A stretch of DNA of 64,000 bases, from positions 12,338-76,337 of the forward strand of contig CAKZKR010000109.1 in assembly GCA_937124615.1 (NCBI GenBank), in the 5' to 3' direction. A program made the translations under genes and the position numbers. Shown here piece by piece: positions 1 to 64,000 of the stretch. The stretch comes from an uncultured bacterium (GTDB lineage Bacteria > Hydrogenedentota > Hydrogenedentia > Hydrogenedentales > Hydrogenedentaceae). Positions within the stretch are counted from its first letter, which is position 1; the number at the start of each line of letters is the position of its first letter. The notes under the pieces were generated by a model. It did not search any database. It had not been told where the DNA came from and saw nothing but the letters and a program-made list of their open reading frames with translations.

Positions 1-1413
1 AAAGTTCAACAATGGGGTCCCGAAATCAATATTGCTGCTGCAATGGTTGTGGATGTCCCCTCAGGAAAAGTTCTGGCACGAGTTGGAGGTATATTTGAAA
101 GTTCACGAATCCCAGTAAGTTATCTTGATTTTTGTGATGTTCCTCGTTCTCCAGGTTCTGCTTTAAAGCCATTTTTGTATTGTATGGCGATGGAAAAGGG
201 TTTTTTGTTCCCAGAAGAAATTTTGTACGATTCTGATTTTGATGCAAATAATTATGCTCCTAAAAACTTTGATGAAATATTTCATGGGTTCATAGACGCA
301 ACGACGGCTTTGCGCTATTCATTAAATATTCCCGCAGTGATTTTAATGCAAAGAATAGGAACAACCCCATTTGTAAACAAATTAGAAGAATGCGGTCTTC
401 ATTTACAGAAAAATAATCGAAATGTTTTAGAAGCGGGATTAGGTATCGTTTTAGGGAATTGTGAGGTTCGTATGGAGGACATGATGCAAGCATATTTTTG
501 CTTGGCCAATGAGGGTATCTTTAAACAACTTAAATATTATGATGATGGTCAAGAAGATGTTTCTATCCCAGTGTTTGACCATGGAACAGTTTCAATACTT
601 TATAAAATGATGGAAGGAAAATTAGTGGGCGAGGTAGCGCAAAATATTACCCGATTATCAAGGACTCCTATTCGTATATGCTGGAAAACGGGGACATCAT
701 CGGGACGAAGGGATGCATGGGCTTTTGTTTTCAATAGACATTATGTTGTAGGTGTTTGGATGGGGAATCCACAATCAACAGGGAGTGCAAAGTTAGTAGG
801 TGCATTGACAGCATATCCGACAGCATGTGATATATTCCGGATACTTCCAGAAAAAGATACTAATGAGTTTCCTGAATTTCCTAACGAAGATATTCGTCCG
901 ATTGAGGTGTGTAGTTTAAGTGGTTTGCCGGCAAATCCTTTTTGTAAAAAGAAGAAGATTATTTATGTGTCTACAAACTCCCCGTTATCCCGTATTTGTG
1001 ATGTTCATTATTATGATGCTCAAATTGCACAGGTAAAAGAGAGATTTCCATCACGAAGTAAAGATTGGGACCTATCAGAAGTTGGTTTTTTTAGTAAAGA
1101 GAGAGAGAAGAAAGAAATAAAAGTTCCATTAAAGATATTATGTCCTGCGGATAATTCAAAGTTCGCATATAGTTCTGACCCTGAACGGAATAGGATACAG
1201 TTAAAAGCCTCTCGAGAAAATTCTTATAAATTGTATTGGTATGTTGATGATTATTTTTTAGGAGAAAGTTTTGGAGATAAACCGATATGGTGGAATTTTA
1301 CAGTAGGGAAGCATAAAATTTATTGTTTGGATAGTATGGGAAATGATGATACGGTTTTTGTCGAAGTAGTAAAGCCAAGTAATATTTTAAAAGTGGCCAA
1401 TGTAGATAAATAG
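1..1413 (+). CDS. pbpC: Penicillin-binding protein 1C, C-terminal part (5'-partial, ORF enters from upstream of window)
   Basis: Frame 1 is open from nt 1 (KVQQWGPEINIAAAMVVDVPSGKVLARVGG...). The transpeptidase-like core is followed by a long C-terminal domain typical of PBP1C (BiPBP_C-like). Stop at 1411-1413. Confidence 0.6.
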   Translation, partial: KVQQWGPEINIAAAMVVDVPSGKVLARVGGIFESSRIPVSYLDFCDVPRSPGSALKPFLYCMAMEKGFLFPEEILYDSDFDANNYAPKNFDEIFHGFIDATTALRYSLNIPAVILMQRIGTTPFVNKLEECGLHLQKNNRNVLEAGLGIVLGNCEVRMEDMMQAYFCLANEGIFKQLKYYDDGQEDVSIPVFDHGTVSILYKMMEGKLVGEVAQNITRLSRTPIRICWKTGTSSGRRDAWAFVFNRHYVVGVWMGNPQSTGSAKLVGALTAYPTACDIFRILPEKDTNEFPEFPNEDIRPIEVCSLSGLPANPFCKKKKIIYVSTNSPLSRICDVHYYDAQIAQVKERFPSRSKDWDLSEVGFFSKEREKKEIKVPLKILCPADNSKFAYSSDPERNRIQLKASRENSYKLYWYVDDYFLGESFGDKPIWWNFTVGKHKIYCLDSMGNDDTVFVEVVKPSNILKVANVDK

Positions 1414-1414
1414 T

Positions 1415-2968
1415 CTACCAATAAGTGTAAAACAGAACCTCTGTTAAGATTGATTGGAAGATTAGGAAGGAGACGACGGCATTAAAAACATAAATATTAT
1501 TAAAGTGTCTTTGCCAGAATTGTAGAGCGGGAACAAGGAAAAAAGGAAAAACATATAAAGCAGAACGTTCTCCTTCTCCGGGAGCAATGTAAGCAAAATT
1601 AAATATTAGAAATGTTATAAAAAAGACAATGAATTCGGACCTCTCATTTTTATTTTTTGTTCCTATTTGTCCAATAAATCCGACAAGTATGGGAATCCCT
1701 GTAAAGTAAGCCCAGGATAGAGGATTAAAAAATTTAAACCACCATAAGGAATACCGGGGCGCAATAATTTGTAATGCATGGATGTCTTCCTGAAACAATT
1801 TTTGTGCTTGCAAAAATACCGAGATAGGTTTGTATCCTGTGAAGTAATAAAGAAAGAGATAAAATAGAAGGAATCCCGTAAGCATATATAAAGATAATTG
1901 TGTAAGTCGTGTAAAAGTTTTTTCTTTTTTATAGAGGAATAAAAGTCCTCGCAGAAGAAAATAAATCCCAACCGATAGTAAAGTAAACTTGAATAGAGAT
2001 AAAATTGCGAACATTATTCCTGATAAAAATATTAAAGAAAGGGAAGAAATTCTTAATGATTTATCAAATGTCCACAAAGAAAGGAATAAGAAAGGCATGT
2101 AAAGTATTTCTGTAGAGGTAGCACAAAACAATACTATTGATGGGATAAGTGTGTATAGAAATGTTGCTATAAGAGCTGTTTTATTATCGTTATTTGACAT
2201 TTCTTTAACCCAAAAAAATAGTGGAAAAATGGCAAGTGCACCAAAAAGTATAGTACATAAAGATAGAGCTAAAGGGGATTTCCCAACAAGATAAGAGAAA
2301 AACCAGAGTAAGGAAAGGGGACCCGGAGGTGCTAATCTTCCATGAAGAGATAGATAAGATTGTATTTCATGATAACGGTTAAAGAGACTGTATATGTTGT
2401 TTGTAATACCAATATCTCCGATATATTCATATTTTGTTCTCTGGTAAGGTTGTACGATACCGAGAAGCCCGTCGCGAATACTTGCGACCTCAATGGAAAA
2501 TAAGACATAGAAAAAATATATTCCTATCAGGACAAACCCTATTCTTTTTATGTTTTCAAAATTTTCATTATTAAGGATTTTTATAAGGAATGGGGAAAAA
2601 AGGACTACTAAAAAGAATAATGAAAAATGAAGAAGTATATTTATGGAAAAAACTTTTTCTGCAATGTAGGAACTAAATAAGAGAGAAAAAGATAGAAAAA
2701 ATATAAAGATTATCCGAATCGTTTTTTTATTTATAAATAAAATGGATAGCATTCCCAATAAAATAAGTATTGGTAGTTGTAGGGAGGAGGTAAAAGATGG
2801 ATATATCGGTTTCCATAATGCATAAAAGGGTGTAATATGCCGGTAAATAGGCTCTATCCCTATAAAATGAAATAGGATAACAACAAAGAAGTACCCAAGG
2901 AGCGTACAAGAAAAGATAATTAAGTGGTGTATTCCATTTGTTTTATTTAAATCATGTTCTGAGTCCAT
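1415..2968 (-). CDS. Polytopic integral membrane protein, GT-C-fold (ArnT/PMT-like) glycosyltransferase candidate
   Basis: 517 aa, extremely hydrophobic, with more than 10 predicted TM helices. Length and topology resemble family 39/83 glycosyltransferases. Convergent with pbpC, 1 nt apart. Confidence 0.4.
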   Translation of the reverse strand: MDSEHDLNKTNGIHHLIIFSCTLLGYFFVVILFHFIGIEPIYRHITPFYALWKPIYPSFTSSLQLPILILLGMLSILFINKKTIRIIFIFFLSFSLLFSSYIAEKVFSINILLHFSLFFLVVLFSPFLIKILNNENFENIKRIGFVLIGIYFFYVLFSIEVASIRDGLLGIVQPYQRTKYEYIGDIGITNNIYSLFNRYHEIQSYLSLHGRLAPPGPLSLLWFFSYLVGKSPLALSLCTILFGALAIFPLFFWVKEMSNNDNKTALIATFLYTLIPSIVLFCATSTEILYMPFLFLSLWTFDKSLRISSLSLIFLSGIMFAILSLFKFTLLSVGIYFLLRGLLFLYKKEKTFTRLTQLSLYMLTGFLLFYLFLYYFTGYKPISVFLQAQKLFQEDIHALQIIAPRYSLWWFKFFNPLSWAYFTGIPILVGFIGQIGTKNKNERSEFIVFFITFLIFNFAYIAPGEGERSALYVFPFFLVPALQFWQRHFNNIYVFNAVVSFLIFQSILTEVLFYTYW

Positions 2969-3170
2969 TATATGTCCTGCATTGATATAAAAAAGATGTA
3001 TATATTGTCTTTTATTTTTTCGTTTATATGAAAATAGCGGAGTATTTATTTTTCAATAAGAACTTTTTAATAAAATGACACATAAATACTATATATAAAA
3101 AGGTAAACAAGTAAAAAGTGGGTGTTTTATGGTATTATAGTCTTCTTAAGGAGGGAAGATAACATTAAAA

Positions 3171-3974
3171 ATGCAATGGTTGTATCAGGAATATTGGAAA
3201 AAGAAAAAAGATTCGAGAAGAATTCGCAAAGCGTTTTTTTTCTCGATACTTATACATATTATTATTTTTGTTCCTTTCTATTTTTACAAAATCAGAACTC
3301 CAGAACCAATACCATTAGTGTTCCAGGTTTCCTTGGAGAATCCGGTGCCGGATAAGCCGATAACACAGGAGCCTCCACCGGAACCTCCTAAGCCCGAACC
3401 TCCAAAACCGGAACCCCCCAAACCCGAACCTCCTAAGCCGGAACCACCGAAACCGGAACCCCCCAAGCCGGAACCTCCGAAACCCGAACCCCCGAAACCC
3501 AAACCGAAACCGAAGCCCGAAAAAAAAATACCTGAAGAAAAACCCAAAGAAAAACCCGAACCCCCAAAACCAAAACCCGAACCCAAAAAGGAACAGCCAC
3601 CTCCAAAGGAACAGAAACCAACCCCAAAGCAGGAAGTTCCCCCAGTGCCCTCTGCCCCTAAAGCACAGGTTGCAAATCCTTTGCCACCTGAACTAGAATG
3701 GTGGGCAAGACAAGTGCAAAGGAAGATAGAGTATACATGGGTTGTTCCAAGTGGGATAAAGATAGACAATGAGAATAATGTTGCAGAAGTATCTTTCTGG
3801 GTGAATAGAAATGGGGAACTTCTTGAGCAACCTGTAGTTACTAAGGAAGCCAGCGACCCGGAATTAGGAGAATCTGGAGTAAGAGCAATCCTTCTTGCCG
3901 CTCCTTTTCCTCGTTTTCCCGATGGGTTTAATAAAGATGAGCAACTTGTGGTTTATGCTTTTTCTTTAGAGTAG
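3171..3974 (+). CDS. TonB/TolA-family energy transducer (N-terminal TM anchor, Pro-rich spacer, TonB_C-like C-terminus)
   Basis: N-terminal hydrophobic helix (FFFSILIHIIIFVPFYFY), then (PEPPK)n repeats, then a C-terminal segment (NGELLEQPVVTKEASDPELGESGVRAILLAAPFPRFPDG) like a TonB C-terminal domain. Lies immediately upstream of tolB. Confidence 0.65.
   Translation: MQWLYQEYWKKKKDSRRIRKAFFFSILIHIIIFVPFYFYKIRTPEPIPLVFQVSLENPVPDKPITQEPPPEPPKPEPPKPEPPKPEPPKPEPPKPEPPKPEPPKPEPPKPKPKPKPEKKIPEEKPKEKPEPPKPKPEPKKEQPPPKEQKPTPKQEVPPVPSAPKAQVANPLPPELEWWARQVQRKIEYTWVVPSGIKIDNENNVAEVSFWVNRNGELLEQPVVTKEASDPELGESGVRAILLAAPFPRFPDGFNKDEQLVVYAFSLE
3358..3505. repeat. Tandem 15-nt repeat encoding (PEPPK)x~9 followed by (PK)n inside the tonB/tolA-like gene
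   Basis: Near-perfect 15-bp units ccgaaaccggaaccc / ccgaacctcctaagc read directly in the sequence. The antisense ORF 3284..3769 (G/S-rich) is a shadow of this repeat. Confidence 0.85.
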
Positions 3975-4070
3975 CTTAATAAGGGAAATAGTAGTAACAT
4001 GCTTGTAAATGTAAGTGGTATTTATTTTTGGTTATAATAATATCGAATTTTTTAGATAGAAGTAAAGGAG

Positions 4071-5408
4071 TTGAAAATGGTAAAGAAACAACTATGTATT
4101 ATTGTGTTTTTTTCTTTTTTAACATTTGGTTTAATATCAGAAGTTGTTGCTCAGGATGCCATTCGTATCCAGTCCGTAAGAGGAATTGATAAAAGGATTT
4201 TAATTGCGGTTCCTCCTTTCTGTCCTGATACTCCGGATTTGAGCGGTGTTGCGGTGGAGTTATCGGAGGTAATGGCTTATGACTTGGAGTTTTCGGGGCT
4301 ATTTATTTTGTTGCCACGGGAACGCTATCCTGTTGGATTTGTTACATTGGAAAAAGATGTTGCCAGCATTAATTTTGATGCATGGCGTACTACGAAGGCA
4401 GAGTTTTTGTTATATGGTCTTGTGAAAAGAGATGGTGGAAAATATGTCTGTCAGTTTCGCTTATTAGACCTTATTTCAAGTAATCAGGTCGTTGGAAAAG
4501 AAGTTCGTGTTGATGTATCAAATGCGCGTTTGGCATCGCATCGTTTTTCTGAAGAAGTAATTGCTTTTGTTGATGGAATTCCGGGTGTAGGGACAAGTCA
4601 GATTTGCTTTACTGGGATAGTCGGTAAGAATAAAGAATTGTTTATTGCAGATTATGATGGTGCGAATATAAAACAGATTACGGAACATGGCTCTATCTCA
4701 ATAAAACCGAAGGTCTCTCCGGATGGGATGAAAATTGCCTATCTATCATATAAAGACCGTTATTCCTTCTTGTATATTTTTGACCGTCTAACGGGAAAGG
4801 TTACTCCACTATCAAAAGAAGTGGGGCTGAATTCGGCTCCTTCATGGTTTCCTGAGGGGAATCGGCTGGCAATGACTTTGAGTAAAGACGCGAATATGGA
4901 GATTTATATACGAAATATTGATGGAAGCAATCCTATTCGCATTACGAAAAATAAGGATGCGGACACATCTCCCTGTATTTTAGCGGATGGTTCAAGAATA
5001 GCATTTGTAAGTGACAGGGGGGGCAACCCTCAAATTTATGTTATGGGTGTCGATGGGAGTGACCCGCGTCGTGTTTCTTATCAGGGAGGTAATTCATACG
5101 ACCCTGCAGGGTCTCCTGATGGAAAAATGATTGCCTATGTTGTAGAACAAAGAGGTGAAGGTTTTGAAATATATGTAATGGATGCGGATGGTTCTAATCC
5201 TCGAAGATTAACCAATTCTTATGGAAGTAACGAGTCTCCGACATGGTCACCGGATTCTCGACATGTAATGTTTTGTTCTACCCGAAATGGAAGATGGGAA
5301 TTATGGACGGTCAATGTAAAAACGGGAGAAGAACGAAGAGTCCCGAATTTGAGAATGGAATGTCAAGGACCTTCGTGGGGGCCCCGAATGCAAACGGAAA
5401 ACAAATAA
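4071..5408 (+). CDS. tolB: Tol-Pal system beta-propeller protein TolB
   Basis: Signal peptide, TolB N-terminal domain, then repeated WD40-like/PD40 blades (ISPDGxxIAY, SWSPDGxxLAF motifs). 445 aa, typical TolB length. Confidence 0.85.
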   Translation: MKMVKKQLCIIVFFSFLTFGLISEVVAQDAIRIQSVRGIDKRILIAVPPFCPDTPDLSGVAVELSEVMAYDLEFSGLFILLPRERYPVGFVTLEKDVASINFDAWRTTKAEFLLYGLVKRDGGKYVCQFRLLDLISSNQVVGKEVRVDVSNARLASHRFSEEVIAFVDGIPGVGTSQICFTGIVGKNKELFIADYDGANIKQITEHGSISIKPKVSPDGMKIAYLSYKDRYSFLYIFDRLTGKVTPLSKEVGLNSAPSWFPEGNRLAMTLSKDANMEIYIRNIDGSNPIRITKNKDADTSPCILADGSRIAFVSDRGGNPQIYVMGVDGSDPRRVSYQGGNSYDPAGSPDGKMIAYVVEQRGEGFEIYVMDADGSNPRRLTNSYGSNESPTWSPDSRHVMFCSTRNGRWELWTVNVKTGEERRVPNLRMECQGPSWGPRMQTENK

Positions 5409-5448
5409 GATATTTTTAAGAAAGTGTAAATTAAGAAAGGTCTGATTT

Positions 5449-5916
5449 ATGCCACGGCATAGTGGAGAAAAGTTAATTGTTCAAAATCGGAGGGCTCATT
5501 TTGATTATGAAATATTTGAGCGATATGAATCGGGGGTAGTATTAAAAGGTACGGAAGTGAAATCATTGCGGACTTCAGGGAGTATGTCGATACAGGATGC
5601 GTATGTGGATTACGAAGAAGGAGAGTTGTTTCTTGTGAATTCGTATATTCGCCCTTATGAGCAAGGTAATATTCTAAATCATGACCCGCACCGGAAGAGG
5701 AAACTGCTATTACATAAACGGGAGATTGTTCGTCTTGGGAAAAGAGTTGAGGAAAAGGGGTTGACTTTAATCCCTTTGCGTGTATATTTCAAAAATGGTT
5801 TGGTAAAAATCGAGATTGGATTGGGTCGTGGTAAGAAGGTAATTGATAAACGAGAAGATATAAAAAAGAAAGATACACAAAGAGAGATAGAAAGAGTTAT
5901 AAAAAGATATCGATAA
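5449..5916 (+). CDS. smpB: SsrA-binding protein SmpB
   Basis: 155 aa. N-terminus IVQNRRAHFDYEIFERYESGVVLKGTEVKSLR is the canonical SmpB signature, with a basic C-terminal tail. Confidence 0.9.
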   Translation: MPRHSGEKLIVQNRRAHFDYEIFERYESGVVLKGTEVKSLRTSGSMSIQDAYVDYEEGELFLVNSYIRPYEQGNILNHDPHRKRKLLLHKREIVRLGKRVEEKGLTLIPLRVYFKNGLVKIEIGLGRGKKVIDKREDIKKKDTQREIERVIKRYR

Positions 5917-5969
5917 ATACTCGTTTTATATTAAGAAATGTGTTATATAATTAGGTTGAGGTAACTACT

Positions 5970-6350
5970 ATGGAAATACAAGAACAGAAAAGAACAAATC
6001 CAATTAAATGGGAACCCAAGGATTTTTGGGCACAATATATTGGAGCAATGACTCCATCTGCTTTTCTGAAGATTTCTGGGGTTTATAGTCCTTATAGAGC
6101 GGTTGAAAAGCATCTGAGGAAATTATCCACTTTTTATGGTATTGTTAGGCGAAACACATGGAAGGATACCTTTTCGGGACCTTTACAATTTAATTATGAG
6201 GAAGTATATTGGGGCGTTATTGCATACTTGAAAGAGACAGAAAATGAATGGAAACAGGAATGGAAAGAATTCTGGCTTGCCCAAGATGATGATGACCCAT
6301 TGAGCATTGACAAACAGTCTTCTAAGTCGATGGAAAACCAAACACAATAA
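5970..6350 (+). CDS. Hypothetical protein (126 aa, acidic C-terminus)
   Basis: ORF with good coding periodicity and no recognisable motif. Confidence 0.4.
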   Translation: MEIQEQKRTNPIKWEPKDFWAQYIGAMTPSAFLKISGVYSPYRAVEKHLRKLSTFYGIVRRNTWKDTFSGPLQFNYEEVYWGVIAYLKETENEWKQEWKEFWLAQDDDDPLSIDKQSSKSMENQTQ

Positions 6351-6365
6351 AGTAATAACCTTGAA

Positions 6366-7094
6366 ATGAGTCGTCAACGACATCGTGGAAAGAACCCGGA
6401 AGACGATAAACTATTTAACCCACAACAAATGGTATTGCTAAGAAGTGCCGTAGAGGACCTTTCTTATCTATATACGAGAGGTTATTCTGAAAAGATAGCA
6501 TTGAAGATTGTTGGAGACCATTATCAATTAAAAGGTCGACAAAGGCTTGCAATACAAAGGGCCGTATGTTCCGATGCTTCTCTGGATATACGGAGAAAGA
6601 GTGAGGTAGGGGGGAATTTAAATAAGGGCGAACGATTTCTTATAGATGGATATAATATATTGATTACGGTTGAGAGTTTGCTTTCCGGAGGAGTGTTAAT
6701 TTGCGGAAGAGATGGATGTATTCGTGATATAGCCGGTTTGCATGGGAGTTACCGTCGAGTTGAGGAGACAATCCCTGCTATTGAATGGATTGGTAAAAAT
6801 CTGTCTGTTTTTGAACCTTTGGAAGTATGGTGGTTTTTAGATAAACCCATTTCAAATAGTAAAAGGTTATCTTATTTGTTAAAAGAAATTTCAAATAAAC
6901 ATGACTGGAAATGGGAAATCAAAGTGGTAGATAATCCCGATTATGAAATTGTAAATGAAGAAGGAATTGTAATTTCTTCGGATAGTTGGATTCTTGATAG
7001 AGTTTTTCACTGGTTCAACTTTGTATCTCGTAATATAAAACCTCGTTGGAACAGAGAATATATACTTGATTTTTCGGTAGAGAGGAACAAATAA
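6366..7094 (+). CDS. Hypothetical protein with possible NYN/PIN-like nuclease fold (YacP-like DGYN motif)
   Basis: 242 aa. RFLIDGYNILITVESLL resembles the LLVDGYNV strand motif of YacP/Rae1 NYN domains. This is a weak inference. Confidence 0.35.
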   Translation: MSRQRHRGKNPEDDKLFNPQQMVLLRSAVEDLSYLYTRGYSEKIALKIVGDHYQLKGRQRLAIQRAVCSDASLDIRRKSEVGGNLNKGERFLIDGYNILITVESLLSGGVLICGRDGCIRDIAGLHGSYRRVEETIPAIEWIGKNLSVFEPLEVWWFLDKPISNSKRLSYLLKEISNKHDWKWEIKVVDNPDYEIVNEEGIVISSDSWILDRVFHWFNFVSRNIKPRWNREYILDFSVERNK

Positions 7095-7102
7095 AGGACG
7101 AA

Positions 7103-7789
7103 TTAAAAATACTTTTTTAAACTCTTAATAATTGTATTGATATTATATGGTTTTGATAGGAATCCTTGAATGAAAAAATCTACATCATTTTTATTAACAG
7201 AATGTTTTGAAAATCCTGAACTGAGGAAAATAGGCAGATCCGGAAGTTTTGAACGGATAATACGGGCGGTGTCAATTCCATCCAGGTGAGGCATGGTGAT
7301 GTCTAATATGACTGCTGATAGTTCTTTTTGATATTTTTCAAAGAGTTGTAAAGCCTCACGCCCATCTTTTGCTGTAATTACATCCAAACCCAGTTTTTCA
7401 AGCATTTTTGCTGTAACCTGTAGAACAACAGGTTCATCATCGGCTAATAGAATCAAACCTTTTCCTTTCCATGGAGTTGTATCTTCAACTTCTTGTTGTT
7501 TTTCATGAATGTCTGTTGTGGTAGGGAAAAATAATTTAAATGTAGTACCTTTACCAACCTCGCTATAAACTTTTATAGTTCCATGATGAGCCCGGAGAAT
7601 TCCCATAATTGTAGATAAACCTAAACCTCTACCGTATTCTTTTGTTGTAAAAAACGGGTCAAATATTTTTGACATTGTTTCCGGAGACATACCACAACCA
7701 TTGTCGGAGACCTCAAGAAAGACATACTTTTTGGCCTCTATTTTTTTCCTGGAACCATGTTGTTCGTATAAAGCTTTCTGTAAAATCAA
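7103..7789 (-). CDS. Hybrid sensor histidine kinase, C-terminal part (HATPase G1/G2 boxes plus CheY-like receiver domain), continuation of 7713..9755 in another frame
   Basis: VSDNGCGM (G1) and GRGLGLS (G2) are followed by the receiver LILLADDEPVVL...ILDITMPHLDG. The two ORFs are joined across the homopolymer at 7741-7747. Confidence 0.8.
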   Translation of the reverse strand: MILQKALYEQHGSRKKIEAKKYVFLEVSDNGCGMSPETMSKIFDPFFTTKEYGRGLGLSTIMGILRAHHGTIKVYSEVGKGTTFKLFFPTTTDIHEKQQEVEDTTPWKGKGLILLADDEPVVLQVTAKMLEKLGLDVITAKDGREALQLFEKYQKELSAVILDITMPHLDGIDTARIIRSKLPDLPIFLSSGFSKHSVNKNDVDFFIQGFLSKPYNINTIIKSLKKYF

Positions 7790-9755
7790 TGGTCCCTGTT
7801 CTGATACAAATCACTCCGCTCCGATTTTCTATGGCATCTGATGCATTGATAACAAGGTTTAAGATAATTGAGCGAAGTTGATTTGTTTCTCCATCGATAA
7901 AAGGTAAATGATTTTCAATGTCTATCTGTAGCACTATTTTTTTTGAGATACTAACTTTAAGTAAATGTTCCATTTCTAAAATTAATTGATTTAAATTGCA
8001 AGGTTGATGAGGTTGTTGTTTTTTCCCTGCGAAGATGAGTAATTGTCGGCATAATTCCCCTGCACTTTTTATTGCCTCCTCAATGTTTAGTAGATAGTTC
8101 TTAATAGTATACGGATTGTTTATCTCTTCTTTTGCCAATTCGGAGTATCCCATGACGGCCATAAGAATATTGTTGAAATCGTGAGCAATAGAACTTGAGA
8201 GTATGCCCAAACTTTCTAATTTCTGTGTGTGTTGAAGTTGTTCTTGTAGTTGTTCTTTTTCTTTTTCAAATTTTTTTATTTCAGAAATATCTCTAAATAG
8301 GAGAAGATATAATGGGCTTCTGTTCGTAAAGTGGATTAAACGGTGGATTAGTCGTAAGTTTAAGTAATTCCCAAATTTATCTTTTTCTTCGATTTCGATT
8401 TCTGATGAGGGATGCGTATCTTTGCATTTAGATATATGGTTACTAATTGCAGGAATAAAACGATGGATAGGTTTGGATAGGACCTCATCAATTTTCCATT
8501 TCAAAATATCTTCACTTACTTTATTCCAGAATTCAATATTTTCTTCCTTGTTAAACGCAATTATTCCTATAGGGGCAGAGTCGATAAGTGTTTTTAATAA
8601 GGACATGGTTTCGTTTAATGTATTTATGAGGGATTTAAGATCTGTAATATCTTCATATATGCCTAAAACACCATAAGGAATATCCCTGGGTCCCATAAGT
8701 GGTATCTTGCTCGTTCTTAACCAAATCTGTTGGCCGTCTGGGGTTGTTTGGGGTTCTTCATAAAACATTTTTGATTTTCCCGAAGTAATTACTTTTTGGT
8801 CATCTTTTCTGTATAGTTCTGCTTCTGATTTCCATGGTAGTTGGTAATCTGTGGTTCCAATTACTTCGTCAGGACTATTTTTCCCCGCATCTTTAGCGAA
8901 AGCAAGGTTACACCCTAAATAATGTAGGCCTGTGTCTTTCCAGAATACACGGACTGGTAGCAAATCCATAATAATCTTAATGAGATTCCGTGCCTGTTCT
9001 GCTTCTTTTGTTTTTCTCTCTTTTTCATCTAAATTCTCTATATGAACGAGAAAACCATAGATAGATTCTGCTTCATCTCCAGAAATTGGGAAGAGATTTA
9101 CAAGAGCCTGAAAAGGGGACCGGTCTTTCTTTAAATATAATTTTTGAAAAGTAATAACTTTATTAAATAGTAATGTTGGTTTCTTTATTGCTTCTTGAAA
9201 AAGAGTCAGTTCCTGATCGAGATTTTCAGTGCATGTTAGTTCTTGCCAGGTAAGTTTTAATAGTTCGTTTTTCTTGTAACCAAATAGTGAACATAGAGCA
9301 GGATTGGCCTCTATCCAGTAACCTGCAATATTTGTGATTCCTATGGGAATATTTATTTTTTGGAAGAAATCATATAGGAGAGGATTTTGGGTCAATATAT
9401 CTGTGCTTTTAGGTAATAGTTCCGTATAATCATATAGAGTGAAGGTATATTTTTCTGGGTCCGGTATTTTTTGTGATTTAGTAATTATACACCAGAAATA
9501 TTTGTTTCTTTTGTTGTTAAACCATATTCCTATATGATTTTTTGAATTAATATTGTCGGGATTTTTTATACAATACTGGAAAAAATCTTCAATAATCTTT
9601 TTTTGAGGTTCAAATACCCAATCCGTAAGAAGAGTCCCTTTAAATTCTTCTAAATTTAAACTTAGAAAATCAGACTCATCTGTGATAATCTGTTGAATCT
9701 CTCCCACTTCATCTAATTTAATAAGACATTCTTTAGGGAATAATGTATTTTTCAC
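7713..9755 (-). CDS. Hybrid sensor histidine kinase, N-terminal part (PAS/PAC domains, HisKA H-box, HATPase N-box), ending prematurely by frameshift
   Basis: H-box ESLGILSSSIAHDFNNILMAVMGYSELA and N-box LNLVINASDAIENRSG are present. There are multiple PAS-like segments and no TM helix. The ORF stops just after the N-box. Confidence 0.8.
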   Translation of the reverse strand: MKNTLFPKECLIKLDEVGEIQQIITDESDFLSLNLEEFKGTLLTDWVFEPQKKIIEDFFQYCIKNPDNINSKNHIGIWFNNKRNKYFWCIITKSQKIPDPEKYTFTLYDYTELLPKSTDILTQNPLLYDFFQKINIPIGITNIAGYWIEANPALCSLFGYKKNELLKLTWQELTCTENLDQELTLFQEAIKKPTLLFNKVITFQKLYLKKDRSPFQALVNLFPISGDEAESIYGFLVHIENLDEKERKTKEAEQARNLIKIIMDLLPVRVFWKDTGLHYLGCNLAFAKDAGKNSPDEVIGTTDYQLPWKSEAELYRKDDQKVITSGKSKMFYEEPQTTPDGQQIWLRTSKIPLMGPRDIPYGVLGIYEDITDLKSLINTLNETMSLLKTLIDSAPIGIIAFNKEENIEFWNKVSEDILKWKIDEVLSKPIHRFIPAISNHISKCKDTHPSSEIEIEEKDKFGNYLNLRLIHRLIHFTNRSPLYLLLFRDISEIKKFEKEKEQLQEQLQHTQKLESLGILSSSIAHDFNNILMAVMGYSELAKEEINNPYTIKNYLLNIEEAIKSAGELCRQLLIFAGKKQQPHQPCNLNQLILEMEHLLKVSISKKIVLQIDIENHLPFIDGETNQLRSIILNLVINASDAIENRSGVICIRTGTIDFTESFIRTTWFQEKNRGQKVCLS

Positions 9756-9916
9756 TAATAAGATACTTTATTTTTATAATTTATATTATTATACACGATT
9801 TACTGTGTCGATATATACATTTTAAGTATGTTAAATGTGGTTATTCCTATATTTTCAGAAATTAATAAGTGTTTTAGTTATTAGAAAAATGGTTAAGGGA
9901 GGGGGATGGTCTTTGT

Positions 9917-11218
9917 TTATCTATTGACATAGGTGTCGACGGCCTGTCTTAATGTTTTTATAATCCAATTTCTTTTGTTATCATCTGTTTCTAATAAAGT
10001 AATACGAAATCCGGGATAATTTGATTGAAAACCACTTAGAGGCACAACTACAATTCCCGTCGAACCCATTAAATAATATACGAATCGTTTGTCAGGAGGG
10101 GCATTTTCTACTATGCTTTCTATGTATTCTTTTACTTTGCTGTTTTCTATTGGCAAGGTTTGATGATTGTTTAACACATTCTCTTTGAACATAATTGTTG
10201 CGTAGAAAGCGCCGCCGGGTCTATTTAAAACAATATAGGGACAACCTCGGAATCCTTCCATTAATTCATCGGCTCGGTTATTGAAAATTGATGCCCGCTG
10301 ACGAAGATGTTGGGGGTATCTGGAATCACCCATGACTTTTGGGATAACCATCTGTGGGAATGTAGTTGAACAGACCTCCAGTCTTTTCGCTGCGAGTAGG
10401 CTATCCACATATTCAGAAAAATTGGGGTCTTTTTTACGATTTAAGACTTCTATCCAACCGCACCGGGACCCCGGCCAAGGGAATTCCTTACTGATTCCTC
10501 TCATCGCAATTCCCGGAACATCTTCAATCCATTGGCTTAAATGAATTTTAGGGTAACCCGGAAAAACAATATGGCTGTATATTTCATCCGTGATAATGAA
10601 TAGGTCGTATTCCCTAGCAATCTTTAATATTTCTTCGAGTACACTTCGAGGATAAACGGCGCCTGTTGGATTGTCAGGAGATAGGAGTAGGATGCCTGCA
10701 ATGGAATCGTTGTACTTCACCTTATTCCGCAAATCATATAGATCGGGCATCCAGCTGTTATAAGGGTCTAATTTATAGGTTAAATGGTTATAACCAGAAT
10801 GAGCCGCTTCAGCAGAGGAATGTGTGCTATAAGCAGGGGATGGACCTAAAACCCGTGCTTCTCTTTTTAGAAAACCATAGACTTTGGCTACTGCATCACC
10901 AATTCCGTTAAAAAAAATAATATCATCAGGAGTAATTTTTACACTACCACTACGCTGATTTACCATTTCTGCAAGGAAGAATCTTGTTTCGGGAACACCC
11001 GCGGTATCACAGTAGCCATAGGTTCGTGAATCATCAATTGTCTCGTGAATAATTTCTTTAATCCACGGGGCAATTTCTTCGCCTTTTTCAATTGGGTCAC
11101 CGATATTTTCCCATGTTATAGATTGCCCCAGTTCTTTTACTTTATTAGCAATGGATACAATTTCTCTAATTTCGTAACTTAAATTACGAGCACCTTCGTG
11201 AACAATATTTCTACGCAT
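9917..11218 (-). CDS. PLP-dependent class I/II aminotransferase (alanine-aminotransferase-like)
   Basis: 433 aa. The SPDNPTGAVY...FIITDEIYSHIVF architecture fits fold-type I aminotransferases. Confidence 0.75.
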   Translation of the reverse strand: MRRNIVHEGARNLSYEIREIVSIANKVKELGQSITWENIGDPIEKGEEIAPWIKEIIHETIDDSRTYGYCDTAGVPETRFFLAEMVNQRSGSVKITPDDIIFFNGIGDAVAKVYGFLKREARVLGPSPAYSTHSSAEAAHSGYNHLTYKLDPYNSWMPDLYDLRNKVKYNDSIAGILLLSPDNPTGAVYPRSVLEEILKIAREYDLFIITDEIYSHIVFPGYPKIHLSQWIEDVPGIAMRGISKEFPWPGSRCGWIEVLNRKKDPNFSEYVDSLLAAKRLEVCSTTFPQMVIPKVMGDSRYPQHLRQRASIFNNRADELMEGFRGCPYIVLNRPGGAFYATIMFKENVLNNHQTLPIENSKVKEYIESIVENAPPDKRFVYYLMGSTGIVVVPLSGFQSNYPGFRITLLETDDNKRNWIIKTLRQAVDTYVNR

Positions 11219-11326
11219 ATAAACCTCATTTTAATAAAGTATATTGAAGTAAAAGCGATATGTTTTTAATGTTTTTGGGGAAAAGAATAAAGAATTGTAA
11301 TAGTTTACAACTTTGAGGGGTAAAAA

Positions 11327-12679
11327 TTAAAATACATAAGTAAACAATTCATCTTTTGCTAATGAAAAAATAGAGTTATTCTCTCTGTGGAGATTTTTAC
11401 TTAGAGCGGGTTTGTTTATTATGACTTCATCTTTTTGATTTCCTTCTATATCAAAGGAACGATAAATAAGGCGGTTTTTTGTACCTGTTTCAATCGTTAT
11501 AATCTGATAGGTAGGAATTTTTGTAAATGCGGTTTCAATGATGTCTGTTTTTTCCTGTTGTTCATAGGCTTTTGTCCCTGAAAAAGAGATAACATAATAG
11601 GTTCCTTCTGATGGAGATGAGACTTTCTGGTCATTTTTTAATGGATAAGTGCGCCAATATGAGTGGTCATGACCTTGAAAGACCATATCAACATGATATT
11701 GATCTATTAGAGGTAGCCATGCATTTTTTAAGTGTCTATTGTCTCTTTTGGGTGCAGAGCTGTAAAGCGGTTGATGAAACAATAAAAACTTCCATGTGGA
11801 GGAAGACTCTGAAAGTTGTTGTTCTAACCAGGGTTTTTGATGTTCCGGATTATGGTTACCATTTAGGATAATAAATTGTGCGTTTGAGTATGTTAATGAA
11901 TAACAAAATTCATTGGTAATATTTGTAGGACCATTTTGAGGTAATACAAAATAATCGAGATACATTTTGGGTAAGAGAGGATTTGATTTATATTCGTGGT
12001 TCCCTATTGTTGGAATTATTGGATATTGAGCAAAAACATTGTCAGAGTAATGAAAAAAAGCATCCCAATCGTCTCGTTCGTTTCCTCGATTTACAAGGTC
12101 TCCAGCCATTAAAATAAAAGAACAATCCGGACATTTTTCAACAGATGTTTTCAGTAATTTTCCCCATTCTTCAAATCCGTTTTGAGCATCTCCTAAGTAG
12201 ATAAAGGAAAAGGATTGAGTCTGTAAAGGTTCTGTTTTAAAGGTATACCAATGGCTCCATATATCCTGAGAGGAGTTCCCGATTCGATATTCATAAGTTG
12301 TACCTGGTTCTAATGATTTTAAGGTAACAAACCACCGATAAATTTCCGGATTGTTTTTTAAGGGGGGGTCAATAATAGAGATGAAATTTGCAGGTGTTTT
12401 TATAATTTGCTCGTTATTCTGGGTAGACTTTTTATGCCATTCAACAATACATTCTTTTACTTCTGGCGAAGTAGACCATTGAATTGTTATGGAAGTTTTT
12501 GGTGTTTCGGTCATCGTTAGTACAATTTGAGATGGGGTTTGGGTAACCGGAAATGAAGTTTCTCTATCAGGAGGTGTTTTTACATCTGAGTATATTGGAA
12601 AAATTGTTGTTAGCAGAATTATACAGGTGGAAATAAAAAAAATAAAATAAAAACTTCTTATTTTTTGAGGTGATTTCAT
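11327..12679 (-). CDS. Secreted metallophosphoesterase, purple-acid-phosphatase-like (FN3-like N-domain plus calcineurin-like phosphoesterase)
   Basis: Signal peptide, then metallophosphoesterase motifs GDAQNG / GDLVNRG / GNHEY / GHDHSY. Confidence 0.8.
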   Translation of the reverse strand: MKSPQKIRSFYFIFFISTCIILLTTIFPIYSDVKTPPDRETSFPVTQTPSQIVLTMTETPKTSITIQWSTSPEVKECIVEWHKKSTQNNEQIIKTPANFISIIDPPLKNNPEIYRWFVTLKSLEPGTTYEYRIGNSSQDIWSHWYTFKTEPLQTQSFSFIYLGDAQNGFEEWGKLLKTSVEKCPDCSFILMAGDLVNRGNERDDWDAFFHYSDNVFAQYPIIPTIGNHEYKSNPLLPKMYLDYFVLPQNGPTNITNEFCYSLTYSNAQFIILNGNHNPEHQKPWLEQQLSESSSTWKFLLFHQPLYSSAPKRDNRHLKNAWLPLIDQYHVDMVFQGHDHSYWRTYPLKNDQKVSSPSEGTYYVISFSGTKAYEQQEKTDIIETAFTKIPTYQIITIETGTKNRLIYRSFDIEGNQKDEVIINKPALSKNLHRENNSIFSLAKDELFTYVF

Positions 12680-13067
12680 CTTATGTCCTTTTCAAAATAG
12701 GTGGGATTTTAACATAAATTAAGATAATAGTTAGATACAAAATATTCAAGAATAGTTTCAATAACTTTTAGTTTCTGAATAAATAAAGAAGGTAGATATT
12801 AAGGAATTACATAATAAGATTAAATACATTATCTGATGACTTTGAAGAAGTAGAAATATGAACATGGTTTTATTGAGTAAGAGAGGATGATATTAATTAA
12901 ATATTTGTATACGGTTAGAATTTATTTATAAGGCTGTTGTATGGAATTTGTTTTCGTATCTATCCAATAATTTAATTATTGAAATAATAAAATTTGAGTT
13001 AAAGGAACAAAGTTCGTGTTAATAAAAATAAAAAACATATAATGATTATATATCTTTTAAAAAAGGT

Positions 13068-13232
13068 GCGCACGGGCATTTCTATCGGAACAGGCATAGG
13101 AGGGGGGATAGGAGCCCGTGCGCTGGGGAGGGTACTGTGCAGGGTAGTGAGGGCTGTGTGTGTGGTAATAATTATTGTTTGTACCTGTGGTCTGGGTTGG
13201 GAGGAAGGCCAGATATAGCAGGGCCAAGTTTT
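13068..13232. ncRNA. Candidate structured small RNA or regulatory element (GC-rich island in an AT-rich spacer), strand unresolved
   Basis: A perfect 10-bp inverted repeat GCGCACGGGC...GCCCGTGCGC encloses ATAGGAG-GGGGG-ATAGGAG. On the + strand it is flanked by A6 (a U-tract on the minus strand) and followed by a G-rich stretch with multiple GGA/GGGAGG motifs. Confidence 0.3.
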
Positions 13233-13645
13233 TGTAAACTTACCTCACTTTCCTCACAGGAAAACTATTCAATTTTAATAGAACTTATTCCTAATTTATT
13301 TATACTATGAACGCCTTAAAAGTTTCAAAAGTTTACAAATTTTTTTGTGTAAAAATCTATAAAAAACAATTTATATAAATTGTTAATTACCTTTCACCCA
13401 ATATTATAACATAAAAAAGTTATAAAATCAAATTTATTAACAAAAAATTACATATCAATTATAATAAAATAATTTGGATATTTATTATATAAAATTTCTG
13501 TATACTTATATGAGAATAAAAGACCGATTTATAAAGCGAATAAAGAAGAACTTAATGTAAAATAAAATAAGAAAATGATGGAAATTAAAACAAGGGTGTT
13601 TTTTATTATAAAAATATAAATGTTTACAATAAAGAGTTAATTAAG

Positions 13646-13695
13646 GATAATAATAGAACTTGTATATTGGAATTACTCTATAATGATAATAGAAC
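13646..13695. promoter_or_regulatory. Direct repeat GATAAT(AAT)AGAAC x2 in the fliM upstream region (candidate regulator binding sites), with a possible TTCAAA-N18-TATAAT promoter just downstream (13741-13768)
   Basis: Two copies at 13646-13659 and 13685-13695. A TATAAT hexamer lies at 13763-13768. Confidence 0.25.
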
Positions 13696-13789
13696 AAATG
13701 GATAGTGATTTTACAATTAATTTTATCTTAGTGATTTATTTCAAAAATGGGGTGTCTATTCGTTATAATCAAATAAAAGGGTTATAACA

Positions 13790-14794
13790 ATGGCAGATAT
13801 TTTAAGTCAGGACGAGATCGACCTACTATTAGGTTCTGTTACCACTGGAACTGTTGATACTATAAAAAGAGAGGAACAGGAAGGCGAGCAGAAGGTAAGT
13901 GTCTATGATTTTCGTCGTCCGGAACGGGTTTCGAAAGAACAGTTAAAGGGATTACAAAGTATATTTGAATCTTTTGCCCGTGAACTTACAATTGTTCTTC
14001 CCCCTTATTTTCGTACTATAGTTCGTGTTGATTTGGTATCTATTGATCAATTGACTTATGATGAGTTTATTCTTGCCATTTCCCGACCAACTTGTTTGAT
14101 TGTAGTTAATATGTCTCCTTTGGATGGGGCCGGAATTTTAGAATTGAGTCCCACTGCAGTTTTTCCTATAATCGATCGGGTATTAGGGGGAAAAGGAAAA
14201 ATAATACCGGAGTTGCGGGAATTAACAGAGATAGAGGAGCGCATCATAGGGCGTATTGTAGATATGATGTTAAATTGTCTAAAGAGGGCATGGGAACAGG
14301 TTATTGAATTAAATGCTCGGGTCGAATCAATAGAAAGTGACCCTTTAATAGTACAGATTGTCGCAGGTAGTGAGATGACCGTTCTTGTAAGTTATGAAAT
14401 TCATGTAGGTGAGAATACGGGAACGATAAATTTTTGTATTCCTTTAATGGTATTAAATCCTCTTCTCGACCAGATATTGAAGATGGCTCATTATGCACAC
14501 CGAGTTAGTCCTGAAGAAGCAGAAATGACGCGTATTATGTTGTTAAAACTACTATTAAATGCAAATATAAAGATGGATACAATTTTAGGGAAGGTGAAGG
14601 TGGAAATGAATGATTTGTTACAATTGAAAAAAGGAGATGTATTGGTCCTGAATAGAAATGTTGAGGAGCCTATTATAGTTGAAATTGAAGGTTTACCAAA
14701 ATTAAAAGGAACAATCGGTAGACGAGGAGAGGAAATGGCCTTGCGTATATCTTCTATTATTAGGGATGAAAAAAATCCTGAGAATTTTTTATAA
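13790..14794 (+). CDS. fliM: Flagellar motor switch protein FliM
   Basis: N-terminus MADILSQDEIDLLLG (the CheY-P binding motif of FliM). 334 aa, with a FliM middle domain and a SpoA-like C-terminus. Confidence 0.9.
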   Translation: MADILSQDEIDLLLGSVTTGTVDTIKREEQEGEQKVSVYDFRRPERVSKEQLKGLQSIFESFARELTIVLPPYFRTIVRVDLVSIDQLTYDEFILAISRPTCLIVVNMSPLDGAGILELSPTAVFPIIDRVLGGKGKIIPELRELTEIEERIIGRIVDMMLNCLKRAWEQVIELNARVESIESDPLIVQIVAGSEMTVLVSYEIHVGENTGTINFCIPLMVLNPLLDQILKMAHYAHRVSPEEAEMTRIMLLKLLLNANIKMDTILGKVKVEMNDLLQLKKGDVLVLNRNVEEPIIVEIEGLPKLKGTIGRRGEEMALRISSIIRDEKNPENFL

Positions 14795-14806
14795 GGGAAG
14801 ATTCAA

Positions 14807-15760
14807 ATGAAGGTAAATGAAGTCATTGAATTGTTTTTCAAAGGGCTGGATGATGTTTTAATGTCTTTGGGGACTGGGGGTAATAAATATGAAGTTTGTG
14901 AGGTCAGATTTATGAAGATGAACGATGCAAAATCGAGTGTTGGTGAGCAAGATATTGTTTTGTGGGGAAAGGTGGAAAAAGAGCAAGGAATGATATTGTT
15001 ATTTCTGAATGATAATGAAGTTCGAGCATTAATAGGTTCCGTTGAGGGGACAATTCCAGAAGATATAAATGAATCTGTACTGAATACTTTAAAGGAATTA
15101 GGGGATGCATTTTTAGGCGGTGGATTGAGTTCTTTGGCACAATTAGCAAAAAAAGGAGTAGTTCAATTTGAATCTACAGGGATTTTGAGAGGGAATGAAG
15201 TTTTTGAGAGTCCGTTTTCTTCAAGAATTGAAGATCCTGTAATATATGGTTCGGTTAAGGTAGAGGGAAGTATTCATTTTACATCTCCATGGAGAATAAT
15301 ATTTGATAACCTATTGAAAGGATGGTTTTCAATAGATGAGGAAAATGAAAATTCAGCAGAACGAGATCCCATGTTGGCACAGGAAGGAATAGAATCGTTT
15401 TTAAATAATGAGTTATTGAAAACAGAAATAGCAAAACGAGAAATAGAAAAAGCAACTACAGGAGTAAAACCCGTGAGCACAAAGTCGACGGATTCCAGAT
15501 ATCGCAATTTAGATGTTATTTTGGATATTCAGGTAGAGGCAACAGCACGGTTGGGGAGCGTTGAGATGCCTCTGGCGACGGTATTGAGTTTGGGGCCGGG
15601 TTCTGTAATTAATGTTGGACATGAGGTCGATAATCCCATTGAGTTGTATGTAAATAATAAATTAATTGCAAAAGGCGATGTTGTTATTGTTGATGAAAAA
15701 TTTGGGATTCGAATAACAGAGATTGTAAGTCCTCAAGAACGAATAGAGAGTTTACAGTGA
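14807..15760 (+). CDS. fliN: Flagellar motor switch protein FliN/FliY (SpoA domain at C-terminus with N-terminal extension)
   Basis: C-terminal LDVILDIQVEATARLGSVEMPLATVLSLGPGSVINV...ELYVNNKLIAKGDVVIVDEKFGIRITEI is a SpoA (FliN) domain. 317 aa fits the longer FliY-type protein. Confidence 0.85.
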   Translation: MKVNEVIELFFKGLDDVLMSLGTGGNKYEVCEVRFMKMNDAKSSVGEQDIVLWGKVEKEQGMILLFLNDNEVRALIGSVEGTIPEDINESVLNTLKELGDAFLGGGLSSLAQLAKKGVVQFESTGILRGNEVFESPFSSRIEDPVIYGSVKVEGSIHFTSPWRIIFDNLLKGWFSIDEENENSAERDPMLAQEGIESFLNNELLKTEIAKREIEKATTGVKPVSTKSTDSRYRNLDVILDIQVEATARLGSVEMPLATVLSLGPGSVINVGHEVDNPIELYVNNKLIAKGDVVIVDEKFGIRITEIVSPQERIESLQ

Positions 15761-16515
15761 GTATCGACGACGAGAAAATACTCTGGCAAAAATACAAAGA
15801 AGAAAATGATGAATCGGCTCGTGAAACATTGATATACAAATACATGCCGGTTGTTCGATTCATTGCAGGGAGGATTGCTATCCATGTGCCTCCTTCTATT
15901 GAAATGGATGATCTTGTTGGTTGGGGTATTGTTGGTTTGCTGGATGCTATGGAAAGATATGATTATAAACAAGATACTCGTTTTAATACGTATGCATCTA
16001 TTCGTATCCGTGGGACTATCTTAGACCAGATTCGGTCATTGGATTGGGCCCCTCGTTCGTTAAGAAGTATGGCTCGGCGGGTAGGTGCTGTTTCAGAAAA
16101 ATTAAGACATGAAAAGAGAGGGGAACCTACCATTCATGATATAGCCAATGCTTTAGGTGTTAGTTCTGAAGATATAGAAGAAACTGTTGTAAATTTACAA
16201 ATGGTTCAGGTCCTATCATTAGACCATTTTGCTATATCTGAGGATGATGGGGCGGAACGAACAAGGGAGATTAATGTCAATGCTTTTTATCCTTCCCCTG
16301 AAGAAGTAGCTCGTCAAAGAGAGTTGCAAGAGTTACTTGTTGAAGCAATTATGAAATTACCTGAACAACAACAAAAGGTTTTAAATCTTTACTATTATGA
16401 AGAATTAACCTTGAAAGAAATAGGTGAAGTTCTTCAAGTTTCTGAGTCACGGGTTTGCCAGATTCATGCAAGTGCCGTTAAAACATTACGCGAGTTGGTA
16501 AAATCATGGGTATAG
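15757..16515 (+). CDS. fliA: Flagellar sigma factor FliA (sigma-28, WhiG family)
   Basis: GTG start overlaps the fliN stop (GTGA). Sigma-70 regions 2, 3 and 4 are recognisable, ending in an HTH (LTLKEIGEVLQVSESRVCQIHASAVKTLR). Confidence 0.85.
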   Translation: MSIDDEKILWQKYKEENDESARETLIYKYMPVVRFIAGRIAIHVPPSIEMDDLVGWGIVGLLDAMERYDYKQDTRFNTYASIRIRGTILDQIRSLDWAPRSLRSMARRVGAVSEKLRHEKRGEPTIHDIANALGVSSEDIEETVVNLQMVQVLSLDHFAISEDDGAERTREINVNAFYPSPEEVARQRELQELLVEAIMKLPEQQQKVLNLYYYEELTLKEIGEVLQVSESRVCQIHASAVKTLRELVKSWV

Positions 16516-16518
16516 TTT

Positions 16519-16845
16519 ATGCCAATGCCTATTGATCCAAATACAGAGATTATGCGGGTAAGCATTGCGGAACGCATTCAACAAATTTCCGACAGGGCGT
16601 CTTTATTGGGGCAGGTGCGTCAATCTTTGAATGAAGAACAACATAGGGTAGTGGATGAAACACAAGTGAAAGAGATGCAACAGAAAAGTGAGCAGGTCGA
16701 AACAGAACTCAAAAGAAAAAATCCTTTTTTAGGACGTAGACAAAGACTGAAGGAGGAGAAAAAAGAACAGTCTCAAAGAGAAGAAATAATAGAAACTTAT
16801 GAAGATAGAAAAGATGATGGTTCTCACCTGGATTTACAAGCGTGA
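16519..16845 (+). CDS. Hypothetical charged coiled-coil protein, flagellar-operon associated (FlgM-like role possible but no clear similarity)
   Basis: 108 aa, K/E/Q-rich, immediately downstream of fliA. Confidence 0.35.
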   Translation: MPMPIDPNTEIMRVSIAERIQQISDRASLLGQVRQSLNEEQHRVVDETQVKEMQQKSEQVETELKRKNPFLGRRQRLKEEKKEQSQREEIIETYEDRKDDGSHLDLQA

Positions 16846-16848
16846 ATA

Positions 16849-17754
16849 TTGGAATCAAAAGAAGATAGCATCAGGTTTTTTGAGATGACATTATTGATTG
16901 TTATTACATGGTTGTGTGTTTTAATCGTTGTATTCTGTTTATTTTATTATGTATGGGATGACCGGAATAAGAGGAAGCTTCATGAACATCGTAGGGTAGA
17001 AATTAGTGAGTTAGCAATGGTATTTCAGACTTTGAGGGATGTTGTGTCGGAACAGAAAATACTTGCAAAAGAATTTAATGAACAGGTGGAAGAGAAGTTA
17101 TTATTAGTCCGTACTATGGTAAATGAATCTCAGAGTAGGATGAAAAAGATACAGCAGGAGATATCCGAACAATATCAAACATTGAAAGATTTGCAGGAAC
17201 AAATTGATAGGATTGTTTGTCAGAAGAATGCCTTGTTAGATATATCAGCGAGAGATGTAAAATCAGTGGAGACAATTTCTATCATAGAGGCGGAATCTGT
17301 GTATGGGGAATTGACGAATAATTTAGAAGTAGAGAAAGATAAGAATGTTTTTCATTATGGTTTTGATGAAAGGGATCGTGAAGATGTTGTTATTGATGAT
17401 AGGAATAAGGATATGCAGGTAGCTCTATCAAAAGAGATTAAACAAGAGGAATTAGAAAAGGATGATGAAGAAAGAGGTAAAATAGGAAAAGGCCAAGAGA
17501 ATATTAGGGAAGATTATCGTCCTTTGTTAGTAGGTTCTGTAGATGAGGGAATCCAAGTTAAGATGGAAAAGACACCAATATCTAATCAGTATAATGTTGA
17601 AGAAAGAAATGAGTTAACTCCTATTCAAAAAATGGTATTGGAATATCACAATGCAGGAATGACTACTGGAGAAATAGCCAGGGAATTAGGAAAAACAAAG
17701 GGAGAGGTACGTCTTATTTTAAGCCTTGCACTTTCAAAGCATAATGAAGAATAA
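16849..17754 (+). CDS. Hypothetical membrane-anchored coiled-coil protein with C-terminal sigma-70 region-4/LuxR-like HTH
   Basis: One N-terminal TM helix (LLIVITWLCVLIVVFCLFYYVW), a long coiled-coil, and a C-terminal LTPIQKMVLEYHNAGMTTGEIARELGKTKGEVRLILSLA. The real start is possibly ATG at 16885. Confidence 0.5.
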   Translation: MESKEDSIRFFEMTLLIVITWLCVLIVVFCLFYYVWDDRNKRKLHEHRRVEISELAMVFQTLRDVVSEQKILAKEFNEQVEEKLLLVRTMVNESQSRMKKIQQEISEQYQTLKDLQEQIDRIVCQKNALLDISARDVKSVETISIIEAESVYGELTNNLEVEKDKNVFHYGFDERDREDVVIDDRNKDMQVALSKEIKQEELEKDDEERGKIGKGQENIREDYRPLLVGSVDEGIQVKMEKTPISNQYNVEERNELTPIQKMVLEYHNAGMTTGEIARELGKTKGEVRLILSLALSKHNEE

Positions 17755-17781
17755 AAAGTAACTCAATATTTAAGATATATT

Positions 17782-19014
17782 TTGTGTCTGGAAGTTGAAA
17801 TGTTAAACGAAATACCTTTTATCCCGTATAATCAAATATTGCCTCACTATGCGTGGATTAAAAAATTTGAGAATGATGTAATACAGGGAATGGTTCGTAG
17901 TAGTGGTACTGAAAAATGGGTTGAATGGAAAGGTGCTCGTATCCCTTTACCTAAAGATAGTGAACTGCCGGAGGGGGCCTGGCTTCAAATCCGTATTGTA
18001 TCTACTTCTCGGGGATATGAATTGGATATTGAATTGCTGAAGGGTTCTAATGTTAATACCGCATCCCCTAAAGTTTCGGACTTATTGTCAAAGACACAAC
18101 AGAATTTTTTAGGCAAGGATCATGCTATTTATGAACTTGTACAAAAAGTTATCGGTTACAATCCAGATTTAGTAGGTAAGATAGACTTGATGACAAAACT
18201 TTTCTATAAGTGGTTTGATGATGCGAATACAATAAATCAGTTGTTTGCTAATATAAATAAAATTATTCAGGAAGCCATAGAAAAAGGGGTTCTTGATAGT
18301 TCATGGTTAAAAATTTATCCTGGAAATATTGTTTTTCAACCTAATGAAAAAATAGATTGGCAGGTAATCGGTAATTTCTTTAAGTGGCAAATGCAAAATT
18401 TAAGTTTTGAGAAACAATTATTTCTGAAAGAAGAAGGTGCAGAATCTAATATTCAAAAATCCCTAATTGAAATAAAGGATTATCGTGTTCTTCAAGCATT
18501 ATTAAAAAATGAGTCTTTTGTTGGTTTTCTTAGAAGTAAAGGTTATTATCAAGAGTTTCAAAAGAACTTAGATACGCTCTTTTCAAAGTTTATGACAAAT
18601 CAATTATTAAATTTGATTAATACAAATTATAGTTACCTCGTATTGGACTTACCTGTAAGTGTTCACGATGGATTTAATCGTGTTTGTATTCATACTTGTT
18701 TCTCGAGAAAGGAAGAACAAAATAAAGGGAAAAAACATCAATATGCTGTTGTTGCTTTTGATATAGAACTGATTAATGCAGGGAAAATGTGGATAGAACT
18801 TCGTTGGTTGGAAGATACATTGGATTGTTTGTTCAGAGTTGTTGAGAAGGAAACAGAAAGAATATGTAAATGTTCTTTTAATGAACTGGAAGATAGTTTT
18901 AAGTCATTAGGATTAAAGAATATAAACATTCGTATTCAGAGTTGGGATGGAGACCGAATAAAAAGTATGGTTTCTCTTCTGGAGTCCATTGAAAATAAAG
19001 GGTGGTCTGTATGA
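17782..19014 (+). CDS. Hypothetical protein, flagellar-operon associated (positional candidate for a FliK-like hook-length regulator)
   Basis: 410 aa with no motif I can name. Its position directly upstream of the FlhB-C-terminal-like gene mirrors the fliK/ylqG-ylqH arrangement. Confidence 0.35.
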   Translation: MCLEVEMLNEIPFIPYNQILPHYAWIKKFENDVIQGMVRSSGTEKWVEWKGARIPLPKDSELPEGAWLQIRIVSTSRGYELDIELLKGSNVNTASPKVSDLLSKTQQNFLGKDHAIYELVQKVIGYNPDLVGKIDLMTKLFYKWFDDANTINQLFANINKIIQEAIEKGVLDSSWLKIYPGNIVFQPNEKIDWQVIGNFFKWQMQNLSFEKQLFLKEEGAESNIQKSLIEIKDYRVLQALLKNESFVGFLRSKGYYQEFQKNLDTLFSKFMTNQLLNLINTNYSYLVLDLPVSVHDGFNRVCIHTCFSRKEEQNKGKKHQYAVVAFDIELINAGKMWIELRWLEDTLDCLFRVVEKETERICKCSFNELEDSFKSLGLKNINIRIQSWDGDRIKSMVSLLESIENKGWSV

Positions 19015-19310
19015 ATAAAGATGAGCAAAATAAAAAAGATAATGATTTACATATTAAAAGAGCCATTGCTTTAAAGTATGAAGTACATAAGGATAATGCT
19101 CCTCGTGTTATTGCAAAAGGAGAAAGATTAACAGCAGAACGGATTATTGAACTTGCTCGCGAAAAAGGAATCTTTATTCATGAAGACCCTGAACTTGTAA
19201 TTCTATTATCAAAAGTGGATGTAGGAACAGAAATTCCAGAGATTTTGTATCGTGCAGTGGCGGAAGTCCTTGCATTTGTTTATCGAATGAATCAAGAACT
19301 TCGTAAATGA
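19002..19310 (+). CDS. FlhB C-terminal domain-like protein (EscU/YscU/HrcU-family small protein, YlqH-like)
   Basis: 102 aa. IALKYEVHKDNAPRVIAKGERLTAERIIELAREKGIFIHEDPELVILLSKVDVGTEIPEILYRAVAEVLAFVYR matches the conserved FlhB-Cterm family. Confidence 0.8.
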   Translation: MVCMNKDEQNKKDNDLHIKRAIALKYEVHKDNAPRVIAKGERLTAERIIELAREKGIFIHEDPELVILLSKVDVGTEIPEILYRAVAEVLAFVYRMNQELRK

Positions 19311-19315
19311 CTGAA

Positions 19316-19819
19316 TCATATATCTTTATTTTGTGATAGAAGAACAACTGCAAGACAAGATATGGCTTCTTCCTTCCCTTCAGGTCCTACTCCCTCGTTT
19401 GTTTTGGCTTTTACAGAGATGCAACTCATTGGAACTTCAAGGATCTGGCTTAAATTTTCTCTTATACTCGTAATATACGGTTTTAACTTGGGTTTTTCAG
19501 CAATGATGGTAGAATCAAGGTTAACGATATACCATCCTTGCTGTTTGATGAGGCTAACTACCTGTTGGAGTAATATGGTACTATCGATATCTTTATATTT
19601 AGGGTCAGTATCTGGAAAATGTCCGCCGATATCTCCCATAGCGAGGGCACCAAATATGGAATCAATAATTGCATGAATTAATACATCAGCGTCCGAATGT
19701 CCCAGAAGACCTTTGTTATGTAGAATATTAACTCCACCAATAATTAAATTTTTCCCCTCGATTAGACGGTGTAAATCGTATCCAATACCAATACGGTGTA
19801 TTGTATTATGATTCTTCAT
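19316..19819 (-). CDS. ispF: 2-C-methyl-D-erythritol 2,4-cyclodiphosphate synthase
   Basis: IGIGYDLHRL...GHSDADVLIHAIIDSIFGALAMGDIGGHFPDTDPKYKDIDS is the canonical IspF sequence. Confidence 0.9.
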   Translation of the reverse strand: MKNHNTIHRIGIGYDLHRLIEGKNLIIGGVNILHNKGLLGHSDADVLIHAIIDSIFGALAMGDIGGHFPDTDPKYKDIDSTILLQQVVSLIKQQGWYIVNLDSTIIAEKPKLKPYITSIRENLSQILEVPMSCISVKAKTNEGVGPEGKEEAISCLAVVLLSQNKDI

Positions 19820-20504
19820 TCTGGATTGTTCTCAATAGATATTCACTTAAACCAATATCAAAGGGTAATGTAATTTTTATATTAATTGGGTCCCCAATAA
19901 CAATAGCAACATTATTCCCCATTTGTTGGACTAATGTTGCATCGTCAGTAAATAGTAATCCTTTTTGCTTTGCTATTTCATGTGCTGAGAGAATTATTTC
20001 TTTACGAAATGTCTGAGGTGTTTGGCACTCATATATATATTTTCGGTTTGGTGTGTTTTTTAGGAGAAGTCTTTCATCTACTTCTAATATGGTATTTGTT
20101 GAGGGTATAGCAACAGTAGCAGAACCTATTGTTTTTGCTTTTTCAATAGAGTCATAAACACATTGGAGTGGTACAAAAGGACGGACACAATCATGGATTA
20201 CAACAATTTCTGTTTTTTCATTTAAATGATACAACCCGTTGTATACAGATAATTGTCTTTCATGTCCTCCTTCAACAAATATGCACGACGGTAGATTAAA
20301 TTTTTGGATAATCTCTCTGTTAAAAACATCAATACATACCGGAGGTGCTACTATAATGGGAGGTGCTACCCATTCTAATTTAAGCAGTCTTTTCAATGTC
20401 CAGTAAAGAATAGGCTTCCCTGCGATAGGAACAAGTGCTTTTGGTATGCCTTTTCCTAATCGACTGCCGAAACCTCCCGCAGGTATGATTAGTTGTGCAT
20501 TCAT
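19806..20504 (-). CDS. ispD: 2-C-methyl-D-erythritol 4-phosphate cytidylyltransferase
   Basis: N-terminus IIPAGGFGSRLGKGIPKALVPIAGKPIL. The yacL-ispD-ispF order is conserved. Overlaps ispF by 14 nt. Confidence 0.9.
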   Translation of the reverse strand: MNAQLIIPAGGFGSRLGKGIPKALVPIAGKPILYWTLKRLLKLEWVAPPIIVAPPVCIDVFNREIIQKFNLPSCIFVEGGHERQLSVYNGLYHLNEKTEIVVIHDCVRPFVPLQCVYDSIEKAKTIGSATVAIPSTNTILEVDERLLLKNTPNRKYIYECQTPQTFRKEIILSAHEIAKQKGLLFTDDATLVQQMGNNVAIVIGDPINIKITLPFDIGLSEYLLRTIQNEES

Positions 20505-21556
20505 GATACTAATGATTGAAAACGGGTGAAAATCATTCTCCCAGCAGATGTTTGTAGGATGCTTGTAACAATTACATTTATGGTATGCCCCAGGTAGGGT
20601 TTTCCACCATCGATAACTACCATAGTTCCATCATCAAGATAACCAATTCCTTGTCCTGTTTCTTTCCCTTCTTTAATAACTTTGATTTCCATTTGTTCAT
20701 CAGGTAAAAGGATCGGCTTTAATGCATTAGCTAAATCATTTACATTAAGAACACGCACACCCTCAATTTGCGCAACTTTGTTCAGATTGAAATCGGTTGT
20801 TAAAATAGGTGCATGATATTTTTTTGCGAGTGTTACTAACTTAGCGTCAACCTCGCGAACATCTTTTGGATTTTCTTCTATAATTTCTATCTGGCAATCC
20901 ATCTGTGTATCTTGTAAGGATTTTAGTACATCGAGACCACGTCTTCCTTTGGCCCTCCGAAGAATATCCGTTGAATCGGCAATATTTTGAAGTTCTCGTA
21001 AAACAAATCGGGGGACAATAAGTGTCCCTTCGAGAAATCCACTTTTACAAATGTCTGCGATTCTTCCATCAATGAGGATACTCGTATCGATTATTTTTAC
21101 ATTACTATAATTAGTTCCTTTTTTCTGGACCGCACTAATAAGAGATTCCCAATTGGAGGCACGAGTTAAGCCCAAAACTATTCCTATAAAACCGAAAACG
21201 AGTACCAAAGAAACCATAACAAAGATACGAAGAGTAAGTTCTGCTTGAGGTGCCCAAAAAAAGATATATTGTCCAATAAAATACCCCGCAACCATAGCAA
21301 GGACAATTGCAACCAGTGCAGGAGCAATTCTTTCATAGATTTCCTGTGAAACGAATTGAACGGCTAATAAAATTCCCAATCCAATAATTGCCCCGGTAAC
21401 ACCTCCTATTGGAACCCATAGTCTTTGTGGAATCCCCAAAATGCGTATATTTGTATTTACTGTATCGCTGAACTCGCCTGTAAGGTAGTAAGCCCACATA
21501 ACTCCCATTACGATACAGGCCAATAGAAAGAATATTTTTACCAATTTTATTACCAT
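20501..21556 (-). CDS. yacL: PIN/TRAM domain membrane-associated protein (YacL-like)
   Basis: N-terminal TM helices, a PIN domain (IIDTSILIDGRIADI) and a C-terminal TRAM (IKVIKEGKETGQGIGYLDDGTMVVIDGG). Sits upstream of ispD as in Bacillus. Confidence 0.75.
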   Translation of the reverse strand: MVIKLVKIFFLLACIVMGVMWAYYLTGEFSDTVNTNIRILGIPQRLWVPIGGVTGAIIGLGILLAVQFVSQEIYERIAPALVAIVLAMVAGYFIGQYIFFWAPQAELTLRIFVMVSLVLVFGFIGIVLGLTRASNWESLISAVQKKGTNYSNVKIIDTSILIDGRIADICKSGFLEGTLIVPRFVLRELQNIADSTDILRRAKGRRGLDVLKSLQDTQMDCQIEIIEENPKDVREVDAKLVTLAKKYHAPILTTDFNLNKVAQIEGVRVLNVNDLANALKPILLPDEQMEIKVIKEGKETGQGIGYLDDGTMVVIDGGKPYLGHTINVIVTSILQTSAGRMIFTRFQSLVS

Positions 21557-21908
21557 AATTAAAACCTTACTCTAAATATGTTTATAATTTTATCTTATTT
21601 GCCTTTGTTTATCAAATGTATTTATCGCAGAAAATCTATTATCAAATACGATATTTTGTCAAAGATTATTTAATGAATACAGTTGGAATTTCTGAATCGA
21701 TTAGGAATCGTTCATAGAATTCCCCATTCTATATGAGAATATTATATTTTGATAGAATCTTTTTAGAAGTGCCTCCCTTTCAAAAATTGTAAAAACAATG
21801 CATTTTCTAAAATGATTTTATTTAAATTGACAGATGAAAAAAGTAGGAATGTTTTCAGGGACAAATCTCTTTCTTATCCAGAAGAGATGAATTACCCAGT
21901 TCTTGCAA

Positions 21909-22742
21909 CTACTTTATACGAGCGATAATTTCTTTAACCAGACTTCTTAATTTGGGTTCTATTTTCTGTGCTGTGGCAATAATATGTTCAATATTCGCAG
22001 GTTGAAGTGCATCAGGAAAACATTCATCTGTAATAGCTGAGAATCCCAGAACTTTTAATCCGGAATGAACAGCAACAATGACTTCAGGAACTGTACTCAT
22101 TCCTACGGCGTCGGCACCAATGGCTCGTAAAAAACGATATTCCGCTCGAGTCTCTAAACAGGGACCTGCCACACCGACATATACCCCCTTGTATATTGGA
22201 ATTTTTAATTCCAGAGCCGTTTGTTCTGCTATTTGAATTAATTCTTTAGAATAGGGTTCACTCATGTCCGGGAAACGCGGTCCCAGGGTATCGTCATTGG
22301 GACCTATTAATGGATTGTCTCCCATAAGATTAATATGGTCTGTAATAATCATTAAATCACCCGCTTTGAATAAGGGATTCATTCCTCCTGCTGCATTAGA
22401 TATAATAATCGTTTTTACTCCTAATGCTTTGGCAACACGAACCGGAAAAGTAACCTGTTGTAAGGAAAATCCTTCGTAGTAGTGAAATCTTCCTGATAAA
22501 GCAAGAACTTTTTTCCCGGATAGTTCTCCGATAATTAATTCTCCACCGTGTAGTGAATCGTCAGGGAAATGGGGTATATCTTGATAAGGAATAATAATCT
22601 CGCTTTGGATTATCTCTTTCAATGTGCCTAAACCGGTTCCTAAGATAATTCCGATAGAAGGCTTTGTGGATGTTGTTTTCTGAATAACTTCCACCGATTC
22701 TTGAATTTGTTCTTTTAGTGTTATCATCTTGCTTCTCTCCAT
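21909..22742 (-). CDS. punA: Purine nucleoside phosphorylase (PNP family I, inosine/guanosine)
   Basis: SGRFHYYEGFSLQQVTFPVRV parallels human/bacterial PNP GRFHMYEGY...VTFPVRV. PNP_UDP_1 fold. Confidence 0.8.
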   Translation of the reverse strand: MERSKMITLKEQIQESVEVIQKTTSTKPSIGIILGTGLGTLKEIIQSEIIIPYQDIPHFPDDSLHGGELIIGELSGKKVLALSGRFHYYEGFSLQQVTFPVRVAKALGVKTIIISNAAGGMNPLFKAGDLMIITDHINLMGDNPLIGPNDDTLGPRFPDMSEPYSKELIQIAEQTALELKIPIYKGVYVGVAGPCLETRAEYRFLRAIGADAVGMSTVPEVIVAVHSGLKVLGFSAITDECFPDALQPANIEHIIATAQKIEPKLRSLVKEIIARIK

Positions 22743-22745
22743 AAT

Positions 22746-23036
22746 TTATTTGATTTTTTTTAACTCGGTTAGTTTATGGGAGAATTTTAATTTAAATTCA
22801 TCGGGTATTTCTAATAATTTTACTTTGCTTGTTTTTCCTTGCACAATACAAATCTCGTTTTTGTTTATTTCCATCCAGTCCGCAATTAAACGGATTAGTC
22901 TCTCATTGGCTTTTCCTTTTTCAGGAGGAGCCTTTACATGGATGTGTAATATGCCATCTTCTTTTATTTTGATAGTTTCTGTATGTGCGTTGGGTAAAAT
23001 ATAAACTTTAAATCTGTGTTTGGATTTCGATGACAT
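22746..23036 (-). CDS. DUF167/YggU-family protein (UPF0235)
   Basis: 96 aa. The KAPPEKGKANERLIRLIA...VQGKTSKVKLLEI pattern is typical of YggU. Confidence 0.6.
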   Translation of the reverse strand: MSSKSKHRFKVYILPNAHTETIKIKEDGILHIHVKAPPEKGKANERLIRLIADWMEINKNEICIVQGKTSKVKLLEIPDEFKLKFSHKLTELKKIK

Positions 23037-23234
23037 TCTAACTGTATTTACTGTGTTATTAAAATTTTTAATTAATAAACTTTTGAAATTAACTAATATA
23101 TTATAAAAAAAATAGGGAGTCTTGTTATTGGGTTATATAAAAATTATAAGAACCAAAAGGGATTAATAAAACCCGTTTTAAACAAGACTCCCATCAAGAG
23201 CACAAGAGGATAATTCAATTGTAAAAGTTTTTTG

Positions 23235-23447
23235 CTATGAGTTCCGTTTTTGTATAAAATTTGCCTTAATGGAACCATACGCAGGAGATGCTGTTGTGGA
23301 AGTCGTCATTTCTGGCATTTCTCCAAAATACTCTTCATAGCATCCGATATGCCAGTATTCTCCCTCGATTTCAACAGCCTCGTCAAACTGAAACTCAATG
23401 TCCTCTATGTACTCATTACAAAGAGCACAGCGTTTCATTTTATTCAC
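23235..23447 (-). CDS. Small hypothetical Cys/His-containing protein (possible zinc-binding)
   Basis: 70 aa with CALCNEY...WHIGCYEEYF. Confidence 0.35.
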   Translation of the reverse strand: MNKMKRCALCNEYIEDIEFQFDEAVEIEGEYWHIGCYEEYFGEMPEMTTSTTASPAYGSIKANFIQKRNS

Positions 23448-23748
23448 CTCGCTTTCTATCGCAATTTAGGGTTTATAATTTATATATTAATAACGAAAAA
23501 AAAGAATAAAAAATTCTTTTTATGTTAATCTTATTTCTAAATACTTAGTAAACGAACCTCACTACCTTGTTGATATACACAGGTCCATTAGGTTGTCTAT
23601 ATATTTATACCATATTTAATCCTGAAAGTCAAGTAAAAATTCGATTAAAACAAAAAAACAATAAAATTTTATAAGTATTTTGTTGTCAATATCTTACGAA
23701 TAAAAAATTCCATTATAGCATTTTTTTTCTTTTTTATGGTTGATTTTT

Positions 23749-24513
23749 CTATATATTAAAAAATTTTTTTGCATTATTTGTGGTATTCTCTGCTATTTCT
23801 TTTTCCGAACATTTTAGATAATCAGATAGGACAGAAAGAACAATAGTAATATTGGATGGAACATTACGCATATCGGTTTGCCCTGAAGGAGGAATGTCTG
23901 GACTATCAGTTTCAATAAGGATGTGTTTCGGATAAATTTGATTTAGAACCCTTTCCCTTTTAGAACTATATCGGTATGTAATTCCACAACCGAAGGAGAA
24001 GAATATGTTATGAGGAGTTAATTGTTCTACAATTTCAAGACTCCCTTTGAATGCATGGATAATTCCTCCTTTTTCGGGCATACCGATTTTATTTATGATT
24101 CCTGTGAGTTGTGAAAATGCACCACGACAGTGCATTACTACGGGAAGATTTAATTCTTTTGCAATTTCTAACTGACGAACAAAAAACTTTTCTTGTAATT
24201 CATAAGGGGGGTTATCAATCTTCAAGTCTAATCCGATTTCACCGATAGCTATAATTTTATTGGCAGAGTCCGATAATAAATAATTTAAATCACTAAAATA
24301 TTCTTCCTTAACATACCACGGATGAATACCCCAAGTGCATTCAATTTCAGGATATTGTTGGGACAATTGTAATGATTTATTCCACTGTTCAGGGATGACA
24401 GAAGATGTAATTAATTTTATGATACCCACTGATTTTGCTTTGTTTAATACTTCTTCCAAATCACTGGAAAATTCTTCTGCTTCTAAATGGCAGTGTACAT
24501 CAATAATTTCCAT
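23749..24513 (-). CDS. tatD: TatD-family metal-dependent hydrolase (DNase)
   Basis: MEIIDVHCHLE start (HxH motif) and a 254-aa TIM-barrel hydrolase pattern. Confidence 0.85.
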   Translation of the reverse strand: MEIIDVHCHLEAEEFSSDLEEVLNKAKSVGIIKLITSSVIPEQWNKSLQLSQQYPEIECTWGIHPWYVKEEYFSDLNYLLSDSANKIIAIGEIGLDLKIDNPPYELQEKFFVRQLEIAKELNLPVVMHCRGAFSQLTGIINKIGMPEKGGIIHAFKGSLEIVEQLTPHNIFFSFGCGITYRYSSKRERVLNQIYPKHILIETDSPDIPPSGQTDMRNVPSNITIVLSVLSDYLKCSEKEIAENTTNNAKKFFNI

Positions 24514-24619
24514 TTGTGATGCCTTTCATTTGTATAATTACTATATTATTTATTTCATATCTATTACATTTTAACAAGATTTTAATTTTTGTTTATTCGC
24601 AAAATAGGGTTAATTAACG

Positions 24620-26578
24620 ATGCCAAATTATTCGAGAAGATTAAAACCGGCAAAGATAATTGTAGAAAGTTCTATCTCTGAAAATGAGAGTACTATTCCT
24701 GCTCCGTGGGATTGGGTGGGAAGAGGTAATTGGTGTTGGGGAATAGCCTCTTCTCCGATTCGGAGTAGATTTCATCTCGAATACCTAAAGAAGAAGGAAT
24801 TAACGCCTGTTATTACACCATTTTTAGCACATGTTGAAACAAGAAGTCGTTTTTATAAGGATAATAATAAAGAAGTTCCTGCCACTGCTGAATCCCTTGC
24901 AAGTTATTTTGAGACATTCGGAAACAACTTCATATGGGAAGGATTTACCGAGGAGGATTCTTCTGGAGTTGGATTTTCAAGAAGTTTTCTTGAAAATCCC
25001 CCCTGTTCTCACGAAGAAGCTAAAAGAAGGTTTGAACAATTCCTAAGGGAAGGGTTAGCAGAAATAAATAGATATGCTCCTGAAATTCATAAGTGGGGTC
25101 GGTGTGGTTATGCTAGTAGTGTGCACATTTATGCGAAACTTGGATTGGATGCAATATTGTTGGAACGAACTAATGATGATATTGATGATATACAAACGGG
25201 GATTGCATTTACTCGTGGTGCGGGAAAACAATATAATTGTTCCTGGGGTATCGATTTTTCTCTCTGGTGGGGTGTTTTTTACGGATGTGTGCAAGACTTA
25301 TCTACTTCATATCATAGAAGGAATTGGTTAATTTCTTATTTTTCAGGAGCGGATTATTTGGCTATTGAAGGGGGTGATTTGTTATGTTACCGAGATGGAA
25401 AATTATCACAAATGGGGGTTGATTTTGAAAATTTTTCTAAATGGATACAAAAAATTCCTCGTGGTATTCCTCTTGTCCCTGTTGCAGTTATTCTTCCATC
25501 AGATCATGGATGGATTTCTCCTCCATATTGGGAGACACAACAGTTCGCCTGGAATTATGCACGACTAAAGAGAAAACCGGGAGAGAGAGGTATTGATGGC
25601 TTCTTTTCAACAATTTTTCCGGGAAGTAATTTTGCAATGGACCCATTTCCTTTTGGAAATTATGAAGAAAACGACCCACCAGCAAGTCCTTTTGCTCTTT
25701 CCTGTATAACTCCTCGTTATGCTCCATTACCACAAAATGTTTTTTACAGCAAATCCTATATTCCATTTGGAAAATATAAGGATCGAATTGAGGCGAATGA
25801 GTTTTTGAAGAATAATAAAATAGATATTTCTCCATATCGTCCGATGGGAGTCAGTCGTTGGGGTGATATTTTTGATGTATTTACGGAAAAGGTAGATGGA
25901 GAAATTCTAAAAAACTATAGAGTCCTCATTGTTTTGGGTCCTTTAATAATCAATGAAGAGATAAAACAAAAATTGATTGATTATATTTATAGCGGTGGTA
26001 CGGTTGTATGTTCAGCAGGAGCTATAGGACCGGATGACCATGATTGGACAGGAGTTCAAATGCTACCAGAACTTCATACGGGTTATCGGTGGAGGTGGGG
26101 AAAAGACAACTGGAATAACGAAGCGTTTCGATTTATTCCATCCAATGTGGATTCTGATTCAGAGGTGGTAGCATGGGCCAATAAAAATGCTCCTTTGATT
26201 GTGTATACGCATATAGGGAAAGGGAAGTTATATTTAGTTCTTAGCCCGTGGTTTGAAAGCGGTTCTGCTATTTTAATGGGTGCAGTAGTAAAGTTGCTCG
26301 ATACTCTTTTTTCGCCATTAATCCCGTTTAAAGTTTGTGGCCCTCCTTGTGAATGGTTGGTTACAGAAGATGAAGAATATCAAACGGTTTTGGTGGTAAA
26401 TCATGCGGACTTTTTATGGGAGGGTTTTATTGAGTATAAAGATAATTTTTTAGGTGAGAAAGAAGTCATAGAATTAATCAACGGGAACAGATACCCAATT
26501 GATAAGGATAATAAGATAAGTTTTATTATCCCTCCTTTTGAAGCGAATGTCTTTCAATTTTCAAAAAGACAATCTTAA
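24620..26578 (+). CDS. Large hypothetical protein (652 aa), possibly glycoside-hydrolase-like with a GATase1-like/trimerisation-type domain
   Basis: No clear catalytic motif. The segment VLIVLGPLIINEEIKQKLIDYIYSGGTVV resembles the class-I glutamine-amidotransferase-like domain of GH42 beta-galactosidases. The call is weak. Confidence 0.35.
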   Translation: MPNYSRRLKPAKIIVESSISENESTIPAPWDWVGRGNWCWGIASSPIRSRFHLEYLKKKELTPVITPFLAHVETRSRFYKDNNKEVPATAESLASYFETFGNNFIWEGFTEEDSSGVGFSRSFLENPPCSHEEAKRRFEQFLREGLAEINRYAPEIHKWGRCGYASSVHIYAKLGLDAILLERTNDDIDDIQTGIAFTRGAGKQYNCSWGIDFSLWWGVFYGCVQDLSTSYHRRNWLISYFSGADYLAIEGGDLLCYRDGKLSQMGVDFENFSKWIQKIPRGIPLVPVAVILPSDHGWISPPYWETQQFAWNYARLKRKPGERGIDGFFSTIFPGSNFAMDPFPFGNYEENDPPASPFALSCITPRYAPLPQNVFYSKSYIPFGKYKDRIEANEFLKNNKIDISPYRPMGVSRWGDIFDVFTEKVDGEILKNYRVLIVLGPLIINEEIKQKLIDYIYSGGTVVCSAGAIGPDDHDWTGVQMLPELHTGYRWRWGKDNWNNEAFRFIPSNVDSDSEVVAWANKNAPLIVYTHIGKGKLYLVLSPWFESGSAILMGAVVKLLDTLFSPLIPFKVCGPPCEWLVTEDEEYQTVLVVNHADFLWEGFIEYKDNFLGEKEVIELINGNRYPIDKDNKISFIIPPFEANVFQFSKRQS

Positions 26579-26602
26579 ATTATATAAAGGTTTTATACTT
26601 GT

Positions 26603-27373
26603 ATGTTGAGTTTTTCAGTTTTAGGAAGTGGTAGTTCTGGTAATGCCACTTATATACAAGGTTCACACACATCTATTTTATTGGATTGTGGATTTAGTAT
26701 GCCTCAAATTAAGAAAAGATTAGAGTCTATAGAGAGGGGAATAGATGATATTGATGCAATTTTTATAACACATGAACATGTTGACCATATTTGTGGTTTG
26801 AAACGATTGTTGAATACATACGATATTCCTGTCTTTATGACCCGAGGAACCTACAATGTTTTGCAAAATATTATCAATAACAACAAAAGTATTGAGATTT
26901 TTGAATCAGGTGAGGCCCTTACTTTAGGAGAGTTTTATGTTCAATCTTTTTCTGTAACGCATGATGCTAAAGACCCTGTAAATTATGTGGTATCCAATGA
27001 AAGAGTAAAAATCGGTTTTGCTACGGATTGTGGGTATCCCTCTAAATTGATTATAAATAGGTTGAAAGGATGTCATGGGTTGATAATCGAATCCAATTAT
27101 TGTCCGGATTTGCTTATGAAAGGTGTATATCCTATTCATATAAAGCAAAGGATACAAAGTAGATTTGGACATTTATCCAATCAGCAAATGTTACAATTGC
27201 TTTCTTCTGTTATCGACGATACATTGCGTGCACTCGTTCTGGCTCATATAAGCGAAAATAATAATCAACACGGATTGGTAGAACGGCTGGTTCGACAAAT
27301 TATTGGGGAGAGAGATATTCAATTATGGATAAGCAGTCAGACACATCCGACACCGTTAATATATTTGAGTTAG
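26603..27373 (+). CDS. MBL-fold metallo-hydrolase
   Basis: The HxHxDH motif (ITHEHVDHICGL) and later His/Asp ligands are present. Confidence 0.8.
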   Translation: MLSFSVLGSGSSGNATYIQGSHTSILLDCGFSMPQIKKRLESIERGIDDIDAIFITHEHVDHICGLKRLLNTYDIPVFMTRGTYNVLQNIINNNKSIEIFESGEALTLGEFYVQSFSVTHDAKDPVNYVVSNERVKIGFATDCGYPSKLIINRLKGCHGLIIESNYCPDLLMKGVYPIHIKQRIQSRFGHLSNQQMLQLLSSVIDDTLRALVLAHISENNNQHGLVERLVRQIIGERDIQLWISSQTHPTPLIYLS

Positions 27374-28662
27374 AAATTATTAAAAGGCGGTTAACCGATT
27401 CTGTTTTTATGTCGCTTTTTCAGCGTGTTTCTAATATTCTTCAATCTGCTGTTGCTGTTCACATTTGGGATCTGAATACGGCTCAGAATTTTTTGGTCTG
27501 GTCAAATAAGAAATTTTCCTTATGTTCTTCTGTTTTGAAAAATCAGGTAGGATTTCAAAAGTGTTTTTTAGATAGATATGGAAATGCAAAAAAAGTGATT
27601 CATCTGGACACCCCCTTGTTTTATAAGTGTCATGCAGGTTTTAGTTGTGGGATTATACATTTACTTCAGGATAAACATTTTAATCTTGTGTTAACAATAG
27701 GTCCTTTTTATATTGAAGAGTCGATTGATATTTTGCAGTTCAATGTAGTTGGGAATTTAAGAGGTATAGGTTTGTATTTATCAAAAGAGGAAGAAGAACT
27801 CTTAAAATCTCTTTCAAGGTATCCCATAGAATCTATTAGGGATATATTATTATGGACAAAAGAAAGTTTCCAATCTCTCTGGAATAATTTATTACAAAAT
27901 GAAAAAGAAGTAAAGGTTATATTTGAAAAATCAAAAAATAAAGTTGAAAAGAGACAAGGTAAAGCGGAATTAATTCTTCAATATTATGAAATATTTGATA
28001 AGGACCGAATTCGAGTATTTCTTGTTTCAGTCCGGATGAAAAATAAAAAATTAATGGAATTTATTTTAATGGGGAAAGGAGAAGAAATAAATATACAGAA
28101 AAGAAATTTGAAGGAGACAAAAGTTTCTTTATATCTATGGGTAATGAATATTATAAATTCGTTTCTTGTTGGAGATAATAAAAAAGATTTTATGATTAGT
28201 GAGGGATTAATGACAGTCAAAGAGCATTTATTTTCTGACAGTAAACCTCTGAAAAGTTTTATAAAAAGTTTGACGAGAATTGTGTTTTCATCGATTGATG
28301 AAAATTTTATAGAGAAGGAAAATAAAACGGAAAAATTTTCTATATTTTTTAACATACTTGAAAAAAAACTTATTACAGGTCCTCTATTGTTATCTGTCTC
28401 AGAAGAAATGGGATTAGAACCCTCTGCTTTAAGTCATTGGATTAAGAGAAATACGGGTATAAATTATGAAGAATTTTTAACCTATATTCAGACGGAAAAG
28501 GTAGCCGAACTTTTGAGGAATACAGATAAAAATCTTTCAGAGATAGGAGTTTGTGTTGGTATTCAATATAGTTCGCTTGTATCCGAAAAATTTAAGCGGA
28601 TAACGGGTCTTTATCCTACGGAATATAAAGCCTATTTTATGAATAGGTTGAAGAAGCATTAA
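27325..28662 (+). CDS. AraC-family transcriptional regulator with N-terminal PocR-like sensory domain
   Basis: C-terminal AraC HTH (EEMGLEPSALSHWIKRNTGINYEEFLTYIQ...YSSLVSEKFKRITGLYPTEYK). N-terminal Cys-containing region (FQKCFLDRYG...FYKCHAGF) resembles PocR. The start is possibly ATG at 27409. Confidence 0.7.
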   Translation: MDKQSDTSDTVNIFELEIIKRRLTDSVFMSLFQRVSNILQSAVAVHIWDLNTAQNFLVWSNKKFSLCSSVLKNQVGFQKCFLDRYGNAKKVIHLDTPLFYKCHAGFSCGIIHLLQDKHFNLVLTIGPFYIEESIDILQFNVVGNLRGIGLYLSKEEEELLKSLSRYPIESIRDILLWTKESFQSLWNNLLQNEKEVKVIFEKSKNKVEKRQGKAELILQYYEIFDKDRIRVFLVSVRMKNKKLMEFILMGKGEEINIQKRNLKETKVSLYLWVMNIINSFLVGDNKKDFMISEGLMTVKEHLFSDSKPLKSFIKSLTRIVFSSIDENFIEKENKTEKFSIFFNILEKKLITGPLLLSVSEEMGLEPSALSHWIKRNTGINYEEFLTYIQTEKVAELLRNTDKNLSEIGVCVGIQYSSLVSEKFKRITGLYPTEYKAYFMNRLKKH

Positions 28663-28772
28663 TAAATCATGATTAAGGTTGAATGAAACCTTTTATATCA
28701 TATATGCTGTCAAATGAGTGTCGTTATATAGATTCAAAACAAAATTAATACAAAATTGATAAGGAAAGACTT

Positions 28773-30539
28773 ATGAAAGGGAAAATTATGAGTAGATTGT
28801 TTGTAATTTTTTGTGCAGTTTTAATGTTATCGGGGATATTTGTGTTTTGTGGATGCGGTGGACCGGCAGAACAAGCACCTCCCCCCAAACCACCAGAGCC
28901 TAAGGAATTGGTGTTACCTCCGGCAGAAGGAGGGATTCCGACAACTTCATTATTAAAACTGACTCCTGAAAGTGCTCAATTAAGTATTGCCCTACCGTCA
29001 TTAGCGGATGGTTTGGATAAAATTGCCCAAACAGCGAAACGATTTTATTCTGCCGAAGAAGTAGATGAATGGCTACAAGATAAAGTGGGACAATTAGCAA
29101 GTTTTGCAGGGACTCCTGACGCAAAGAGTTTGATTGAAGTGGCGGAAGCACGGGGTTTCGATATAATGAAACCTATGGGTGCTTTTGCAGATTTTAGTCC
29201 TTCATTCGATAGCATACTTGCTTTGTTGACTCCTCCGGCCGGGGAATCACAAGAGAAAATAAAATTGGAATCGATTGACTGGGAGCAAGTAAAACAACCT
29301 AATTGGGCCGTTATGTTGGGGGTGAAGGATAAAGAAAAAGTAGAAACATCATTGAAGGAATTGGCTGTAGAAATCCCTGAAATAAATGCAACTGCACCCA
29401 AAGAAGTCATTGTTGATGGTGCAAAAGTAATAGATTATGGTGTGTATGCTTATTTTATAACGGGTGAATATGTTACGGTTGGTTCAACTTCTACTGTTAA
29501 AGGGGTAGCAAGTCGTTTTAGTTCTCCTTGTGCTATCCGATATGGAACAAGCGAGATACCTTCCGCACCTTATCCCGAAGGTGTTGTACTTGTAAAGGAT
29601 TGGAAATTGATCCCTATGATAAACAAAATAATGCCTGTACTGGTTCAGGCTTCCCCGTATGCATTGATAGGGCAATTAAAAACAACTGCTTGGGGAGAAA
29701 TGTTACCTGATGGTGAGGACCCGGCATATATCTGTTTTTCATTAAATCCAGGGGAAAAGATGGAAATTCGTACCTTTTTGGATCTAGCAAAACGGCCTCA
29801 GTCGGCGAGTATTTTAGGTGAAGCAAAGCCCATGCAATTACCAAAGATATTACCCGATAATACTCAGGCTGCATTGTTACTACAACTTACGAATGAATAT
29901 AAGACCTACTTGAATCAGAAGGCAATGCCGGAAGTGAAGAAAACTTTTGAGAATACAAAAGGTGTTGCTCAGGGATTCCAGTATGGGGTTTCTGCTATGC
30001 AGTTATTAGGTAATGAATTAGGGGTTGCTATTACATCGTCGATGGGTGATTTTCCCGCTATTGTTATTGTTACTCAAGCGTCTAATGTGGAACAAGTAAA
30101 AGCATTATTAGATATGTTAGTCCCCTCTATGTCGGATGAAAGTTACAGGGAAATTCCATTAAAGAAACTTGCTGTTCCATCGCCGATACCTATTACCTTA
30201 GTGATGGTAGAGGATAAACTCATAGCTAGTAATAATACAGATGTGTTAAAAATGATGATAGACTGGATTCTTGATAAGCAAACATCAGGTTATATGGCTG
30301 GTTTAAAACCTCCATTAGGCTCGGAAATTCCGAGGTATAATTTTATTTCAATCCAGAGCAAATTGTTATTGGACACGATATTCCCTCTGATGAAAATCAT
30401 GGGGCAGGATTTGGGGGGTGCTCAAAGAGATGTTGAAAAAGTTTTGTCCGAAATTCAGGAAGTACGGATTATGAATGAAAAGAAAGGAAATTTGTTAGAG
30501 GGACAAATTACTACCTATTTTGTTCCAAAGTCAAGTTAG
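28773..30539 (+). CDS. Hypothetical lipoprotein (588 aa)
   Basis: Signal peptide with lipobox (LSGIFVFCGCG), followed by a Pro-rich linker. Confidence 0.5.
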   Translation: MKGKIMSRLFVIFCAVLMLSGIFVFCGCGGPAEQAPPPKPPEPKELVLPPAEGGIPTTSLLKLTPESAQLSIALPSLADGLDKIAQTAKRFYSAEEVDEWLQDKVGQLASFAGTPDAKSLIEVAEARGFDIMKPMGAFADFSPSFDSILALLTPPAGESQEKIKLESIDWEQVKQPNWAVMLGVKDKEKVETSLKELAVEIPEINATAPKEVIVDGAKVIDYGVYAYFITGEYVTVGSTSTVKGVASRFSSPCAIRYGTSEIPSAPYPEGVVLVKDWKLIPMINKIMPVLVQASPYALIGQLKTTAWGEMLPDGEDPAYICFSLNPGEKMEIRTFLDLAKRPQSASILGEAKPMQLPKILPDNTQAALLLQLTNEYKTYLNQKAMPEVKKTFENTKGVAQGFQYGVSAMQLLGNELGVAITSSMGDFPAIVIVTQASNVEQVKALLDMLVPSMSDESYREIPLKKLAVPSPIPITLVMVEDKLIASNNTDVLKMMIDWILDKQTSGYMAGLKPPLGSEIPRYNFISIQSKLLLDTIFPLMKIMGQDLGGAQRDVEKVLSEIQEVRIMNEKKGNLLEGQITTYFVPKSS

Positions 30540-30565
30540 CGAAAGTTGTAATATAAATAAAAAAG

Positions 30566-30597
30566 CCGTAATAGAGAAATCTATTACGGCTTTTTTA
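30566..30597. terminator. Bidirectional rho-independent terminator between the lipoprotein gene (+) and truA (-)
   Basis: GCCGTAATAG-agaaat-CTATTACGGC is a perfect 10-bp stem. It is flanked by A6 upstream and T6 downstream. Confidence 0.85.
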
Positions 30598-30652
30598 TAA
30601 ACATAGAATCTGTGTTTATAATTTAATTATATAGATTTTTATGTTTATTTCC

Positions 30653-31420
30653 TTAATACTTTATTTCAACAAGAACAAGTCCATGGGGAGGTGCACACAA
30701 ACCTTCAAACTTTTTATTTTCATAAAGACATTTTAACAAGAATTCTTTTGTAAATCTGCCTCTGGCGATTTCCATCAATGTTCCTGTTATATTCCGTACC
30801 ATGTGATATAGAAAACCGTTACCAATAAATTCAATATGCCAGAGATTGGCTGAATTAATAGTAGTTATAACCCCTCCCTTTTTTAATTTTACTGAATAGA
30901 GTGTTCGAACCGTTGTATTCATTTGACTTCCGGAACTCTGAAACCCTGAAAAATCGTGTGTACCGATTAACTCATGGAGTAGTTCTTGTAAAAGGTCCAG
31001 ATTTACTTTATAGGGAACATGCCAGGAATATTTGATAGAAAAAGGGTTGGGTTCTCTGGACAAATCAAATGTGTAACAATATTTTTTCCACTTCACATCT
31101 CTGCAAACATCAAATTCCAGAGGAACCTCATTTATTTCCAATACTTTAGCATTGGGAGAAAGTATTTGGGAAACAGCATGGCGAAGCCTCTCTGGAGGCC
31201 TTCCTTCATAATAAAATGTAAAGGTTTGCCCCAATGCGTGGACACCTGCATCTGTTCGAGAAGCACCTTGAACATGTATATCTTTTCTTGTAATCAGGGA
31301 GAGTGTTTTTTCCAGTTCTCCTTGAACAGTATTTTTATCGGGTTGATATTGCCAGCCATGAAAAGCCATGCCATCATAACAGATAATACCTTTGTATTGT
31401 TTTTTTATGAATTTTTCCAT
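30653..31420 (-). CDS. truA: tRNA pseudouridine(38-40) synthase TruA
   Basis: ICYDGMAFHGWQYQP...RTDAGVHALGQ carries the catalytic Asp motif of TruA. Confidence 0.9.
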   Translation of the reverse strand: MEKFIKKQYKGIICYDGMAFHGWQYQPDKNTVQGELEKTLSLITRKDIHVQGASRTDAGVHALGQTFTFYYEGRPPERLRHAVSQILSPNAKVLEINEVPLEFDVCRDVKWKKYCYTFDLSREPNPFSIKYSWHVPYKVNLDLLQELLHELIGTHDFSGFQSSGSQMNTTVRTLYSVKLKKGGVITTINSANLWHIEFIGNGFLYHMVRNITGTLMEIARGRFTKEFLLKCLYENKKFEGLCAPPHGLVLVEIKY

Positions 31421-31444
31421 AAGGGGGCTATGTAATTCGTTTTT

Positions 31445-33709
31445 TTATTTAGATAGTTGAGGAATCCAATCATTCAATAGGTATTCACAATTTAGTGATT
31501 TTAGGGCTAAATCAAGAGGAACAAAGAAATAATGATTTGTTGCTTCAAAACCAATTCGGCTATCAGTTATCTGAATATAATATTCTTTTGTTGCCAATTC
31601 TTTTTCTCTCTTTATTAGTTTTGTTAAATTTTCAATAATTTGTTGTTTCCTCTCGTTTGAGATATTATTGTTTAGAAGTTCATTGCGGAGGATAACAAAG
31701 CGAATTTGATTAGCAACACTCTCAAAATGAAGCGAACAAACTTCTATAACACGACATTCTTGTTCGAAATTTTTCTTATACATTGATTTATCGAACTCTA
31801 TGTTTTCAGTCTCTTTCTTTATAGTGGAGAGCGATTCTGTAAATCCATGCGATACTTTTTCCATCTGATTAGCAAAAATTTCAAGAGGGAATACTCCACA
31901 CCAATTTTTTGCATCATCATAGGGAAATCCTGTCATTGTTGCGTTGTAGCCTGTGGGGGTTGTCCATAGAGGATTTGAAGGTCCTACATGTACAGGACTT
32001 TGATAAACAGCAAGGATATGAAAAGGATATTCCTTAAAAGCCTTTGTAATTTGTTTCCATGCAGTAACCATTATAGGTGCTACTGCTTTTCCAAAACGTT
32101 TTTCGGCTACTTGTACTAATGCAGTATGTATATCATATTCTGGATTGTCCATTATTAAATTAAATACCTGTATATTTGGGGAAGGATAGCCCCCTAATGT
32201 CCAGCCCAGCATACAACCGTCTAAATGTTTTTCTCGTAGGTTTACAGCATGGGTAGCCACATTTCCAAGAACGGGGATATATGGAACGGAACCCAATTCC
32301 CATGTGGTCCCAATTTGCAATTTTGCGAAGACAGGATGGCCGTATTTTTTGGCGATTTTCCAATGTCGTGAGGCACGAGGTCCCGGTCCGGGCTCTGTTA
32401 AACTATATTCCCCTATAACTGAATTTATACCTCCTCTAACAATAGGAATATCCCACTCGCTGACGCTCATGAACGCCATTTGAGTAGGAGTGTTAACAGC
32501 AATTTTTTCTACCCAATCGCTCCTCCATCCCCAATCCCATGCGATTAATTTACATGAGGAGTTTGCAGATTCAATTCCCGAATAAATGAGTCGGTGTAAT
32601 TCTGCGATGACATCTTCTGCATGTCGTTCTTTACATCGGGGACATTGTTCTCCATGAAAGTGGGACCAACAATTGGTAAGATTTTCGGAAGCGCTGATGG
32701 TAAAGAAGCCACCTATTTCGGGGACTTTTTCACAAATTGTTCGAACTGAATTCTTTATATAGTTTTGGACATCAGGGTGAGATGTGCAAAGGGCAGAAAA
32801 TTCCCCTTCTGTTACCCCTTTCAAATCAGGGAATTTATCATAAAATGAGTTCGGCATAGCTCGAGGTTCATTTAAATACAAATATACTTTTATTCCTTCT
32901 TTTTGTAGGTCTTCAGAAAATCTCTTTAAGTTTTCTAATCTTTTCTCCCAACCTTTACTGATTTCGGGGTCCCATGGAAAAGGAGTTAAAAGATATAGAA
33001 CAGATTGAAGCCATATTCCATTGACACCGTTTGCTCGTAATTTTTGTATATAACCTTTGGGATAGGATTCTTCAAGGTTTAAAAATGGGTCTCCATATTT
33101 TAAGAAGTAAGAAGAACAGTAACGGGGAATCTCTTTGGTAGGGCTTTCCTCTATTTTTGTGTTGTTGAAATCTGATAACTCTTTTATAAAATGATAAGGT
33201 GGTTCTCCCCAACATTTTATTCCGTCTGGAAAAAGAATCTTTACTAAATTCCCGATTTGTAATTCGTATTCAATCGTTTTTTCATCAGGTTCCTGGTAAG
33301 TTAATGGGGAGCATCTGGGTTTGAAATTCCCCAATTTAATGAAAAGGAAATCGTCTTCTCGTAATGTATAAGCTAATTGGTGTGTGTCCCATTTTAGTAA
33401 TTTTATGATTTGTTCATAGGGGAGTAGGTGCCAATTTCTTCGTATGATAGTGCAATGTAGCCGTTCTATTTCGTTTTCAGTAATGGGATAAGGATCTGGT
33501 AATCCCATTCGTTTACCTATTTTTAGTATGTCCTCTTCTTTAGCTCCAATTGTTTCTGCTATTCGTGAAATAGGAAGAACTGACCAGTTTAACCAGATAT
33601 ATGCATGAAGACGGTCTTTAAAAAAAGCAGAAGGAACAGGTTCTTTATCTATTGGGGCTGGTAGTTCCCATGAATTTAAAATAAACAATATTAGAGATAG
33701 ATAAATCAT
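31445..33709 (-). CDS. Large secreted hypothetical protein (754 aa), glycoside-hydrolase-like candidate
   Basis: Signal peptide; no motif I can name. Lies adjacent to the GT2 gene. Confidence 0.35.
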   Translation of the reverse strand: MIYLSLILFILNSWELPAPIDKEPVPSAFFKDRLHAYIWLNWSVLPISRIAETIGAKEEDILKIGKRMGLPDPYPITENEIERLHCTIIRRNWHLLPYEQIIKLLKWDTHQLAYTLREDDFLFIKLGNFKPRCSPLTYQEPDEKTIEYELQIGNLVKILFPDGIKCWGEPPYHFIKELSDFNNTKIEESPTKEIPRYCSSYFLKYGDPFLNLEESYPKGYIQKLRANGVNGIWLQSVLYLLTPFPWDPEISKGWEKRLENLKRFSEDLQKEGIKVYLYLNEPRAMPNSFYDKFPDLKGVTEGEFSALCTSHPDVQNYIKNSVRTICEKVPEIGGFFTISASENLTNCWSHFHGEQCPRCKERHAEDVIAELHRLIYSGIESANSSCKLIAWDWGWRSDWVEKIAVNTPTQMAFMSVSEWDIPIVRGGINSVIGEYSLTEPGPGPRASRHWKIAKKYGHPVFAKLQIGTTWELGSVPYIPVLGNVATHAVNLREKHLDGCMLGWTLGGYPSPNIQVFNLIMDNPEYDIHTALVQVAEKRFGKAVAPIMVTAWKQITKAFKEYPFHILAVYQSPVHVGPSNPLWTTPTGYNATMTGFPYDDAKNWCGVFPLEIFANQMEKVSHGFTESLSTIKKETENIEFDKSMYKKNFEQECRVIEVCSLHFESVANQIRFVILRNELLNNNISNERKQQIIENLTKLIKREKELATKEYYIQITDSRIGFEATNHYFFVPLDLALKSLNCEYLLNDWIPQLSK

Positions 33710-33745
33710 ATTGATGTTCCTTTTAGTAAAGTATCTATTGAACAG

Positions 33746-34708
33746 TTAACTTTTTGGATTAGGAGGATGTTTATTTCCATTTTTGGTGGATACAATGCAT
33801 TCAATTAGAGATTTATCTTGTTTGAAAGCGAATTCTCTTCGGAGTATTTCAGCAATTAACCCTGTCCCAATGGTTAGAAAACCGATACCTGCAATAACGG
33901 AACCTACTGTTCCCAAAAATATATAGCGTAACTGTTCTCCATCAAAATAGAAGCCTAAGAAACTGCTGGATAGACATAGAAATCCTAATCCTATAGCCAT
34001 TAATCCACGTTTTGTAAAAAAATGGGATGGGGATTGGCTATGTCTTGATAGGAACCAGACTGTATAAACATCTACAGCACCGAAGAAAAATCGACTGATA
34101 CCAAATTTTGATTTTCCATACTTTCTTGGGTGATGTTCAACGGGGATTTCCGTTACCTTAAATCCTATCTCTGATGCGATTATGGCAATCAATCGGTGCA
34201 TTTCTCCGTATAATGGGATATTTTGAATAACTTCTTTGCGAAAGGTTTTGAAACCTGTGTTTACATCATGTAGGTTTATCCGAAAAATTTTTCTAATTAT
34301 TGCATTGTATATCTTAGAGGGAATTGTCTTGTGCCATGGGTCAAGTCGATGTCTTTTCCAACCACATACAACATCAAAACCTTCATATATTTTTTCAATC
34401 ATTCGAGGTATTTCTTTTGGGTCATCTTGCATATCTGCGTCCATCATAATAACGATATCCCCATCTGATTCATTAAAACCAGCAGATAATGCCCGACTCT
34501 TCCCAAAGTTTCTACGAAATTTTATAATTTTAACCTGATGATGTTGTGATTGTGCTTTTAACATTGATTGAAAAGTTAAATCTGAACTCCCGTCATCAAT
34601 AAGAATAATCTGGGTATCATAGGAAACGGTATGTTTTAGGATACTTTCCACTAGGGGTTCTATTGTCATTTCTTCATTATATGCAGGAATTACGATGGAT
34701 ATTTTCAT
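33746..34708 (-). CDS. GT2-family glycosyltransferase, polyprenyl-phosphate sugar synthase type (GtrB/DPM1-like) with C-terminal TM helices
   Basis: ISIVIPAYNEE...DDGSSD...DADMQDD (DxD) and two C-terminal TM segments. Confidence 0.85.
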   Translation of the reverse strand: MKISIVIPAYNEEMTIEPLVESILKHTVSYDTQIILIDDGSSDLTFQSMLKAQSQHHQVKIIKFRRNFGKSRALSAGFNESDGDIVIMMDADMQDDPKEIPRMIEKIYEGFDVVCGWKRHRLDPWHKTIPSKIYNAIIRKIFRINLHDVNTGFKTFRKEVIQNIPLYGEMHRLIAIIASEIGFKVTEIPVEHHPRKYGKSKFGISRFFFGAVDVYTVWFLSRHSQSPSHFFTKRGLMAIGLGFLCLSSSFLGFYFDGEQLRYIFLGTVGSVIAGIGFLTIGTGLIAEILRREFAFKQDKSLIECIVSTKNGNKHPPNPKS

Positions 34709-34860
34709 TTCGCCTTTAAACCTTGAATTGGAGGGCTATTATATCGTGAGTCGTTTTTATTGTATAATTCATACTATAAACTCGATAATAAAATTTTATT
34801 CATAGTATAATCAAGTAACTCAATATTAAATAGAATATATCATAATTAAGGAGTGAAAAT

Positions 34861-35748
34861 ATGAAAAGAAGAAATTTCTTTGTTACCTGTGCAAGTGCTA
34901 TTTTAGGTGGGGCTTTTATTGCGAATAAAAAAGGATATGGAGCAATTCCTGATGATAAACCTTTTTCTAAAGTTAAGTTGAGGATGTCGGCGCCGTTGGA
35001 TTGGTTCCCCGGGAAGAAACCTGAGGATAAGCTGGAAGCAGTAGCAGGTTGGGGATTGAGCGGGTATGAATGGTTGCATCCCAAAGGGGATTTTAAGTCT
35101 ATTCGGAATAAAGCGGATGCATTAGGTCTTGAACCAAGCTGTATTGTAGGTGTGGGAGCAATTGCCCCGAGACAAATGGTAGATGAGACAGACCATGATA
35201 GGCTTGAGAAGCAGTTTCGGGAAAAGATTGAAGTAGCAAAACAATTGAATTGTAAACGATTAATTGGTCTTACGGGAAATGAACGCACAGATGTTTCTCG
35301 AGATGTGCAAAAAGAGAATGTAATTAAATGTTTGAAAAGGTTGGCTCCAATTGCACAGGATAACGAGGTTTTTATTGTGGTAGAGGCTCTGAACCCTCTG
35401 GTTGACCATCGTGGATATTTCTTGTGTAGGACTGATGATACAATGGAAATTTTGAAAGAAGTCAATAGCCCGAATGTTCTGATGTTGTTTGATATATACC
35501 ATCAGCAGATTACAGAGGGTAATGTTATTCGGAATTTGACTGAGAATATAGGTAGAATTGGACATTTTCATGTAGCGGATAATCCGGGAAGAAAAGAGCC
35601 TGGAACAGGTGAATTAAATTATCGAAATATATTCAAAGCCATTGCTCAGACAGATTATAAAGGTTTTGTTTCACTTGAATGTGGGCATTCGACAGGCAAT
35701 TATGAGGATACCTTAAAGGCGACTTTAACTTATCTTGAAGGTATTTAA
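34861..35748 (+). CDS. Sugar phosphate isomerase/epimerase (xylose-isomerase-like TIM barrel) with Tat-type signal
   Basis: MKRRNFFVTCASAILGG is a twin-arginine motif. The pattern is AP-endonuclease-2/xylose-isomerase-like. Confidence 0.7.
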   Translation: MKRRNFFVTCASAILGGAFIANKKGYGAIPDDKPFSKVKLRMSAPLDWFPGKKPEDKLEAVAGWGLSGYEWLHPKGDFKSIRNKADALGLEPSCIVGVGAIAPRQMVDETDHDRLEKQFREKIEVAKQLNCKRLIGLTGNERTDVSRDVQKENVIKCLKRLAPIAQDNEVFIVVEALNPLVDHRGYFLCRTDDTMEILKEVNSPNVLMLFDIYHQQITEGNVIRNLTENIGRIGHFHVADNPGRKEPGTGELNYRNIFKAIAQTDYKGFVSLECGHSTGNYEDTLKATLTYLEGI

Positions 35749-35826
35749 TATTATCTTTTTGATTTAATGTAGTTTTTTATCAGCAAAAGAAGAAGAGTTT
35801 CTATTCATTTTATATGTAAAGTTCCT

Positions 35827-37548
35827 TTGAGTAGGAGTGTTTTTAAAGTGTTAGACATAGTAAAAAAAATAAAAAGTGTGCTCGTAAATAATTTTGAAGG
35901 AATAAACGAAAAAGATATTCTTATATCATCTCCCCCTGATATAAAGTTGGGTGATATTGCTATTCCTCTTTTTTCATTATCTAAAAAACTAAATTTTCCA
36001 TTACCAGATTTGGCTGAAAAATGTATCCCCTGTGTTAAAATAGAACCTTTTGTTGAAAAAGTTGAACGAGTAGGAGGATATTTGAACCTCTATCTAAATA
36101 GGGAAATAGTTGCAAGGGAAATTATCCAACAGGTTTTATTGCAGAATGTTCAATTTGGTTCTTCATTTTCGGGAAAAGGGAAAAAGGCTCTAATTGAGCA
36201 TACAAGTATTAATCCTAATGCAAGTCCACATGTGGGGCGGGCGCGAAATGCAATGATTGGAGATAGTCTATCCCGACTTTTCCGGTTTGAAGGCTATGAT
36301 ACAGAAGTCCATTACTATGTAAATGATATGGGACGACAAATAGGTTTATTGGTTCTTATTTCTGGTGAGATAGAGAACTTAGATTTTAATGGAATTCTGG
36401 AGGCCTATGTCCGAGCAAATCAACGAGCTGAAAATGACCCAGAATTTGCGAAATATGGGTATGACCTATTAGCAAAAATGGAACAAGGGGATGAAGAAGT
36501 TCGAAAGAAGTTTTTCAAAGTAACGGAGATGTGTTTAAAGGGACAATTGCAGGTCTTAAAACGATTGGGTGTGGAGTATGATTTTTTTGATAGGGAATCA
36601 GATTATATCGAGTCAGAGGAGTTAAACAAAGTTTTGGAAGTGTTAAAAGCAAAAGGTGCTTTGTTTATAGATGAGGAACAACGATTAACCGTAGATTTAT
36701 CACGGTTAGGATATACACAGGAAGAGGGGCGTTATTTTGTTTTGCGTCGAGCAAATGGGAGTTCAATGTATGGCTATCGAGATTTAGCATATACAATTTA
36801 TAAAGGACATCGAGGTGCGGATGAAGATATAATCATTTTAGGGGAAGACCATAAACTCTATCTCCAACAAATTTCCCTGATTTTGTCCAGTGCAGGTTAT
36901 AAACCACCGGTTCCTGTATTTTATTCTTATATTTTGTTGAAAGAAGGGAAAATGTCAACGCGACAGGGAAATGTAGTATTACTATCGGATTTCTTAGATA
37001 CTGCTTCTGTGTTGGCTTTAAAGAGGGTTCAAGAACAGTGTAAAGAACTCTCAAAGGAGGAACAAAATTTAATTGCGGAACAGGTGGCTGTTTCTGCAAT
37101 TCGTTTTGCTGTACTCCGAGTAACTCCTACCAAGAATGTCATTTTCGATATAGAAAGTGCGTTATCTTTTGAAGGAGACACCGGTCCCTACTTACAATAC
37201 AGTTGTGCACGAATTAAATCTATCTTGCGGAAATATGGGAAAGAAGTCCATGATGATATACCAGAACCATTCCCAGTTCAACAAAATGAGGAGTGGATGT
37301 TAGTTCGTAAGATTTCGGAATTTCCTTTTACGGTATTGAATAGTATTGAGCAATGCAATCCATCTATTATTGCTGGTTTTGCTCTGGATTTAGCCCATAT
37401 TTTTACTTCATTTTATCATACATGTCCTGTATTGCATGTGGATGAGGAAGAAATAAAAATAGCGAGATTGCAGTTGTGTAAGGCTACATTACAAACAATG
37501 CAGAATGCGCTTTATTTATTGGGCATATCTGTACCCGAGCGAATGTAG
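35827..37548 (+). CDS. argS: Arginine--tRNA ligase
   Basis: Class I aaRS with HTSINPNASPHVGRARNAMIGD (HIGH region). 573 aa, with the ArgS add-1 and anticodon-binding regions. Confidence 0.9.
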   Translation: MSRSVFKVLDIVKKIKSVLVNNFEGINEKDILISSPPDIKLGDIAIPLFSLSKKLNFPLPDLAEKCIPCVKIEPFVEKVERVGGYLNLYLNREIVAREIIQQVLLQNVQFGSSFSGKGKKALIEHTSINPNASPHVGRARNAMIGDSLSRLFRFEGYDTEVHYYVNDMGRQIGLLVLISGEIENLDFNGILEAYVRANQRAENDPEFAKYGYDLLAKMEQGDEEVRKKFFKVTEMCLKGQLQVLKRLGVEYDFFDRESDYIESEELNKVLEVLKAKGALFIDEEQRLTVDLSRLGYTQEEGRYFVLRRANGSSMYGYRDLAYTIYKGHRGADEDIIILGEDHKLYLQQISLILSSAGYKPPVPVFYSYILLKEGKMSTRQGNVVLLSDFLDTASVLALKRVQEQCKELSKEEQNLIAEQVAVSAIRFAVLRVTPTKNVIFDIESALSFEGDTGPYLQYSCARIKSILRKYGKEVHDDIPEPFPVQQNEEWMLVRKISEFPFTVLNSIEQCNPSIIAGFALDLAHIFTSFYHTCPVLHVDEEEIKIARLQLCKATLQTMQNALYLLGISVPERM

Positions 37549-37550
37549 TG

Positions 37551-38888
37551 TCATTGTTTGTTTTGTTGAACATAAGGAACAGAGTAGGAAGCATGAGGGA
37601 GAACGAGCCAGGAAGGTTTAGAGATTCCAACTTTTTTAAGATCTTTACAGGCTAAATGAAAACCCTCCTCCACAGTTTTTATTTTTTGTCCTCCCATCAA
37701 ATTAATAGTTTCTTCATCCATTTCAGTGAGGAAATATGTATTCACGGCTTTTTCTAAAGTTGATATAACGGTTTGTCCATTTACTTCTCCGTTTTTTCGG
37801 AGGTGATCAACTAATTGTTTTGGATTTCTCTTACGAAGCCATTCTTTAAATTGATAACCCCCCAATCCTTCACTACAGGGAGCAATAAAAATTATTTTTC
37901 CGTAGGGTTTTTTTCTTGCCTGCCATGCGTTGACAAGTGCTTTATGACTTTGAAGAAAATTTTTTGCTTCCCCGGCAGATGCAATTACAATATCCACAGG
38001 TTTGGGGATTTTTATAGAGTACACTTCTTGTGCATATTCTGTTCCCGCTTTATGTGCTTTAACGATATCTCCACAAAAAATATTTAGTATTTTTTTATCA
38101 GGAGAGATTACTGTATTGATGATAAAATAGTTTTTTTGAGTAAGTAATGTTGCTTCAAGTAAATCTTCTGCGACGGGGTTCCCTTCTAGTTTTCCAAGTT
38201 GTACATCGGGATGAATTTCGCATTTGTCCGGATGAATACTTAAAGCATGGTTGTAACGAATTGTAGGTAATGCGGATAATCCTGGAACAATGAGTTTCCG
38301 ACCCCCTCCAAAACCTGCAAAATAGTGATACAAAATTGTTCCCGTTAATATTAGAAGGTCACTTTTCATAACTTCTTTATATATGTATACGGGAGTTCCC
38401 CTTTTTGTTCTACCTAGATATTCATACTGTTGTAAATCTTCAGGGTTAGGAACTAAAATATTTTGCTTGTAAGCATCATAGATTTCAGGTGTCAGTATGG
38501 ATTTTAGCTCTGTTTCTGTTGGTGGTCGATGGGAACCTACGGAAACCAAAAATTTTAAATTTTCGGGTTGGGCTCCACAAGAGATGAAGTAATTCATCAT
38601 ATTTTTAATGAATAATTCAATCCCTGTATAGCGGAAGGAGTCGGAGATAGCAATTGAGATATTTAGATGATGAATGTTTTTATTAAATGGGTTTTCCAAA
38701 ACCCCAATTGGGTTTTGGATAGATTCCATAAACAGATTTTCAGGAGAAACTTTTGTTTGGGGCCATTGTAGAGCAAAAGAACCTCGATAACCGTCCTCGG
38801 GGAGATATGCAATTATTTCTTTTGATTTGTAGGGTACCTTAATTTTAATTTTTTCAATATGATTGTTTTCATTTTGTTTTTCTTGCAT
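37551..38888 (-). CDS. LarA-like protein (lactate racemase / nickel-pincer-nucleotide-dependent racemase-epimerase family, DUF2088)
   Basis: HYFAGFGGGRK and GSHRPPT motifs resemble the LarA signatures FAGYSGGRK / GTHRP. 445 aa. Confidence 0.55.
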   Translation of the reverse strand: MQEKQNENNHIEKIKIKVPYKSKEIIAYLPEDGYRGSFALQWPQTKVSPENLFMESIQNPIGVLENPFNKNIHHLNISIAISDSFRYTGIELFIKNMMNYFISCGAQPENLKFLVSVGSHRPPTETELKSILTPEIYDAYKQNILVPNPEDLQQYEYLGRTKRGTPVYIYKEVMKSDLLILTGTILYHYFAGFGGGRKLIVPGLSALPTIRYNHALSIHPDKCEIHPDVQLGKLEGNPVAEDLLEATLLTQKNYFIINTVISPDKKILNIFCGDIVKAHKAGTEYAQEVYSIKIPKPVDIVIASAGEAKNFLQSHKALVNAWQARKKPYGKIIFIAPCSEGLGGYQFKEWLRKRNPKQLVDHLRKNGEVNGQTVISTLEKAVNTYFLTEMDEETINLMGGQKIKTVEEGFHLACKDLKKVGISKPSWLVLPHASYSVPYVQQNKQ

Positions 38889-38956
38889 TTTACTATCAGT
38901 TTAGGTAAGAATATATTTAATAGGTAAATTCACCCTTAAAATTTAAGTGAGCGAAT

Positions 38957-39511
38957 ATGATGTTTCCAAAATTAAAAAAAAAGAACTGTAATAAGGATAT
39001 GACATTCTTAACTGAAACATCAAAAGGTTTTACTTTAATTGAGTTAATAGTCGCTTTAGCTGTTTTAAGTATAGCAGTAACGGGTTTGGTTCAGATGTTC
39101 TCATTAAGTTTAAACCTGGCTCAAACATCTCAAAATGCTATATTGGCCGGTAATATTGCATATGATAAATTGGACTATTTAAGAAACTGTCCGGAAAAGT
39201 TTATTTGGAAGGTTTCCGATAGTGTTAATCCGGAGGATTTTTTCTCTATTCTTACCTCTGAAGATGAGGCCAAAGCGGGAAATGTATTAGAAGTCCCAAT
39301 AACTGTTCCTCCCGACTGGGCGAGTTTTCGGAAATATAAAGATGTTTCACAAAAATTTCGCTGGAAAGCATTTGGAAAATTAGTGTCAAATGGTAAAGAT
39401 TATTATGAGGTTGTAGTTATAGTTATTTATAAAGAATTTGGTCGAATAAAATATTATACTGCGAATTCAATTATACCTTGTTTCCAAATAGATAAGGTAA
39501 TAAAGAAATGA
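38957..39511 (+). CDS. Prepilin-type N-terminal cleavage/methylation domain pseudopilin (GspH/I-like)
   Basis: KGFTLIELIVALAVLSIAV is the type IV pilin N-methylation motif. The real start is probably ATG at 38999. Confidence 0.75.
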   Translation: MMFPKLKKKNCNKDMTFLTETSKGFTLIELIVALAVLSIAVTGLVQMFSLSLNLAQTSQNAILAGNIAYDKLDYLRNCPEKFIWKVSDSVNPEDFFSILTSEDEAKAGNVLEVPITVPPDWASFRKYKDVSQKFRWKAFGKLVSNGKDYYEVVVIVIYKEFGRIKYYTANSIIPCFQIDKVIKK

Positions 39512-40140
39512 AGACTATTAATCGAGTAACGAAGAATGGATTTTCTTTAATAGAAGTTATTACTGTTTTGGCTATCTTATCTGTATTGTCAACTATAGGT
39601 GTAGTTATGTTCGGTAAAATAATGGATTACCGACGACAATCTGAAATAAGGCAATCCCTAAATATAAATTACTTACGATTATCAAATAGACTACAGGCAG
39701 ATTTTGACCAGATTGTTTCTCCAACATTTACACAGGGGCGTTTAACTACGATTCGGCATGTTGAAAATGAAAAAAGATATCAATCTGTTCCTCTGGATGA
39801 TGATAGGATTTCATTCCCTATAATGTATGTGGATTCTGAAGATAGAAATACTGTTGTTCAAATATTCTACTATATTGACCGAAGTTTGGGGGGGGCCCCT
39901 TCTCTTGTTAGAGTAATTAGCCCTGTGGGACAGAAAGAACCAAGTGGAGCAAGAGAAATTATTATGACAGGTGTACTTGCAATGAAAGTTCATTGTTATG
40001 ATGGGAATAATTGGTTAGAAGAGTGGAATAAGCCTTTTTATCCGAGAGCCGTAAAGGTAAGTTTAGTGTTGGCAGATGAAAATAGGATTTGGGAACAAGT
40101 AGTTCGTGAAAGCACTTTCTGGTTAGGGAATATCTTATGA
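39508..40140 (+). CDS. Prepilin-type pseudopilin (GspJ-like)
   Basis: NGFSLIEVITVLAILSVLSTIGVVMFG. Confidence 0.7.
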   Translation: MKTINRVTKNGFSLIEVITVLAILSVLSTIGVVMFGKIMDYRRQSEIRQSLNINYLRLSNRLQADFDQIVSPTFTQGRLTTIRHVENEKRYQSVPLDDDRISFPIMYVDSEDRNTVVQIFYYIDRSLGGAPSLVRVISPVGQKEPSGAREIIMTGVLAMKVHCYDGNNWLEEWNKPFYPRAVKVSLVLADENRIWEQVVRESTFWLGNIL

Positions 40141-41138
40141 GAATGATATTTATTAAAATACAAAAGAACTCATGGAAACCTGATAATAAGGGTGTGGCGC
40201 TCATAATAGCCATATCTTTATTGGGGGTTTTTGCTCTACTTGGTATGTATTATGTGCGTGATGGTGAGACAGAGATAAAAAGGACAGCCCTTCTTCTGGA
40301 TGAAATGAGGGTAAGAGAATATGCGAAAACGGGTGTTAGTTCGGCTCTTGTAGAATTGGAAAAAGCATGGAAATCAGATACAACTCAGGATTTGTTAGAG
40401 AAATGTCCTCTTGAATTTAGTTATCCATACTATAAACAAGTACATAAGAGTGATAGGTCTTTGTCATTAGAACCATCCGATACAATGGATGTTCGTGTAA
40501 AAGTCTGGATAACAGATGAAAGTGGGAAAATAAATTTGAATTGTACTCCTGCGAGTGTACTCCAGAAAGTTCTTAATATAAACGGGGAAACTGCAAGAAG
40601 AATTGTTTCCAACTTACCTAATCCAGGATTTTCTTCTTCATCAGGGAAATGGTTTTATCTTGTGGAAGAGTTATATGGTCCAAATGGGATGATTCAGGAA
40701 AAGATTGATAAGAAAATATTGAATTTTGTATCAACCTGGAATGCAGGGAATCCTAATACTCCCATTCCCTATTTAAATGTTAATAAGACATCTGTTGAAA
40801 TTTTGATGGCTTTGTTTAATATAAGTTCTGAGGAGGCACAAAAAGTTATCGATTCTCGACCTTTGAAATCAATGAATGATATTGTGAAGTTACTGGAAAA
40901 GTCCCCGATGGGATTTAATGTAAAAGTTGATGATATGTCCTCAAACTGGCAATTTCCTTTCACAGATAGGTCAAATAGTTTTAAGATTATAGTAGAGGCA
41001 GAATTGAGTAGAGTTGTTTCTGGAAAGAAGTATAACCCTGTTTATGCATCAAAAGAAGTAGGAGTTGTATTTGTTGATGGGAGTCCAGTGGTTGTTTGGA
41101 ATAGAAGTATTCCTGCAGAAAAAATAAAAAATAGATGA
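40137..41138 (+). CDS. General secretion pathway protein K-like pseudopilin
   Basis: N-terminal hydrophobic segment (VALIIAISLLGVFALLGM) plus helix-hairpin-helix-like ILNINGETARRIV / VNKTSVEILMAL segments typical of GspK. Confidence 0.6.
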   Translation: MRMIFIKIQKNSWKPDNKGVALIIAISLLGVFALLGMYYVRDGETEIKRTALLLDEMRVREYAKTGVSSALVELEKAWKSDTTQDLLEKCPLEFSYPYYKQVHKSDRSLSLEPSDTMDVRVKVWITDESGKINLNCTPASVLQKVLNINGETARRIVSNLPNPGFSSSSGKWFYLVEELYGPNGMIQEKIDKKILNFVSTWNAGNPNTPIPYLNVNKTSVEILMALFNISSEEAQKVIDSRPLKSMNDIVKLLEKSPMGFNVKVDDMSSNWQFPFTDRSNSFKIIVEAELSRVVSGKKYNPVYASKEVGVVFVDGSPVVVWNRSIPAEKIKNR

Positions 41139-41157
41139 TGATATAAGGAGAACAGCG

Positions 41158-42369
41158 ATGGCAGAGAAGAACGCTGAAGGAATTAAAAAAGTTCGCAAAT
41201 CGACAAAAGGGAAGGTACAAAGTCTTGTACAAATTGTTAACGAAGAGGAAGTTATTCGTCGAGAACCTGTTTTTAATAATACGGGATCTATGAGTTTTTC
41301 ATTTATAAAAAGAGGAACCGTACGGTATCAAGAAATAACCGATTTTCTAAGACAATTGATAATGCTTTTAGAATCGGGGACGCCTTTATTGAAATCATTA
41401 AAAACTTTAGCATTGCGAGGTCAATCTGATGCCATCCGTGGACTTGTTAATGACATGGCGTTGTATGTTGAGGAAGGAAATCCCTTATGGCAAGCGTTCG
41501 ATAGACATCCTCGTTATTTTGATACTGTATTCGTTAATCTAATTAAAGCCAGTGAAGCTAGTGGAACACTGACGACAGTATTACAGCGACTGGTAGATTA
41601 TCGACAAAGGAGAGATTTACTCCGTAGAAAAGTGAGGGGAGCCATATTTTATCCGATAGTGCTTGTAATTGCGTGTCTGGGGGTATTGTTACTGCTTACA
41701 AATTTTGTAGTTCCACAATTTCAGGATATGTATCAAAAGCAAAATATAAAAATTCCTCCTGCAACTGAGTTGTTTTTTAGTGTTTCCGATTGGTTCCGTG
41801 TGTGGTGGTGGTTACCTATTGTATTGATACTTATTTTGATATTGTTATATCAAGTATGGTTTATTCGGAATCCCCTACGACGGTTATCGGCAGACCGGTT
41901 TAAATTAAAGATTCCGATTATAGGGAAAATTATTCATAAATATGCGATTGTTGAGATGATGAGGACCTGGTCCTTGTTATTGAGAAGCGGTCTTTCTATG
42001 ATGTCTTCGTTGGAACTTACTAAAAATTCTATACATAATCAAGCCGTAGCTCAAAGTTTACAGTCCTTGCGTGATTCCATTGAACGGGGCGGAGGTTTAG
42101 AAACCCCCTTACGGGCTTCTGCTGATGTAATACCTCCTGTTGTTGCCGATATGTTAATAACTGGGGAGGAATCGGGGAGTATCGATAAAATTGCAGAACA
42201 AATAGCGGATATATATGATAATGAGGTTCAGGTAGCAGTCAATACCTTAGGAGAAGCCTTACAACCTATATTTACAGTGATTGTAGGAATTATTGTAGTT
42301 ACATTGTTCATCTCATTGTTCTATCCAATGATTAGTATGATAGAACAAATAACAAATGCCAGCGTCTAA
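41158..42369 (+). CDS. Type II secretion / type IV pilus platform protein (GspF/PilC family)
   Basis: 403 aa. Duplicated T2SSF domains with three TM segments. The IFYPIVLVIACLGVLLLL pattern is typical. Confidence 0.85.
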   Translation: MAEKNAEGIKKVRKSTKGKVQSLVQIVNEEEVIRREPVFNNTGSMSFSFIKRGTVRYQEITDFLRQLIMLLESGTPLLKSLKTLALRGQSDAIRGLVNDMALYVEEGNPLWQAFDRHPRYFDTVFVNLIKASEASGTLTTVLQRLVDYRQRRDLLRRKVRGAIFYPIVLVIACLGVLLLLTNFVVPQFQDMYQKQNIKIPPATELFFSVSDWFRVWWWLPIVLILILILLYQVWFIRNPLRRLSADRFKLKIPIIGKIIHKYAIVEMMRTWSLLLRSGLSMMSSLELTKNSIHNQAVAQSLQSLRDSIERGGGLETPLRASADVIPPVVADMLITGEESGSIDKIAEQIADIYDNEVQVAVNTLGEALQPIFTVIVGIIVVTLFISLFYPMISMIEQITNASV

Positions 42370-42386
42370 CAAATCTAATTAATAAA

Positions 42387-42430
42387 AGACAGGGCAAACA
42401 TAATTAAAAGATGTTTGCCCTGTCTTTTTA
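42387..42430. terminator. Bidirectional rho-independent terminator between gspF-like (+) and the convergent gene at 42440 (-)
   Basis: AGACAGGGCAAACAT-aattaaaag-ATGTTTGCCCTGTCT is a perfect 15-bp stem followed by TTTTT. Confidence 0.9.
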
Positions 42431-42439
42431 AGAGTAAGA

Positions 42440-43669
42440 TTAGCGATTTGCAAAAGCATTTTGAATGGTTTGTAAATCAACTCCCAATATTTCTTCTGCA
42501 AGGTAGTTCAATTCTTTTTCATTTCCTATAAAGTGGAATGTTCGATGGGTGTGTTCAACATATTCTCCCTTTTTCAATTCTTCAGCGGGAGAAGAAGTTT
42601 CCAGTTCATAAAAAGGTCCTAAAGGTTTTTTGCCAGGTCCTAAAGGCCCATCGTTATAGGAATTTATAGTATCACCGCCATAGGGTTCTTTTTGGAGTTC
42701 CCACATAGAATTCACATACGGTTTTAATGTGTCAGGTTTACTATATTGAACAACTGTTAAAACTTTATTTTTTGCATCATAACTTCCACATACGGATAAT
42801 GCTCGTTTTGGGGAAATGCCGATTTTACTCCGATACTGACCATCTCCACGGAAGAATACTACATTATTTTTTACTAGCAAACGGTCTGCGGGAACCTTCC
42901 CAAAGTATGCATCGTTTACTTTGGGTCCTAAATCTTCTTCGGAACCGGGTAAAAATGGGATAACAATGGTAGTTTCTGGTGATGGATTGAACATCCCTAA
43001 AATCCAGATAGATAGAAGTCCTTTTTCCTTAGTCCAATCTTCATTCCCTGTATTTGTCATTTTGTTTTTTGACTCAAAACCTATATATTTGATGTTAGAA
43101 GGAATTCTTACTCCTAACGCCCCCGCTATTTGTTCCTTCGATAGAATACTCACGGTTCTTTCAATTAGTGTCTGAAAATCTGTTCCCGTCCAGTTCTTTA
43201 ACTTTGCATCTTTCTTAAAAGTGATTTGTTTTTCACTTTGTGAGACTACTTCATAAGGTTCCGTATCAATGACAGCAGGTGTTTGCCAGTGTTCTAAGTC
43301 AAAAGGGGCATTAGGGGGAAAGAAAATACCATATTGTCCCCCTTCGGGACCAATCCAGAAACGGTCCTCACCTCCAAACACATTGATATGGGGTTCTATC
43401 TTTTTGGATTCTATTAGTTCACGGTTAATCCAGCCAAAACTCAATCCTTCAGGACCTTCCGCAGTGCTGGTCATGATACGTCCCTGATATTCAGGAACTA
43501 TCGCTACTTCTCCATTAGATTCAGTATCTTTTAGTAGAAGGACCGTTACATATTTCTTTAAAAATTCCACATCATCCTTAAAGCGAGAATTGGCATAGGC
43601 CGTGTTGTATGAAAAACAAAAAATAAGCATTAGTAAAAACAATCCGATAATGAACATTACTTTTGTCAT
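42440..43669 (-). CDS. Secreted hypothetical protein (409 aa)
   Basis: N-terminal signal peptide (MTKVMFIIGLFLLMLIFCFSYNTAYA). No recognisable domain. Confidence 0.4.
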   Translation of the reverse strand: MTKVMFIIGLFLLMLIFCFSYNTAYANSRFKDDVEFLKKYVTVLLLKDTESNGEVAIVPEYQGRIMTSTAEGPEGLSFGWINRELIESKKIEPHINVFGGEDRFWIGPEGGQYGIFFPPNAPFDLEHWQTPAVIDTEPYEVVSQSEKQITFKKDAKLKNWTGTDFQTLIERTVSILSKEQIAGALGVRIPSNIKYIGFESKNKMTNTGNEDWTKEKGLLSIWILGMFNPSPETTIVIPFLPGSEEDLGPKVNDAYFGKVPADRLLVKNNVVFFRGDGQYRSKIGISPKRALSVCGSYDAKNKVLTVVQYSKPDTLKPYVNSMWELQKEPYGGDTINSYNDGPLGPGKKPLGPFYELETSSPAEELKKGEYVEHTHRTFHFIGNEKELNYLAEEILGVDLQTIQNAFANR

Positions 43670-43806
43670 ACTTCATCTCCTTTTATTAATAGCTTACAGA
43701 TATAAATTAATATGTTTTAGTTTCAAAGAATTAAAACAAAAGTATTATAATATATCTTTCAATAGGAACTTATTAATTGTAATCTATTTTAGAGAGGATT
43801 TTCGCT

Positions 43807-45933
43807 ATGAGGTTGTTTTTTGATAAAAAGACACAGAAGAAAAAAGTAAAAATTTTATATATTCTTCCCTCCCATTATGACGATGATGGTTACCCGTACC
43901 ATTTTTGGAAAGGACTACTTCCCTCAAATACACTTGTATGTATGAGGGCATTAACAGAAAAATTGATTGATGAAGGTAAAATTGATAAACAGTTTGATGT
44001 ACATGTTGAAATAATAGATGAATTTGTCCATGGGGTTGATGTAGATCGCATTGTGAGTAATAGCAGAAGGCAAAAAGAAGACCTTGTTGTTGGTTTGGTA
44101 GGTGTGCAGACAAATATGTTTGCGCGGGCAACGGATTTGGCTCTTATGTTGCGAAAGTATCATATCCCTGTAATAATAGGAGGGTTTCATGTAAGTGGAG
44201 TTATGAAACTGTTTGGTCCCGATGCTCCTGATTTGAAGTTTTTAATGGATCGAGGTGTGAGCTTGGTATGTGGTGAAGTTGAAGGAGATGGTGTTCTCTT
44301 AAGTATATTAAATGATGCAATGAATAATAGATTGCAGTCCTATTATATTATTAAGGAAGCACCCAATATCGAAGACGCGCCTATCCCTCTTGCAGACCCC
44401 CAATATCTTAAACACTTTATGCAACCTATGTGCACAATAGATACCAGTAGAGGGTGTCCTTTTAATTGTTCTTTTTGTACCATTATTAATGTTCAGGGTA
44501 GAAAATTACGGTGTCGTTCTGCTGAGAAAATTTTGGAAGCAATCGAGAAAAATTATGATAATGGCTTTTTCAGTTATTTCTTTACAGATGATAACATGTC
44601 CCGTTCTGCTATCTGGAAAGATATTTTTTCAGGGCTTATTGAGTTAAGAAAGAAAGGGAAAAAGATTCGGTTTATGATGCAGATTGATACTCAAGCCTGG
44701 AAAATTCCTGATTTTGTTCGTATGGCTTCTGAAGCGGGATGTTACCTCGTATTTGTTGGGATGGAAAGTATTAATCCACAAAATCTGATATTGATGAAGA
44801 AAACACAAAACAAGACCTCCGAGTATGCGGAAATGGTAGAAACATGGCATAAAGCAGGAATTTTAGTTCATGTAGGGTATATCGTGGGTATGCCCTGCGA
44901 TACTCCACAAAGTATTCACCAGGATGTTACATTATTAAAGAGCGGAGTTAAAGTTGACGAGGCTTCTTTCTTTATAATGACACCTCTTCCTGGTTCAAAG
45001 GACCATAAAGACCGTATTGAAGGGGGGGAAGAAATATCGGCTGATTATAATGAATATGATAGTTGCCATGAAACCTTTCCCCATCCTAATTTTAGAGAGG
45101 GGGAATTGAGAAAGTCATGGTTAAAGGCATGGTCTCTTTTTTATTCAAAAGATAATATTATCGATGTATTGCTTCGTTGTCCACCAGAACAGTATTGGAA
45201 TGCTTTTTGGTTAACTCTATGGAATCGTTATTCAACTTTGCTTAACAATCATCCTATGAGTATGGGTTTTTTAAGGAAGAAGAAACGTATGGAGCGTCGT
45301 TCTTCAATGATTATAGAAAGTCGTAGAGAGTTTTTACACCGAAGGATTAAAGATTTTATAACCCAGGTAAAGGTAATTATGCGGGTGTTTTATGAATATC
45401 AAGAAATATGGCTATTAACACGGAAGCAATTGAACGAGAAGCGAGAATCATTAGCCTCTGCTTATTCATATCTTCAAGAAATACGTTCCCGACTGGTTCA
45501 GGGATTACAGTCAAACCAGTATACACAATTTGTTGCTCAGGAATATGAACAGATTATTCAAAAAACTAATGAATTGATGCTTCGATTATCTCAGACATCG
45601 GGCAAGATAAATCATAAGATACAGTGGAAATTGGAACAACAACTAAATGGATTAAAGGATCAGATCAATGGTTTTAAGTCCCGTGTGCCTAATTTTGATA
45701 ATCTGGTTCGACTTGATTCTATTGTAAGAAAAAGGATTATTTATAGTTATGAGGAAATAATGATTAAATCTGTTGCACATCGTAGAAAGGTCAATCGTTG
45801 GTGGATAGGGTTAAAACATGATTTATCTGTTGGAAGATTTCGATTAAGAAATGTGTTTTATTTTCCGGAGGTATTGTTTTTTGAACTTTTTACAGGTTTG
45901 AGGTTTGCTATATCAGCAGTTCGGATGAAGTAA
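43807..45933 (+). CDS. B12-binding domain-containing radical SAM protein (class B), with ~250-aa C-terminal extension
   Basis: N-terminal cobalamin-binding-like domain, then the radical SAM core with RGCPFNCSFCTI (CxxxCxxC), then a long helical C-terminal region. Confidence 0.75.
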   Translation: MRLFFDKKTQKKKVKILYILPSHYDDDGYPYHFWKGLLPSNTLVCMRALTEKLIDEGKIDKQFDVHVEIIDEFVHGVDVDRIVSNSRRQKEDLVVGLVGVQTNMFARATDLALMLRKYHIPVIIGGFHVSGVMKLFGPDAPDLKFLMDRGVSLVCGEVEGDGVLLSILNDAMNNRLQSYYIIKEAPNIEDAPIPLADPQYLKHFMQPMCTIDTSRGCPFNCSFCTIINVQGRKLRCRSAEKILEAIEKNYDNGFFSYFFTDDNMSRSAIWKDIFSGLIELRKKGKKIRFMMQIDTQAWKIPDFVRMASEAGCYLVFVGMESINPQNLILMKKTQNKTSEYAEMVETWHKAGILVHVGYIVGMPCDTPQSIHQDVTLLKSGVKVDEASFFIMTPLPGSKDHKDRIEGGEEISADYNEYDSCHETFPHPNFREGELRKSWLKAWSLFYSKDNIIDVLLRCPPEQYWNAFWLTLWNRYSTLLNNHPMSMGFLRKKKRMERRSSMIIESRREFLHRRIKDFITQVKVIMRVFYEYQEIWLLTRKQLNEKRESLASAYSYLQEIRSRLVQGLQSNQYTQFVAQEYEQIIQKTNELMLRLSQTSGKINHKIQWKLEQQLNGLKDQINGFKSRVPNFDNLVRLDSIVRKRIIYSYEEIMIKSVAHRRKVNRWWIGLKHDLSVGRFRLRNVFYFPEVLFFELFTGLRFAISAVRMK

Positions 45934-45935
45934 AT

Positions 45936-46727
45936 ATGCAGGAAGAAATAGAGATACAGCATCGCAGGGTAGGCGTTATCATGCTTCATGGTGCTTGTTC
46001 TATGAGTTGTCTCTTTTGTATTACAGAGAATTCTCTCACGGAGATGACCTCAGAACAGGTGGAAGAGGTTTTAAAGATAATAGAAGAACGGGATATGGAA
46101 AGTGTAGTATTTGGTGGAGGGGAACCATTACAATGGACCTACTCATTGGTTCATTCAATAAATTTAGCGAAATCTTTAGGACTTCATACACAGGTAGGAA
46201 CAAATGGTATAGGACTAACTTCGAATATAATAGAAAAAATAAATGCAGACCGATATATTCTCCCGCTTGATTCCGTCAATCCTCAAGTTCATAATTATTT
46301 AAGGGGAGGGTTTCGAAAACATTATGACATAATAAGGAAAAGATTGAAATATCTAACAGAAAGAGGTATTTCTTTTACTATATCTACCGTTATTTGCAGA
46401 GTTAATATTGATATCTTAAGTGAGATATCTGCTTTCTTGCTTCATTTGTGGGATAAAGGGGCCAGGATTCATGCATGGCATTTATACCGTTTTTTGCCAT
46501 TAGGGAGGAACGGATTTAAGAATGCAAATATGCTCAATATTTCTAAAAACGAATACTTTGATAAGACTGAAGAGATGAAAAAACGCGACCTTCCATTTTT
46601 TGTTTATCGCAGGCCTAATATGAAGTTATCAAAGGAAGTAGACTTTTTCTGGGCAGAAGAAGGTTGTATAAAAATAGGAAGTCAGGTCTGGTTTGAAAAA
46701 CAATCTCCTGATTGTTTGTGTAAGTGA
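45936..46727 (+). CDS. Small radical SAM protein (263 aa)
   Basis: CSMSCLFC is the CxxxCxxC cluster-binding motif near the N-terminus. 2 nt downstream of the B12-rSAM gene. Confidence 0.65.
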   Translation: MQEEIEIQHRRVGVIMLHGACSMSCLFCITENSLTEMTSEQVEEVLKIIEERDMESVVFGGGEPLQWTYSLVHSINLAKSLGLHTQVGTNGIGLTSNIIEKINADRYILPLDSVNPQVHNYLRGGFRKHYDIIRKRLKYLTERGISFTISTVICRVNIDILSEISAFLLHLWDKGARIHAWHLYRFLPLGRNGFKNANMLNISKNEYFDKTEEMKKRDLPFFVYRRPNMKLSKEVDFFWAEEGCIKIGSQVWFEKQSPDCLCK

Positions 46728-46731
46728 GTCA

Positions 46732-48507
46732 TTATTTGTTTTTAGGGGGGACGATAGCAATATGAAGTTCCTTGAGTTGTTTTGGAGTAACTTCACTGGG
46801 AGCCCCCATGAGTAAATCACGGGCTTTTTGATTTAATGGGAATGCAATAACCTCACGAATATTAGGAGAATCTGTGAGAAGCATCAGTATGCGGTCAAAA
46901 CCGGGGGCTATACCACCGTGAGGAGGAGCCCCATAGTGGAATGCTTTCCATAATGCTGGAAATTTATTTTTGACAACTTCGGGGGGATATCCTACAATCT
47001 CAAATGCTTTGAGCATGATTTCAGGTTTGTGATTTCGGATGGCACCTGAGGAGAGTTCTACTCCATTGCAAACGATATCGTATTGGTATGCGAGTATATC
47101 AAGAGGGTTTTTATTTAGTAAAGCATCCATTCCCCCCTGTGGCATTGAAAATGGATTGTGGGAGAAATCGTAATGTTTTTCTTCTTCATTCCACTCAAAC
47201 ATTGGGAAATCGACAATCCAACAAAATGCTACTTGATTGGTATTTATCATATTGAGTTGACGCGCAAGATATGTGCGAACTTTCCCCATAAGAGCATGGG
47301 TCTCTTTTCGTGAGCCTGCTCCAAAGAAAATTGAATCGCCCTCGTTTATTTGAAGTCTTTGAATAAGTGCTTTCTTTTCCTCATCCTTCATAAATTTTGC
47401 TATAGGACCTTTAAAATCCCCTTCTTTTAATATAAGCCAGGCCAGTCCTTTTGCTCCTTCACTTTTTGCGTATTCTTCTGCATCGTCAAAGAACTTACGG
47501 GGTTGCTGGTCTGCATGTGGAAGATGGATTCCCTTTACAACTCCTCCTGTTGCAACTTGAGCACTAAAGACTTTAAGTTCTGAATGGGCAAAAATATCAG
47601 TACAGTCATGCATTTCCAGTCCATAACGCAAATCGGGTTTGTCCGTACCGTATTTTTCCATGGCCTCTCGGTATGGGATTCGGGGGAATTTTTCCCAGAT
47701 GATATTTTTGGAAGAGAGTTCTTTGAATATATGAACCATAAGTAATTCAAGTTCATAAAAAATGTCTTCCTGAGTTACAAATGACATTTCAATATCAATT
47801 TGGTAGAATTCTCCTGGACTACGGTCTGCTCGGGAATCTTCATCACGAAAACAAGGGGCTATCTGAAAATATTTGTCAAAACCAGAAATCATCAGTAATT
47901 GTTTGAATTGCTGAGGGGCCTGAGGTAAAGCATAAAATTGTCCGGGGTAAATTCGACTGGGGACAAGGAAATCGCGAGCTCCTTCTGGAGAAGAACTTGT
48001 AAGTATTGGGGTGTGAAACTCGTTGAAACCTCGCGATATAAGGTGGTCTCTAACAAGTTTGGCTAGTTGGGTTCGCAACATAATATTTTTGTGAAGGGTA
48101 CTTCTTCGAAGGTCTAAAAAACGATATTCCAGACGCAACTCTTCAGGGGTCTCAATTTCCTTATTAACAGGGAACGGTAATTGCTCACAAGCAGACTCTA
48201 AGTGAAAATTGGTTGCAACAACTTCTATTTCGCCCGTCTCAATATTTGGATTAATAGTTTCTGGTGTTCGAGCGACTACTTCTCCTTCAATGGTAATTAC
48301 ACTTTCATTTTTTACACTTTCAACCTCAGAGAAAAAGGGACGGTCGGGATTCACAACGATTTGGGTTATGCCATAATGGTCGCGTAAGTCAATAAAAATA
48401 ACTCCTCCATGGTCTCTTTTTGTATGTACCCAACCCGAGAGTTTTACTATTTGACCGACATCAGATTTTCTTAACTGGTTACAACTGTGTGTTCGGTATA
48501 AGTGCAT
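46732..48507 (-). CDS. aspS: Aspartate--tRNA ligase
   Basis: N-terminal OB fold (RTHSCNQLRKSDVGQIVKLSGWVHTKRDHGGVIFIDLRD), a class II core (FRDEDSRADRSPGEFYQID, GGIAPGFDRILMLL), and bacterial-type insertion length (591 aa). Confidence 0.9.
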   Translation of the reverse strand: MHLYRTHSCNQLRKSDVGQIVKLSGWVHTKRDHGGVIFIDLRDHYGITQIVVNPDRPFFSEVESVKNESVITIEGEVVARTPETINPNIETGEIEVVATNFHLESACEQLPFPVNKEIETPEELRLEYRFLDLRRSTLHKNIMLRTQLAKLVRDHLISRGFNEFHTPILTSSSPEGARDFLVPSRIYPGQFYALPQAPQQFKQLLMISGFDKYFQIAPCFRDEDSRADRSPGEFYQIDIEMSFVTQEDIFYELELLMVHIFKELSSKNIIWEKFPRIPYREAMEKYGTDKPDLRYGLEMHDCTDIFAHSELKVFSAQVATGGVVKGIHLPHADQQPRKFFDDAEEYAKSEGAKGLAWLILKEGDFKGPIAKFMKDEEKKALIQRLQINEGDSIFFGAGSRKETHALMGKVRTYLARQLNMINTNQVAFCWIVDFPMFEWNEEEKHYDFSHNPFSMPQGGMDALLNKNPLDILAYQYDIVCNGVELSSGAIRNHKPEIMLKAFEIVGYPPEVVKNKFPALWKAFHYGAPPHGGIAPGFDRILMLLTDSPNIREVIAFPLNQKARDLLMGAPSEVTPKQLKELHIAIVPPKNK

Positions 48508-48736
48508 TTAACTTTCTCCTGCTTATAATGTTTGTCTTGATATATGTTATTCAACTTTTAATTCTTAAGAATTATGATAAAAGGATAAAATCTTATATTT
48601 TAAAAAAAAAGGTAATTAAGAGTATAATATCTCCTTAATCCCCCAATAAATATTTTTCGGAGTGATAGTTTAAACGAATAAGGGGAAGTTTTTCAATGTA
48701 AGAACCTGATTAAGAATATTTTATTAGGAGTTAAAT

Positions 48737-49756
48737 ATGGTAAAGGTAGGAATTGTCGGAGCAATCGGTTATGCAGGAAGAGAATTTATTCGTTTGCTTG
48801 TGGGACATCCACAGGCTCAATTGGTTTGTGCTATAGAAATGGAAACAGGGAAGAAATTGCAGGATCTACTTCCAAATTTTCGAAAATTGATAGATATCGA
48901 GTTGGAAATATTTGACCCCGATATGATTGCAAAAAAATGTGATGTTGTTTTTTTTGCATTACCGGCCGGTAAGTCAATGCCATTGGCTTCGGAATTGGTA
49001 AAGAAAGGTGTAGTGGTAATGGACCTCGGTTCCGACTTTCGCATAAAAGATGCTGAGGCCTATACCAAGTTCTATAAAATACAATATAGCAATCCTGAAT
49101 TGGTGCAACAATCTATTTATGGTTTAGTTCCCTGGTACCGTGAGCAAATTAGAAATGCGGATATTGTTGCTGTTCCCGGATGTTTTCCGATTAGTGCTAT
49201 ATTGCCATTACGCCCCTTAGTTCAACATGCAGAACCTGATATTCCGATTGTGATTGACTCTGTCTCAGGTGTTTCAGGAGCGGGACGGAGTTTGAATGAA
49301 CTGTTTCATTTTCCAAATATGAATGAAAATGTGCGGGCATACCGTATCGGGAATCATCAACATGTTCCTGAAATAGAACAAGAAATTGGTGGGAAATATA
49401 TGGTTCAGTTTACTCCTCATGTAGCACCTTTAACGAGGGGAATTCTATCTACAATTACACTAAGACCTACGAAGAAGATAAACCCGGAGACAATATATAA
49501 ATGTTATGAATGTTATGATAATGAACCTTTTGTTCGTGTGTTACCGGAAGGGCAGTTTCCGGAGATTAACTTTGTTCGTAATTCTAACTTTTGTGATATT
49601 GGCTGGACTTATGATAATAGGACAGGGAATATTGTCATTGTAAGTGCAATAGATAACCTTGTGGGGGGAACAGCCGGTATGGGCATTCAATGTCTGAATG
49701 TTCGATTTGGTTTTCCGGAAGATGCAGGTCTTCGTTTCCCCGGAATGATGCCGTAA
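48737..49756 (+). CDS. argC: N-acetyl-gamma-glutamyl-phosphate reductase
   Basis: Starts VKVGIVGAIGYAGREFIRLL (Rossmann fold) and contains the catalytic Cys region VAVPGCFP. Confidence 0.9.
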   Translation: MVKVGIVGAIGYAGREFIRLLVGHPQAQLVCAIEMETGKKLQDLLPNFRKLIDIELEIFDPDMIAKKCDVVFFALPAGKSMPLASELVKKGVVVMDLGSDFRIKDAEAYTKFYKIQYSNPELVQQSIYGLVPWYREQIRNADIVAVPGCFPISAILPLRPLVQHAEPDIPIVIDSVSGVSGAGRSLNELFHFPNMNENVRAYRIGNHQHVPEIEQEIGGKYMVQFTPHVAPLTRGILSTITLRPTKKINPETIYKCYECYDNEPFVRVLPEGQFPEINFVRNSNFCDIGWTYDNRTGNIVIVSAIDNLVGGTAGMGIQCLNVRFGFPEDAGLRFPGMMP

Positions 49757-49784
49757 TTAATGTTTCATAAATAAGGAAAGGAAT

Positions 49785-50996
49785 ATGAGTATTGTTCCCA
49801 TTGATGGTGGTGTATGTGCGAGTTTAGGTTTTGAGTCATCTTCTGCTTGTGCAGGGATAAAAAATCCAGAGGGCCAAAGACTGGACTGTGCCTTAGTTTT
49901 CTCAAAATTCAAAGCAAGTGTAGCGGGAGCATTTACAACAAATTGTGTCAAAGCCGCCCCCGTGTTATGGTGTCAGAAAATATGTGAAAACGGTGAGGCT
50001 CAGGCTGTCTTTATTAATAGTGGTAATGCGAATGCATGCACAGGGGAGCAAGGGAAAAAAGATGTAGAAAAGACGGCGGAGGAATTGGCATCAATATTAA
50101 AAGTGGATAAAGATAAGATATTAATTATGAGTACAGGGGTTATTGGTGTTCCTTTGCCAATGGATAGAATAATAAAAGGGGTGCATGAGTGTGTCAAATC
50201 ATTATCTTCGGAAAATCATTTGAATTCGGCAAAAGCAATTATGACTACGGATACGGTTCCAAAAGAATATGCAGTAGCCGTCCAGTTGTCAAAAGGGATT
50301 GTTCGTATAGGGGGAATGGCAAAAGGTGCTGGGATGATTTGTCCTGATATGGCGACTATGCTGTCTGTTATTACCACAGATGCTGAAATTAATAAGGATG
50401 TGCTTAAGAGTTTGCTTTTAAAAGTAGTCCAAAAATCATTTAATTGTATATCTGTCGATAATGATATGAGTACAAATGATTCTGTAGTATTATTGGCAAA
50501 TGGTGCTTCGGGAATAAAAATTCAACCCGGGACAGAAGATGAAGTATCATTTTATAATGGATTGCTACAAGTATGTGTTCGCTTAGCAAGGAATATTGTT
50601 GCAGATGGAGAAGGAGCAACGAAGTTTGTGGAGGTTAAGGTCTTTGGAGCGGATACCCTTGATAATGCGCGGAAAGTCGCAAAATCTATAGCAGTTTCAC
50701 AATTATGTAAAACGGCGTTTTTTGGTGGTGATCCAAATTGGGGAAGAATTCTATGTGCAGTGGGATATAGTGGGGTTCCCATTCAACCCGAAAAAATAAA
50801 ACTCTGGATAGGTGATATACTTGTGTTTGAAGGAGGAGTTCCTGCAAACTATGAAGAAAAACAGGTTGCAGAGGTGATGAACAACAAAGAATTTGTTATT
50901 CAGGTATATTTGGGAATGGGTTTGGAAGAAATATGTTATTGGACCTCTGATTTAAGTTATGATTATGTAAAAATAAATGCAGATTATCGGACATAA
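49785..50996 (+). CDS. argJ: Bifunctional glutamate N-acetyltransferase/amino-acid acetyltransferase ArgJ
   Basis: ATML self-cleavage site (DMATMLSVITTDA) and the ArgJ fold. 403 aa. Confidence 0.9.
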   Translation: MSIVPIDGGVCASLGFESSSACAGIKNPEGQRLDCALVFSKFKASVAGAFTTNCVKAAPVLWCQKICENGEAQAVFINSGNANACTGEQGKKDVEKTAEELASILKVDKDKILIMSTGVIGVPLPMDRIIKGVHECVKSLSSENHLNSAKAIMTTDTVPKEYAVAVQLSKGIVRIGGMAKGAGMICPDMATMLSVITTDAEINKDVLKSLLLKVVQKSFNCISVDNDMSTNDSVVLLANGASGIKIQPGTEDEVSFYNGLLQVCVRLARNIVADGEGATKFVEVKVFGADTLDNARKVAKSIAVSQLCKTAFFGGDPNWGRILCAVGYSGVPIQPEKIKLWIGDILVFEGGVPANYEEKQVAEVMNNKEFVIQVYLGMGLEEICYWTSDLSYDYVKINADYRT

Positions 50997-51013
50997 TTCT
51001 ATAAGGAAAATTT

Positions 51014-51883
51014 ATGGATAAAATAATAGAAAAGGCAAATGTCTTAATTGAAGCGTTGCCGTATATTCGTGAGTTTTGGGGTAAAACGGTAGTTATTAAA
51101 TACGGTGGTGCGGCAATGATAGATGAACGATTACGGCAAAGCACAGCAGAAGATATTGTTTTAATGAAATATGTTGGAATGAATCCCATTGTGGTGCATG
51201 GAGGCGGTCCCTCAATAAATGAGATGCTAAAAAAGTTGGGAATTACACCACAGTTTGGTCCACAGGGATTACGGATCACTGATGAAAAGACGATATCTGT
51301 GGTGGAAATGGTTCTTTCTGGTATTGTAAATAAGGATATTGTAGCATTGATAAATCGTTCGGGAGGTTCTGCGGTAGGTATCAGTGGTAAGGATGGTTGT
51401 TTACTTTATGCCGTCAAAAAATATGCTGACGATGGAACAGATATTGGTCAGGTGGGAAGGATAACAAGGGTGGAGGTAAAAGTTATCCAGGTCCTCTGTG
51501 AGGCTGGCTTTATCCCTGTTGTTGCTCCGTTAGCAACGGATGAGTTTGGTGGTGTCTGGAATATAAATGCAGATACTGTAGCGGGAGATATTGCGTCTGC
51601 TATGCGAGCCGAAAAACTGGTATTTTTAACAGATACCCCTGGCTTGCTTCGGGACCCTTCTAACCCAGACACATTAATTCACCAATTACCTTCTAACGAG
51701 ATTCAACATCTGAAAAAGGAAAAAATAATCAGTGGAGGAATGATTCCAAAAATTGAATCGTGTCTTAAAGCATTGGACCATGGAGTTCGTAAAACCCACA
51801 TAATTGATGGGCGAATTCCTCATAGTTTACTGTTGGAAATATTTACTCGAGAGGGATTGGGAACTCTTGTATATCTTTCTTAA
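51014..51883 (+). CDS. argB: Acetylglutamate kinase
   Basis: VVIKYGGAAM...VVHGGGP matches the amino-acid kinase family ArgB signatures. Confidence 0.9.
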   Translation: MDKIIEKANVLIEALPYIREFWGKTVVIKYGGAAMIDERLRQSTAEDIVLMKYVGMNPIVVHGGGPSINEMLKKLGITPQFGPQGLRITDEKTISVVEMVLSGIVNKDIVALINRSGGSAVGISGKDGCLLYAVKKYADDGTDIGQVGRITRVEVKVIQVLCEAGFIPVVAPLATDEFGGVWNINADTVAGDIASAMRAEKLVFLTDTPGLLRDPSNPDTLIHQLPSNEIQHLKKEKIISGGMIPKIESCLKALDHGVRKTHIIDGRIPHSLLLEIFTREGLGTLVYLS

Positions 51884-51944
51884 TGAATTATCGTAATAAA
51901 TAAATGTTATAAAGTATTAATCAATCTGAAAAGGAGATTATCTG

Positions 51945-52580
51945 ATGCCAATGGATCCTCTTGAAATTATGTTTAAAGGTGGGATTCTGATGTGGCCTAT
52001 CATGCTCTGTTCTGTGATAGGTGTATGTATTATTATTGAGCGTTTCTGGTTCTTACGAAGAGCCGGGATTGATACAAGTGAGTTTATGGATACCATTCGT
52101 CAGGTACTTCGGCAAAATCGTATTCAAGATGCGATAGATATTTGTAATCGTGTCGATGCTCCTGTCGCGAGGATATTAAAGGCGGGAATTTTAAAGTTTA
52201 AGAAGTCTAAAGAAGAGATTCGAGAATCTATTGAGGATGCGGGACAAATGGAAATACCTCGGTTAGAAAGGTATTTATCTGCTTTGGCTACATGTGCCAG
52301 TATCGCTCCACTGTTAGGGCTTCTCGGGACAGTTCAAGGTATGATAAAGTGCTTTGCTGCAATTCAAAATAAAAGGGGACAGGTTAACCCTTCTGACCTT
52401 GCAGAAGGGATTTCGAATGCCTTGATTACAACTGCAGCGGGTTTAACAGTGGCAATCCCTCTTCTGGTATTTTACAATTATTTTGTGTCAAGGGTAGATA
52501 ATATGATTGTTGAGATGGAAATAAGCTCCTCTGAATTGGTTGATTTGCTTACACGACATCAAGGAGACAAGGAGATTTGA
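51945..52580 (+). CDS. exbB: MotA/TolQ/ExbB proton-channel family protein
   Basis: 211 aa with three TM segments. C-terminal TTAAGLTVAIPLLVFYNYF is typical. Confidence 0.8.
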   Translation: MPMDPLEIMFKGGILMWPIMLCSVIGVCIIIERFWFLRRAGIDTSEFMDTIRQVLRQNRIQDAIDICNRVDAPVARILKAGILKFKKSKEEIRESIEDAGQMEIPRLERYLSALATCASIAPLLGLLGTVQGMIKCFAAIQNKRGQVNPSDLAEGISNALITTAAGLTVAIPLLVFYNYFVSRVDNMIVEMEISSSELVDLLTRHQGDKEI

Positions 52581-52581
52581 T

Positions 52582-53043
52582 ATGAAGTTTAAAAGGAAAC
52601 CGAACCAAAGTAAATTGATTAAAGCGACGATAGATTTGACCCCTTTAATTGATGTTGTATTCCAGTTGTTATTATTTTTTATGCTTACATCAACCTTTGT
52701 TGTACAAGCATCTATACCTGTAGAATTATCGAAAAGCGATTCTTCAGAGCAGTTGGAACAAAAAGATGCAACGGTAACATTAGCATATGGAGAAGGGGGA
52801 CCTGACAACCAAGGGGAAATCTATTATACAGAAGATAGTGAAATTCCTGTTAAAAGTTGGTATGAGTTAACGCGAGCATTGGAGAGTTTTTATGATAGGA
52901 GACCTGAAGGTCTTCTTCTTATTCGTCCTGACCGTCGAGTACCTACAGAAAGATTAGTAAAAGTACTGGGGATTGCAAATTCCGTTGGAATAAAGCATTA
53001 CGGGATAGCTGCGATTCCTTCAACAACAGAAACAACTCAATAA
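52582..53043 (+). CDS. exbD: ExbD/TolR biopolymer transport protein
   Basis: MKFKRKP...IDLTPLIDVVFQLLLFFM is the ExbD N-terminal TM signature. The RBS caaggaga is 6 nt upstream of ATG 52582. I reject the upstream in-frame ATG at 52540, which overlaps exbB. Confidence 0.8.
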   Translation: MKFKRKPNQSKLIKATIDLTPLIDVVFQLLLFFMLTSTFVVQASIPVELSKSDSSEQLEQKDATVTLAYGEGGPDNQGEIYYTEDSEIPVKSWYELTRALESFYDRRPEGLLLIRPDRRVPTERLVKVLGIANSVGIKHYGIAAIPSTTETTQ

Positions 53044-53059
53044 GATACGGATTATAACG

Positions 53060-54043
53060 ATGAAAAGGCGCACGCGGAAATCCGTGCGCAAGCACGAAAA
53101 AAAGTATGAATTTGAAGAAAAAACTCAAGAGACCCTTGATTTTTCTAAAATATCCGATGTGATTGTTTTACCTAAGACAGAAGTAAATGGTGTTCAATAT
53201 GAAATTTCAACAAGCCATCAGGGCGATTTATTGTTGCAGTTAAGAAAAGACCGGAATCGTTTCATTAAAACAATTATTTTTGCCCTAATTCTTCATCTTT
53301 CTGCAGTTACTCTCTTTAAAATTGTTGTGTATATACCACGCTCTGACCTTCAATACCTGGATATTCGTGTTATACAGACAGATATGGACAGTAGTCCCCA
53401 TTCCAATGTAGCATCTCGACTTAAGTTATCAAAGAACATGGAAAATGATGATGAAGATACAGAATTTAATATTAATGAATTAAAACAATCAAGTACTTTT
53501 GAACTTCCTAAAATTGAGTTTGAGGAATTAGAAAAACTTAGACTTCGTAGGACACTGGTAGAAGAAGAAGTATCCTCGAAAACTTTACCAGAGGAATATA
53601 AAGATAGTTGGGCTCAATTTGGAGCAGGAATCAATAGAATAAGAGAATCTATAAGTGCTTTAAGTCCATTTTCATCTACTATAGTCAAAGAAAATGGTGA
53701 TACTCCTAATGCTCCTTTAATAAGGCAAAATATAGGAAATGGTATTGAAATTGTTTTCCGCTGGATTAATCCTCCATATAACAGGTCTATTTTGTTTTTA
53801 CCAGGTTTGTTGGAAATGTCAAGGAAATCAATAATTGATGAAGAAAAAGATTATGATTTTATGCTAACAGTATTACCTGATGGAACAGTGTCGCGGGTAA
53901 TTGATTTGAACATTATTGAAGATGATCTATCAAAATATATTGAAGGAGAAATTAGTAAGATTCGTTTTGAACCTTTGATAAACGCTGATTCTGGAGAACA
54001 ACAGGTAACTATTCGTTATCATATATCCGGAGTCATACTATGA
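53060..54043 (+). CDS. TonB/TolA-like protein (single TM anchor, acidic linker, putative TonB_C-like C-terminus)
   Basis: The TM helix IIFALILHLSAVTLFKIVVYI lies ~70 aa from the N-terminus. Gene position after exbB-exbD. The C-terminal fold assignment is tentative. Confidence 0.45.
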   Translation: MKRRTRKSVRKHEKKYEFEEKTQETLDFSKISDVIVLPKTEVNGVQYEISTSHQGDLLLQLRKDRNRFIKTIIFALILHLSAVTLFKIVVYIPRSDLQYLDIRVIQTDMDSSPHSNVASRLKLSKNMENDDEDTEFNINELKQSSTFELPKIEFEELEKLRLRRTLVEEEVSSKTLPEEYKDSWAQFGAGINRIRESISALSPFSSTIVKENGDTPNAPLIRQNIGNGIEIVFRWINPPYNRSILFLPGLLEMSRKSIIDEEKDYDFMLTVLPDGTVSRVIDLNIIEDDLSKYIEGEISKIRFEPLINADSGEQQVTIRYHISGVIL

Positions 54044-54387
54044 TTGAAATATCAATAACAGGGGCATTTATCATCTATTCATTTATTATCGCTTTTGCAG
54101 GTATTATTTTATGGGGACTCTCCGAAATGGGTACTCGGAGAATATATACAGTGTTTAAAAGCCAGAATGTATGGGAATGCAGTTATTGTGCTTTTGTATA
54201 TCTGGATATGGAGGCAGAGGAAATATCCCAGTGCCCGCGATGTTATAGTTATAATCTTTTATCACATAATAATAAAATAATTCAGCAAGAAGGAGAGGAA
54301 GAAAATAAAAATACAGAACCCCGTCGGAATCCTTCTCACAAAAAACATCCTCACGCACAACATCGAGGCCCCCGGAAGAGGAGATAA
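54040..54387 (+). CDS. Small membrane protein with zinc-ribbon (CxxC...CxxC) and basic C-terminal tail
   Basis: N-terminal TM helix, then CSYCAFVYLDMEAEEISQCPRCYS, then a His/Lys/Arg-rich tail. Confidence 0.4.
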   Translation: MIEISITGAFIIYSFIIAFAGIILWGLSEMGTRRIYTVFKSQNVWECSYCAFVYLDMEAEEISQCPRCYSYNLLSHNNKIIQQEGEEENKNTEPRRNPSHKKHPHAQHRGPRKRR

Positions 54388-54392
54388 CCCAT

Positions 54393-55322
54393 CTATTTAT
54401 AGGAAAAATAACTTAATATTTTTTGTAGAATCGAAAGTTTCTTTTCAGGGGTTACTATTGTCATTCCCTCATGAGAGATTAACTTTTTATGTTCTAATGG
54501 ACCAATGATTCGGACAGCGACAGCGGTAATATTGTCGGGGGCTCCCGCATCGATGGCTGTATCTAAAAGAAAATTCAACCCCTCAATCAGGTTTTCGCAT
54601 GATAATCCTTGTTGTAATTGTTCTTCTGTTATCATATTACTTAGTCCATCGGAGCAGAGGAGTATTGTATCTCCTGCCTTTATTACAAAGGCATACAAAT
54701 CAATTTCTACAGTCTCTTTGATCCCTAAAGCTCTTGTTATAAGATTTTTTAACATGTGGTTCCGAGCTTCTTCCTCATTAATCAAACCTTCTTTTAATTG
54801 CTCTGCTACAATAGAGTGGTCTTCAGTTACTTGTTTCACGGGATATTCTTGTCTGTAGATATAGACACGGCTATCTCCTACCTGTGCAACATATCCAGTG
54901 TCTCCATGCATAACTAATGTGGATAAGGTAGTTCCCATTCCAAAATAAGAAGAGTCTTTTTCACTTAAATTAAAGATGTCCTCATTGATTTTTTGAATAG
55001 AGTTTAGCAATATTTTGGGGATATCGTTTCCTTCAGATTTATAATAATAATCGCTTAGTAGCGTAACAGCCATTTTGCTTGCATGTTCTCCGGCGACAGC
55101 CCCTCCCATACCATCAGCCACGGCTGTTAGTATGCCTAATCTTTCATGGTAGTCATTATTGTCAGGTTTAGAGAAGATGCAGTGGTCTTCATTGTTTGTT
55201 CTACGAATTCCAATATCAGAAATCATGCAGATTTCAAAAGTTTCATTTTTCAGGTTAAAAGTATACCTTTTTTCATTTTTAGGCCCGATTTCATACAAAA
55301 CATTTTCTGGAAAATCGACCAC
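54393..55322 (-). CDS. PP2C-family Ser/Thr protein phosphatase
   Basis: ISDIGIRRTNNEDH and DGMGGAVAGEHAS are PP2C metal-binding motifs. C-terminal DGxxN (CSDGLSN). Confidence 0.85.
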   Translation of the reverse strand: MVDFPENVLYEIGPKNEKRYTFNLKNETFEICMISDIGIRRTNNEDHCIFSKPDNNDYHERLGILTAVADGMGGAVAGEHASKMAVTLLSDYYYKSEGNDIPKILLNSIQKINEDIFNLSEKDSSYFGMGTTLSTLVMHGDTGYVAQVGDSRVYIYRQEYPVKQVTEDHSIVAEQLKEGLINEEEARNHMLKNLITRALGIKETVEIDLYAFVIKAGDTILLCSDGLSNMITEEQLQQGLSCENLIEGLNFLLDTAIDAGAPDNITAVAVRIIGPLEHKKLISHEGMTIVTPEKKLSILQKILSYFSYK

Positions 55323-55375
55323 AGGCTCTTCCTCATTCTATTAGTTATTTTCCATAATGATATTTTAACATGATT

Positions 55376-56365
55376 TTATCTTTTCAGGCTATTAAAATTT
55401 GTATTTGTTTTCTCTTGGAAACCAGAGGTTCGGGCACAAATATATAAAGGCCTTTGTTTAACTTCATCATATATTCTTGCAATATATTCTCCCAAAAGAG
55501 CAATCCCTATTAAGTTAATTCCTCCAAAAAAGGAGATAGAAATAAGTTGAGAGGCCCATGCAGTAACTGCTAATCCTGTTATTAACTTGTGATAAAGAGC
55601 GAAAAGAATGAGTAAGAAACAGAGTGATAAACTTCCTATGCCTGCAAGTCGGAAAAAAAATAAAGGAACATAAGAGAAAGAGAAAAATGCATTCATAGCA
55701 AGTGTCCACAAACCACGGAAACCGACCCGGGGCTTTGAATCATAGCGAGCTCTCCTTTCAGCTATAACTCCGGTCTGTTTAAATCCTACCCAGCCCCGGA
55801 GACCTGGGATATAACGGTTTCGCTCAGGACATGATTTGATGGCTTCTATAACTCTCCTGTCAATAAGTGCATAGTTCCCTGCATCTATGGGGAGCGTTAT
55901 TTGGGCACTAAGTGATAAGAGACGATAAAAGAGCCAGGAACAAAAACGGAAAAGGAACCCTTCTTTGCGATTTGTTCTTTTTGCAAAAATAACATCATAA
56001 CCTTTTTCCCATAACTCGATAAAATTAGCAAAGGATTTGGGGTCATCTTGACCATCAGAATCCATAATAATGGCACAGTCCCCTGATGCATGGTGTAGTC
56101 CTGCGGTTATGGCAGATGCTTGTCCGAAATTTCTTGCAAGGTGTATGGCAAAAATAAGTCCAGGGTATGTTTCTGTTAGATTATCTAAATGTTTTTCTGT
56201 TTCGTCTGTACTACCATCGTTTACAAGAATTATCTCGGTATTGTTTGTTATTTTTAATTCGTTAAGGGTTGCAATAATCTCTTCAACAAAATTTTTAATG
56301 TATGAACCTTCATTGAATACAGGAGCTATGATGGATAGTTTATAATTCTCGGGTCTATTTTCCAT
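55376..56365 (-). CDS. GT2-family glycosyltransferase, polyprenyl-phosphate sugar synthase type (ArnC/GtrB-like) with C-terminal TM helices
   Basis: LSIIAPVFNE...NDGSTD...MDSDGQDD (DxD) plus C-terminal TM segments. Confidence 0.85.
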   Translation of the reverse strand: MENRPENYKLSIIAPVFNEGSYIKNFVEEIIATLNELKITNNTEIILVNDGSTDETEKHLDNLTETYPGLIFAIHLARNFGQASAITAGLHHASGDCAIIMDSDGQDDPKSFANFIELWEKGYDVIFAKRTNRKEGFLFRFCSWLFYRLLSLSAQITLPIDAGNYALIDRRVIEAIKSCPERNRYIPGLRGWVGFKQTGVIAERRARYDSKPRVGFRGLWTLAMNAFFSFSYVPLFFFRLAGIGSLSLCFLLILFALYHKLITGLAVTAWASQLISISFFGGINLIGIALLGEYIARIYDEVKQRPLYICARTSGFQEKTNTNFNSLKR

Positions 56366-56391
56366 TTTTGTTTATAATACAACTCGTGTAG

Positions 56392-57222
56392 TTACAAGTG
56401 TTTTGTGACCACTTCAATGGGGTTTATTCCGGTTAATAATTGTATACCTATTATGATAGTTAAGGTCATGATAACAAAATTGAATGTTCGTTCTGAAATT
56501 TTATTATGAAGCCAGACCCCCATGAAAGAACCTAATGGAATAAATGGTATCAAGAAAATATCAAATTTGAGTACAGACCAGTCTATTAGCCCTACCCCAA
56601 TATAAAAGGGTAACTTTGTAATATTTATAAGAGTGAATGTCCATGCCACTGTTCCAACAAATAAAGTTTTACCCAGATTTTTTGAAAAAAGAAAGAGGCT
56701 TACAATAGGTCCGGCTGCATGAGCAAGTGTTGATGTAATACCTGCAAGAATCCCTGCGATGATACCTGTGCGGACACCGAAACTTCTTTGTTCAACCCAT
56801 TTCATTGAGGATTCTTTGCCCGTTATATAGAGAGCAAAGATTATAGCTATGACACCTACGAATTGCTTAAGTAGTTTTTCATATTCTTTAATTCCATTTT
56901 CTCCCATATACCACCACATAAGAGAACCGATTAAAATTCCAATAATTGCAGGGATGTAGATTTCCATTATTGGTTTCCATATCTTATTCTTTCGATGTAT
57001 ATATATTGCATTTAAATCACACAAAACTAAGATAGGGAGTAATGTTGCAGCAACTTTATCGGGTGGCATAACTAACATCATGAGAGGAACGGAGATAATA
57101 CCAGCCCCACCTGCAAAACCCGATTTACTGATTCCTTGAATAAGAACTCCAATTGATACAAGAATCCAGAATAGAACAGCGGGGATTCCTGGTAATGCAT
57201 ACGAAGTCCAAAAATTTTCCAT
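56392..57222 (-). CDS. TauE/SafE-family sulfite/anion exporter membrane protein
   Basis: 276 aa, about 8 TM helices, with internal duplication and conserved Gly-rich TM motifs. Confidence 0.7.
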   Translation of the reverse strand: MENFWTSYALPGIPAVLFWILVSIGVLIQGISKSGFAGGAGIISVPLMMLVMPPDKVAATLLPILVLCDLNAIYIHRKNKIWKPIMEIYIPAIIGILIGSLMWWYMGENGIKEYEKLLKQFVGVIAIIFALYITGKESSMKWVEQRSFGVRTGIIAGILAGITSTLAHAAGPIVSLFLFSKNLGKTLFVGTVAWTFTLINITKLPFYIGVGLIDWSVLKFDIFLIPFIPLGSFMGVWLHNKISERTFNFVIMTLTIIIGIQLLTGINPIEVVTKHL

Positions 57223-57408
57223 ATATTAGTTCCAAAATAAACAGTATGTGATTTATCTTTAATTGTAATTAAAAAATAATAGAGCATGATTATATAACAT
57301 CTATCGAAAAGAATTGCCAATTTTGGGTAGTATGTTAATTTGCTTATAACATTATTTTTCAGTATTATGTTTTTTAAAAGAATTAATAAATTAACAAGGA
57401 GACAGCCT

Positions 57409-58941
57409 ATGCTTAATCTGGGTTATGTATTGGAAGAAACTGCAAAGAACTACCCGAATGTAACAGCAGTTATTTTGGACCAGATAAAAATAAGTTATGA
57501 ACAGTTGAATAAATATTCCAATCGGGTAGCAAATATCTTAAAACAAAAAGGATTGAAAAGAGGAGATAAGGTTGCTATGATGATTCCCAATCTTCCTTAT
57601 TTCCCTATGATATATTATGGGATATTAAAGGCAGGAGGTGTCGTTGTCCCGGTAAATGTGTTGTATCAAAAAATGGAAATTGAACATTATATAAAAGATT
57701 CGGAATCAGTAGCATTTATTGTATATCATGGTTGTGCTGGAGAGGCCGTAAAAGCATATCAATCTGTGGATACTTGTAAACATCTTATTATTATCCCTCC
57801 AATGGATAACATGGGAGATTTGGAAGTTGGTGAGAATTTTAATAAGTTGATTATGGAATCGAGTGATGAATTTGATGTTGTGCAAACGATGCCTGATGAT
57901 ACCGCAGTAATACTGTATACATCAGGGACAACAGGGGCCCCAAAAGGAGCAGAGTTAACACATTTTAATATGTTTTTTAACTCTTACTATGCCTCTCATG
58001 AAATTGTTCGGGTAAAACCGGGACTTGTAGCACTTGTTGTGTTACCCTTGTTTCACTCGTTTGGTCAGACCTGTGTTATGAATGCGTGTATTATGAGAGG
58101 TGGAACTCTGTCTATGCTTCCACGATTTGAAACTCAGAAAGCCATGGAAGTTATAGCAAGAGACCGTATCAATGTTCTTGCCATGGTTCCAACAATGTAT
58201 GCGTTTATATTAAATGCCCCCAATTGGAAAGATTATGATTTTTCTTGTGTTACATTGGCTGTATCAGGTGGAGCTGCATTGCCCGCGGATATACATCAAA
58301 GATTTCAAGAGCGATATGGGATAACAATCTTGGAGGGATACGGTTTATCGGAAACAAGTCCGGTGGCTTCTTTTACTGTGTTAGGTGAAGAGGTTCGGGT
58401 GGGCTCTATTGGTAAACCTATATGGGGAGTGGATATGCGCATTATGAGAGACGATGGAACCTTCGCAGGACCGGATGAAATCGGAGAAATTGTGATTCGT
58501 GGTCATAATGTAATGAAGGGATATTATAAAAGGACAGAAGCAACTTTAGAAGTAATGGTAAATGATTGGTTTCATACAGGAGATATGGGACGAACAGATA
58601 AAGATGGATATTTTTATATTGTTGACCGCAAAAAAGAATTGATTATTCGTGGTGGTATGAACATATATCCACGGGAAATTGAAGAAGTTTTGTATACACA
58701 CCCCAAAGTTCTTGAAGCAGCTGTAGTTGGGATTCCTGATAAATTGAGGGGCGAAGAAGTTCGTGTTTATGTTTCTCCAAAGGAGGGAGAAGAAATCCAC
58801 CCTGAGGAAATTATGCAGTTCTTGCAGGAAAAAATTGCGAAGTTTAAATGGCCAAAAGATGTGGTTGTTTTGCCCCAATTACCCAAAGGCCCCACCGGGA
58901 AAATATTAAAACGCCAGTTACGAACCATGCCTATCGTTTGA
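57409..58941 (+). CDS. Long-chain-fatty-acid--CoA ligase (AMP-binding enzyme family)
   Basis: AMP-binding signature YTSGTTGAPKG and the downstream GYGLSET and GDMG...DGYFYIVDRKKELI motifs. Start is ATG 57409, with RBS aaggagac 7 nt upstream. The ORF-track start 57340 is less likely. Confidence 0.85.
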   Translation: MLNLGYVLEETAKNYPNVTAVILDQIKISYEQLNKYSNRVANILKQKGLKRGDKVAMMIPNLPYFPMIYYGILKAGGVVVPVNVLYQKMEIEHYIKDSESVAFIVYHGCAGEAVKAYQSVDTCKHLIIIPPMDNMGDLEVGENFNKLIMESSDEFDVVQTMPDDTAVILYTSGTTGAPKGAELTHFNMFFNSYYASHEIVRVKPGLVALVVLPLFHSFGQTCVMNACIMRGGTLSMLPRFETQKAMEVIARDRINVLAMVPTMYAFILNAPNWKDYDFSCVTLAVSGGAALPADIHQRFQERYGITILEGYGLSETSPVASFTVLGEEVRVGSIGKPIWGVDMRIMRDDGTFAGPDEIGEIVIRGHNVMKGYYKRTEATLEVMVNDWFHTGDMGRTDKDGYFYIVDRKKELIIRGGMNIYPREIEEVLYTHPKVLEAAVVGIPDKLRGEEVRVYVSPKEGEEIHPEEIMQFLQEKIAKFKWPKDVVVLPQLPKGPTGKILKRQLRTMPIV

Positions 58942-59240
58942 TTTTTCTAAAAAGTAATAATAATCCTCAGTATGGTTTCTGAATGGGTTTGTTTGTATCT
59001 GTTTATAAACCAATATAATTTTTTCTTATGAACTTTATAAGTTTTTATTATGAATAGTTTTATATCAAATAAAAGATATGGTAAAAATATTTCAAGAAAA
59101 ATACAGTGTTGTAAGTTATTGATATTTAGACACATAAAAAATGGAAATGTTTCACAATTAAATTAGTGAAAAAAATGAATATAACTAAAATAGTAATTTT
59201 ATAAAAGAATAAAAGTATTTAATGAAAAATAGAAATTATG

Positions 59241-59270
59241 TTGACAAAGGGTATCTATATGTAGTATAAA
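59241..59270 (+). promoter_or_regulatory. Consensus-like sigma-70 promoter (TTGACA-N18-TATAAA) for the micro-protein gene
   Basis: TTGACA at 59241-59246 and TATAAA at 59265-59270, about 85 nt upstream of ATG 59355. Confidence 0.5.
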
Positions 59271-59354
59271 TATTAACGGTATACCACAATATAAAAGTTT
59301 GGTATACCCTGTGTATATCACAACTTATGTAAACTAATAAAAAGGAGAATGGAA

Positions 59355-59450
59355 ATGGCTACAGCTAAAAAGGCCGCTGCAAAGAAGGCTCCTGCGAAGA
59401 AAGCCGCTGCAAAGAAGGCTCCTGCAAAGAAAGCAGGTTGCAAAAAGTAA
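59355..59450 (+). CDS. 31-aa lysine/alanine-rich basic micro-protein (AKKA/PAKK repeats; histone H1/HU-tail-like, candidate nucleoid-associated peptide)
   Basis: RBS aaaggaga 6 nt upstream. Translation is MATAKKAAAKKAPAKKAAAKKAPAKKAGCKK. It contains an internal 30-nt tandem duplication and is GC-rich relative to its surroundings. It is bracketed by a promoter and a strong terminator, and is not in the ORF track (<60 aa). Confidence 0.55.
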   Translation: MATAKKAAAKKAPAKKAAAKKAPAKKAGCKK

Positions 59451-59478
59451 AGTAGGATAAGATTTCTACTTTTTCACG

Positions 59479-59513
59479 CACAGGTCACATGAAAATGTGA
59501 CCTGTGTTTTTTT
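59479..59513 (+). terminator. Rho-independent terminator after the micro-protein gene
   Basis: CACAGGTCACA-tgaaaa-TGTGACCTGTG is a perfect 11-bp stem followed by T7. Confidence 0.9.
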
Positions 59514-59619
59514 AAGTTTATTTTTTTATTGTGTTTGGTATAAATTTGATAAATGGAAAAGTCATTTTGTAAAATTTGGACTATTTAAGATTATTATTAT
59601 ATAAACATAAGGTTTTTTT

Positions 59620-60495
59620 ATGAAACGGCATATAACATTTTTAACCCTTATTATTTTTTGTTTTGTAATTTGTTTTGGTCTTTTTTTCCTGCAAAAACAG
59701 GGTTTTGCTGAAGAGATAATAAAGGTCATGACTTTTAATCTCCGATACGGAACTGCCATGGACGGACCCAATCACTGGAATAAAAGGAAAGATATCCTTG
59801 TGGAAGTTATAAAAAATTATGACCCGGATATATTAGGGACTCAAGAGTGTCTTGATTTTCAGGCAAAGTATATCGAAGAACAAATATCTTCGTATTCTTT
59901 TATTGGGAGAGGGAGAGAAAAAGATGGTTCTAGTGAGCAGACATCTATATTTTACAAAAAGGATATGTGGGAGGCTTTAGAGACGCAATTTTTCTGGATT
60001 TCAGAAACACCGGAGGAGCCCGGTTCAAAATCATGGGATACTGTTTGTACTCGAATTGTTACCTGGGTGAAATTAAAACATAAACCTACAGGGAAGAAGA
60101 TTCTGTTTGTTAACACACATTTAGACCATAAGGGTGAAGTTGCTCGACAAAAAGGAGCGGAAATAATTTGTGAAAAGATTAAAAAGGATAATGAAAATCT
60201 TCCGGTTATAATCACAGGTGATTTTAATGCGGTTGGTGAAAAATCAGAGACATGGAAAATTTTTATGAATAATGGCTTGAATGATTCATGGATGAAATCA
60301 AATGAGAAAAAGGGACCTATAACAACATGGTGTGGATTTAAAGACCCTGATACCAATTCCGATTATCGGATTGATTGGATTTTATATCAAGGACCTTTTC
60401 AACCATTGAAATATGAAACAATTGTTTATAGTAAGGAAGGAAAATACCCCTCAGATCATTTCCCTGTTATAGTTTTTTTCAAGTGGGGTTTATAG
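59620..60495 (+). CDS. Secreted endonuclease/exonuclease/phosphatase (EEP) family protein
   Basis: Signal peptide. EEP motifs MTFNLRYG, LGTQE, NTHLDH, GDFN, SDHFPV. Confidence 0.8.
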   Translation: MKRHITFLTLIIFCFVICFGLFFLQKQGFAEEIIKVMTFNLRYGTAMDGPNHWNKRKDILVEVIKNYDPDILGTQECLDFQAKYIEEQISSYSFIGRGREKDGSSEQTSIFYKKDMWEALETQFFWISETPEEPGSKSWDTVCTRIVTWVKLKHKPTGKKILFVNTHLDHKGEVARQKGAEIICEKIKKDNENLPVIITGDFNAVGEKSETWKIFMNNGLNDSWMKSNEKKGPITTWCGFKDPDTNSDYRIDWILYQGPFQPLKYETIVYSKEGKYPSDHFPVIVFFKWGL

Positions 60496-60582
60496 TTGGT
60501 ATAATTACCTATCATTTCCCTTTTTTTAATTCCAGATATATATATAAATAGAAATTTAGTTATTACAAATGGAGGTATCATT

Positions 60583-61344
60583 GTGCCAAAAGTAAAAGTA
60601 ATAACTTTTGATTTGTGGGATTGCCTTTTTATCGATGACAGTGATGAACCCAAAAGAATCAAAGCAGGTTTGAAAAGTAAGAAAATTACTCGCCGGGAAA
60701 TACTTCACAGGGCCCTGTCAAAAATATCATCTATCGACCGTATTCTCGTTGATGTTGCCTTTGATGTAGTTGATTCTGCGTTTCGTAAAGTATGGCATGA
60801 CCAACTTGTAACATGGACAGTAGCAGAACGCCTATCTGTTTTGTTGGAAGGATTGGGATGTTCTTTACCTGAAGATGTGTTTAATGAAATTGTTAAGTCT
60901 TATGAAGATATGGAAATTCAATACATGCCGGACCCTGTTCCAGGGGCCGTAGAAGCATTGAGAGAATTGAATAAACAATATAAATTAGCCATTATATCTG
61001 ACGCTATTTTTACACCTGGTAGAAATTTGAGAGTATTATTAAAAGAAGCAGGAATGTATCCCTATTTTGATTATTTTGTTTTTTCAGATGAAATAGGTGT
61101 TTCCAAACCGCATCCGGCAGTTTTTGAAGCAGTAGCACGACATTTTAATGTAGAATTTAAGAATATTGTTCATGTTGGAGACCGTCCCCACAACGATATT
61201 TTAGGACCCCAGTCTATTGGGGCGAGAGGTGTACTTTTGACTTCTGCAAAGGATAGGCCGTTAAATGGAACCTGTCCTGATGCTATTTGTAGAAGATATG
61301 AGGACTTACCACATATTATTTATGAGTTGGATCAGGAAGACTAA
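60583..61344 (+). CDS. HAD-superfamily hydrolase
   Basis: Motif I DLWDCLF (DxD), plus later S/T, K and GDxxxND (VGDRPHNDI) motifs. Confidence 0.8.
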   Translation: MPKVKVITFDLWDCLFIDDSDEPKRIKAGLKSKKITRREILHRALSKISSIDRILVDVAFDVVDSAFRKVWHDQLVTWTVAERLSVLLEGLGCSLPEDVFNEIVKSYEDMEIQYMPDPVPGAVEALRELNKQYKLAIISDAIFTPGRNLRVLLKEAGMYPYFDYFVFSDEIGVSKPHPAVFEAVARHFNVEFKNIVHVGDRPHNDILGPQSIGARGVLLTSAKDRPLNGTCPDAICRRYEDLPHIIYELDQED

Positions 61345-61398
61345 TTTATAAATTGTAATGCAAATACATTAAAAGTTAAGTAGTAAAGGAGTTTTTAT

Positions 61399-62259
61399 AT
61401 GAGTAAAGCCCCACAATTCCTTATAGTAGATGGGTATCCTCCCCAAAGTCGTGAACAATTCAATCGGGTTGGAATGGGACTTGCCGGAGTGCTTTATGCT
61501 GATTTATTGCTTAAGTACCTACCTGGGGCAAAGTATGATATTTGGTATAGTAGTGATGAAGGAGCTGTTCCGCCAACGGATGAACAGTTGAGTCAGTATA
61601 CGGCTGTTATCTGGCCCGGATGTAATCTTACAATTTATCATGATGACCCTCGTGTTCATGCACATATTCGTTTGTGTCAGCGTTGTTATGAAGCAGGGAT
61701 CCCGCAAATTGGTAGTTGTTGGGGAATTCAATTAGCAAACTATGCAGCAGGGGGGAAAGTAGAGGCTCATCCTAAAGGTCGAGAGATGGGGATAGCAACA
61801 AAGATCCGAATAACAGAAGAAGGAAAAAAACATCCTATGTTTAGGGGGAAACCCGAGGTGTATTCTCATTTTGTAAGTCATGATGATCATGTAACTAAGT
61901 TGGCGGATGGAGCCATACTTTTGGCAGGGAATGATTGGAGTTTTGTTCAGGCTTGCGAGGTCCATTATAAAAAAGGAGTTTTCTGGGCAACACAATATCA
62001 TCCCGAATATAATCTTCATGAAGTTGCAAGGTTGATTATTGCTCGGGAGGCCAAACTTATTCAACAAGGGATGTTCCGTGACCATGAAGACCTGATGATA
62101 TATGTAACGCGTCTCGAAATGGTATACGAAAATCCTTCTTTAAAATATATTCGATGGCAGTATAAGATAGATGATGATTTAATTGATGACAAAATTCGTG
62201 AATGCGAGTTTATCAATTGGATAGAACATATAATTAAACCTCGGATTGCAGGGAAATAG
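61399..62259 (+). CDS. Class I glutamine amidotransferase-like (GATase1) domain protein
   Basis: Nucleophile elbow GSCWGIQ and a downstream His (YHPEY) are consistent with a type 1 GATase. Confidence 0.65.
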   Translation: MSKAPQFLIVDGYPPQSREQFNRVGMGLAGVLYADLLLKYLPGAKYDIWYSSDEGAVPPTDEQLSQYTAVIWPGCNLTIYHDDPRVHAHIRLCQRCYEAGIPQIGSCWGIQLANYAAGGKVEAHPKGREMGIATKIRITEEGKKHPMFRGKPEVYSHFVSHDDHVTKLADGAILLAGNDWSFVQACEVHYKKGVFWATQYHPEYNLHEVARLIIAREAKLIQQGMFRDHEDLMIYVTRLEMVYENPSLKYIRWQYKIDDDLIDDKIRECEFINWIEHIIKPRIAGK

Positions 62260-62309
62260 TTTATTTTAGATAATTCTTATGAAAATATGAGTTAATATAG
62301 GGTTTGCAA

Positions 62310-64000
62310 TTAGAAAATTCGCGGTATATTTTTTAAGTATTCGCTATATTGACATAAGTGTACTATTGATTTTGCCATGTTCGTTGGATTTTGAAATACA
62401 TAAATGCCCATCTCTTCAAGTCTTTTTAGAACGGGGTTGATACCTCCCCAATGTGAGAGAATTGTTGTATCAGAGGCTACAACGATAGGTTTTTGGTAGA
62501 TTTGCATAATATTTGTTATCTCTTCTGCATCTCTTATCTCAATTTGCATACCGATTTCTGAAAGTTTGTCTAACCCCAGGTTTTTTGCAAGGTCTAAATT
62601 CTGAAATCGTATATATGCACTTGCAATGTAACCGATTCCCAGTATAACCAAGATGTCAATATTATTGTCTTGTATAAGAATTTCCATAGCATTTTTAAAT
62701 AAATCTATATCGGTTCCTGCTACCATATCTACGGGATTCGTGCGATTCCACCATTTTGGCATAATCTGGTCTAATTTTTTTAGTGTTTCATCAGAAAGTG
62801 AAATAACATTTAGTCCTGCTTTAGCACAAGCATCGGCGGTGATAACTCCCCAACCACCTCCCTGTGATAAAATCCCAACATTTCTGCCACGAGGGAGAGG
62901 GACATTTGAGAGAAGATGTGCTGTTTCAGTGGCTTCATATACATCCTCTGTTACTATGGCCCCTTGTTGAATACAAATCCCCCGAAAAAGTCTGTAGTCT
63001 GTGGCTAATGCTCCTGTATGTGAAGATGCGGCTCGAGAACCTGCTTGTGTTTTTCCCCCTTTCAGAACTATAACGGGTTTCTTTTGTGTTACCTGTTTTA
63101 GTCTATCAAAGAAAAGTTGGATATGTCTTGCACTTTCAATATATGAAATAATTACCTTTGTTTTAGGGTCAGATCCAAAAAATTGAAGGTAATGATAATT
63201 CTTTATAACGGCTTCGTTACCTGTGCTGATAAATCGTGAAACGCCCAATTTATGTTCCATTGCCCAACTAATGATTGTATTCCCTATATTTCCACTTTGA
63301 GATAATATGCCTAATCCCCCAGCATCAGGGTATCTCCCTATCATAGAGCAATATAGTTTTTTGGGGCTGGGACTAATAACCCCGGCACAGTTTGGACCAA
63401 TAAGGTATATATTATGTTTTTTTGTAACTTGTCTCAATTCCTCCTGGGCAGATTGTGCTTCTTTATCATCCAGTTCTCCAAAGCCTGCTGTGATGACTAA
63501 AATATCTTCAATACCTTTTTTAATACATTCATGAACGCAAGAGAGAACAAATTGAGGGGGCACAATAATAATGGCTAAATCGACTGGCTCTGGTAAGGTG
63601 TTAATAGATGGGTAGCAAGGTATTTTCAATACTTCATTTCGTTTTGGATTTACACCATATATTTTCCCCATATATCCACCGGCTAAGGTATTGAACAAAA
63701 CACGGAAACCCCACTTTAATGGATTATCGGTAATTCCAACAATGGCTATACTGTTCGGTTCAAATAGTTTTAATAACTTATCATATTCAATTAAGGACTC
63801 CTCTATTTCTTGATTTTGGGCAGGTGAAACACCTTTTATTGCGAGTGCATCAACAGCAATAGGAGTGTCGTGATGAATTAGAACAGGGTTTAGTTCGAAT
63901 TGGCTGATTTCTGTTTCATTAATTAAAAGGTTCTCAATGGATTTTATTGTTAGAAAAAGATTATTTAAGTTTATAGGAGGGTCCCCTCGAAAAGAGTAAA
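62310..64000 (-). CDS. ADP-forming acetate--CoA ligase (NDP-forming acyl-CoA synthetase) family protein, 5'-partial; ATP-grasp C-terminal segment followed in-frame by CoA-binding and CoA-ligase domains
   Basis: The minus-strand frame is open from the window edge: ...FELNPVLIHHDTPIAVDALAIKG... (SucC/ACD-beta-like end) continues into LFEPNSIAIVGITDNPLKWGFRVLFNTLAGGYMGKIYGVNP (ACD alpha N-terminus) and on to the stop at 62310. The ORF-track TTG start at 63698 is internal. Confidence 0.7.
   Translation of the reverse strand, partial: YSFRGDPPINLNNLFLTIKSIENLLINETEISQFELNPVLIHHDTPIAVDALAIKGVSPAQNQEIEESLIEYDKLLKLFEPNSIAIVGITDNPLKWGFRVLFNTLAGGYMGKIYGVNPKRNEVLKIPCYPSINTLPEPVDLAIIIVPPQFVLSCVHECIKKGIEDILVITAGFGELDDKEAQSAQEELRQVTKKHNIYLIGPNCAGVISPSPKKLYCSMIGRYPDAGGLGILSQSGNIGNTIISWAMEHKLGVSRFISTGNEAVIKNYHYLQFFGSDPKTKVIISYIESARHIQLFFDRLKQVTQKKPVIVLKGGKTQAGSRAASSHTGALATDYRLFRGICIQQGAIVTEDVYEATETAHLLSNVPLPRGRNVGILSQGGGWGVITADACAKAGLNVISLSDETLKKLDQIMPKWWNRTNPVDMVAGTDIDLFKNAMEILIQDNNIDILVILGIGYIASAYIRFQNLDLAKNLGLDKLSEIGMQIEIRDAEEITNIMQIYQKPIVVASDTTILSHWGGINPVLKRLEEMGIYVFQNPTNMAKSIVHLCQYSEYLKNIPRIF

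Follow-up and report, generated by a model that had tools for sequence, protein, structure and literature searches.

The locus described here raises the question of whether two overlapping reading frames encode two proteins or are the halves of one broken kinase gene and, in the latter case, how the break arose. Within the window (the whole 64-kb stretch of DNA that was analysed), the locus occupies 7103..9755 on the minus strand and contains an upstream ORF at 7713..9755 (680 aa, GTG start, TGA stop at 7713-7715) and a downstream ORF at 7103..7789 (228 aa, TTG start at 7789, TAA stop at 7103-7105). The two ORFs overlap by 77 nt, with the downstream ORF in the +1 frame, and the frameshift site is a homopolymer at 7741..7747 that reads A7 in the sense (minus) strand (T7 in the plus strand) and A6 in intact alleles.

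A single extra A divides one kinase gene into two reading frames

The anatomy of the break was established directly. The sense strand reads TGG TTC CAG ahead of the run, GAA AAA AAT across it (A7 at 7747..7741) and AGA GGC CAA AAA followed by GTA TGT CTT TCT beyond it, and the TGA at 7715..7713 closes the 680-aa frame ten codons past the run. The upstream ORF thereby comprises kinase residues 1-671 plus 9 out-of-frame residues. In the downstream ORF, the true kinase residues 672-883 span 7741 down to 7106, and the first 15 codons after the TTG start (7789) are filler read out of frame. Deleting one A in silico produced a single 883-aa ORF with the junction reading ...FIRTTWFQEKIEAKKYVFLEVSDNGCGM..., and the first-pass annotation, which had proposed that removal of one A would give a continuous hybrid kinase, was right about this peptide as well as about all of the coordinates (both ORFs and the T7 run at 7741-7747).

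In public records the gene appears as two coding sequences. The 680-aa product is recorded as P0121 on four contigs from NCBI, ENA and Logan, and gene callers begin the downstream CDS at an ATG within the G1 box, which gives the 195-aa P0123. These 680-aa and 195-aa CDSs are pieces of one gene and merit annotation as one frameshifted allele.

The frameshift falls within the ATP-binding domain

To define what the break separates, the repaired 883-aa protein was compared with Pfam, which identified PAS_9, PAS_4, PAS, HisKA, HATPase_c and Response_reg domains, all encoded on the minus strand. The first PAS domain (PAS_9) corresponds to residues 138-233 (9057..9344), the second (PAS_4) to residues 265-374 (8634..8963), which is the best-conserved block among orthologues, and the third (PAS/PAS_8) to residues 387-440 (8436..8597). 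The HisKA dimerisation/phospho-acceptor domain (residues 519-576, 8028..8201) scored 27.6 bits against a cut-off of 26.9 and carries the H-box SIAHDFNN, with His525 at 8181-8183. The catalytic ATP-binding domain HATPase_c (residues 624-746, 7517..7886) is cut by the frameshift, and the receiver domain (Response_reg, residues 768-879, 7118..7453; 72 bits), with its phospho-acceptor Asp818 at 7301-7303, is encoded in the window by the downstream frame.

In the repaired protein HATPase_c is complete, covering profile positions 3-110 of 111 (72.9 bits). The 680-aa ORF alone gave no HATPase_c match in Pfam, and the 228-aa ORF alone matched only profile positions 22-110. The A7 run separates the N-box (7830-7859), on its upstream side, from the G1 box DNGCG (7691-7705) and the F and G2 boxes beyond it; hence a single domain is split between the N-box and the G1 box. 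Thus the window allele encodes no complete HATPase_c on the HisKA polypeptide, whereas the domain is complete once one A is removed and in two intact metagenomic copies of the gene (L001 and L002). Pfam and the positions of the boxes also bear out the earlier assignment of the H-box and N-box to the upstream ORF, and of the G1 and G2 boxes and receiver to the downstream ORF. Among solved structures, the best match of the DHp-CA core was a CckA-type HisKA/HATPase_c (PDB 5idj, 5idm; E = 4.6e-37). No transmembrane segment was seen by eye in the N-terminal sequence of the kinase, and inspection of the neighbourhood found no Hpt or partner regulator gene adjoining it.

The kinase is a single open reading frame in related species

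Orthologues sharing the two-ORF structure would have spoken against the single gene proposed in the first-pass annotation; all orthologues are single ORFs. In five other Hydrogenedens species the orthologue is 881-884 aa long and shares a common neighbourhood, in which a metallophosphatase, an aminotransferase and the kinase are followed by convergent DUF434, SmpB and TolB genes. Every one of the ten closest homologues and of the six orthologous loci is uninterrupted. The catalytic residues H525, N637, D684/G686/G688, D818 and K868 are invariant, as are SIAHDFNN with His525 in 10 orthologues and D772/D773, D818 and K868 of the receiver. Conservation of the intact gene is therefore demonstrated. 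The homopolymer itself varies: when run lengths were compared, as had been suggested, A6 was present at the tract site in only 2 of 6 species (the window species, in strains L001 and L002, and L093), with GAA AAT in L094 and GGA in L004, L005 and L010.

Intact and broken alleles occur in near-identical strains

The repaired protein is 100% identical across all 883 residues to a database protein (P0001/P0122), a match far beyond chance, which also gives the continuity anticipated after a 1-nt deletion. The intact 883-aa protein is on record in GEM (P0001) and on two JGI metagenome contigs (L001, gene at 5758-8409; L002, gene at 3592-6243), both of which carry A6 and have 99.97% DNA identity to the window. 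The single-gene reading is accordingly proven: one hybrid PAS-kinase/receiver gene is broken by a 1-nt homopolymer expansion, and the identical intact allele exists in two independent metagenomes.

To compare the alleles, the window was aligned with L001 and L002 (JGI 3300025104 and 3300010288) and with an ENA contig (ERZ27245459 k141_120962, L003). Both alleles are present in this set, A6 in L001 and L002 and A7 in the window and L003. The tract and its flanks, used as a DNA pattern, matched these four sequences and gave no match in a metagenome contig collection that apparently lacks these samples. Over 2.65 kb the broken and intact alleles are identical but for the extra A, which argues that the A7 event is recent, and the overlaps of 13-21 kb contain no other difference that alters gene structure; between the ENA contig and JGI 3300010288 (21.5 kb) the tract is the sole indel. 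The window and the ENA contig differ over 55.9 kb by 9 SNPs and 2 other indels, so A7 is found in two distinct consensus sequences. The window-private SNPs in a PMT_2 gene are all synonymous.

The allele split follows data source, with A6 in the JGI assemblies and A7 in the non-JGI ones (window and ENA), and for this reason the two A7 assemblies could share part of their reads or a sequencing platform. SNP 54623 partitions the assemblies in the same way as the tract, whereas the partitions of SNPs 6331 and 22089 conflict with that of 54623 and the tract. Site 6331 and the tract occur in all four combinations, which by the four-gamete test might have pointed to recurrent slippage, but this argument was dropped after a 56-kb census, because ordinary SNPs were also mutually incompatible and because 54623 partitions like the tract. 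Recombination or chimeric consensus explains the four combinations, and metagenome consensus sequences can be chimeric. The SNP partitions are compatible with or without recurrent switching at the tract.

Other coding homopolymer runs have the same length in every assembly

The A6/A7 tract is nothing special among the homopolymers of the window, where run numbers are about as composition predicts: A/T runs of at least 6 nt number 209 (182 +/- 13 expected from composition) and those of at least 7 nt number 51 (68 +/- 6 expected). The kinase gene alone holds 13 A/T runs of at least 6 nt. In the compared 55.9 kb, the other 157 coding A/T runs of at least 6 nt are of equal length in every assembly, including one A8 and two A7 inside the kinase gene, and none of the 35 coding runs of at least 7 nt (A8 and A9 included) differs between assemblies. 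Length-variable runs are enriched between genes (2/22 intergenic versus 1/158 coding; Fisher p = 0.04), a pattern that selection on real variants would produce, unlike random error. Compared with JGI 3300025104, the window and the ENA contig both have a longer run at 13340-13346. At 23721 the window and the ENA contig disagree (T8 versus T9), which indicates that run lengths are not simply platform-locked.

A search of same-strand ORF pairs with overlapping frames found no other frameshifted gene in the 64-kb window; the other candidate pairs were rejected, all being separate, complete genes.

The A7 tract is probably an inactivating slippage allele

These observations were weighed against five accounts of the tract. 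The one that we favour, and consider probable, is that slippage did recently turn A6 into A7, creating an allele that knocks out the kinase in some strains. Two observations weigh in its favour: A7 reappears in another assembly that is not identical to the window, and every other gene of the window is unbroken. According to this model, replication slippage would have lengthened an ordinary lysine-codon A6 run (GAA AAA ATA) to A7. Ribosomes would then read out of frame beyond Lys671, a point midway through the ATP-binding domain that follows the N-box and precedes the G1 box, and would terminate ten codons on. The truncated product would keep the PAS sensors and HisKA. Without the ATP lid, the three boxes G1, F and G2 and the receiver, it would be expected neither to autophosphorylate nor to relay phosphate. 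The downstream part lacks an N-box, a His domain and a credible start signal of its own, and the domain anatomy suggests that the truncated products are inactive. Intact A6 and broken A7 alleles would both circulate among near-identical strains from different metagenomes, and their presence among 99.97%-identical strains points to a recent, segregating loss-of-function variant. Reversion of A7 through slippage would be possible in principle. Thus the conserved hybrid sensor histidine kinase, an orphan cytoplasmic protein of a Candidatus Hydrogenedens species, is likely present in the window as a null allele.

Of the three causes that the first-pass annotation had proposed, gene inactivation is thereby favoured, sequencing error is possible and an evolved phase-variable switch is unsupported. 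If the extra A were a homopolymer miscall in the consensus, the organism would truly be A6 and its gene intact. We regard such an error as rather unlikely, although it would fit the occurrence of the intact allele elsewhere at 99.97% identity, the lack of any other decay in the gene, the segregation of run length with data source and the second run (13340-13346) that is longer in the same two assemblies. Against it, A7 is found in two non-identical assemblies and on four contigs in three repositories. The ENA contig has a MEGAHIT-style name, the sole indication that it was assembled from short reads, and short-read platforms seldom miscall runs of 7 nt. The invariance of all 35 longer coding runs, the integrity of every other gene and the T8/T9 disagreement at 23721 also speak for a biological origin of A7. 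A selected, reversible ON/OFF switch, as in the C6/C7 contingency tract of bvgS, would likewise account for in-frame and out-of-frame run lengths among near-identical strains and for an OFF allele that shows no secondary decay, and phase variation of a hybrid sensor kinase through a 6-to-7 change is established elsewhere (PMC1891110). We nevertheless think it improbable that the tract evolved as such a regulator, since it is short, not over-represented and missing from most orthologues (4 of 6 species have GGA or AAT instead). Moreover, longer A7 and A8 runs among the 13 in the gene are invariant, and the partition shared with SNP 54623 makes simple descent sufficient and recurrent switching unneeded. 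In Campylobacter jejuni, A/T runs of <7 nt in flgS/flgR are described as giving non-reversible mutations and not true phase variation (PMC8355987).

Two accounts remain. Programmed recoding would make A7 the normal state, with full-length kinase arising either through +1 ribosomal frameshifting or through transcriptional slippage along the A run. The A7 run is slippery, and inspection of the letters shows that tRNA-Lys slipping by +1 on A-AAA-AAA-U would produce exactly ...QEKIEAKK.... However, the frameshift occurs in no orthologue, an in-frame A6 allele exists within the same species and A7 is confined to a few strains. By inspection, the A-site codon would be AAU, neither slow nor a stop, and the sole SD-like AGGA coincides with conserved Gln-Glu codons. 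Transcriptional slippage on A/T runs gives mainly +1 insertions, and deletions are rarely tied to homopolymeric runs (PMC5574713), whereas rescue of A7 would need -1 or +2; the transcriptional form was therefore down-weighted, and recoding as a whole appears very improbable. Scarcely credible is a pair of genuine genes, in which a PAS-HisKA protein would act together with a separate ATPase-fragment/receiver protein. Callers do annotate CDSs of 680 aa and 195 aa, but the break divides one HATPase_c fold, and the 195-aa call begins at a Met inside the G1 box (DNGCG-M). In every relative the two parts are fused, and here the ORFs share 77 nt in different frames.

Comparison with known systems

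A close parallel is the bvgS C6/C7 frameshift of Bordetella pertussis (Stibitz et al. 1989, as summarised in PMC1891110). In both cases a coding homopolymer in a hybrid sensor kinase gene is ON at 6 and OFF at 7, the additional nucleotide truncates the kinase, and both alleles occur among otherwise near-identical bacteria. The bvgS run is of C, and its switching was shown experimentally within cultures, whereas the Hydrogenedens alleles are known from assemblies and their run is of A/T, unconserved in orthologues and located in a 36% G+C genome rich in such runs. Poly-A/T tract mutations in C. jejuni flgS/flgR (Hendrixson 2006, 2008, reviewed in PMC8355987) provide a second parallel, in that a frameshift in a short A/T run knocks out a two-component system; according to the review, runs of <7 nt undergo frameshifts there at appreciable frequency. 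For flgS/flgR the target and phenotype are known (the flagellar sigma-54 regulon and motility) and selection has been demonstrated, whereas the Hydrogenedens kinase is known from sequence.

The HDFNN H-box and the hybrid architecture with a C-terminal receiver resemble the CckA-type core, a likeness that appears to hold only at the family level; CckA belongs to a different phylum, and the Hydrogenedens kinase differs from it in the apparent lack of a transmembrane segment. The locus also resembles homopolymer pseudogenes and artefacts in metagenome-assembled genomes, where an A/T run that is one base longer or shorter causes an otherwise intact gene to be called as two CDSs. What sets the locus apart is that A7 turns up again in another assembly that is not identical, and that the 64 kb hold no further break of this kind.

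If A7 is an inactivating allele, some strains in Hydrogenedens populations have lost a conserved sensor kinase that others retain. Should both lengths occur within one population, regulator on/off heterogeneity would be accessible in an uncultured phylum, which the sequence does not require. It is doubtful that A6/A7 reversibly turns this orphan cytoplasmic PAS hybrid kinase ON and OFF as a functional switch in a Hydrogenedentota anaerobe that is free-living and uncultured. Were it so, populations in nature or in bioreactors would contain both phases side by side, and bvgS-style phase variation of a master sensor would not be limited to host-associated pathogens.

Separately, an Rfam scan of the whole window, which returned no family match, included a ~200-nt G+C-rich non-coding element at 13060-13260 that is strongly conserved across the genus and may outlast the frameshift in interest.

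An A6-to-A7 frameshift divides the ATP-binding domain of a hybrid histidine kinase

The kinase gene forms one gene-sized coding region on the minus strand (7103–9755) that is interrupted at a run of seven adenines (sense strand 7747..7741; T7 at 7741–7747 on the plus strand). The upstream ORF (9755..7713, minus strand) encodes 680 aa and ends in ...TTWFQEK followed by nine out-of-frame residues (NRGQKVCLS) and a TGA codon, while the downstream open frame (7789..7103, minus strand) contains ...KIEAKKYVFLEVSDNGCGM... and continues to the natural TAA stop. Removing one A from the run generates a single 883-aa ORF, in which Pfam detects three PAS domains, HisKA, a complete HATPase_c domain (profile positions 3–110 of 111) and a receiver; taken singly, neither the 680-aa nor the downstream fragment contains a whole HATPase_c domain by Pfam. 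Within the ATP-binding domain the frameshift site has the N-box on one side and the G1 box on the other, a placement that the CckA DHp-CA structure 5idj confirms on alignment (E = 4.6e-37), and the only Met from which gene callers can start the C-terminal part is inside the G1 box. ORF reading and the Pfam scan bore out the coordinates, motifs and repaired peptide of the first-pass annotation in full. Its reading of one hybrid kinase gene split by a 1-nt homopolymer expansion is proven as regards the single gene, and searching with the repaired 883-aa sequence retrieved a protein of equal length, P0001 (100% identity, 100% query coverage). It is the gain of one nucleotide by an A6 run that splits the ATP-binding domain. 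The A7 allele would be expected to have lost both kinase activity and phosphorelay: the N-terminal product is missing the G1, F and G2 boxes together with the receiver, and the C-terminal part is missing the N-box and the His domain.

Intact and broken alleles occur in near-identical assemblies

The 90% cluster of P0001 consists of four sequences: an 883-aa form from GEM, another from JGI/IMG, and the 680-aa and 195-aa fragments, each recorded in NCBI, ENA and Logan. The JGI 883-aa form is encoded on two contigs from different metagenomes (samples 3300025104 and 3300010288, hereafter JGI104 and JGI288), and the 680-aa form on a 438-kb ENA contig (ERZ27245459 k141_120962) and three further contigs. 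Both JGI contigs and the ENA contig are each 99.97% identical to the window; the tract is A6 in the two JGI contigs and A7 in the ENA contig and the window. Both alleles occur in nature.

Over 55.9 kb, a four-way comparison of the window, the ENA contig and the two JGI assemblies identified 24 SNPs and five indels. The kinase tract is the only indel that is not intergenic, the others being a T6/T7 run (13340–13346), a T8/T9 run (23721), a T3/T4 difference (21803) and a 1-nt non-repeat indel (21873). Because the window and the ENA contig are not the same sequence (nine SNPs, plus the indels at 23721 and 21873), two distinct consensus sequences contain A7. The intergenic run at 23721–23728 is T8 in the window and T9 in the ENA contig only, which shows that the two consensus sequences are distinct and that the data source does not dictate run length. 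Within one intergenic spacer (21803–21873) four variants are clustered (the T3/T4 indel, two SNPs and the 1-nt non-repeat indel), most of them private to JGI104; the JGI288 contig ends here.

At sites 6331 and 22089 the window agrees with JGI104, and ENA with JGI288; at site 54623 and the kinase tract the window agrees instead with ENA, and the two JGI assemblies with each other. These conflicting groupings indicate either that co-existing strains have recombined or that the metagenome consensus sequences are chimeric. The four-gamete signal formed by SNP 6331 and the tract was considered as evidence of recurrent switching and rejected, because 6331 and 22089 also conflict with 54623, which has the same partition as the tract; either recombination or chimerism of the consensus sequences would be explanation enough.

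The intact gene is conserved in other Hydrogenedens

The nearest homologues, some labelled Candidatus Hydrogenedens sp., are 53–74% identical; the full-length ones are single ORFs of 881–884 aa with the same domain set, and two further homologues are partial (805 aa and 623 aa). The catalytic residues H525, N637, D684/G686/G688, D818 and K868 are invariant in 10 proteins. Orthologous loci were located by genome scan in Ca. Hydrogenedens sp. KM4344-31 (L004), an uncultured MAG (L005) and Ca. H. terephthalaticus (L010), and two more are those of the genes for P0003 and P0004 (L093, L094). All five maintain a single reading frame across the tract site. Comparison of the homopolymer in orthologues and related strains, as suggested by the first-pass annotation, thus yielded A6 and A7 strains and a two-ORF structure in none of the five loci.

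The codons at the tract are GAA AAA ATA in this species, GAA AAA ATT in L093, GAA AAT ATT in L094, and GAA or GAG, then GGA, then ATA or ATT in L004, L005 and L010. An A6 run is therefore present at the site in only two of six species, and the frameshift is limited to some strains of one. Each orthologue contains 7–16 in-frame A/T runs of at least 6 nt at varying positions, which stem from the Lys-rich coding of a 33–35% G+C gene.

The neighbourhood is kept in L004, L005, L093 and L094 (aminotransferase, kinase, convergent DUF434/DUF5616, a 126-aa protein, SmpB and TolB), with a metallophosphatase gene before the aminotransferase wherever the contig reaches that far. The upstream side of L010 appears rearranged (AWNW01000018.1, 138–8397): the kinase match begins only at residue 85, a search upstream of the kinase in this locus revealed no aminotransferase gene, and the block from the metallophosphatase gene to fliM lies upstream in reversed relative orientation. 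This reflects either a true rearrangement or an assembly problem in the draft genome.

Origin of the frameshift

We consider that the A7 tract probably represents a real segregating loss-of-function allele. The A6 run probably expanded to A7 by replication slippage and, since the broken allele is otherwise identical to the intact one, the event is recent. A sequencing or assembly error is an unlikely source of the seventh A. Length-variable runs within the 55.9 kb number 1 of 158 in coding and 2 of 22 in intergenic sequence (Fisher p = 0.04), and one A8 and two A7 runs within the kinase gene are identical in all assemblies; on these small numbers, real polymorphism under selective filtering accounts for the pattern better than a technology prone to homopolymer errors. 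Several same-strand ORF pairs have overlapping open frames, and those overlapping by at least ~50 nt were inspected through their start codons. Most were ordinary gene junctions, the Pfam-scanned pairs contained separate, complete domains, and no broken gene other than the kinase was found in the 64 kb.

The closest precedent is Bordetella pertussis bvgS, also a hybrid sensor kinase gene, where C6 (ON) versus C7 (OFF) underlies phase change (PMC1891110); there the run is of C, here of A. Short A/T runs in Campylobacter jejuni flgS and flgR mutate frequently, in a process described as non-reversible and not true phase variation (PMC8355987). ON and OFF lengths do coexist here among near-identical strains, as an evolved phase switch predicts, but the tract is neither unusually long nor over-represented among the A/T runs of the window (209 of at least 6 nt against 182 ± 13 expected from a first-order Markov model; 51 of at least 7 nt against 68 ± 6, 40 of the 51 in coding sequence) and is not maintained in the orthologues, making such a switch decidedly improbable. 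Frame rescue of A7 would require a −1 or +2 change; transcriptional slippage on A/T runs produces mainly single-base insertions, with deletions rarely tied to homopolymeric runs (PMC5574713), and rescue by this route should be poor. A ribosomal +1 slip on A-AAA-AAA-U would restore the kinase frame, but inspection of the sequence at the tract showed no stimulatory signal and the frameshift is not conserved. We give programmed recoding very little weight. That the two ORFs are genuine separate genes, an arrangement displayed by none of the orthologous loci, is scarcely credible. The kinase frameshift is an event of an already known kind in a new organism.

A conserved G+C-rich element upstream of fliM

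Two conserved plus-strand ORFs, of 652 aa (24620–26578) and 327 aa (53060–54043), have identical copies in all assemblies and no Pfam domain either on record or in our scan. A third plus-strand ORF without a Pfam match (13032–13310) overlaps a ~200-nt G+C-rich element (13060–13260, plus strand), which lies inside a very AT-rich 1.1-kb spacer separating fliM from the metallophosphatase gene. Copies are found in L010 (1662–1855), L005 (331–519, minus strand) and L004 (2755–2947, minus strand). Across the four Hydrogenedens species the element is 93–94% identical at the DNA level with unalignable flanks, and the neighbouring proteins are only 66–95% identical. Differences between species include 1-, 2- and 4-nt indels; therefore the element is not coding, and a 58-aa ORF called within it is probably spurious. 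Rfam gave no match at a cut-off as permissive as E ≤ 10. The plus strand folds at −60.9 kcal/mol (z = −2.3) with a 10-bp GGUGCGCACGGGC/GCCCGUGCGC stem, and the element is a candidate for a new non-coding RNA, leader or regulatory element. The run at 13340–13346, ~80 nt downstream of it and ~450 nt upstream of fliM, is T7 in the window and the ENA contig and T6 in JGI104; with SNPs at 13382, 13545 and 13610, this spacer holds 4 of the 29 variable sites of the 56 kb.

Follow-up and report, generated by a model that had tools for sequence, protein, structure and literature searches.

A predicted small RNA gene with exposed anti-Shine-Dalgarno-like motifs, conserved opposite fliM in uncultured Hydrogenedentota

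Anaerobic digesters, sediments and groundwater commonly harbour Hydrogenedentota, an uncultured phylum for which we found no described regulatory RNA in the literature searched. In a 64-kb stretch of DNA from one member (the window, by which we mean the whole stretch analysed), the spacer at 12680–13789 separates a purple-acid-phosphatase/metallophosphoesterase gene on the left from fliM on the right, and an isolated GC-rich island within it raises the question of what is encoded there and on which strand. A sequence-only reading of this DNA had proposed a candidate sRNA with two possible orientations: a plus-strand, GGA-rich CsrA sponge of the CsrB/RsmZ kind and, secondarily, a C-rich minus-strand RNA ending in an intrinsic terminator. 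The comparative analysis described here supports the candidate, and of the two orientations only the secondary one stands. We estimate a probability of roughly 60% that the locus is a free-standing minus-strand sRNA gene, divergent from fliM, with exposed anti-Shine-Dalgarno (anti-SD)-like motifs that would pair with the ribosome-binding regions of target mRNAs.

Conservation and synteny of the element

The island at 13068–13232 has 55% GC inside a spacer of ~20% GC. In 100-nt windows, GC is 0.55–0.56 at 13050–13199 and 0.09–0.30 in the flanks, which bears out the compositional contrast described earlier. The perfect 10-bp inverted repeat and the direct repeat reported in the island are both present, and the gene coordinates confirm its placement between fliM and the phosphoesterase gene (Table 1). 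The A6 run reported next to the hairpin is also present, at 13059–13064 and not at 13061–13066. The full feature extends from ~13059 to 13336 and exceeds the island that had been flagged.

Conservation among related genomes is pronounced and sharply bounded. The block at 13056–13483 is 82–90% identical in three other species (loci L001, L002 and L004), and the spacer outside it is unalignable among the same relatives. To the left of the A-run there is no conservation in close or distant relatives, conservation ending exactly at the U6 tract; to the right of a TTGACA box there is none either. We rejected this TTGACA as a plus-strand sigma70 −35 element because no conserved −10 lies downstream. 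Within the conserved block, 13391–13477 contains back-to-back sigma70-like promoters and is possibly the upstream start of a longer sRNA isoform or a distal fliM promoter.

In distant, high-GC relatives the core of the element lies 200–500 nt upstream of fliM. A covariance model, R2, gave 42 matches in the 82 sequences searched, one per locus and all on the strand opposite fliM, in genomes that span 38–70% GC. The left-hand neighbour gene varies from genome to genome. A metagenome scan with the DNA pattern GGAGG-N0-4-GCGCRYGGG-N10-40-CCCRYGCGC retrieved a contig (L154) by pattern alone in which the element also adjoins fliM; among the matches listed it was the sole genuine one, the others being chance GC-rich hairpins. 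The predicted sRNA gene is conserved beside fliM in about 40 uncultured Hydrogenedentota genomes. Its invariant position beside the fliM-fliN-fliA operon suggests a regulon that includes motility genes, or a regulatory region shared with the flagellar promoter.

No Rfam family matched the spacer (12600–13800) at E ≤ 10, nor the whole window or 16 relatives at gathering score. ARAGORN found no tRNA or tmRNA, and with search filters off there were no further copies of the sRNA within the 64-kb window. On this comparative evidence, the island is the predicted body and terminator of a previously undescribed sRNA family.

Strand, promoter box and terminator

In alignment A7, the terminator helix has compensatory changes at 11 of its 13 pairs, and the covariation score of 0.314 exceeds that of shuffled alignments (0.165 ± 0.012 for A7; 0.10–0.17 across shuffles), none of 500 shuffles reaching it; in slid-partner controls the paired fraction is just 24–49%. 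A second alignment, A4, has compensatory changes at 16 of 19 pairs and is 100% paired by construction, because it was assembled from helices. Across 29 distinct stems, 294 bp extend to 350 bp when minus-strand wobbles are admitted, versus 313 bp with plus-strand wobbles, and internal minus-strand G·U pairs bridge long Watson–Crick runs. One terminator pair in A7 reads CG in 24 sequences and UG in 8, and only the minus strand makes the G·U pairs of the terminator helix legal. Counted for the 5′ hairpins by themselves, wobbles number 11 G·T versus 16 A·C, which clearly favours neither strand. Minus-strand transcription, opposite fliM, is indicated jointly by the G·U pairs, by the canonical terminators of some relatives and by the way the promoter box is oriented. 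Plus-strand models (A2 and R1) were dropped because boundaries, terminators and wobble pattern indicate the minus strand; on the same grounds we dropped the other ideas considered, namely a leader peptide, a Shine-Dalgarno decoy, a G-quadruplex and sites for sigma54 or sigma28 within the island.

The promoter box T[CA]A[AT]C-N17-CGTT is found at the syntenic site, opposite fliM, in 35 of 80 fetched fliM loci (36 with the window's copy). The spacing from AAC to CGTT is exactly 17 nt in nearly all members, and CGTT is invariant in alignment A6. The box occurs once in the 64-kb window and, across the loci, is restricted to the minus strand at the sRNA site, off-site matches being at chance level. 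In the form GT[CA]AAC-N17-CGTT it fits the ECF pattern (AAC in the −35, CGT in the −10, ~16–17 nt apart), like the published sigmaE targets with nnnAAC(C)-N17-CGTC (PMC6767563). We infer from this geometry an ECF-sigma-type promoter and a sigma factor of that class; the window ORFs that were tested include no ECF sigma gene. A sigma28 assignment of the box (TAAA-N17-CGAT-like) fits less well than the ECF form; the sequence analysed contains neither flagellin nor any other late flagellar gene. The predicted 5′ end follows from the promoter geometry, and in relatives a conserved (A/G)U(A/G)GAA begins 9–11 nt past CGTT. Nearer to fliM, the proximal promoter of that gene lies outside the sRNA and corresponds to TTGCGC-N17-TATACT in high-GC relatives. 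A 34-codon ORF at 13683–13787 is not kept as an ORF in relatives, the conserved element there being this fliM promoter.

At the other end, the window has what defines a Rho-independent terminator: a GC-rich hairpin and, after it on the transcribed strand, a U-tract. A 3-nt spacer precedes U6, and the 36-nt loop falls outside the limits of a simple scanner, which did not call this terminator. Canonical hairpin and U-run terminators are found on the minus strand at four loci (L030 and L038–L040); in many relatives CCUCC separates the stem from the U-run, a less than ideal arrangement for intrinsic termination, and a few have no U-run. Comparative evidence supports the earlier proposal that the hairpin and U-tract act as intrinsic terminator for a minus-strand sRNA rich in C.

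The predicted RNA is ~240 nt in the window versus ~90–125 nt in high-GC relatives, with an overall range of about 90–245 nt. Its minus-strand fold has z = −4.6, compared with −2.9 for the plus strand. A long-range helix specific to the window's group is modelled between the terminator side and the 5′ half and is tentative, because only 4 sequences are available for it and they contain zero compensatory changes.

Table 1 Features of the fliM-proximal spacer and predicted sRNA locus, in window coordinates.
Feature	Position	Strand	Remarks
Purple-acid-phosphatase/metallophosphoesterase gene	11327–12679	minus	left of spacer
fliM	13790–14794	plus	right of spacer
Match to covariance model R2	13055–13149	minus	
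−35 element GTAAAC (AAC core)	13336–13331	minus	putative ECF-sigma-type promoter
−10 element CGTT	13313–13310	minus	putative ECF-sigma-type promoter; N17 after AAC
Predicted 5′ end	13297–13307	minus	start about 13302 ± 5, from promoter geometry
Predicted sRNA, ~244 nt	13059–13302	minus	C/U-rich; 41% C, 15% G across island
Long-range helix, 5′ arm CUGUGAGGAAAGUGAGG	13243–13259	minus	tentative; RNAalifold consensus, 4 AT-rich relatives
Hairpin UCUGG-CCUUCCUCCCAAC-CCAGA	13191–13213	minus	loop shows anti-SD-like motif 1
Long-range helix, 3′ arm CCCUCACUACCCUGCACAG	13135–13153	minus	tentative; invariant in 4 relatives
Linker UACCCUCCCCA	13124–13134	minus	anti-SD-like motif 2; unpaired in minimum-energy and consensus folds
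Terminator hairpin P1′	13068–13123	minus	10-bp GC stem (13123–13114 / 13077–13068)
P1′ inner 5-bp stem	13111–13107 / 13086–13082	minus	
P1′ C-rich loop CCCCCCUCCUAUG	within 13068–13123	minus	anti-SD-like motif 3
U6 tract	13064–13059	minus	closes transcript, after 3-nt ACC spacer 13067–13065
Perfect 10-bp inverted repeat GCGCACGGGC/GCCCGTGCGC	13068–13077 and 13114–13123		repeat I13
Direct repeat ATAGGAG-GGGGG-ATAGGAG	13096–13114		
A-run, A6	13059–13064		
Conserved block with back-to-back sigma70-like promoters	13391–13477	unassigned	
Proximal fliM promoter TTCAAA-18-TATAAT	13740–13769	plus	outside sRNA; conserved in 5 AT-rich relatives

Exposed anti-SD motifs and the readings they allow

CCUCC(U) is the core of the anti-SD sequence, and it is enriched: 15 of 28 members have CCUCCU, where 2.3 would be expected. 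Averaged over these 28 members, CCUCC is unpaired with a probability of 0.79 and CCCC with one of 0.85, versus 0.48 overall. The motif is not universal: CUCCU is found in 19 of the 28, and the anti-SD motif is weaker in L038–L040, L010, L011 and L019. The window RNA exposes CCUCC three times: once in the loop of a hairpin, once in a single-stranded linker and once in the loop of the terminator. The linker has a counterpart, CCUCC(CC), 5′ of the terminator in many relatives.

From these features we propose the following course of events. With its cognate alternative sigma factor active, the GTAAAC-N17-CGTT promoter would start transcription near 13302 and the sRNA would accumulate; the C/U-rich RNA would fold into one or more 5′ hairpins and end at the inverted repeat and ACC-U6; its redundant anti-SD-like motifs would then pair with the purine-rich regions at which ribosomes bind target mRNAs, and translation initiation would be blocked. 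By analogy with NfeR1/CuKoo, sX13 and RepG, the sRNA most likely represses ribosome-binding sites by base pairing, and it possibly links an ECF stress response to motility. Genes in the window have ordinary AAGGAG Shine-Dalgarno sequences. When fliM start regions were examined as targets, complementarity was no better than in shuffled controls (mean z = −0.2).

The same minus-strand transcript could bind or sequester a protein or the ribosome instead of pairing with mRNA, an alternative that we consider unlikely. Gene anatomy is identical under both readings, and several observations speak for this one: (i) the exposed C-rich motifs are several and redundant. (ii) In many relatives the 3′ end takes the form hairpin-CCUCCUUUUU, and a hairpin with a CCUCCUUU-3′ tail resembles the 3′ end of 16S rRNA. 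(iii) No specific mRNA target was found in the fliM start regions checked. Candidate partners would be a KH-domain protein that binds poly(C)/CU, ribosomal protein S1, or factors recognising the 3′ end of 16S rRNA, but the locus is linked to none of them. The window's own group has ACC-U6 and not the tail motif, and known RNAs with repeated anti-SD or C-rich motifs work by base pairing.

It is less likely still that the element is an insulator, that is, a strong and possibly bidirectional terminator shielding the fliM regulatory region against transcripts that arrive from adjacent genes, with the box serving as a transcription-factor site or as a plus-strand ECF (SigR/SigH-like) promoter of fliM. 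Such an insulator would not need sequence-specific conservation of the C-rich loops, the linker and the second hairpin. A plus-strand gene does end 5–15 nt before the hairpin in several genomes, but it is absent in the window and in other genomes; moreover, the hairpin read on the plus strand leads into G-runs, not U-runs, and its G·U pairs are confined to the minus strand. The box lies upstream of fliM and is quasi-palindromic (AAC...GTT; AAC-N17/18-GTT), which makes a plus-strand SigR/SigH-like reading formally possible. However, of its two conserved elements the longer is the −35 of the minus strand (TGTCAACC) and the shorter is CGTT, the arrangement that ECF promoters have when read on that strand.

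Many members have a stable hairpin followed by a free CCUCCUUU(U)-3′ tail, with extra anti-SD copies in loops. These RNAs could conceivably mimic the 16S rRNA 3′ end as a soluble decoy anti-SD induced by ECF stress, although we regard this as very unlikely. Such a decoy would be in global competition with ribosomes for strong Shine-Dalgarno sites, or would contend for the factors by which the 16S 3′ end is recognised; in this way it would couple translation capacity to flagellar assembly rather than regulate a few specific mRNAs.

Highly improbable is a plus-strand RNA, be it the CsrA-titrating RNA first proposed or, for the fliM operon, a riboswitch or structured 5′ leader. The plus strand carries 8 GGA, relatives have AAAGGAGG/GGGGAGGAA flanks, the plus strand folds too (z = −2.9), and orientation relative to fliM is fixed. 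Nevertheless, there is no conserved promoter on the left and no conserved plus-strand terminator, and A·C mismatches break the plus-strand helices where the minus strand has G·U. The conserved fliM promoter lies downstream of the element, which places the element outside the fliM mRNA. The likeness to CsrB/RsmZ is superficial and consists of repeated GGA/GGAGG on the plus strand alone: the transcribed strand is the opposite one, with 2 GGA and no array of GGA-loop hairpins, and neither the window nor the 16 relatives have a CsrB/Rsm or riboswitch match in Rfam. Neither csrA nor fliW was seen in the flagellar cluster or in the annotated parts of the 64-kb window.

That the island is a small protein-coding gene or its remnant, as a 58-aa plus-strand ORF predicted by gene callers (13042–13218), ORFs of 56–58 aa on both strands and a public gene call on contigs of the same strain might suggest, is scarcely conceivable: in close relatives two indels, one of 1 nt in the G-run and one of 2 nt in the (TG)n tract, shift every candidate ORF and thereby exclude coding, the island ORFs have no Pfam match, and distant homologues share structure, not reading frame or start codon. 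The region is non-coding, in agreement with the earlier statement that no ORF accounts for the island, and the degenerate coding remnant that had been named as an outcome refuting the sRNA is contradicted by these indels.

Comparison with known regulatory RNAs

As a minus-strand sRNA, the locus would provide a complete gene model, with predicted promoter, start, structure, terminator and seed motifs, tied physically to the flagellar switch operon. It also illustrates that GC-rich islands in AT-rich spacers can reveal RNA genes whose homologues in GC-rich relatives are invisible by composition.

In its apparent control, the family resembles sRNAs driven by alternative sigma factors. Escherichia coli MicA, RybB and MicL are sRNAs dependent on the ECF factor sigmaE. 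UhpU, MotR, FliX and FlgO are flagellar sRNAs dependent on sigma28 (PMC10578931). Both sets feed back on envelope or flagellar gene expression. The window's promoter box has the ECF form AAC-N17-CGT, its sigma factor being predicted from the DNA alone. There is no homology, and, unlike the E. coli flagellar sRNAs, which come from UTRs, the window sRNA would be a free-standing divergent gene. If confirmed, the gene would suggest that in Hydrogenedentota motility is linked to a stress sigma factor of the ECF type.

In its proposed mode of action, the family can be compared with several groups of RNAs that expose C-rich sequences. The apical loops of Xanthomonas sX13 are C-rich and pair with G-rich motifs near translation starts, and this Hfq-independent RNA affects motility genes. 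In Helicobacter pylori, HPnc5490 (RepG) uses a UCCCCCU loop to repress TlpB, a chemotaxis receptor. RNAs of the Staphylococcus aureus RNAIII/RsaE type (RsaE/RoxS) likewise use C-rich loops to pair with G-rich motifs near translation starts. The window family is unrelated to these in sequence and has no Rfam match; its strongest motif is CCUCC(U), located partly in the terminator loop or tail, whereas the sX13/RepG/RsaE group relies on runs of C4–5.

The alpha-proteobacterial RNAs NfeR1/'CuKoo' (alpha-r14) and AbcR1/2 act in trans and carry redundant anti-Shine-Dalgarno motifs (CCUCCUCCC) unpaired in successive hairpins. They silence many mRNAs at the ribosome-binding site, and the target pathways of NfeR1 include motility. 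The window RNA, for its part, displays three exposed CCUCC motifs (CCUUCCUCCCAAC, UACCCUCCCCA and CCCCCCUCCUAUG). It differs from NfeR1/CuKoo and AbcR1/2 in having no detectable sequence or structure homology with them, and it does not belong by homology to the Rfam families of CuKoo/alpha-r14, sX13, RsaE or RepG. The family also occurs in another phylum, has an ECF-like promoter, always lies beside fliM, varies in length (about 90–245 nt) and has a less uniform motif (CUCCU in 19 of 28). If confirmed, it would represent an independent lineage in which the exposed anti-SD motif solution known from rhizobia, Xanthomonas, Helicobacter and staphylococci has arisen.

Conservation of the island upstream of fliM

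The source genome is Candidatus Hydrogenedens-like (Hydrogenedentota); its FliM shares 93% identity with the Ca. H. terephthalaticus protein. Three public metagenome contigs carry the same strain. In 100-nt windows, the GC fraction is 0.55–0.56 across 13050–13199 and 0.09–0.30 in the surroundings. On the minus strand, C makes up 41% and G 15% of this island, and the predicted RNA is C/U-rich. The perfect 10-bp inverted repeat and the ATAGGAG-GGGGG-ATAGGAG repeat reported in the sequence-only reading were located at 13068–13077/13114–13123 and 13096–13114, respectively; the A-run also exists, shifted by two bases to 13059–13064.

In a BLAST comparison of the spacer with 80 fliM loci from species-representative genomes, only 13056–13483 was conserved (90, 89 and 82% identity in the related loci L001, L002 and L004, respectively), the remainder being unalignable. 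In distant relatives (50–70% GC, FliM 52–59% identical), profile and covariance-model searches located the island core 200–500 nt upstream of fliM. Thus, the island is no compositional quirk of an AT-rich genome but a syntenic element at the phylum level. A search with R2, a further covariance model that spans box to tail on the minus strand, gave 42 matches, one per locus and every one on the strand opposite fliM. They include non-seed sequences and L154, a metagenome contig that was known only from a DNA-pattern match and on which the element likewise precedes a fliM gene, by ~240 nt. The element travels with fliM; its left neighbors change (polysaccharide-deacetylase-like in loci L035 and L047, phosphoesterase in the window). 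Several GenBank TPA MAGs with a Hydrogenedentota-type fliM locus and the predicted sRNA (L004, L008, L009, L012, L015 and others) are labeled 'uncultured Nitrospirales/Nitrospiraceae bacterium', which may reflect taxonomic mislabeling or bin contamination.

Rfam 15 gave no credible match in the spacer at E ≤ 10 and, at the gathering score, none in the whole window or in 16 related loci. ARAGORN found neither tRNA nor tmRNA; an SmpB gene lies at 5449–5916 (+), and no tmRNA gene was detected within the 64-kb window. ORFs of 56–58 aa span the island on both strands, one of them called on public contigs. Close relatives differ by indels of 1 nt in the G-run and 2 nt in the (TG)n tract, so no reading frame is conserved across the island, which excludes a coding gene. 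The ORFs also lack a Pfam match.

Boundaries, strand and structure of the predicted RNA

Anchored alignments reveal no conservation to the left of the A-run. To the right of the hairpin, ~55–95 nt beyond it (185 nt in the window group, the window and its close AT-rich relatives), are two short boxes whose starts lie exactly 23 nt from each other and which read [AT]AACG and [TA]TGAC(A) on the plus strand. Conservation ends to their right, and the TTGACA is followed by no −10. On the minus strand the boxes read TGTCAAC(C)-N17-CGTT(T), a form found at the syntenic site in 35 of the 80 loci, with off-site occurrences at chance level. Because form and spacing match published Streptomyces sigmaE targets, nnnAAC(C)-N17-CGTC (PMC6767563), the box is best described as a predicted ECF-sigma-type promoter directed leftward into the island.

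Four lines of evidence agree that the conserved unit reads on the minus strand: (i) Only this reading puts a promoter-like box and a hairpin with a U-run at opposite ends of the unit. (ii) Members whose hairpin initially went unrecognized have textbook intrinsic terminators ~85–100 nt past the box on this strand. The L030 hairpin is followed by UUUUUUAUU, and the tails of L038, L039 and L040 are UCCUUUUUU, UUUUGUUUUU and UCUUUUUUU; a terminator scanner called that of L038 (15 pairs, tail CCTTTTTTCC). (iii) In a strand-symmetric wobble test, 29 distinct terminator stems comprise 294 bp with Watson-Crick pairs alone, 350 bp (28 G.U) with minus-strand-legal wobbles, several of them internal and bridging long Watson-Crick runs, and 313 bp (14 G.U) with plus-strand-legal wobbles, mostly end extensions. 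Minus-strand wobbles lengthen the stems of L022 (8 to 17), L030 and L039 (both 7 to 14), L040 (7 to 15) and L051 (7 to 11). (iv) One pair in the model-derived alignment varies between C-G (24 sequences) and U.G (8). In the window, the minus strand also has the better fold z-score (−4.6, against −2.9 for the plus strand); for the 5′ hairpins alone, the wobble count does not tell the strands apart. The comparative evidence favors the suggestion that the hairpin terminates a C-rich minus-strand sRNA. The other suggestion, a CsrB-like sponge on the plus strand, is disfavored, as is a fliM leader: both conflict with the boundaries of the conserved unit, the fliM promoter sits downstream of the element, Rfam matches are absent, and the helices would carry A.C mismatches.

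In the R2 alignment, pairing in the core terminator helix reaches 93.5%, compared with 24–49% with slid partners, and compensatory changes occur at 11 of 13 pairs; the covariation score of 0.314 (0.165 ± 0.012 in shuffles) was reached by none of 500 shuffles. An anchor-built alignment of 29 distinct stems, which is paired by construction and counts as evidence through covariation alone, has compensatory changes at 16 of 19 populated pairs. Upstream of the terminator, a second hairpin with a genome-specific stem and an often CCCUAC-like loop is present in most members. Window-group RNAs contain ~130 additional nt, whose predicted fold comes from four close sequences and has no covariation support. 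The conserved C-rich loops, the second hairpin and the wobble asymmetry are not accounted for if the element is purely an insulator or terminator, or a transcription-factor site.

Features of the fliM locus and of the predicted RNA (L-numbers are related loci)
Feature	Position	Strand	Detail
Metallophosphoesterase, purple-acid-phosphatase-like	left of spacer 12680–13789	minus
fliM-fliN/Y-sigma28-like genes	right of spacer 12680–13789	plus
Promoter box	13336–13331 and 13313–13310	minus	GTAAAC-N17-CGTT, single occurrence in 64 kb
Long-range helix, window group	13259–13243 with 13153–13135	minus	consensus fold, four close sequences
Hairpin, window group	13213–13191	minus	consensus fold, four close sequences
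Single-stranded linker, window group	13134–13124	minus	consensus fold, four close sequences
Exposed motif copy 1, window RNA	hairpin loop		CCUUCCUCCCAAC
Exposed motif copy 2, window RNA	linker		UACCCUCCCCA
Exposed motif copy 3, window RNA	terminator loop		CCCCCCUCCUAUG
Second-hairpin stem arms, L035			GGAGGAGGGCG/CGCCCUCUUCU
Second-hairpin stem arms, L054			GGAAGAAGGCG/CGUCUUCUUCC
Second-hairpin stem arms, L042			GGAAGCAGGUG/CACCUGUUUCU
Second-hairpin stem arms, L008			CAGGUAG/CUACCCUG
Predicted sigma70-type promoter	13437–42 / 13460–65	plus	TTAACA / TATAAT, block 13391–13477
Predicted sigma70-type promoter	13431–26 / 13408–03	minus	TTGATT / TG-TATAAT, block 13391–13477
Counterpart of high-GC fliM promoter	13740–13769	plus	TTCAAA-18-TATAAT
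Canonical terminator, hairpin followed by T7 tract	about 59476–59512	plus	downstream of 31-codon ORF

Neighboring promoters and other features of the window

A block at 13391–13477, conserved in four AT-rich Hydrogenedens relatives, contains back-to-back near-consensus sigma70-type promoters. It lies ~320 nt upstream of fliM, farther out than the proximal fliM promoter, and may serve as a distal promoter of fliM, as the start of a longer sRNA isoform, or both. In high-GC relatives (L006, L008, L009, L013, L015, L017 and others), fliM has a common, strongly conserved promoter ~40–130 nt upstream, the TG-extended TTGCGC-N17-TATACT, and ~60 nt upstream of its −10 is a TATCTGGC box that may be an activator site. 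A 34-codon ORF at 13683–13787 (+), ending 2 nt before fliM, has stops in all close relatives and so is not a gene; conservation at these positions reflects the fliM promoter. The fliM operon also encodes a 301-aa protein with DUF6115 and a sigma70 region-4-like C-terminus (16849–17754, +) and a stand-alone 102-aa FlhB C-terminal-domain protein (19002–19310, +).

The spacers of the window hold just one other strong GC island, at 59356–59451 (+). It is a 31-codon Lys/Ala-rich ORF (MATAKKAAAKKAPAKKAAAKKAPAKKAGCKK) with an AAAGGAG SD and a TTGACA-18-TATAAA promoter-like site; its product may be a small basic protein that is histone-like or binds nucleic acids. A second ~1-kb spacer (22743–23748) has only a mild GC rise, to 0.47 near 23344.

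Proposed function and known counterparts

CCUCCU, the anti-Shine-Dalgarno core, is the most enriched motif in the body of the predicted RNA; 15 of 28 non-redundant members contain it (2.3 expected), and the anti-SD motif is weaker in some. Mean unpaired probability is 0.79 for CCUCC and 0.85 for CCCC, compared with 0.48 overall. Shine-Dalgarno sequences of the window genome are ordinary (AAGGAG/GGAGG), and complementarity of the members' RNAs to the fliM start region of their own genomes is not above shuffled controls (mean z = −0.2). The invariant fliM-fliN-fliA linkage suggests that the RNA takes part in motility control or that a divergent regulatory region is shared. Rather than pairing with mRNAs, the minus-strand RNA might bind a protein or mimic the 16S 3′ end, which we regard as a lesser possibility. 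Based on the exposed anti-SD motifs and the precedents of NfeR1/CuKoo, sX13 and HPnc5490, we propose a base-pairing repressor: an alternative sigma factor would drive transcription of the sRNA, which would act in trans by pairing with ribosome-binding sites and repressing them.

The literature searched contained nothing on regulatory RNAs of Hydrogenedentota. The predicted sRNA beside fliM is a new family; sigma-factor-controlled sRNAs with exposed anti-SD or C-rich seeds are already well known. Its closest functional precedents are the rhizobial NfeR1/CuKoo sRNAs, whose hairpins each carry one of three redundant CCUCCUCCC anti-SD motifs and which silence mRNAs at the RBS, with motility among the target pathways, and Xanthomonas sX13 and H. 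pylori HPnc5490, whose C-rich loops repress mRNAs bearing G-rich motifs near the start codon.

Follow-up and report, generated by a model that had tools for sequence, protein, structure and literature searches.

Several factors of flagellar assembly have each been studied in one lineage as if lineage-specific, and they are poorly understood. SwrB, described as a Bacillus-only protein, activates flagellar type III export and is needed for normal hook numbers; its membrane topology has been experimentally determined and its functional residues are H13, L48, F51 and L53. FipA/FlrD, the FlhF partner of Vibrio, Pseudomonas and Shewanella, is known from reports on gammaproteobacteria only, in species that have polar flagella and FlhF/FlhG; of its invariant residues G110, E126 and L129, the first and the last are needed to bind FlhF. 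SwrB and FipA/FlrD both serve flagellar assembly by contacting other proteins at the membrane (PMC4526659; bioRxiv 10.1101/2021.04.30.442225; PMC11620751), and the literature treats them as unrelated. The uncharacterised Pseudomonas pair fliK2-flhX forms in P. putida a FliA-dependent operon that adjoins flrD/fipA. In Salmonella, the cleaved C-terminal domain of FlhB is a lock removed by FliK.

We analysed a 64-kb window (the whole stretch of DNA under study) from the distant, uncultured phylum Hydrogenedentota, in which a SwrB-family protein with a FipA signature is co-operonic with a FliK2-FlhX-type pair, C-ring proteins and sigma-28. The operon and the region upstream of it comprise the following features.

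12680..13789, + strand: AT-rich 1.1-kb region upstream of fliM, the presumed operon promoter region, with no + strand ORF of at least 60 aa
13790..14794, + strand: fliM, C-ring switch protein (TIGR01397, 301 bits, cut-off 219.6; also Pfam FliM and FliMN_C)
14807..15760, + strand: fliN/fliY-type C-ring protein of 317 aa with a long N-terminal extension (FliMN_C, 76 bits; TIGR02480, 86.1 bits, cut-off 84.05)
15757..16515, + strand: fliA, encoding sigma-28 (TIGR02479 FliA_WhiG, 248 bits, cut-off 189.6)
16519..16845, + strand: ORF1, orphan protein of 108 aa, predicted helical, with its start codon 3 nt past the fliA stop
16885..17754, + strand: ORF2, SwrB/FipA-class protein of 289 aa, predicted to span the membrane once (Pfam DUF6115; the listed ORF starts at TTG 16849)
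17800..19014, + strand: ORF3, FliK-like ('FliK2'-type) protein of 404 aa (Flg_hook match; the listed ORF starts at TTG 17782)
19011..19310, + strand: FlhX/YlqH-type stand-alone FlhB C-terminal paralogue of 99 aa (Bac_export_2; listed ORF 19002-19310)

The original prediction had placed three ORFs between fliA and the FlhB C-terminal gene, at 16519-16845 (108 aa), 16849-17754 (301 aa) and 17782-19014 (410 aa), and all three are confirmed. Homologues and gene callers correct the starts to ATG 16885 for ORF2 (289 aa), whose homologues begin MT(L/V)L, to ATG 17800 for ORF3 (404 aa), where M7 is invariant and GGAAG lies upstream, and to ATG 19011 for the FlhB-like gene (99 aa). Junctions along the operon measure -4, 3, 39, 45 and -4 nt; the fliN/fliY-type stop overlaps the fliA start (GTGA), and the FlhB-like ATG overlaps the ORF3 stop (ATGA), so that this last pair is translationally coupled. 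The tightly packed order fliM-fliN-fliA-ORF1-ORF2-ORF3-flhB(C-term) is common to about 45 Hydrogenedentota loci, essentially every sufficiently long one of which has the identical seven genes in the identical order between differing flanks. There are about 40 syntenic orthologues, and database homologues of ORF1, ORF2 and ORF3 number 18, 51 and 11, respectively. ORF1, ORF2 and ORF3 are real, conserved coding genes, and they would make up the downstream half of one flagellar operon whose genes are translationally coupled, a unit conserved across the phylum. No other flagellar genes were seen in the window or just past its 3' end.

ORF2 can be divided into four parts.

16888..16956, + strand: predicted transmembrane helix, residues 2-24 of the 289-aa form (Kyte-Doolittle 19-residue mean 3.03)
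16987..17244, + strand: membrane-proximal conserved helix (FQTxRDxxxxQKxLAxxFN) and heptad region (invariant residues; heptad scan)
17245..17487, + strand: acidic, variable-length linker (family net charge; orthologue lengths)
17620..17748, + strand: C-terminal three-helix HTH-like domain (AlphaFold pLDDT above 90; Foldseek; DUF2802 match; hhalign)

With one hydrophobic segment only, ORF2 is predicted to carry a single N-terminal transmembrane helix, to have virtually no periplasmic part and to hold its bulk in the cytoplasm. The helix is followed by DDRNKRKLHEHRR, and since the residues flanking it on the C-terminal side are basic, the C-terminus should be cytoplasmic by the positive-inside rule. 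The membrane-proximal helix holds the invariant residues T61, R63, Q69, K70, L72, A73, F76 and N77 (301-aa numbering, also used below). Across the family the 60 aa preceding the HTH have a median net charge of -6.5, and orthologue lengths span 265 to 479 aa. Foldseek superposes the HTH on LuxR/GerE and sigma region 4 domains at 0.5-1.3 Å over 43-48 residues, with E-values of 0.06-0.5 because the domain is very small; the corresponding Pfam profiles score below their cut-offs (Sigma70_r4 22.9 bits against 24.1, Sigma70_r4_2 22.9 against 25.7, GerE 14.8 against 23.5). The anatomy first proposed for this protein, one N-terminal transmembrane helix, a coil and a C-terminal sigma-4/LuxR-like HTH, is upheld in all but the length of the coil: instead of about 200 aa, the heptad part covers about 85-115 aa, and the remainder is the acidic, variable linker, which is poorly predicted.

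Among the closest known counterparts of ORF2 is SwrB. ORF2 matches Pfam DUF6115 (PF19610) with 31.6 bits (cut-off 27), residues 185-293 aligning to model positions 35-133, and each of 21 ORF2 family members (21/21) matches DUF6115, DUF2802 and Sigma70_r4_2, the best DUF6115 E-value among these relatives being 5e-9. In B. velezensis, the gene between sigD and rpsB has H13, L48, F51 and L53, and its product scores 35.0 bits against DUF6115 (cut-off 27); by profile comparison, the true SwrB orthologue, encoded after sigD in Bacillus, and ORF2 are members of this one Pfam family. The hhalign comparison of the ORF2 family with SwrB (E = 7e-5) falls in the C-terminal domain and shows the G...E..L signature in both. 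The two proteins share a single N-terminal transmembrane helix, a cytoplasmic C-terminus (predicted for ORF2), a conserved stretch right after the membrane, an acidic and poorly conserved middle, and a helix-rich conserved C-terminal end that carries ...G...EIA......K.E..L.L, and each is encoded at the end of a flagellar operon, downstream of the sigma-28 gene (sigD-swrB in B. velezensis; fliA-ORF1-ORF2 in about 40 loci, which also establishes the synteny with flagellar genes in relatives). The likeness has limits: ORF1 intervenes between fliA and ORF2, whereas sigD-swrB has no such extra gene; ORF2 (289 aa) is almost twice as long as SwrB (155-167 aa) because a coiled coil and a linker are inserted; the hhalign alignment spans only the C-terminal 38 residues; and the critical SwrB junction residues L48/F51/L53, as well as H13, are without demonstrable equivalents in ORF2. 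Flk (Fluke) of Salmonella, which authors in the field have compared with SwrB, is anchored at its C-terminus rather than its N-terminus and inhibits late export where SwrB activates export; no sequence relationship has been detected or claimed.

A second counterpart is FipA/FlrD. Against Pfam DUF2802 (PF10975) the window protein scores 13 bits, below the cut-off of 33.5, the best E-value among the 21 of 21 matching relatives is 1.8e-5, and the family's matches are no stronger than those to Sigma70_r4_2, so that the link to FipA rests on architecture, context and three residues. Ungapped placement of model positions 41-66 on ORF2 residues 268-293 puts the invariant G270, E286 and L289 of the HTH-like domain on FipA G110, E126 and L129, a mapping that goes via model coordinates (DUF2802 = VpFipA 68-135) and not via direct alignment. 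FipA has the same layout as ORF2 (transmembrane helix 6-28, coil, small C-terminal domain) within 163 instead of 289 aa, and its gene, like ORF2, stands at the end of a fliA-containing operon. Given the DUF6115 and DUF2802 matches and the invariant FipA residues, the architecture of ORF2, at first considered unusual, is the usual plan of an already known class of proteins that assist flagellar assembly, common to SwrB (DUF6115) and FipA/FlrD (DUF2802). SwrB itself has no match to DUF2802, and the SwrB-FipA link is therefore transitive. The Hydrogenedentota proteins offer a sequence bridge between the two; SwrB and FipA probably share ancestry and perhaps mechanism. Neither flhF nor flhG was found in 623 kb of Hydrogenedentota sequence searched, and the single SRP-type GTPase match near the operon block proved to be Ffh.

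For ORF3 and its neighbour, the closest known systems are P. putida fliK2-flhX, H. pylori FlhX (HP1575) and Bacillus ylqG-ylqH. ORF3 matches Pfam Flg_hook (PF02120, FliK C-terminal/T3S4) over residues 312-387 with 17.8 bits, below the cut-off of 29.8 (E = 0.0029), and so do all 30 orthologues compared (30/30, best 4.7e-11), whose length is tightly kept at about 390-410 aa. Among PDB sequences, no solved FliK structure was matched; the only matches were spurious ones to de novo designed proteins. The hhalign comparison with Bacillus YlqG gives E = 1e-3 at a probability of 21%; YlqG has no Flg_hook match of its own. Judged by its sequence, ORF3 is probably a divergent FliK-type protein, in agreement with the earlier observation that the 410-aa ORF sits at a fliK-type position before the FlhB C-terminal gene. 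The profile search for ordinary FlgM, FliK or FliS types thus returned one protein like these, the FliK-like ORF3, and the statement that none of the three ORFs matches a flagellar family holds for ORF1 only: ORF2 lies above the DUF6115 cut-off and ORF3 matches the FliK C-terminal domain. The FlhB-like protein, with neither the NPTH motif nor a transmembrane segment, matches positions 262-335 of the 335-position Bac_export_2 model with 77 bits (cut-off 24.4) and TIGR00789 flhB_rel with 96.3 bits, below the cut-off of 117.35. As in the known systems, the gene for a FliK-type protein (putatively so for ORF3) is coupled to the next gene, which encodes a ~90-100-aa equivalent of the cleaved FlhB C-terminal domain; a FliA link is likewise present, through FliA dependence in P. 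putida and through an operon shared with fliA in Hydrogenedentota. Unlike those systems, the Hydrogenedentota pair shares its operon with fliM, fliN, fliA and the SwrB-like gene. ORF3 and the FlhB C-terminal paralogue would constitute a FliK2-FlhX-type pair, that is, a FliK switch-domain protein together with a ready-made 'cleaved' copy of the FlhB C-terminus, which may modulate the early-to-late switch of export specificity.

ORF1 is, as far as these profile searches reach, an orphan gene, alone of the three without known relatives. No Pfam or NCBIfam family was matched consistently among 31 ORF1 orthologues. None of them (0/31) matches Pfam FlgM at E <=1, and hhalign against the annotated T. 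roseum FlgM gives a probability of 0.2%; nothing supports reading it as FlgM or as any other small flagellar protein already known. AlphaFold models residues 7-67 of ORF1 as one helix at pLDDT above 90 and the tail at low confidence. The conserved motifs are MPxPIDPxTE..R...ERIQQ..DR, NPF.GRR and a C-terminal H.LD..I, and the median identity across the phylum is 49%. ORF1 would be a single-helix protein confined to the phylum and synthesised in parallel with FliA, and tentatively, its most likely role would be that of a binding partner or regulator within the operon module. An exploratory mirror-tree analysis (partial correlation of distance matrices, FliM-FliN as control) gave 0.44-0.55 for ORF2-ORF3, 0.26-0.38 for ORF1-FliA and 0.52-0.61 for the control; when both genes evolve fast, such a signal may be an artefact of saturation.

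Whether the HTH-like domain of ORF2 contacts DNA or protein can be weighed from its recognition helix. Where sigma-28 region 4 from the genomes that carry ORF2 reads S-E-S-R-V-C-Q-I-H, ORF2 has the invariant G-K-G-E-V-R-L-I-L, so that E, L and L take the places of the invariant sigma-28 residues R, Q and H; throughout the phylum the ORF2 helix hardly varies, and it retains two conserved basic residues, K284 and R288. Net charge (-3 for sigma-28 region 4, +1 for the ORF2 HTH) was dropped as an argument against DNA binding because the true sigma-28 region 4 is the more acidic of the two. The conserved K284 and R288, together with this non-discriminating charge, leave room for a membrane-tethered transcription factor that binds, for example, flagellar promoters in the manner of ToxR/CadC, its long linker giving reach and its acidic stretch possibly being auto-inhibitory. 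Such a factor would suit the confident three-helix fold, which superposes on DNA-bound LuxR-family and sigma-4 domains, the sub-threshold Sigma70_r4, Sigma70_r4_2 and GerE matches in all members, and the fact that FlrD and YlxL/SwrB were first described via effects on flagellar gene expression. However, the sigma-28 recognition residues are replaced, the linker that precedes the HTH is strongly acidic, and the characterised relatives use protein contacts, FipA binding FlhF through the equivalent G and L and SwrB activating type III export. Moreover, ToxR and CadC combine their single transmembrane segment with an N-terminal winged helix and a periplasmic sensor, whereas ORF2 has a sigma-4/LuxR fold and essentially no periplasmic part. 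We regard the tethered factor, one of two roles suggested in the original prediction, as quite improbable, and protein binding as more likely than DNA binding. The other suggested role, an anti-sigma-like partner of FliA, is also the less likely reading for ORF2, which shows nothing specific to FliA: BLASTP against the adjacent FliA gives no match, and hhalign (41% probability) aligns it to region 3 instead of region 4, on which grounds the idea that the HTH is a copy of FliA region 4 was rejected. In a broader version, FliA would be controlled by anti-sigma action or partner switching through ORF1, ORF2 or the two together; ORF1 would be a non-homologous FlgM replacement, and the sigma-4-like domain of ORF2, tethered to the membrane, could serve at the export gate as a decoy that retains the inhibitor or passes it on. 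The 3-nt gap between fliA and ORF1, in the same frame phase, suggests coupled synthesis; ORF1 is small and helical with a low-confidence tail, resembling many anti-sigma factors; its distances track those of FliA best in rank correlation (0.68; partial 0.38); and flgM was not seen in the operon block or the window. Like FlgM, ORF1 is small, has a flexible tail and is encoded with flagellar genes, but it has no sequence similarity to FlgM, and its conserved part is N-terminal whereas the sigma-binding region of FlgM is C-terminal. The co-evolution signal is weak, with the Pearson value for ORF1-FlhBc (0.31) exceeding that for ORF1-FliA, and since the flgM search covered the block and window, a normal flgM may lie elsewhere in the genome. 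An anti-sigma system is, in our judgement, unlikely.

A less remote alternative concerns the distal pair: ORF3 could be the organism's sole hook-length ruler FliK, and the FlhB-like gene a spare part, with no distinct 'FliK2-FlhX' function. The match to the FliK C-terminal domain in all orthologues, their ruler-like constancy of length, the absence of a second fliK from the window and the ability of H. pylori FlhX to substitute partly for the FlhB C-terminal domain would all fit. The usual FliK ruler region is poorly conserved, yet the N-terminal two-thirds of ORF3 has conserved motifs, and a Trp and a Cys beyond them are invariant; the tight coupling of ORF3 to an FlhX-type gene has its parallel in Pseudomonas, where fliK2-flhX is present alongside a normal fliK; and the search for a second fliK covered the window only. 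We consider a sole FliK possible, though doubtful, and prefer the FliK2-FlhX-type reading.

Taken as a whole, the locus is probably best explained by a SwrB/FipA-class ORF2, a FliK2-FlhX-type pair and ORF1 within one flagellar operon. The N-terminal helix of ORF2 would anchor the protein in the inner membrane, the membrane-proximal helix and coiled coil probably mediate self-association, and the long acidic linker would carry the small HTH-like domain, by analogy with its relatives a protein-docking module at the cytoplasmic face of the nascent basal body. There ORF2 would bring in or switch on a component that acts early in assembly or export, as FipA does with FlhF and SwrB with the type III export gate, and it would influence sigma-28-dependent transcription, if at all, indirectly via an assembly checkpoint. 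The SwrB-like and FliK2-FlhX-type proteins probably cooperate around the specificity switch, where the export gate faces the cytoplasm, and ORF1 is a candidate new regulator. A wider reading joins three proposals: that a single family of membrane-anchored assembly factors for flagella, ancient and widespread, has SwrB and FipA/FlrD as its two ends; that the Hydrogenedentota ORF2 proteins, as the sequence bridge, work in a module with the FliK2-FlhX pair and ORF1; and that ORF1 replaces FlgM, linking the export switch to sigma-28 activity. We doubt that all three hold together.

A profile of the ORF2 C-terminal domain gave 636 matches; the 150 listed all belong to the ORF2 family, and the short ones are fragments. 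In plasmid collections, searches for FipA returned LuxR-type noise only, one Bacillus 'plasmid' match being a false positive, and the secondary flagellar cluster of P. silesiensis pPL1 has no DUF2802-like gene. Nothing comparable follows fliA in Rossellomorea or Deferribacter. A 127-aa single-pass protein is encoded after fliA in Thermomicrobium; it has neither an HTH nor a DUF6115 match, and a membrane protein after fliA was rejected as a general rule. Upstream of fliM, as in the rest of the window, no sigma-28 motif (TAAA-N15-CCGATA) occurs, no Rfam family is matched in the window, and a G-rich upstream hairpin has no folding advantage over shuffled sequence (z = -1.69); sigma-70-like hexamers lie at 13437-13465 (11/12), 13623-13651 and 13740-13769, in a number no higher than chance expectation. 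What is new here is members of known, poorly understood kinds (ORF2 and ORF3) and one orphan gene (ORF1); public records label all three 'hypothetical protein', and they could now receive informative names.

The three ORFs lie on the forward strand in a block of seven genes that opens with fliM and closes with a stand-alone gene for the C-terminal part of FlhB. Homologue alignments and public gene calls moved the starts of three of these genes.

Genes of the flagellar block, in order
Upstream of the three ORFs: fliM (TIGR01397, 301 bits)
14807-15760, between fliM and fliA: fliN/fliY-type gene, 317 aa
Directly upstream of ORF1: fliA (TIGR02479, 248 bits)
16519-16845, + strand: ORF1
16849-17754, + strand: ORF2, start moved to ATG 16885 (289 aa)
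17782-19014, + strand: ORF3, start moved to ATG 17800 (404 aa)
Downstream of ORF3: FlhB-like gene, start moved to ATG 19011 (99 aa), matching Bac_export_2 positions 262-335 of 335

The genes are closely packed: fliN overlaps fliA at the stop and start codons, 3 nt separate the fliA stop from the ORF1 start, and ORF3 overlaps the FlhB-like gene in the same way as fliN does fliA. The block is flanked by an AT-rich 1.1-kb spacer upstream and by convergent ispF downstream, and the window and the 10 kb past its 3' end contain no further flagellar genes, so the block has the appearance of a single, self-contained operon. The window has a G+C content of 33-38%, and its nearest relatives are metagenome-assembled genomes of Candidatus Hydrogenedens/Hydrogenedentota; it has an exact match in a 438-kb ENA contig. 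The very AT-rich spacer upstream of fliM harbors a G-rich island (13040-13250) with a perfect 10-bp inverted repeat, GCGCACGGGC...GCCCGTGCGC, where a 58-aa gene is annotated on the public contig; the island has no Rfam match and its RNA fold is not better than that of shuffled sequence (z = -1.69). In the 317-aa fliN-type protein, the FliN match is confined to the last ~80 residues; for the long N-terminal portion there is no family match, not even to the CheC-like domain of FliY.

A scan with one genome per species yielded 45 loci, nearly all labelled Hydrogenedentota and a few carrying other bin labels. Essentially every sufficiently long locus has the identical seven genes in identical order, with variable flanking genes. 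Taking the best tblastn segment against each window protein, identity has a median of 55% for FliM, 37% for FliN, 59% for FliA, 49% for ORF1, 31% for ORF2 and 23% for ORF3; the FlhB-like protein reaches 59%. Since they are conserved in order and sequence, the three ORFs, labelled "hypothetical protein" in public records, are real genes under selection, and they sit between fliA and the FlhB-like gene just as originally predicted. In a complete Hydrogenedentes chromosome (L017:8813-12142), the block is followed by ffh-rpsP-rimM-trmD, genes that also lie a few genes away from Bacillus ylqG-ylqH; this shared proximity may be a coincidence or an old linkage.

The sole hydrophobic segment of ORF2 spans residues 2-24 (289-aa numbering; Kyte-Doolittle mean 3.03). 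It is followed by DDRNKRKLHEHRR, and a cytoplasmic C-terminus, with virtually no periplasmic part, is therefore predicted. Next comes a heptad-patterned stretch of ~85-115 residues, about half of the ~200-aa coiled coil first described, which contains the phylum-invariant helix FQTxRDxxxxQKxLAxxFN. The acidic linker behind it is highly variable in length. Among orthologues, ORF2 is anywhere between 265 and 479 aa long; the differences (noted for loci L039, L041, L042 and L045) appear to be located in this linker between coiled coil and helix-turn-helix (HTH), so that its length seems unconstrained. The last ~45 residues form three helices (pLDDT above 90) that superimpose on the HTH domains of LuxR/GerE and sigma region 4 to within 0.5-1.3 Å over 43-48 residues, although the Foldseek E-values are no better than 0.06-0.5, in keeping with the small size of the domain.

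ORF2 matches DUF6115 with 31.6 bits, above the Pfam cut-off of 27, and all 21 relatives tested match DUF6115, DUF2802 and Sigma70_r4_2 alike. Our literature search found no paper naming DUF6115. A B. velezensis sequence deposited as a plasmid provides a link to a characterized protein: it encodes a 155-aa hypothetical protein in the order cheD-sigD-[155 aa]-rpsB. This protein is a SwrB orthologue, as it contains H13, L48, F51 and L53, all reported to be functionally important in SwrB; it matches DUF6115 with 35.0 bits. The ORF2-family profile also aligns with the SwrB C-terminal domain (E = 7e-5; AGMTTGEIARELGKTKGEVRLIL vs QGLTPAEIAKRMQSGKTEIELFL). SwrB crosses the membrane once and has its C-terminus in the cytoplasm; the stretch right behind its transmembrane helix is critical, its middle is poorly conserved, and a residue close to the C-terminus is conditionally required. 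Genetic evidence makes SwrB an activator of the flagellar type III export apparatus, and it has been described as confined to Bacillus and as lacking homologues of known function (on SwrB and FipA: PMC4526659; bioRxiv 10.1101/2021.04.30.442225; PMC11620751). Two Bacillus "plasmids" in PLSDB (NZ_CP083716.1, loci L053/L057; NZ_CP093325.1, locus L052) are in fact chromosome sequence, one of 806 kb with fla/che, rpsB, tsf, ffh and smc, the other of 5.5 Mb; the annotation of the 806-kb record calls SwrB a "hypothetical protein" and gives the YlqG orthologue as "glycosyl transferase".

The domain DUF2802 belongs to FipA (formerly FlrD), whose 163 aa comprise a transmembrane helix (6-28), a coil and DUF2802 at 68-135; its gene closes the flhA-flhF-flhG-fliA-che operon. 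FipA binds FlhF and brings it to the pole. Three of its residues are universally conserved (G110, E126 and L129), and the first and third of them are required for FlhF binding (same sources). Because the ORF2 match is ungapped (model 41-66 = residues 268-293, 301-aa numbering) and the 68-position model covers VpFipA 68-135, these residues map through model coordinates onto G270, E286 and L289 of ORF2, all family-invariant. The G...E..L signature also occurs in SwrB. The DUF2802 scores of the ORF2 family are under the cut-off and not above those to Sigma70_r4_2, and the SwrB orthologue alone has no DUF2802 match. Subject to these serious caveats, the Hydrogenedentota proteins provide an indirect link between SwrB and FipA, which the literature treats as unrelated and lineage-restricted; we regard this connection as the most useful result. 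A secondary flagellar cluster lies on an unannotated 1.17-Mb "plasmid" of Pseudomonas silesiensis (pPL1; L058-L059): flhB-flhA-flhF-fleN-fliA and, behind it, four tandem genes of ~274 aa that only their position suggests to be flagellin-like; pPL1 has no DUF2802-like gene.

Does the ORF2 HTH bind DNA or protein? With recognition helices aligned on the central hydrophobic residue, sigma-28 region 4 of the same genomes reads S-E-S-R-V-C-Q-I-H (R, Q and H invariant), and the ORF2 family reads G-K-G-E-V-R-L-I-L, placing E, L and L at those positions, although K284 and R288 of this helix are still basic. Net charge does not discriminate (-3 for the true DNA-binding sigma-4, +1 for ORF2) and the domain bears no specific resemblance to region 4 of the neighbouring FliA, so that the case for protein docking, probable by analogy, leans mainly on the characterized relatives. 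DNA binding is a live but improbable alternative. What the original prediction observed was largely correct, the transmembrane helix and the HTH included; its unusual architecture for a DNA-binding protein is better read as that of the poorly understood SwrB/DUF6115 family, of which ORF2 is a distant new member with FipA-like features. A 559-aa protein from an unrelated source (P0126) combines a methyltransferase-like N-terminus with four tandem HTH copies (SKVLEYYKAG..VS.IAD.LGI) resembling the ORF2 domain, so the ORF2-domain profile also collects generic HTH repeats.

ORF3 is closely kept in length (~390-410 aa). Alone, it matches the FliK C-terminal domain below threshold (E = 0.0029, residues 312-387); 30 of 30 orthologues match this domain, the best at 4.7e-11. 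The downstream gene is an FlhX/YlqH-type paralogue, as its product consists only of the FlhB portion beyond the autocleavage site, without the NPTH motif. In Bacillus, ylqG-ylqH share the 4-nt overlap of the ORF3-FlhB-like pair; YlqG aligns with ORF3 at E = 1e-3 but with a probability of only 21%, and has no Flg_hook match. In P. putida, a FliA-dependent, uncharacterized fliK2-flhX operon adjoins flrD/fipA in convergent orientation, and in H. pylori FlhX partly replaces the FlhB C-terminal domain. The cleaved FlhB C-terminal domain of Salmonella is now viewed as a lock whose removal by the FliK C-terminus flips export specificity. Taken with these parallels, the lock model suggests that co-translated ORF3, with its FliK domain, and a free FlhB C-terminal domain could plausibly tune the export-specificity switch. 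ORF3 is probably a distant new member of the FliK2-FlhX type, a poorly understood flagellar kind, and the operon physically groups it and the FlhB-like gene with a SwrB/FipA-type gene, C-ring proteins and sigma-28.

Lastly, ORF1 is a phylum-specific orphan: none of the Pfam/NCBIfam families is consistently matched among 31 orthologues, and it has no similarity to an annotated FlgM or to other small fliA-adjacent proteins. Its predicted structure is a single long helix spanning residues 7-67 (pLDDT above 90) and a tail of low confidence, first basic and then acidic. Conserved in ORF1 are MPxPIDPxTE..R...ERIQQ..DR, NPF.GRR and, at the C-terminus, H.LD..I. ORF1 and FliA evolutionary distances show a partial correlation of 0.26-0.38, against 0.52-0.61 for the FliM-FliN control. 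Given this modest tracking and the coupling to fliA, a FliA-related role is a reasonable guess, though only a guess.

Elsewhere in the window, 38957-42369 and 51945-54390 hold genes of a pseudopilin/type II secretion-like set (N_methyl, T2SSJ/K-like, T2SSF) as well as a MotA/ExbB-ExbD pair, behind which lie two ORFs without a family match. A Thermomicrobium roseum megaplasmid locus (L054:5232-6321) may be another sigma-28-linked membrane module.
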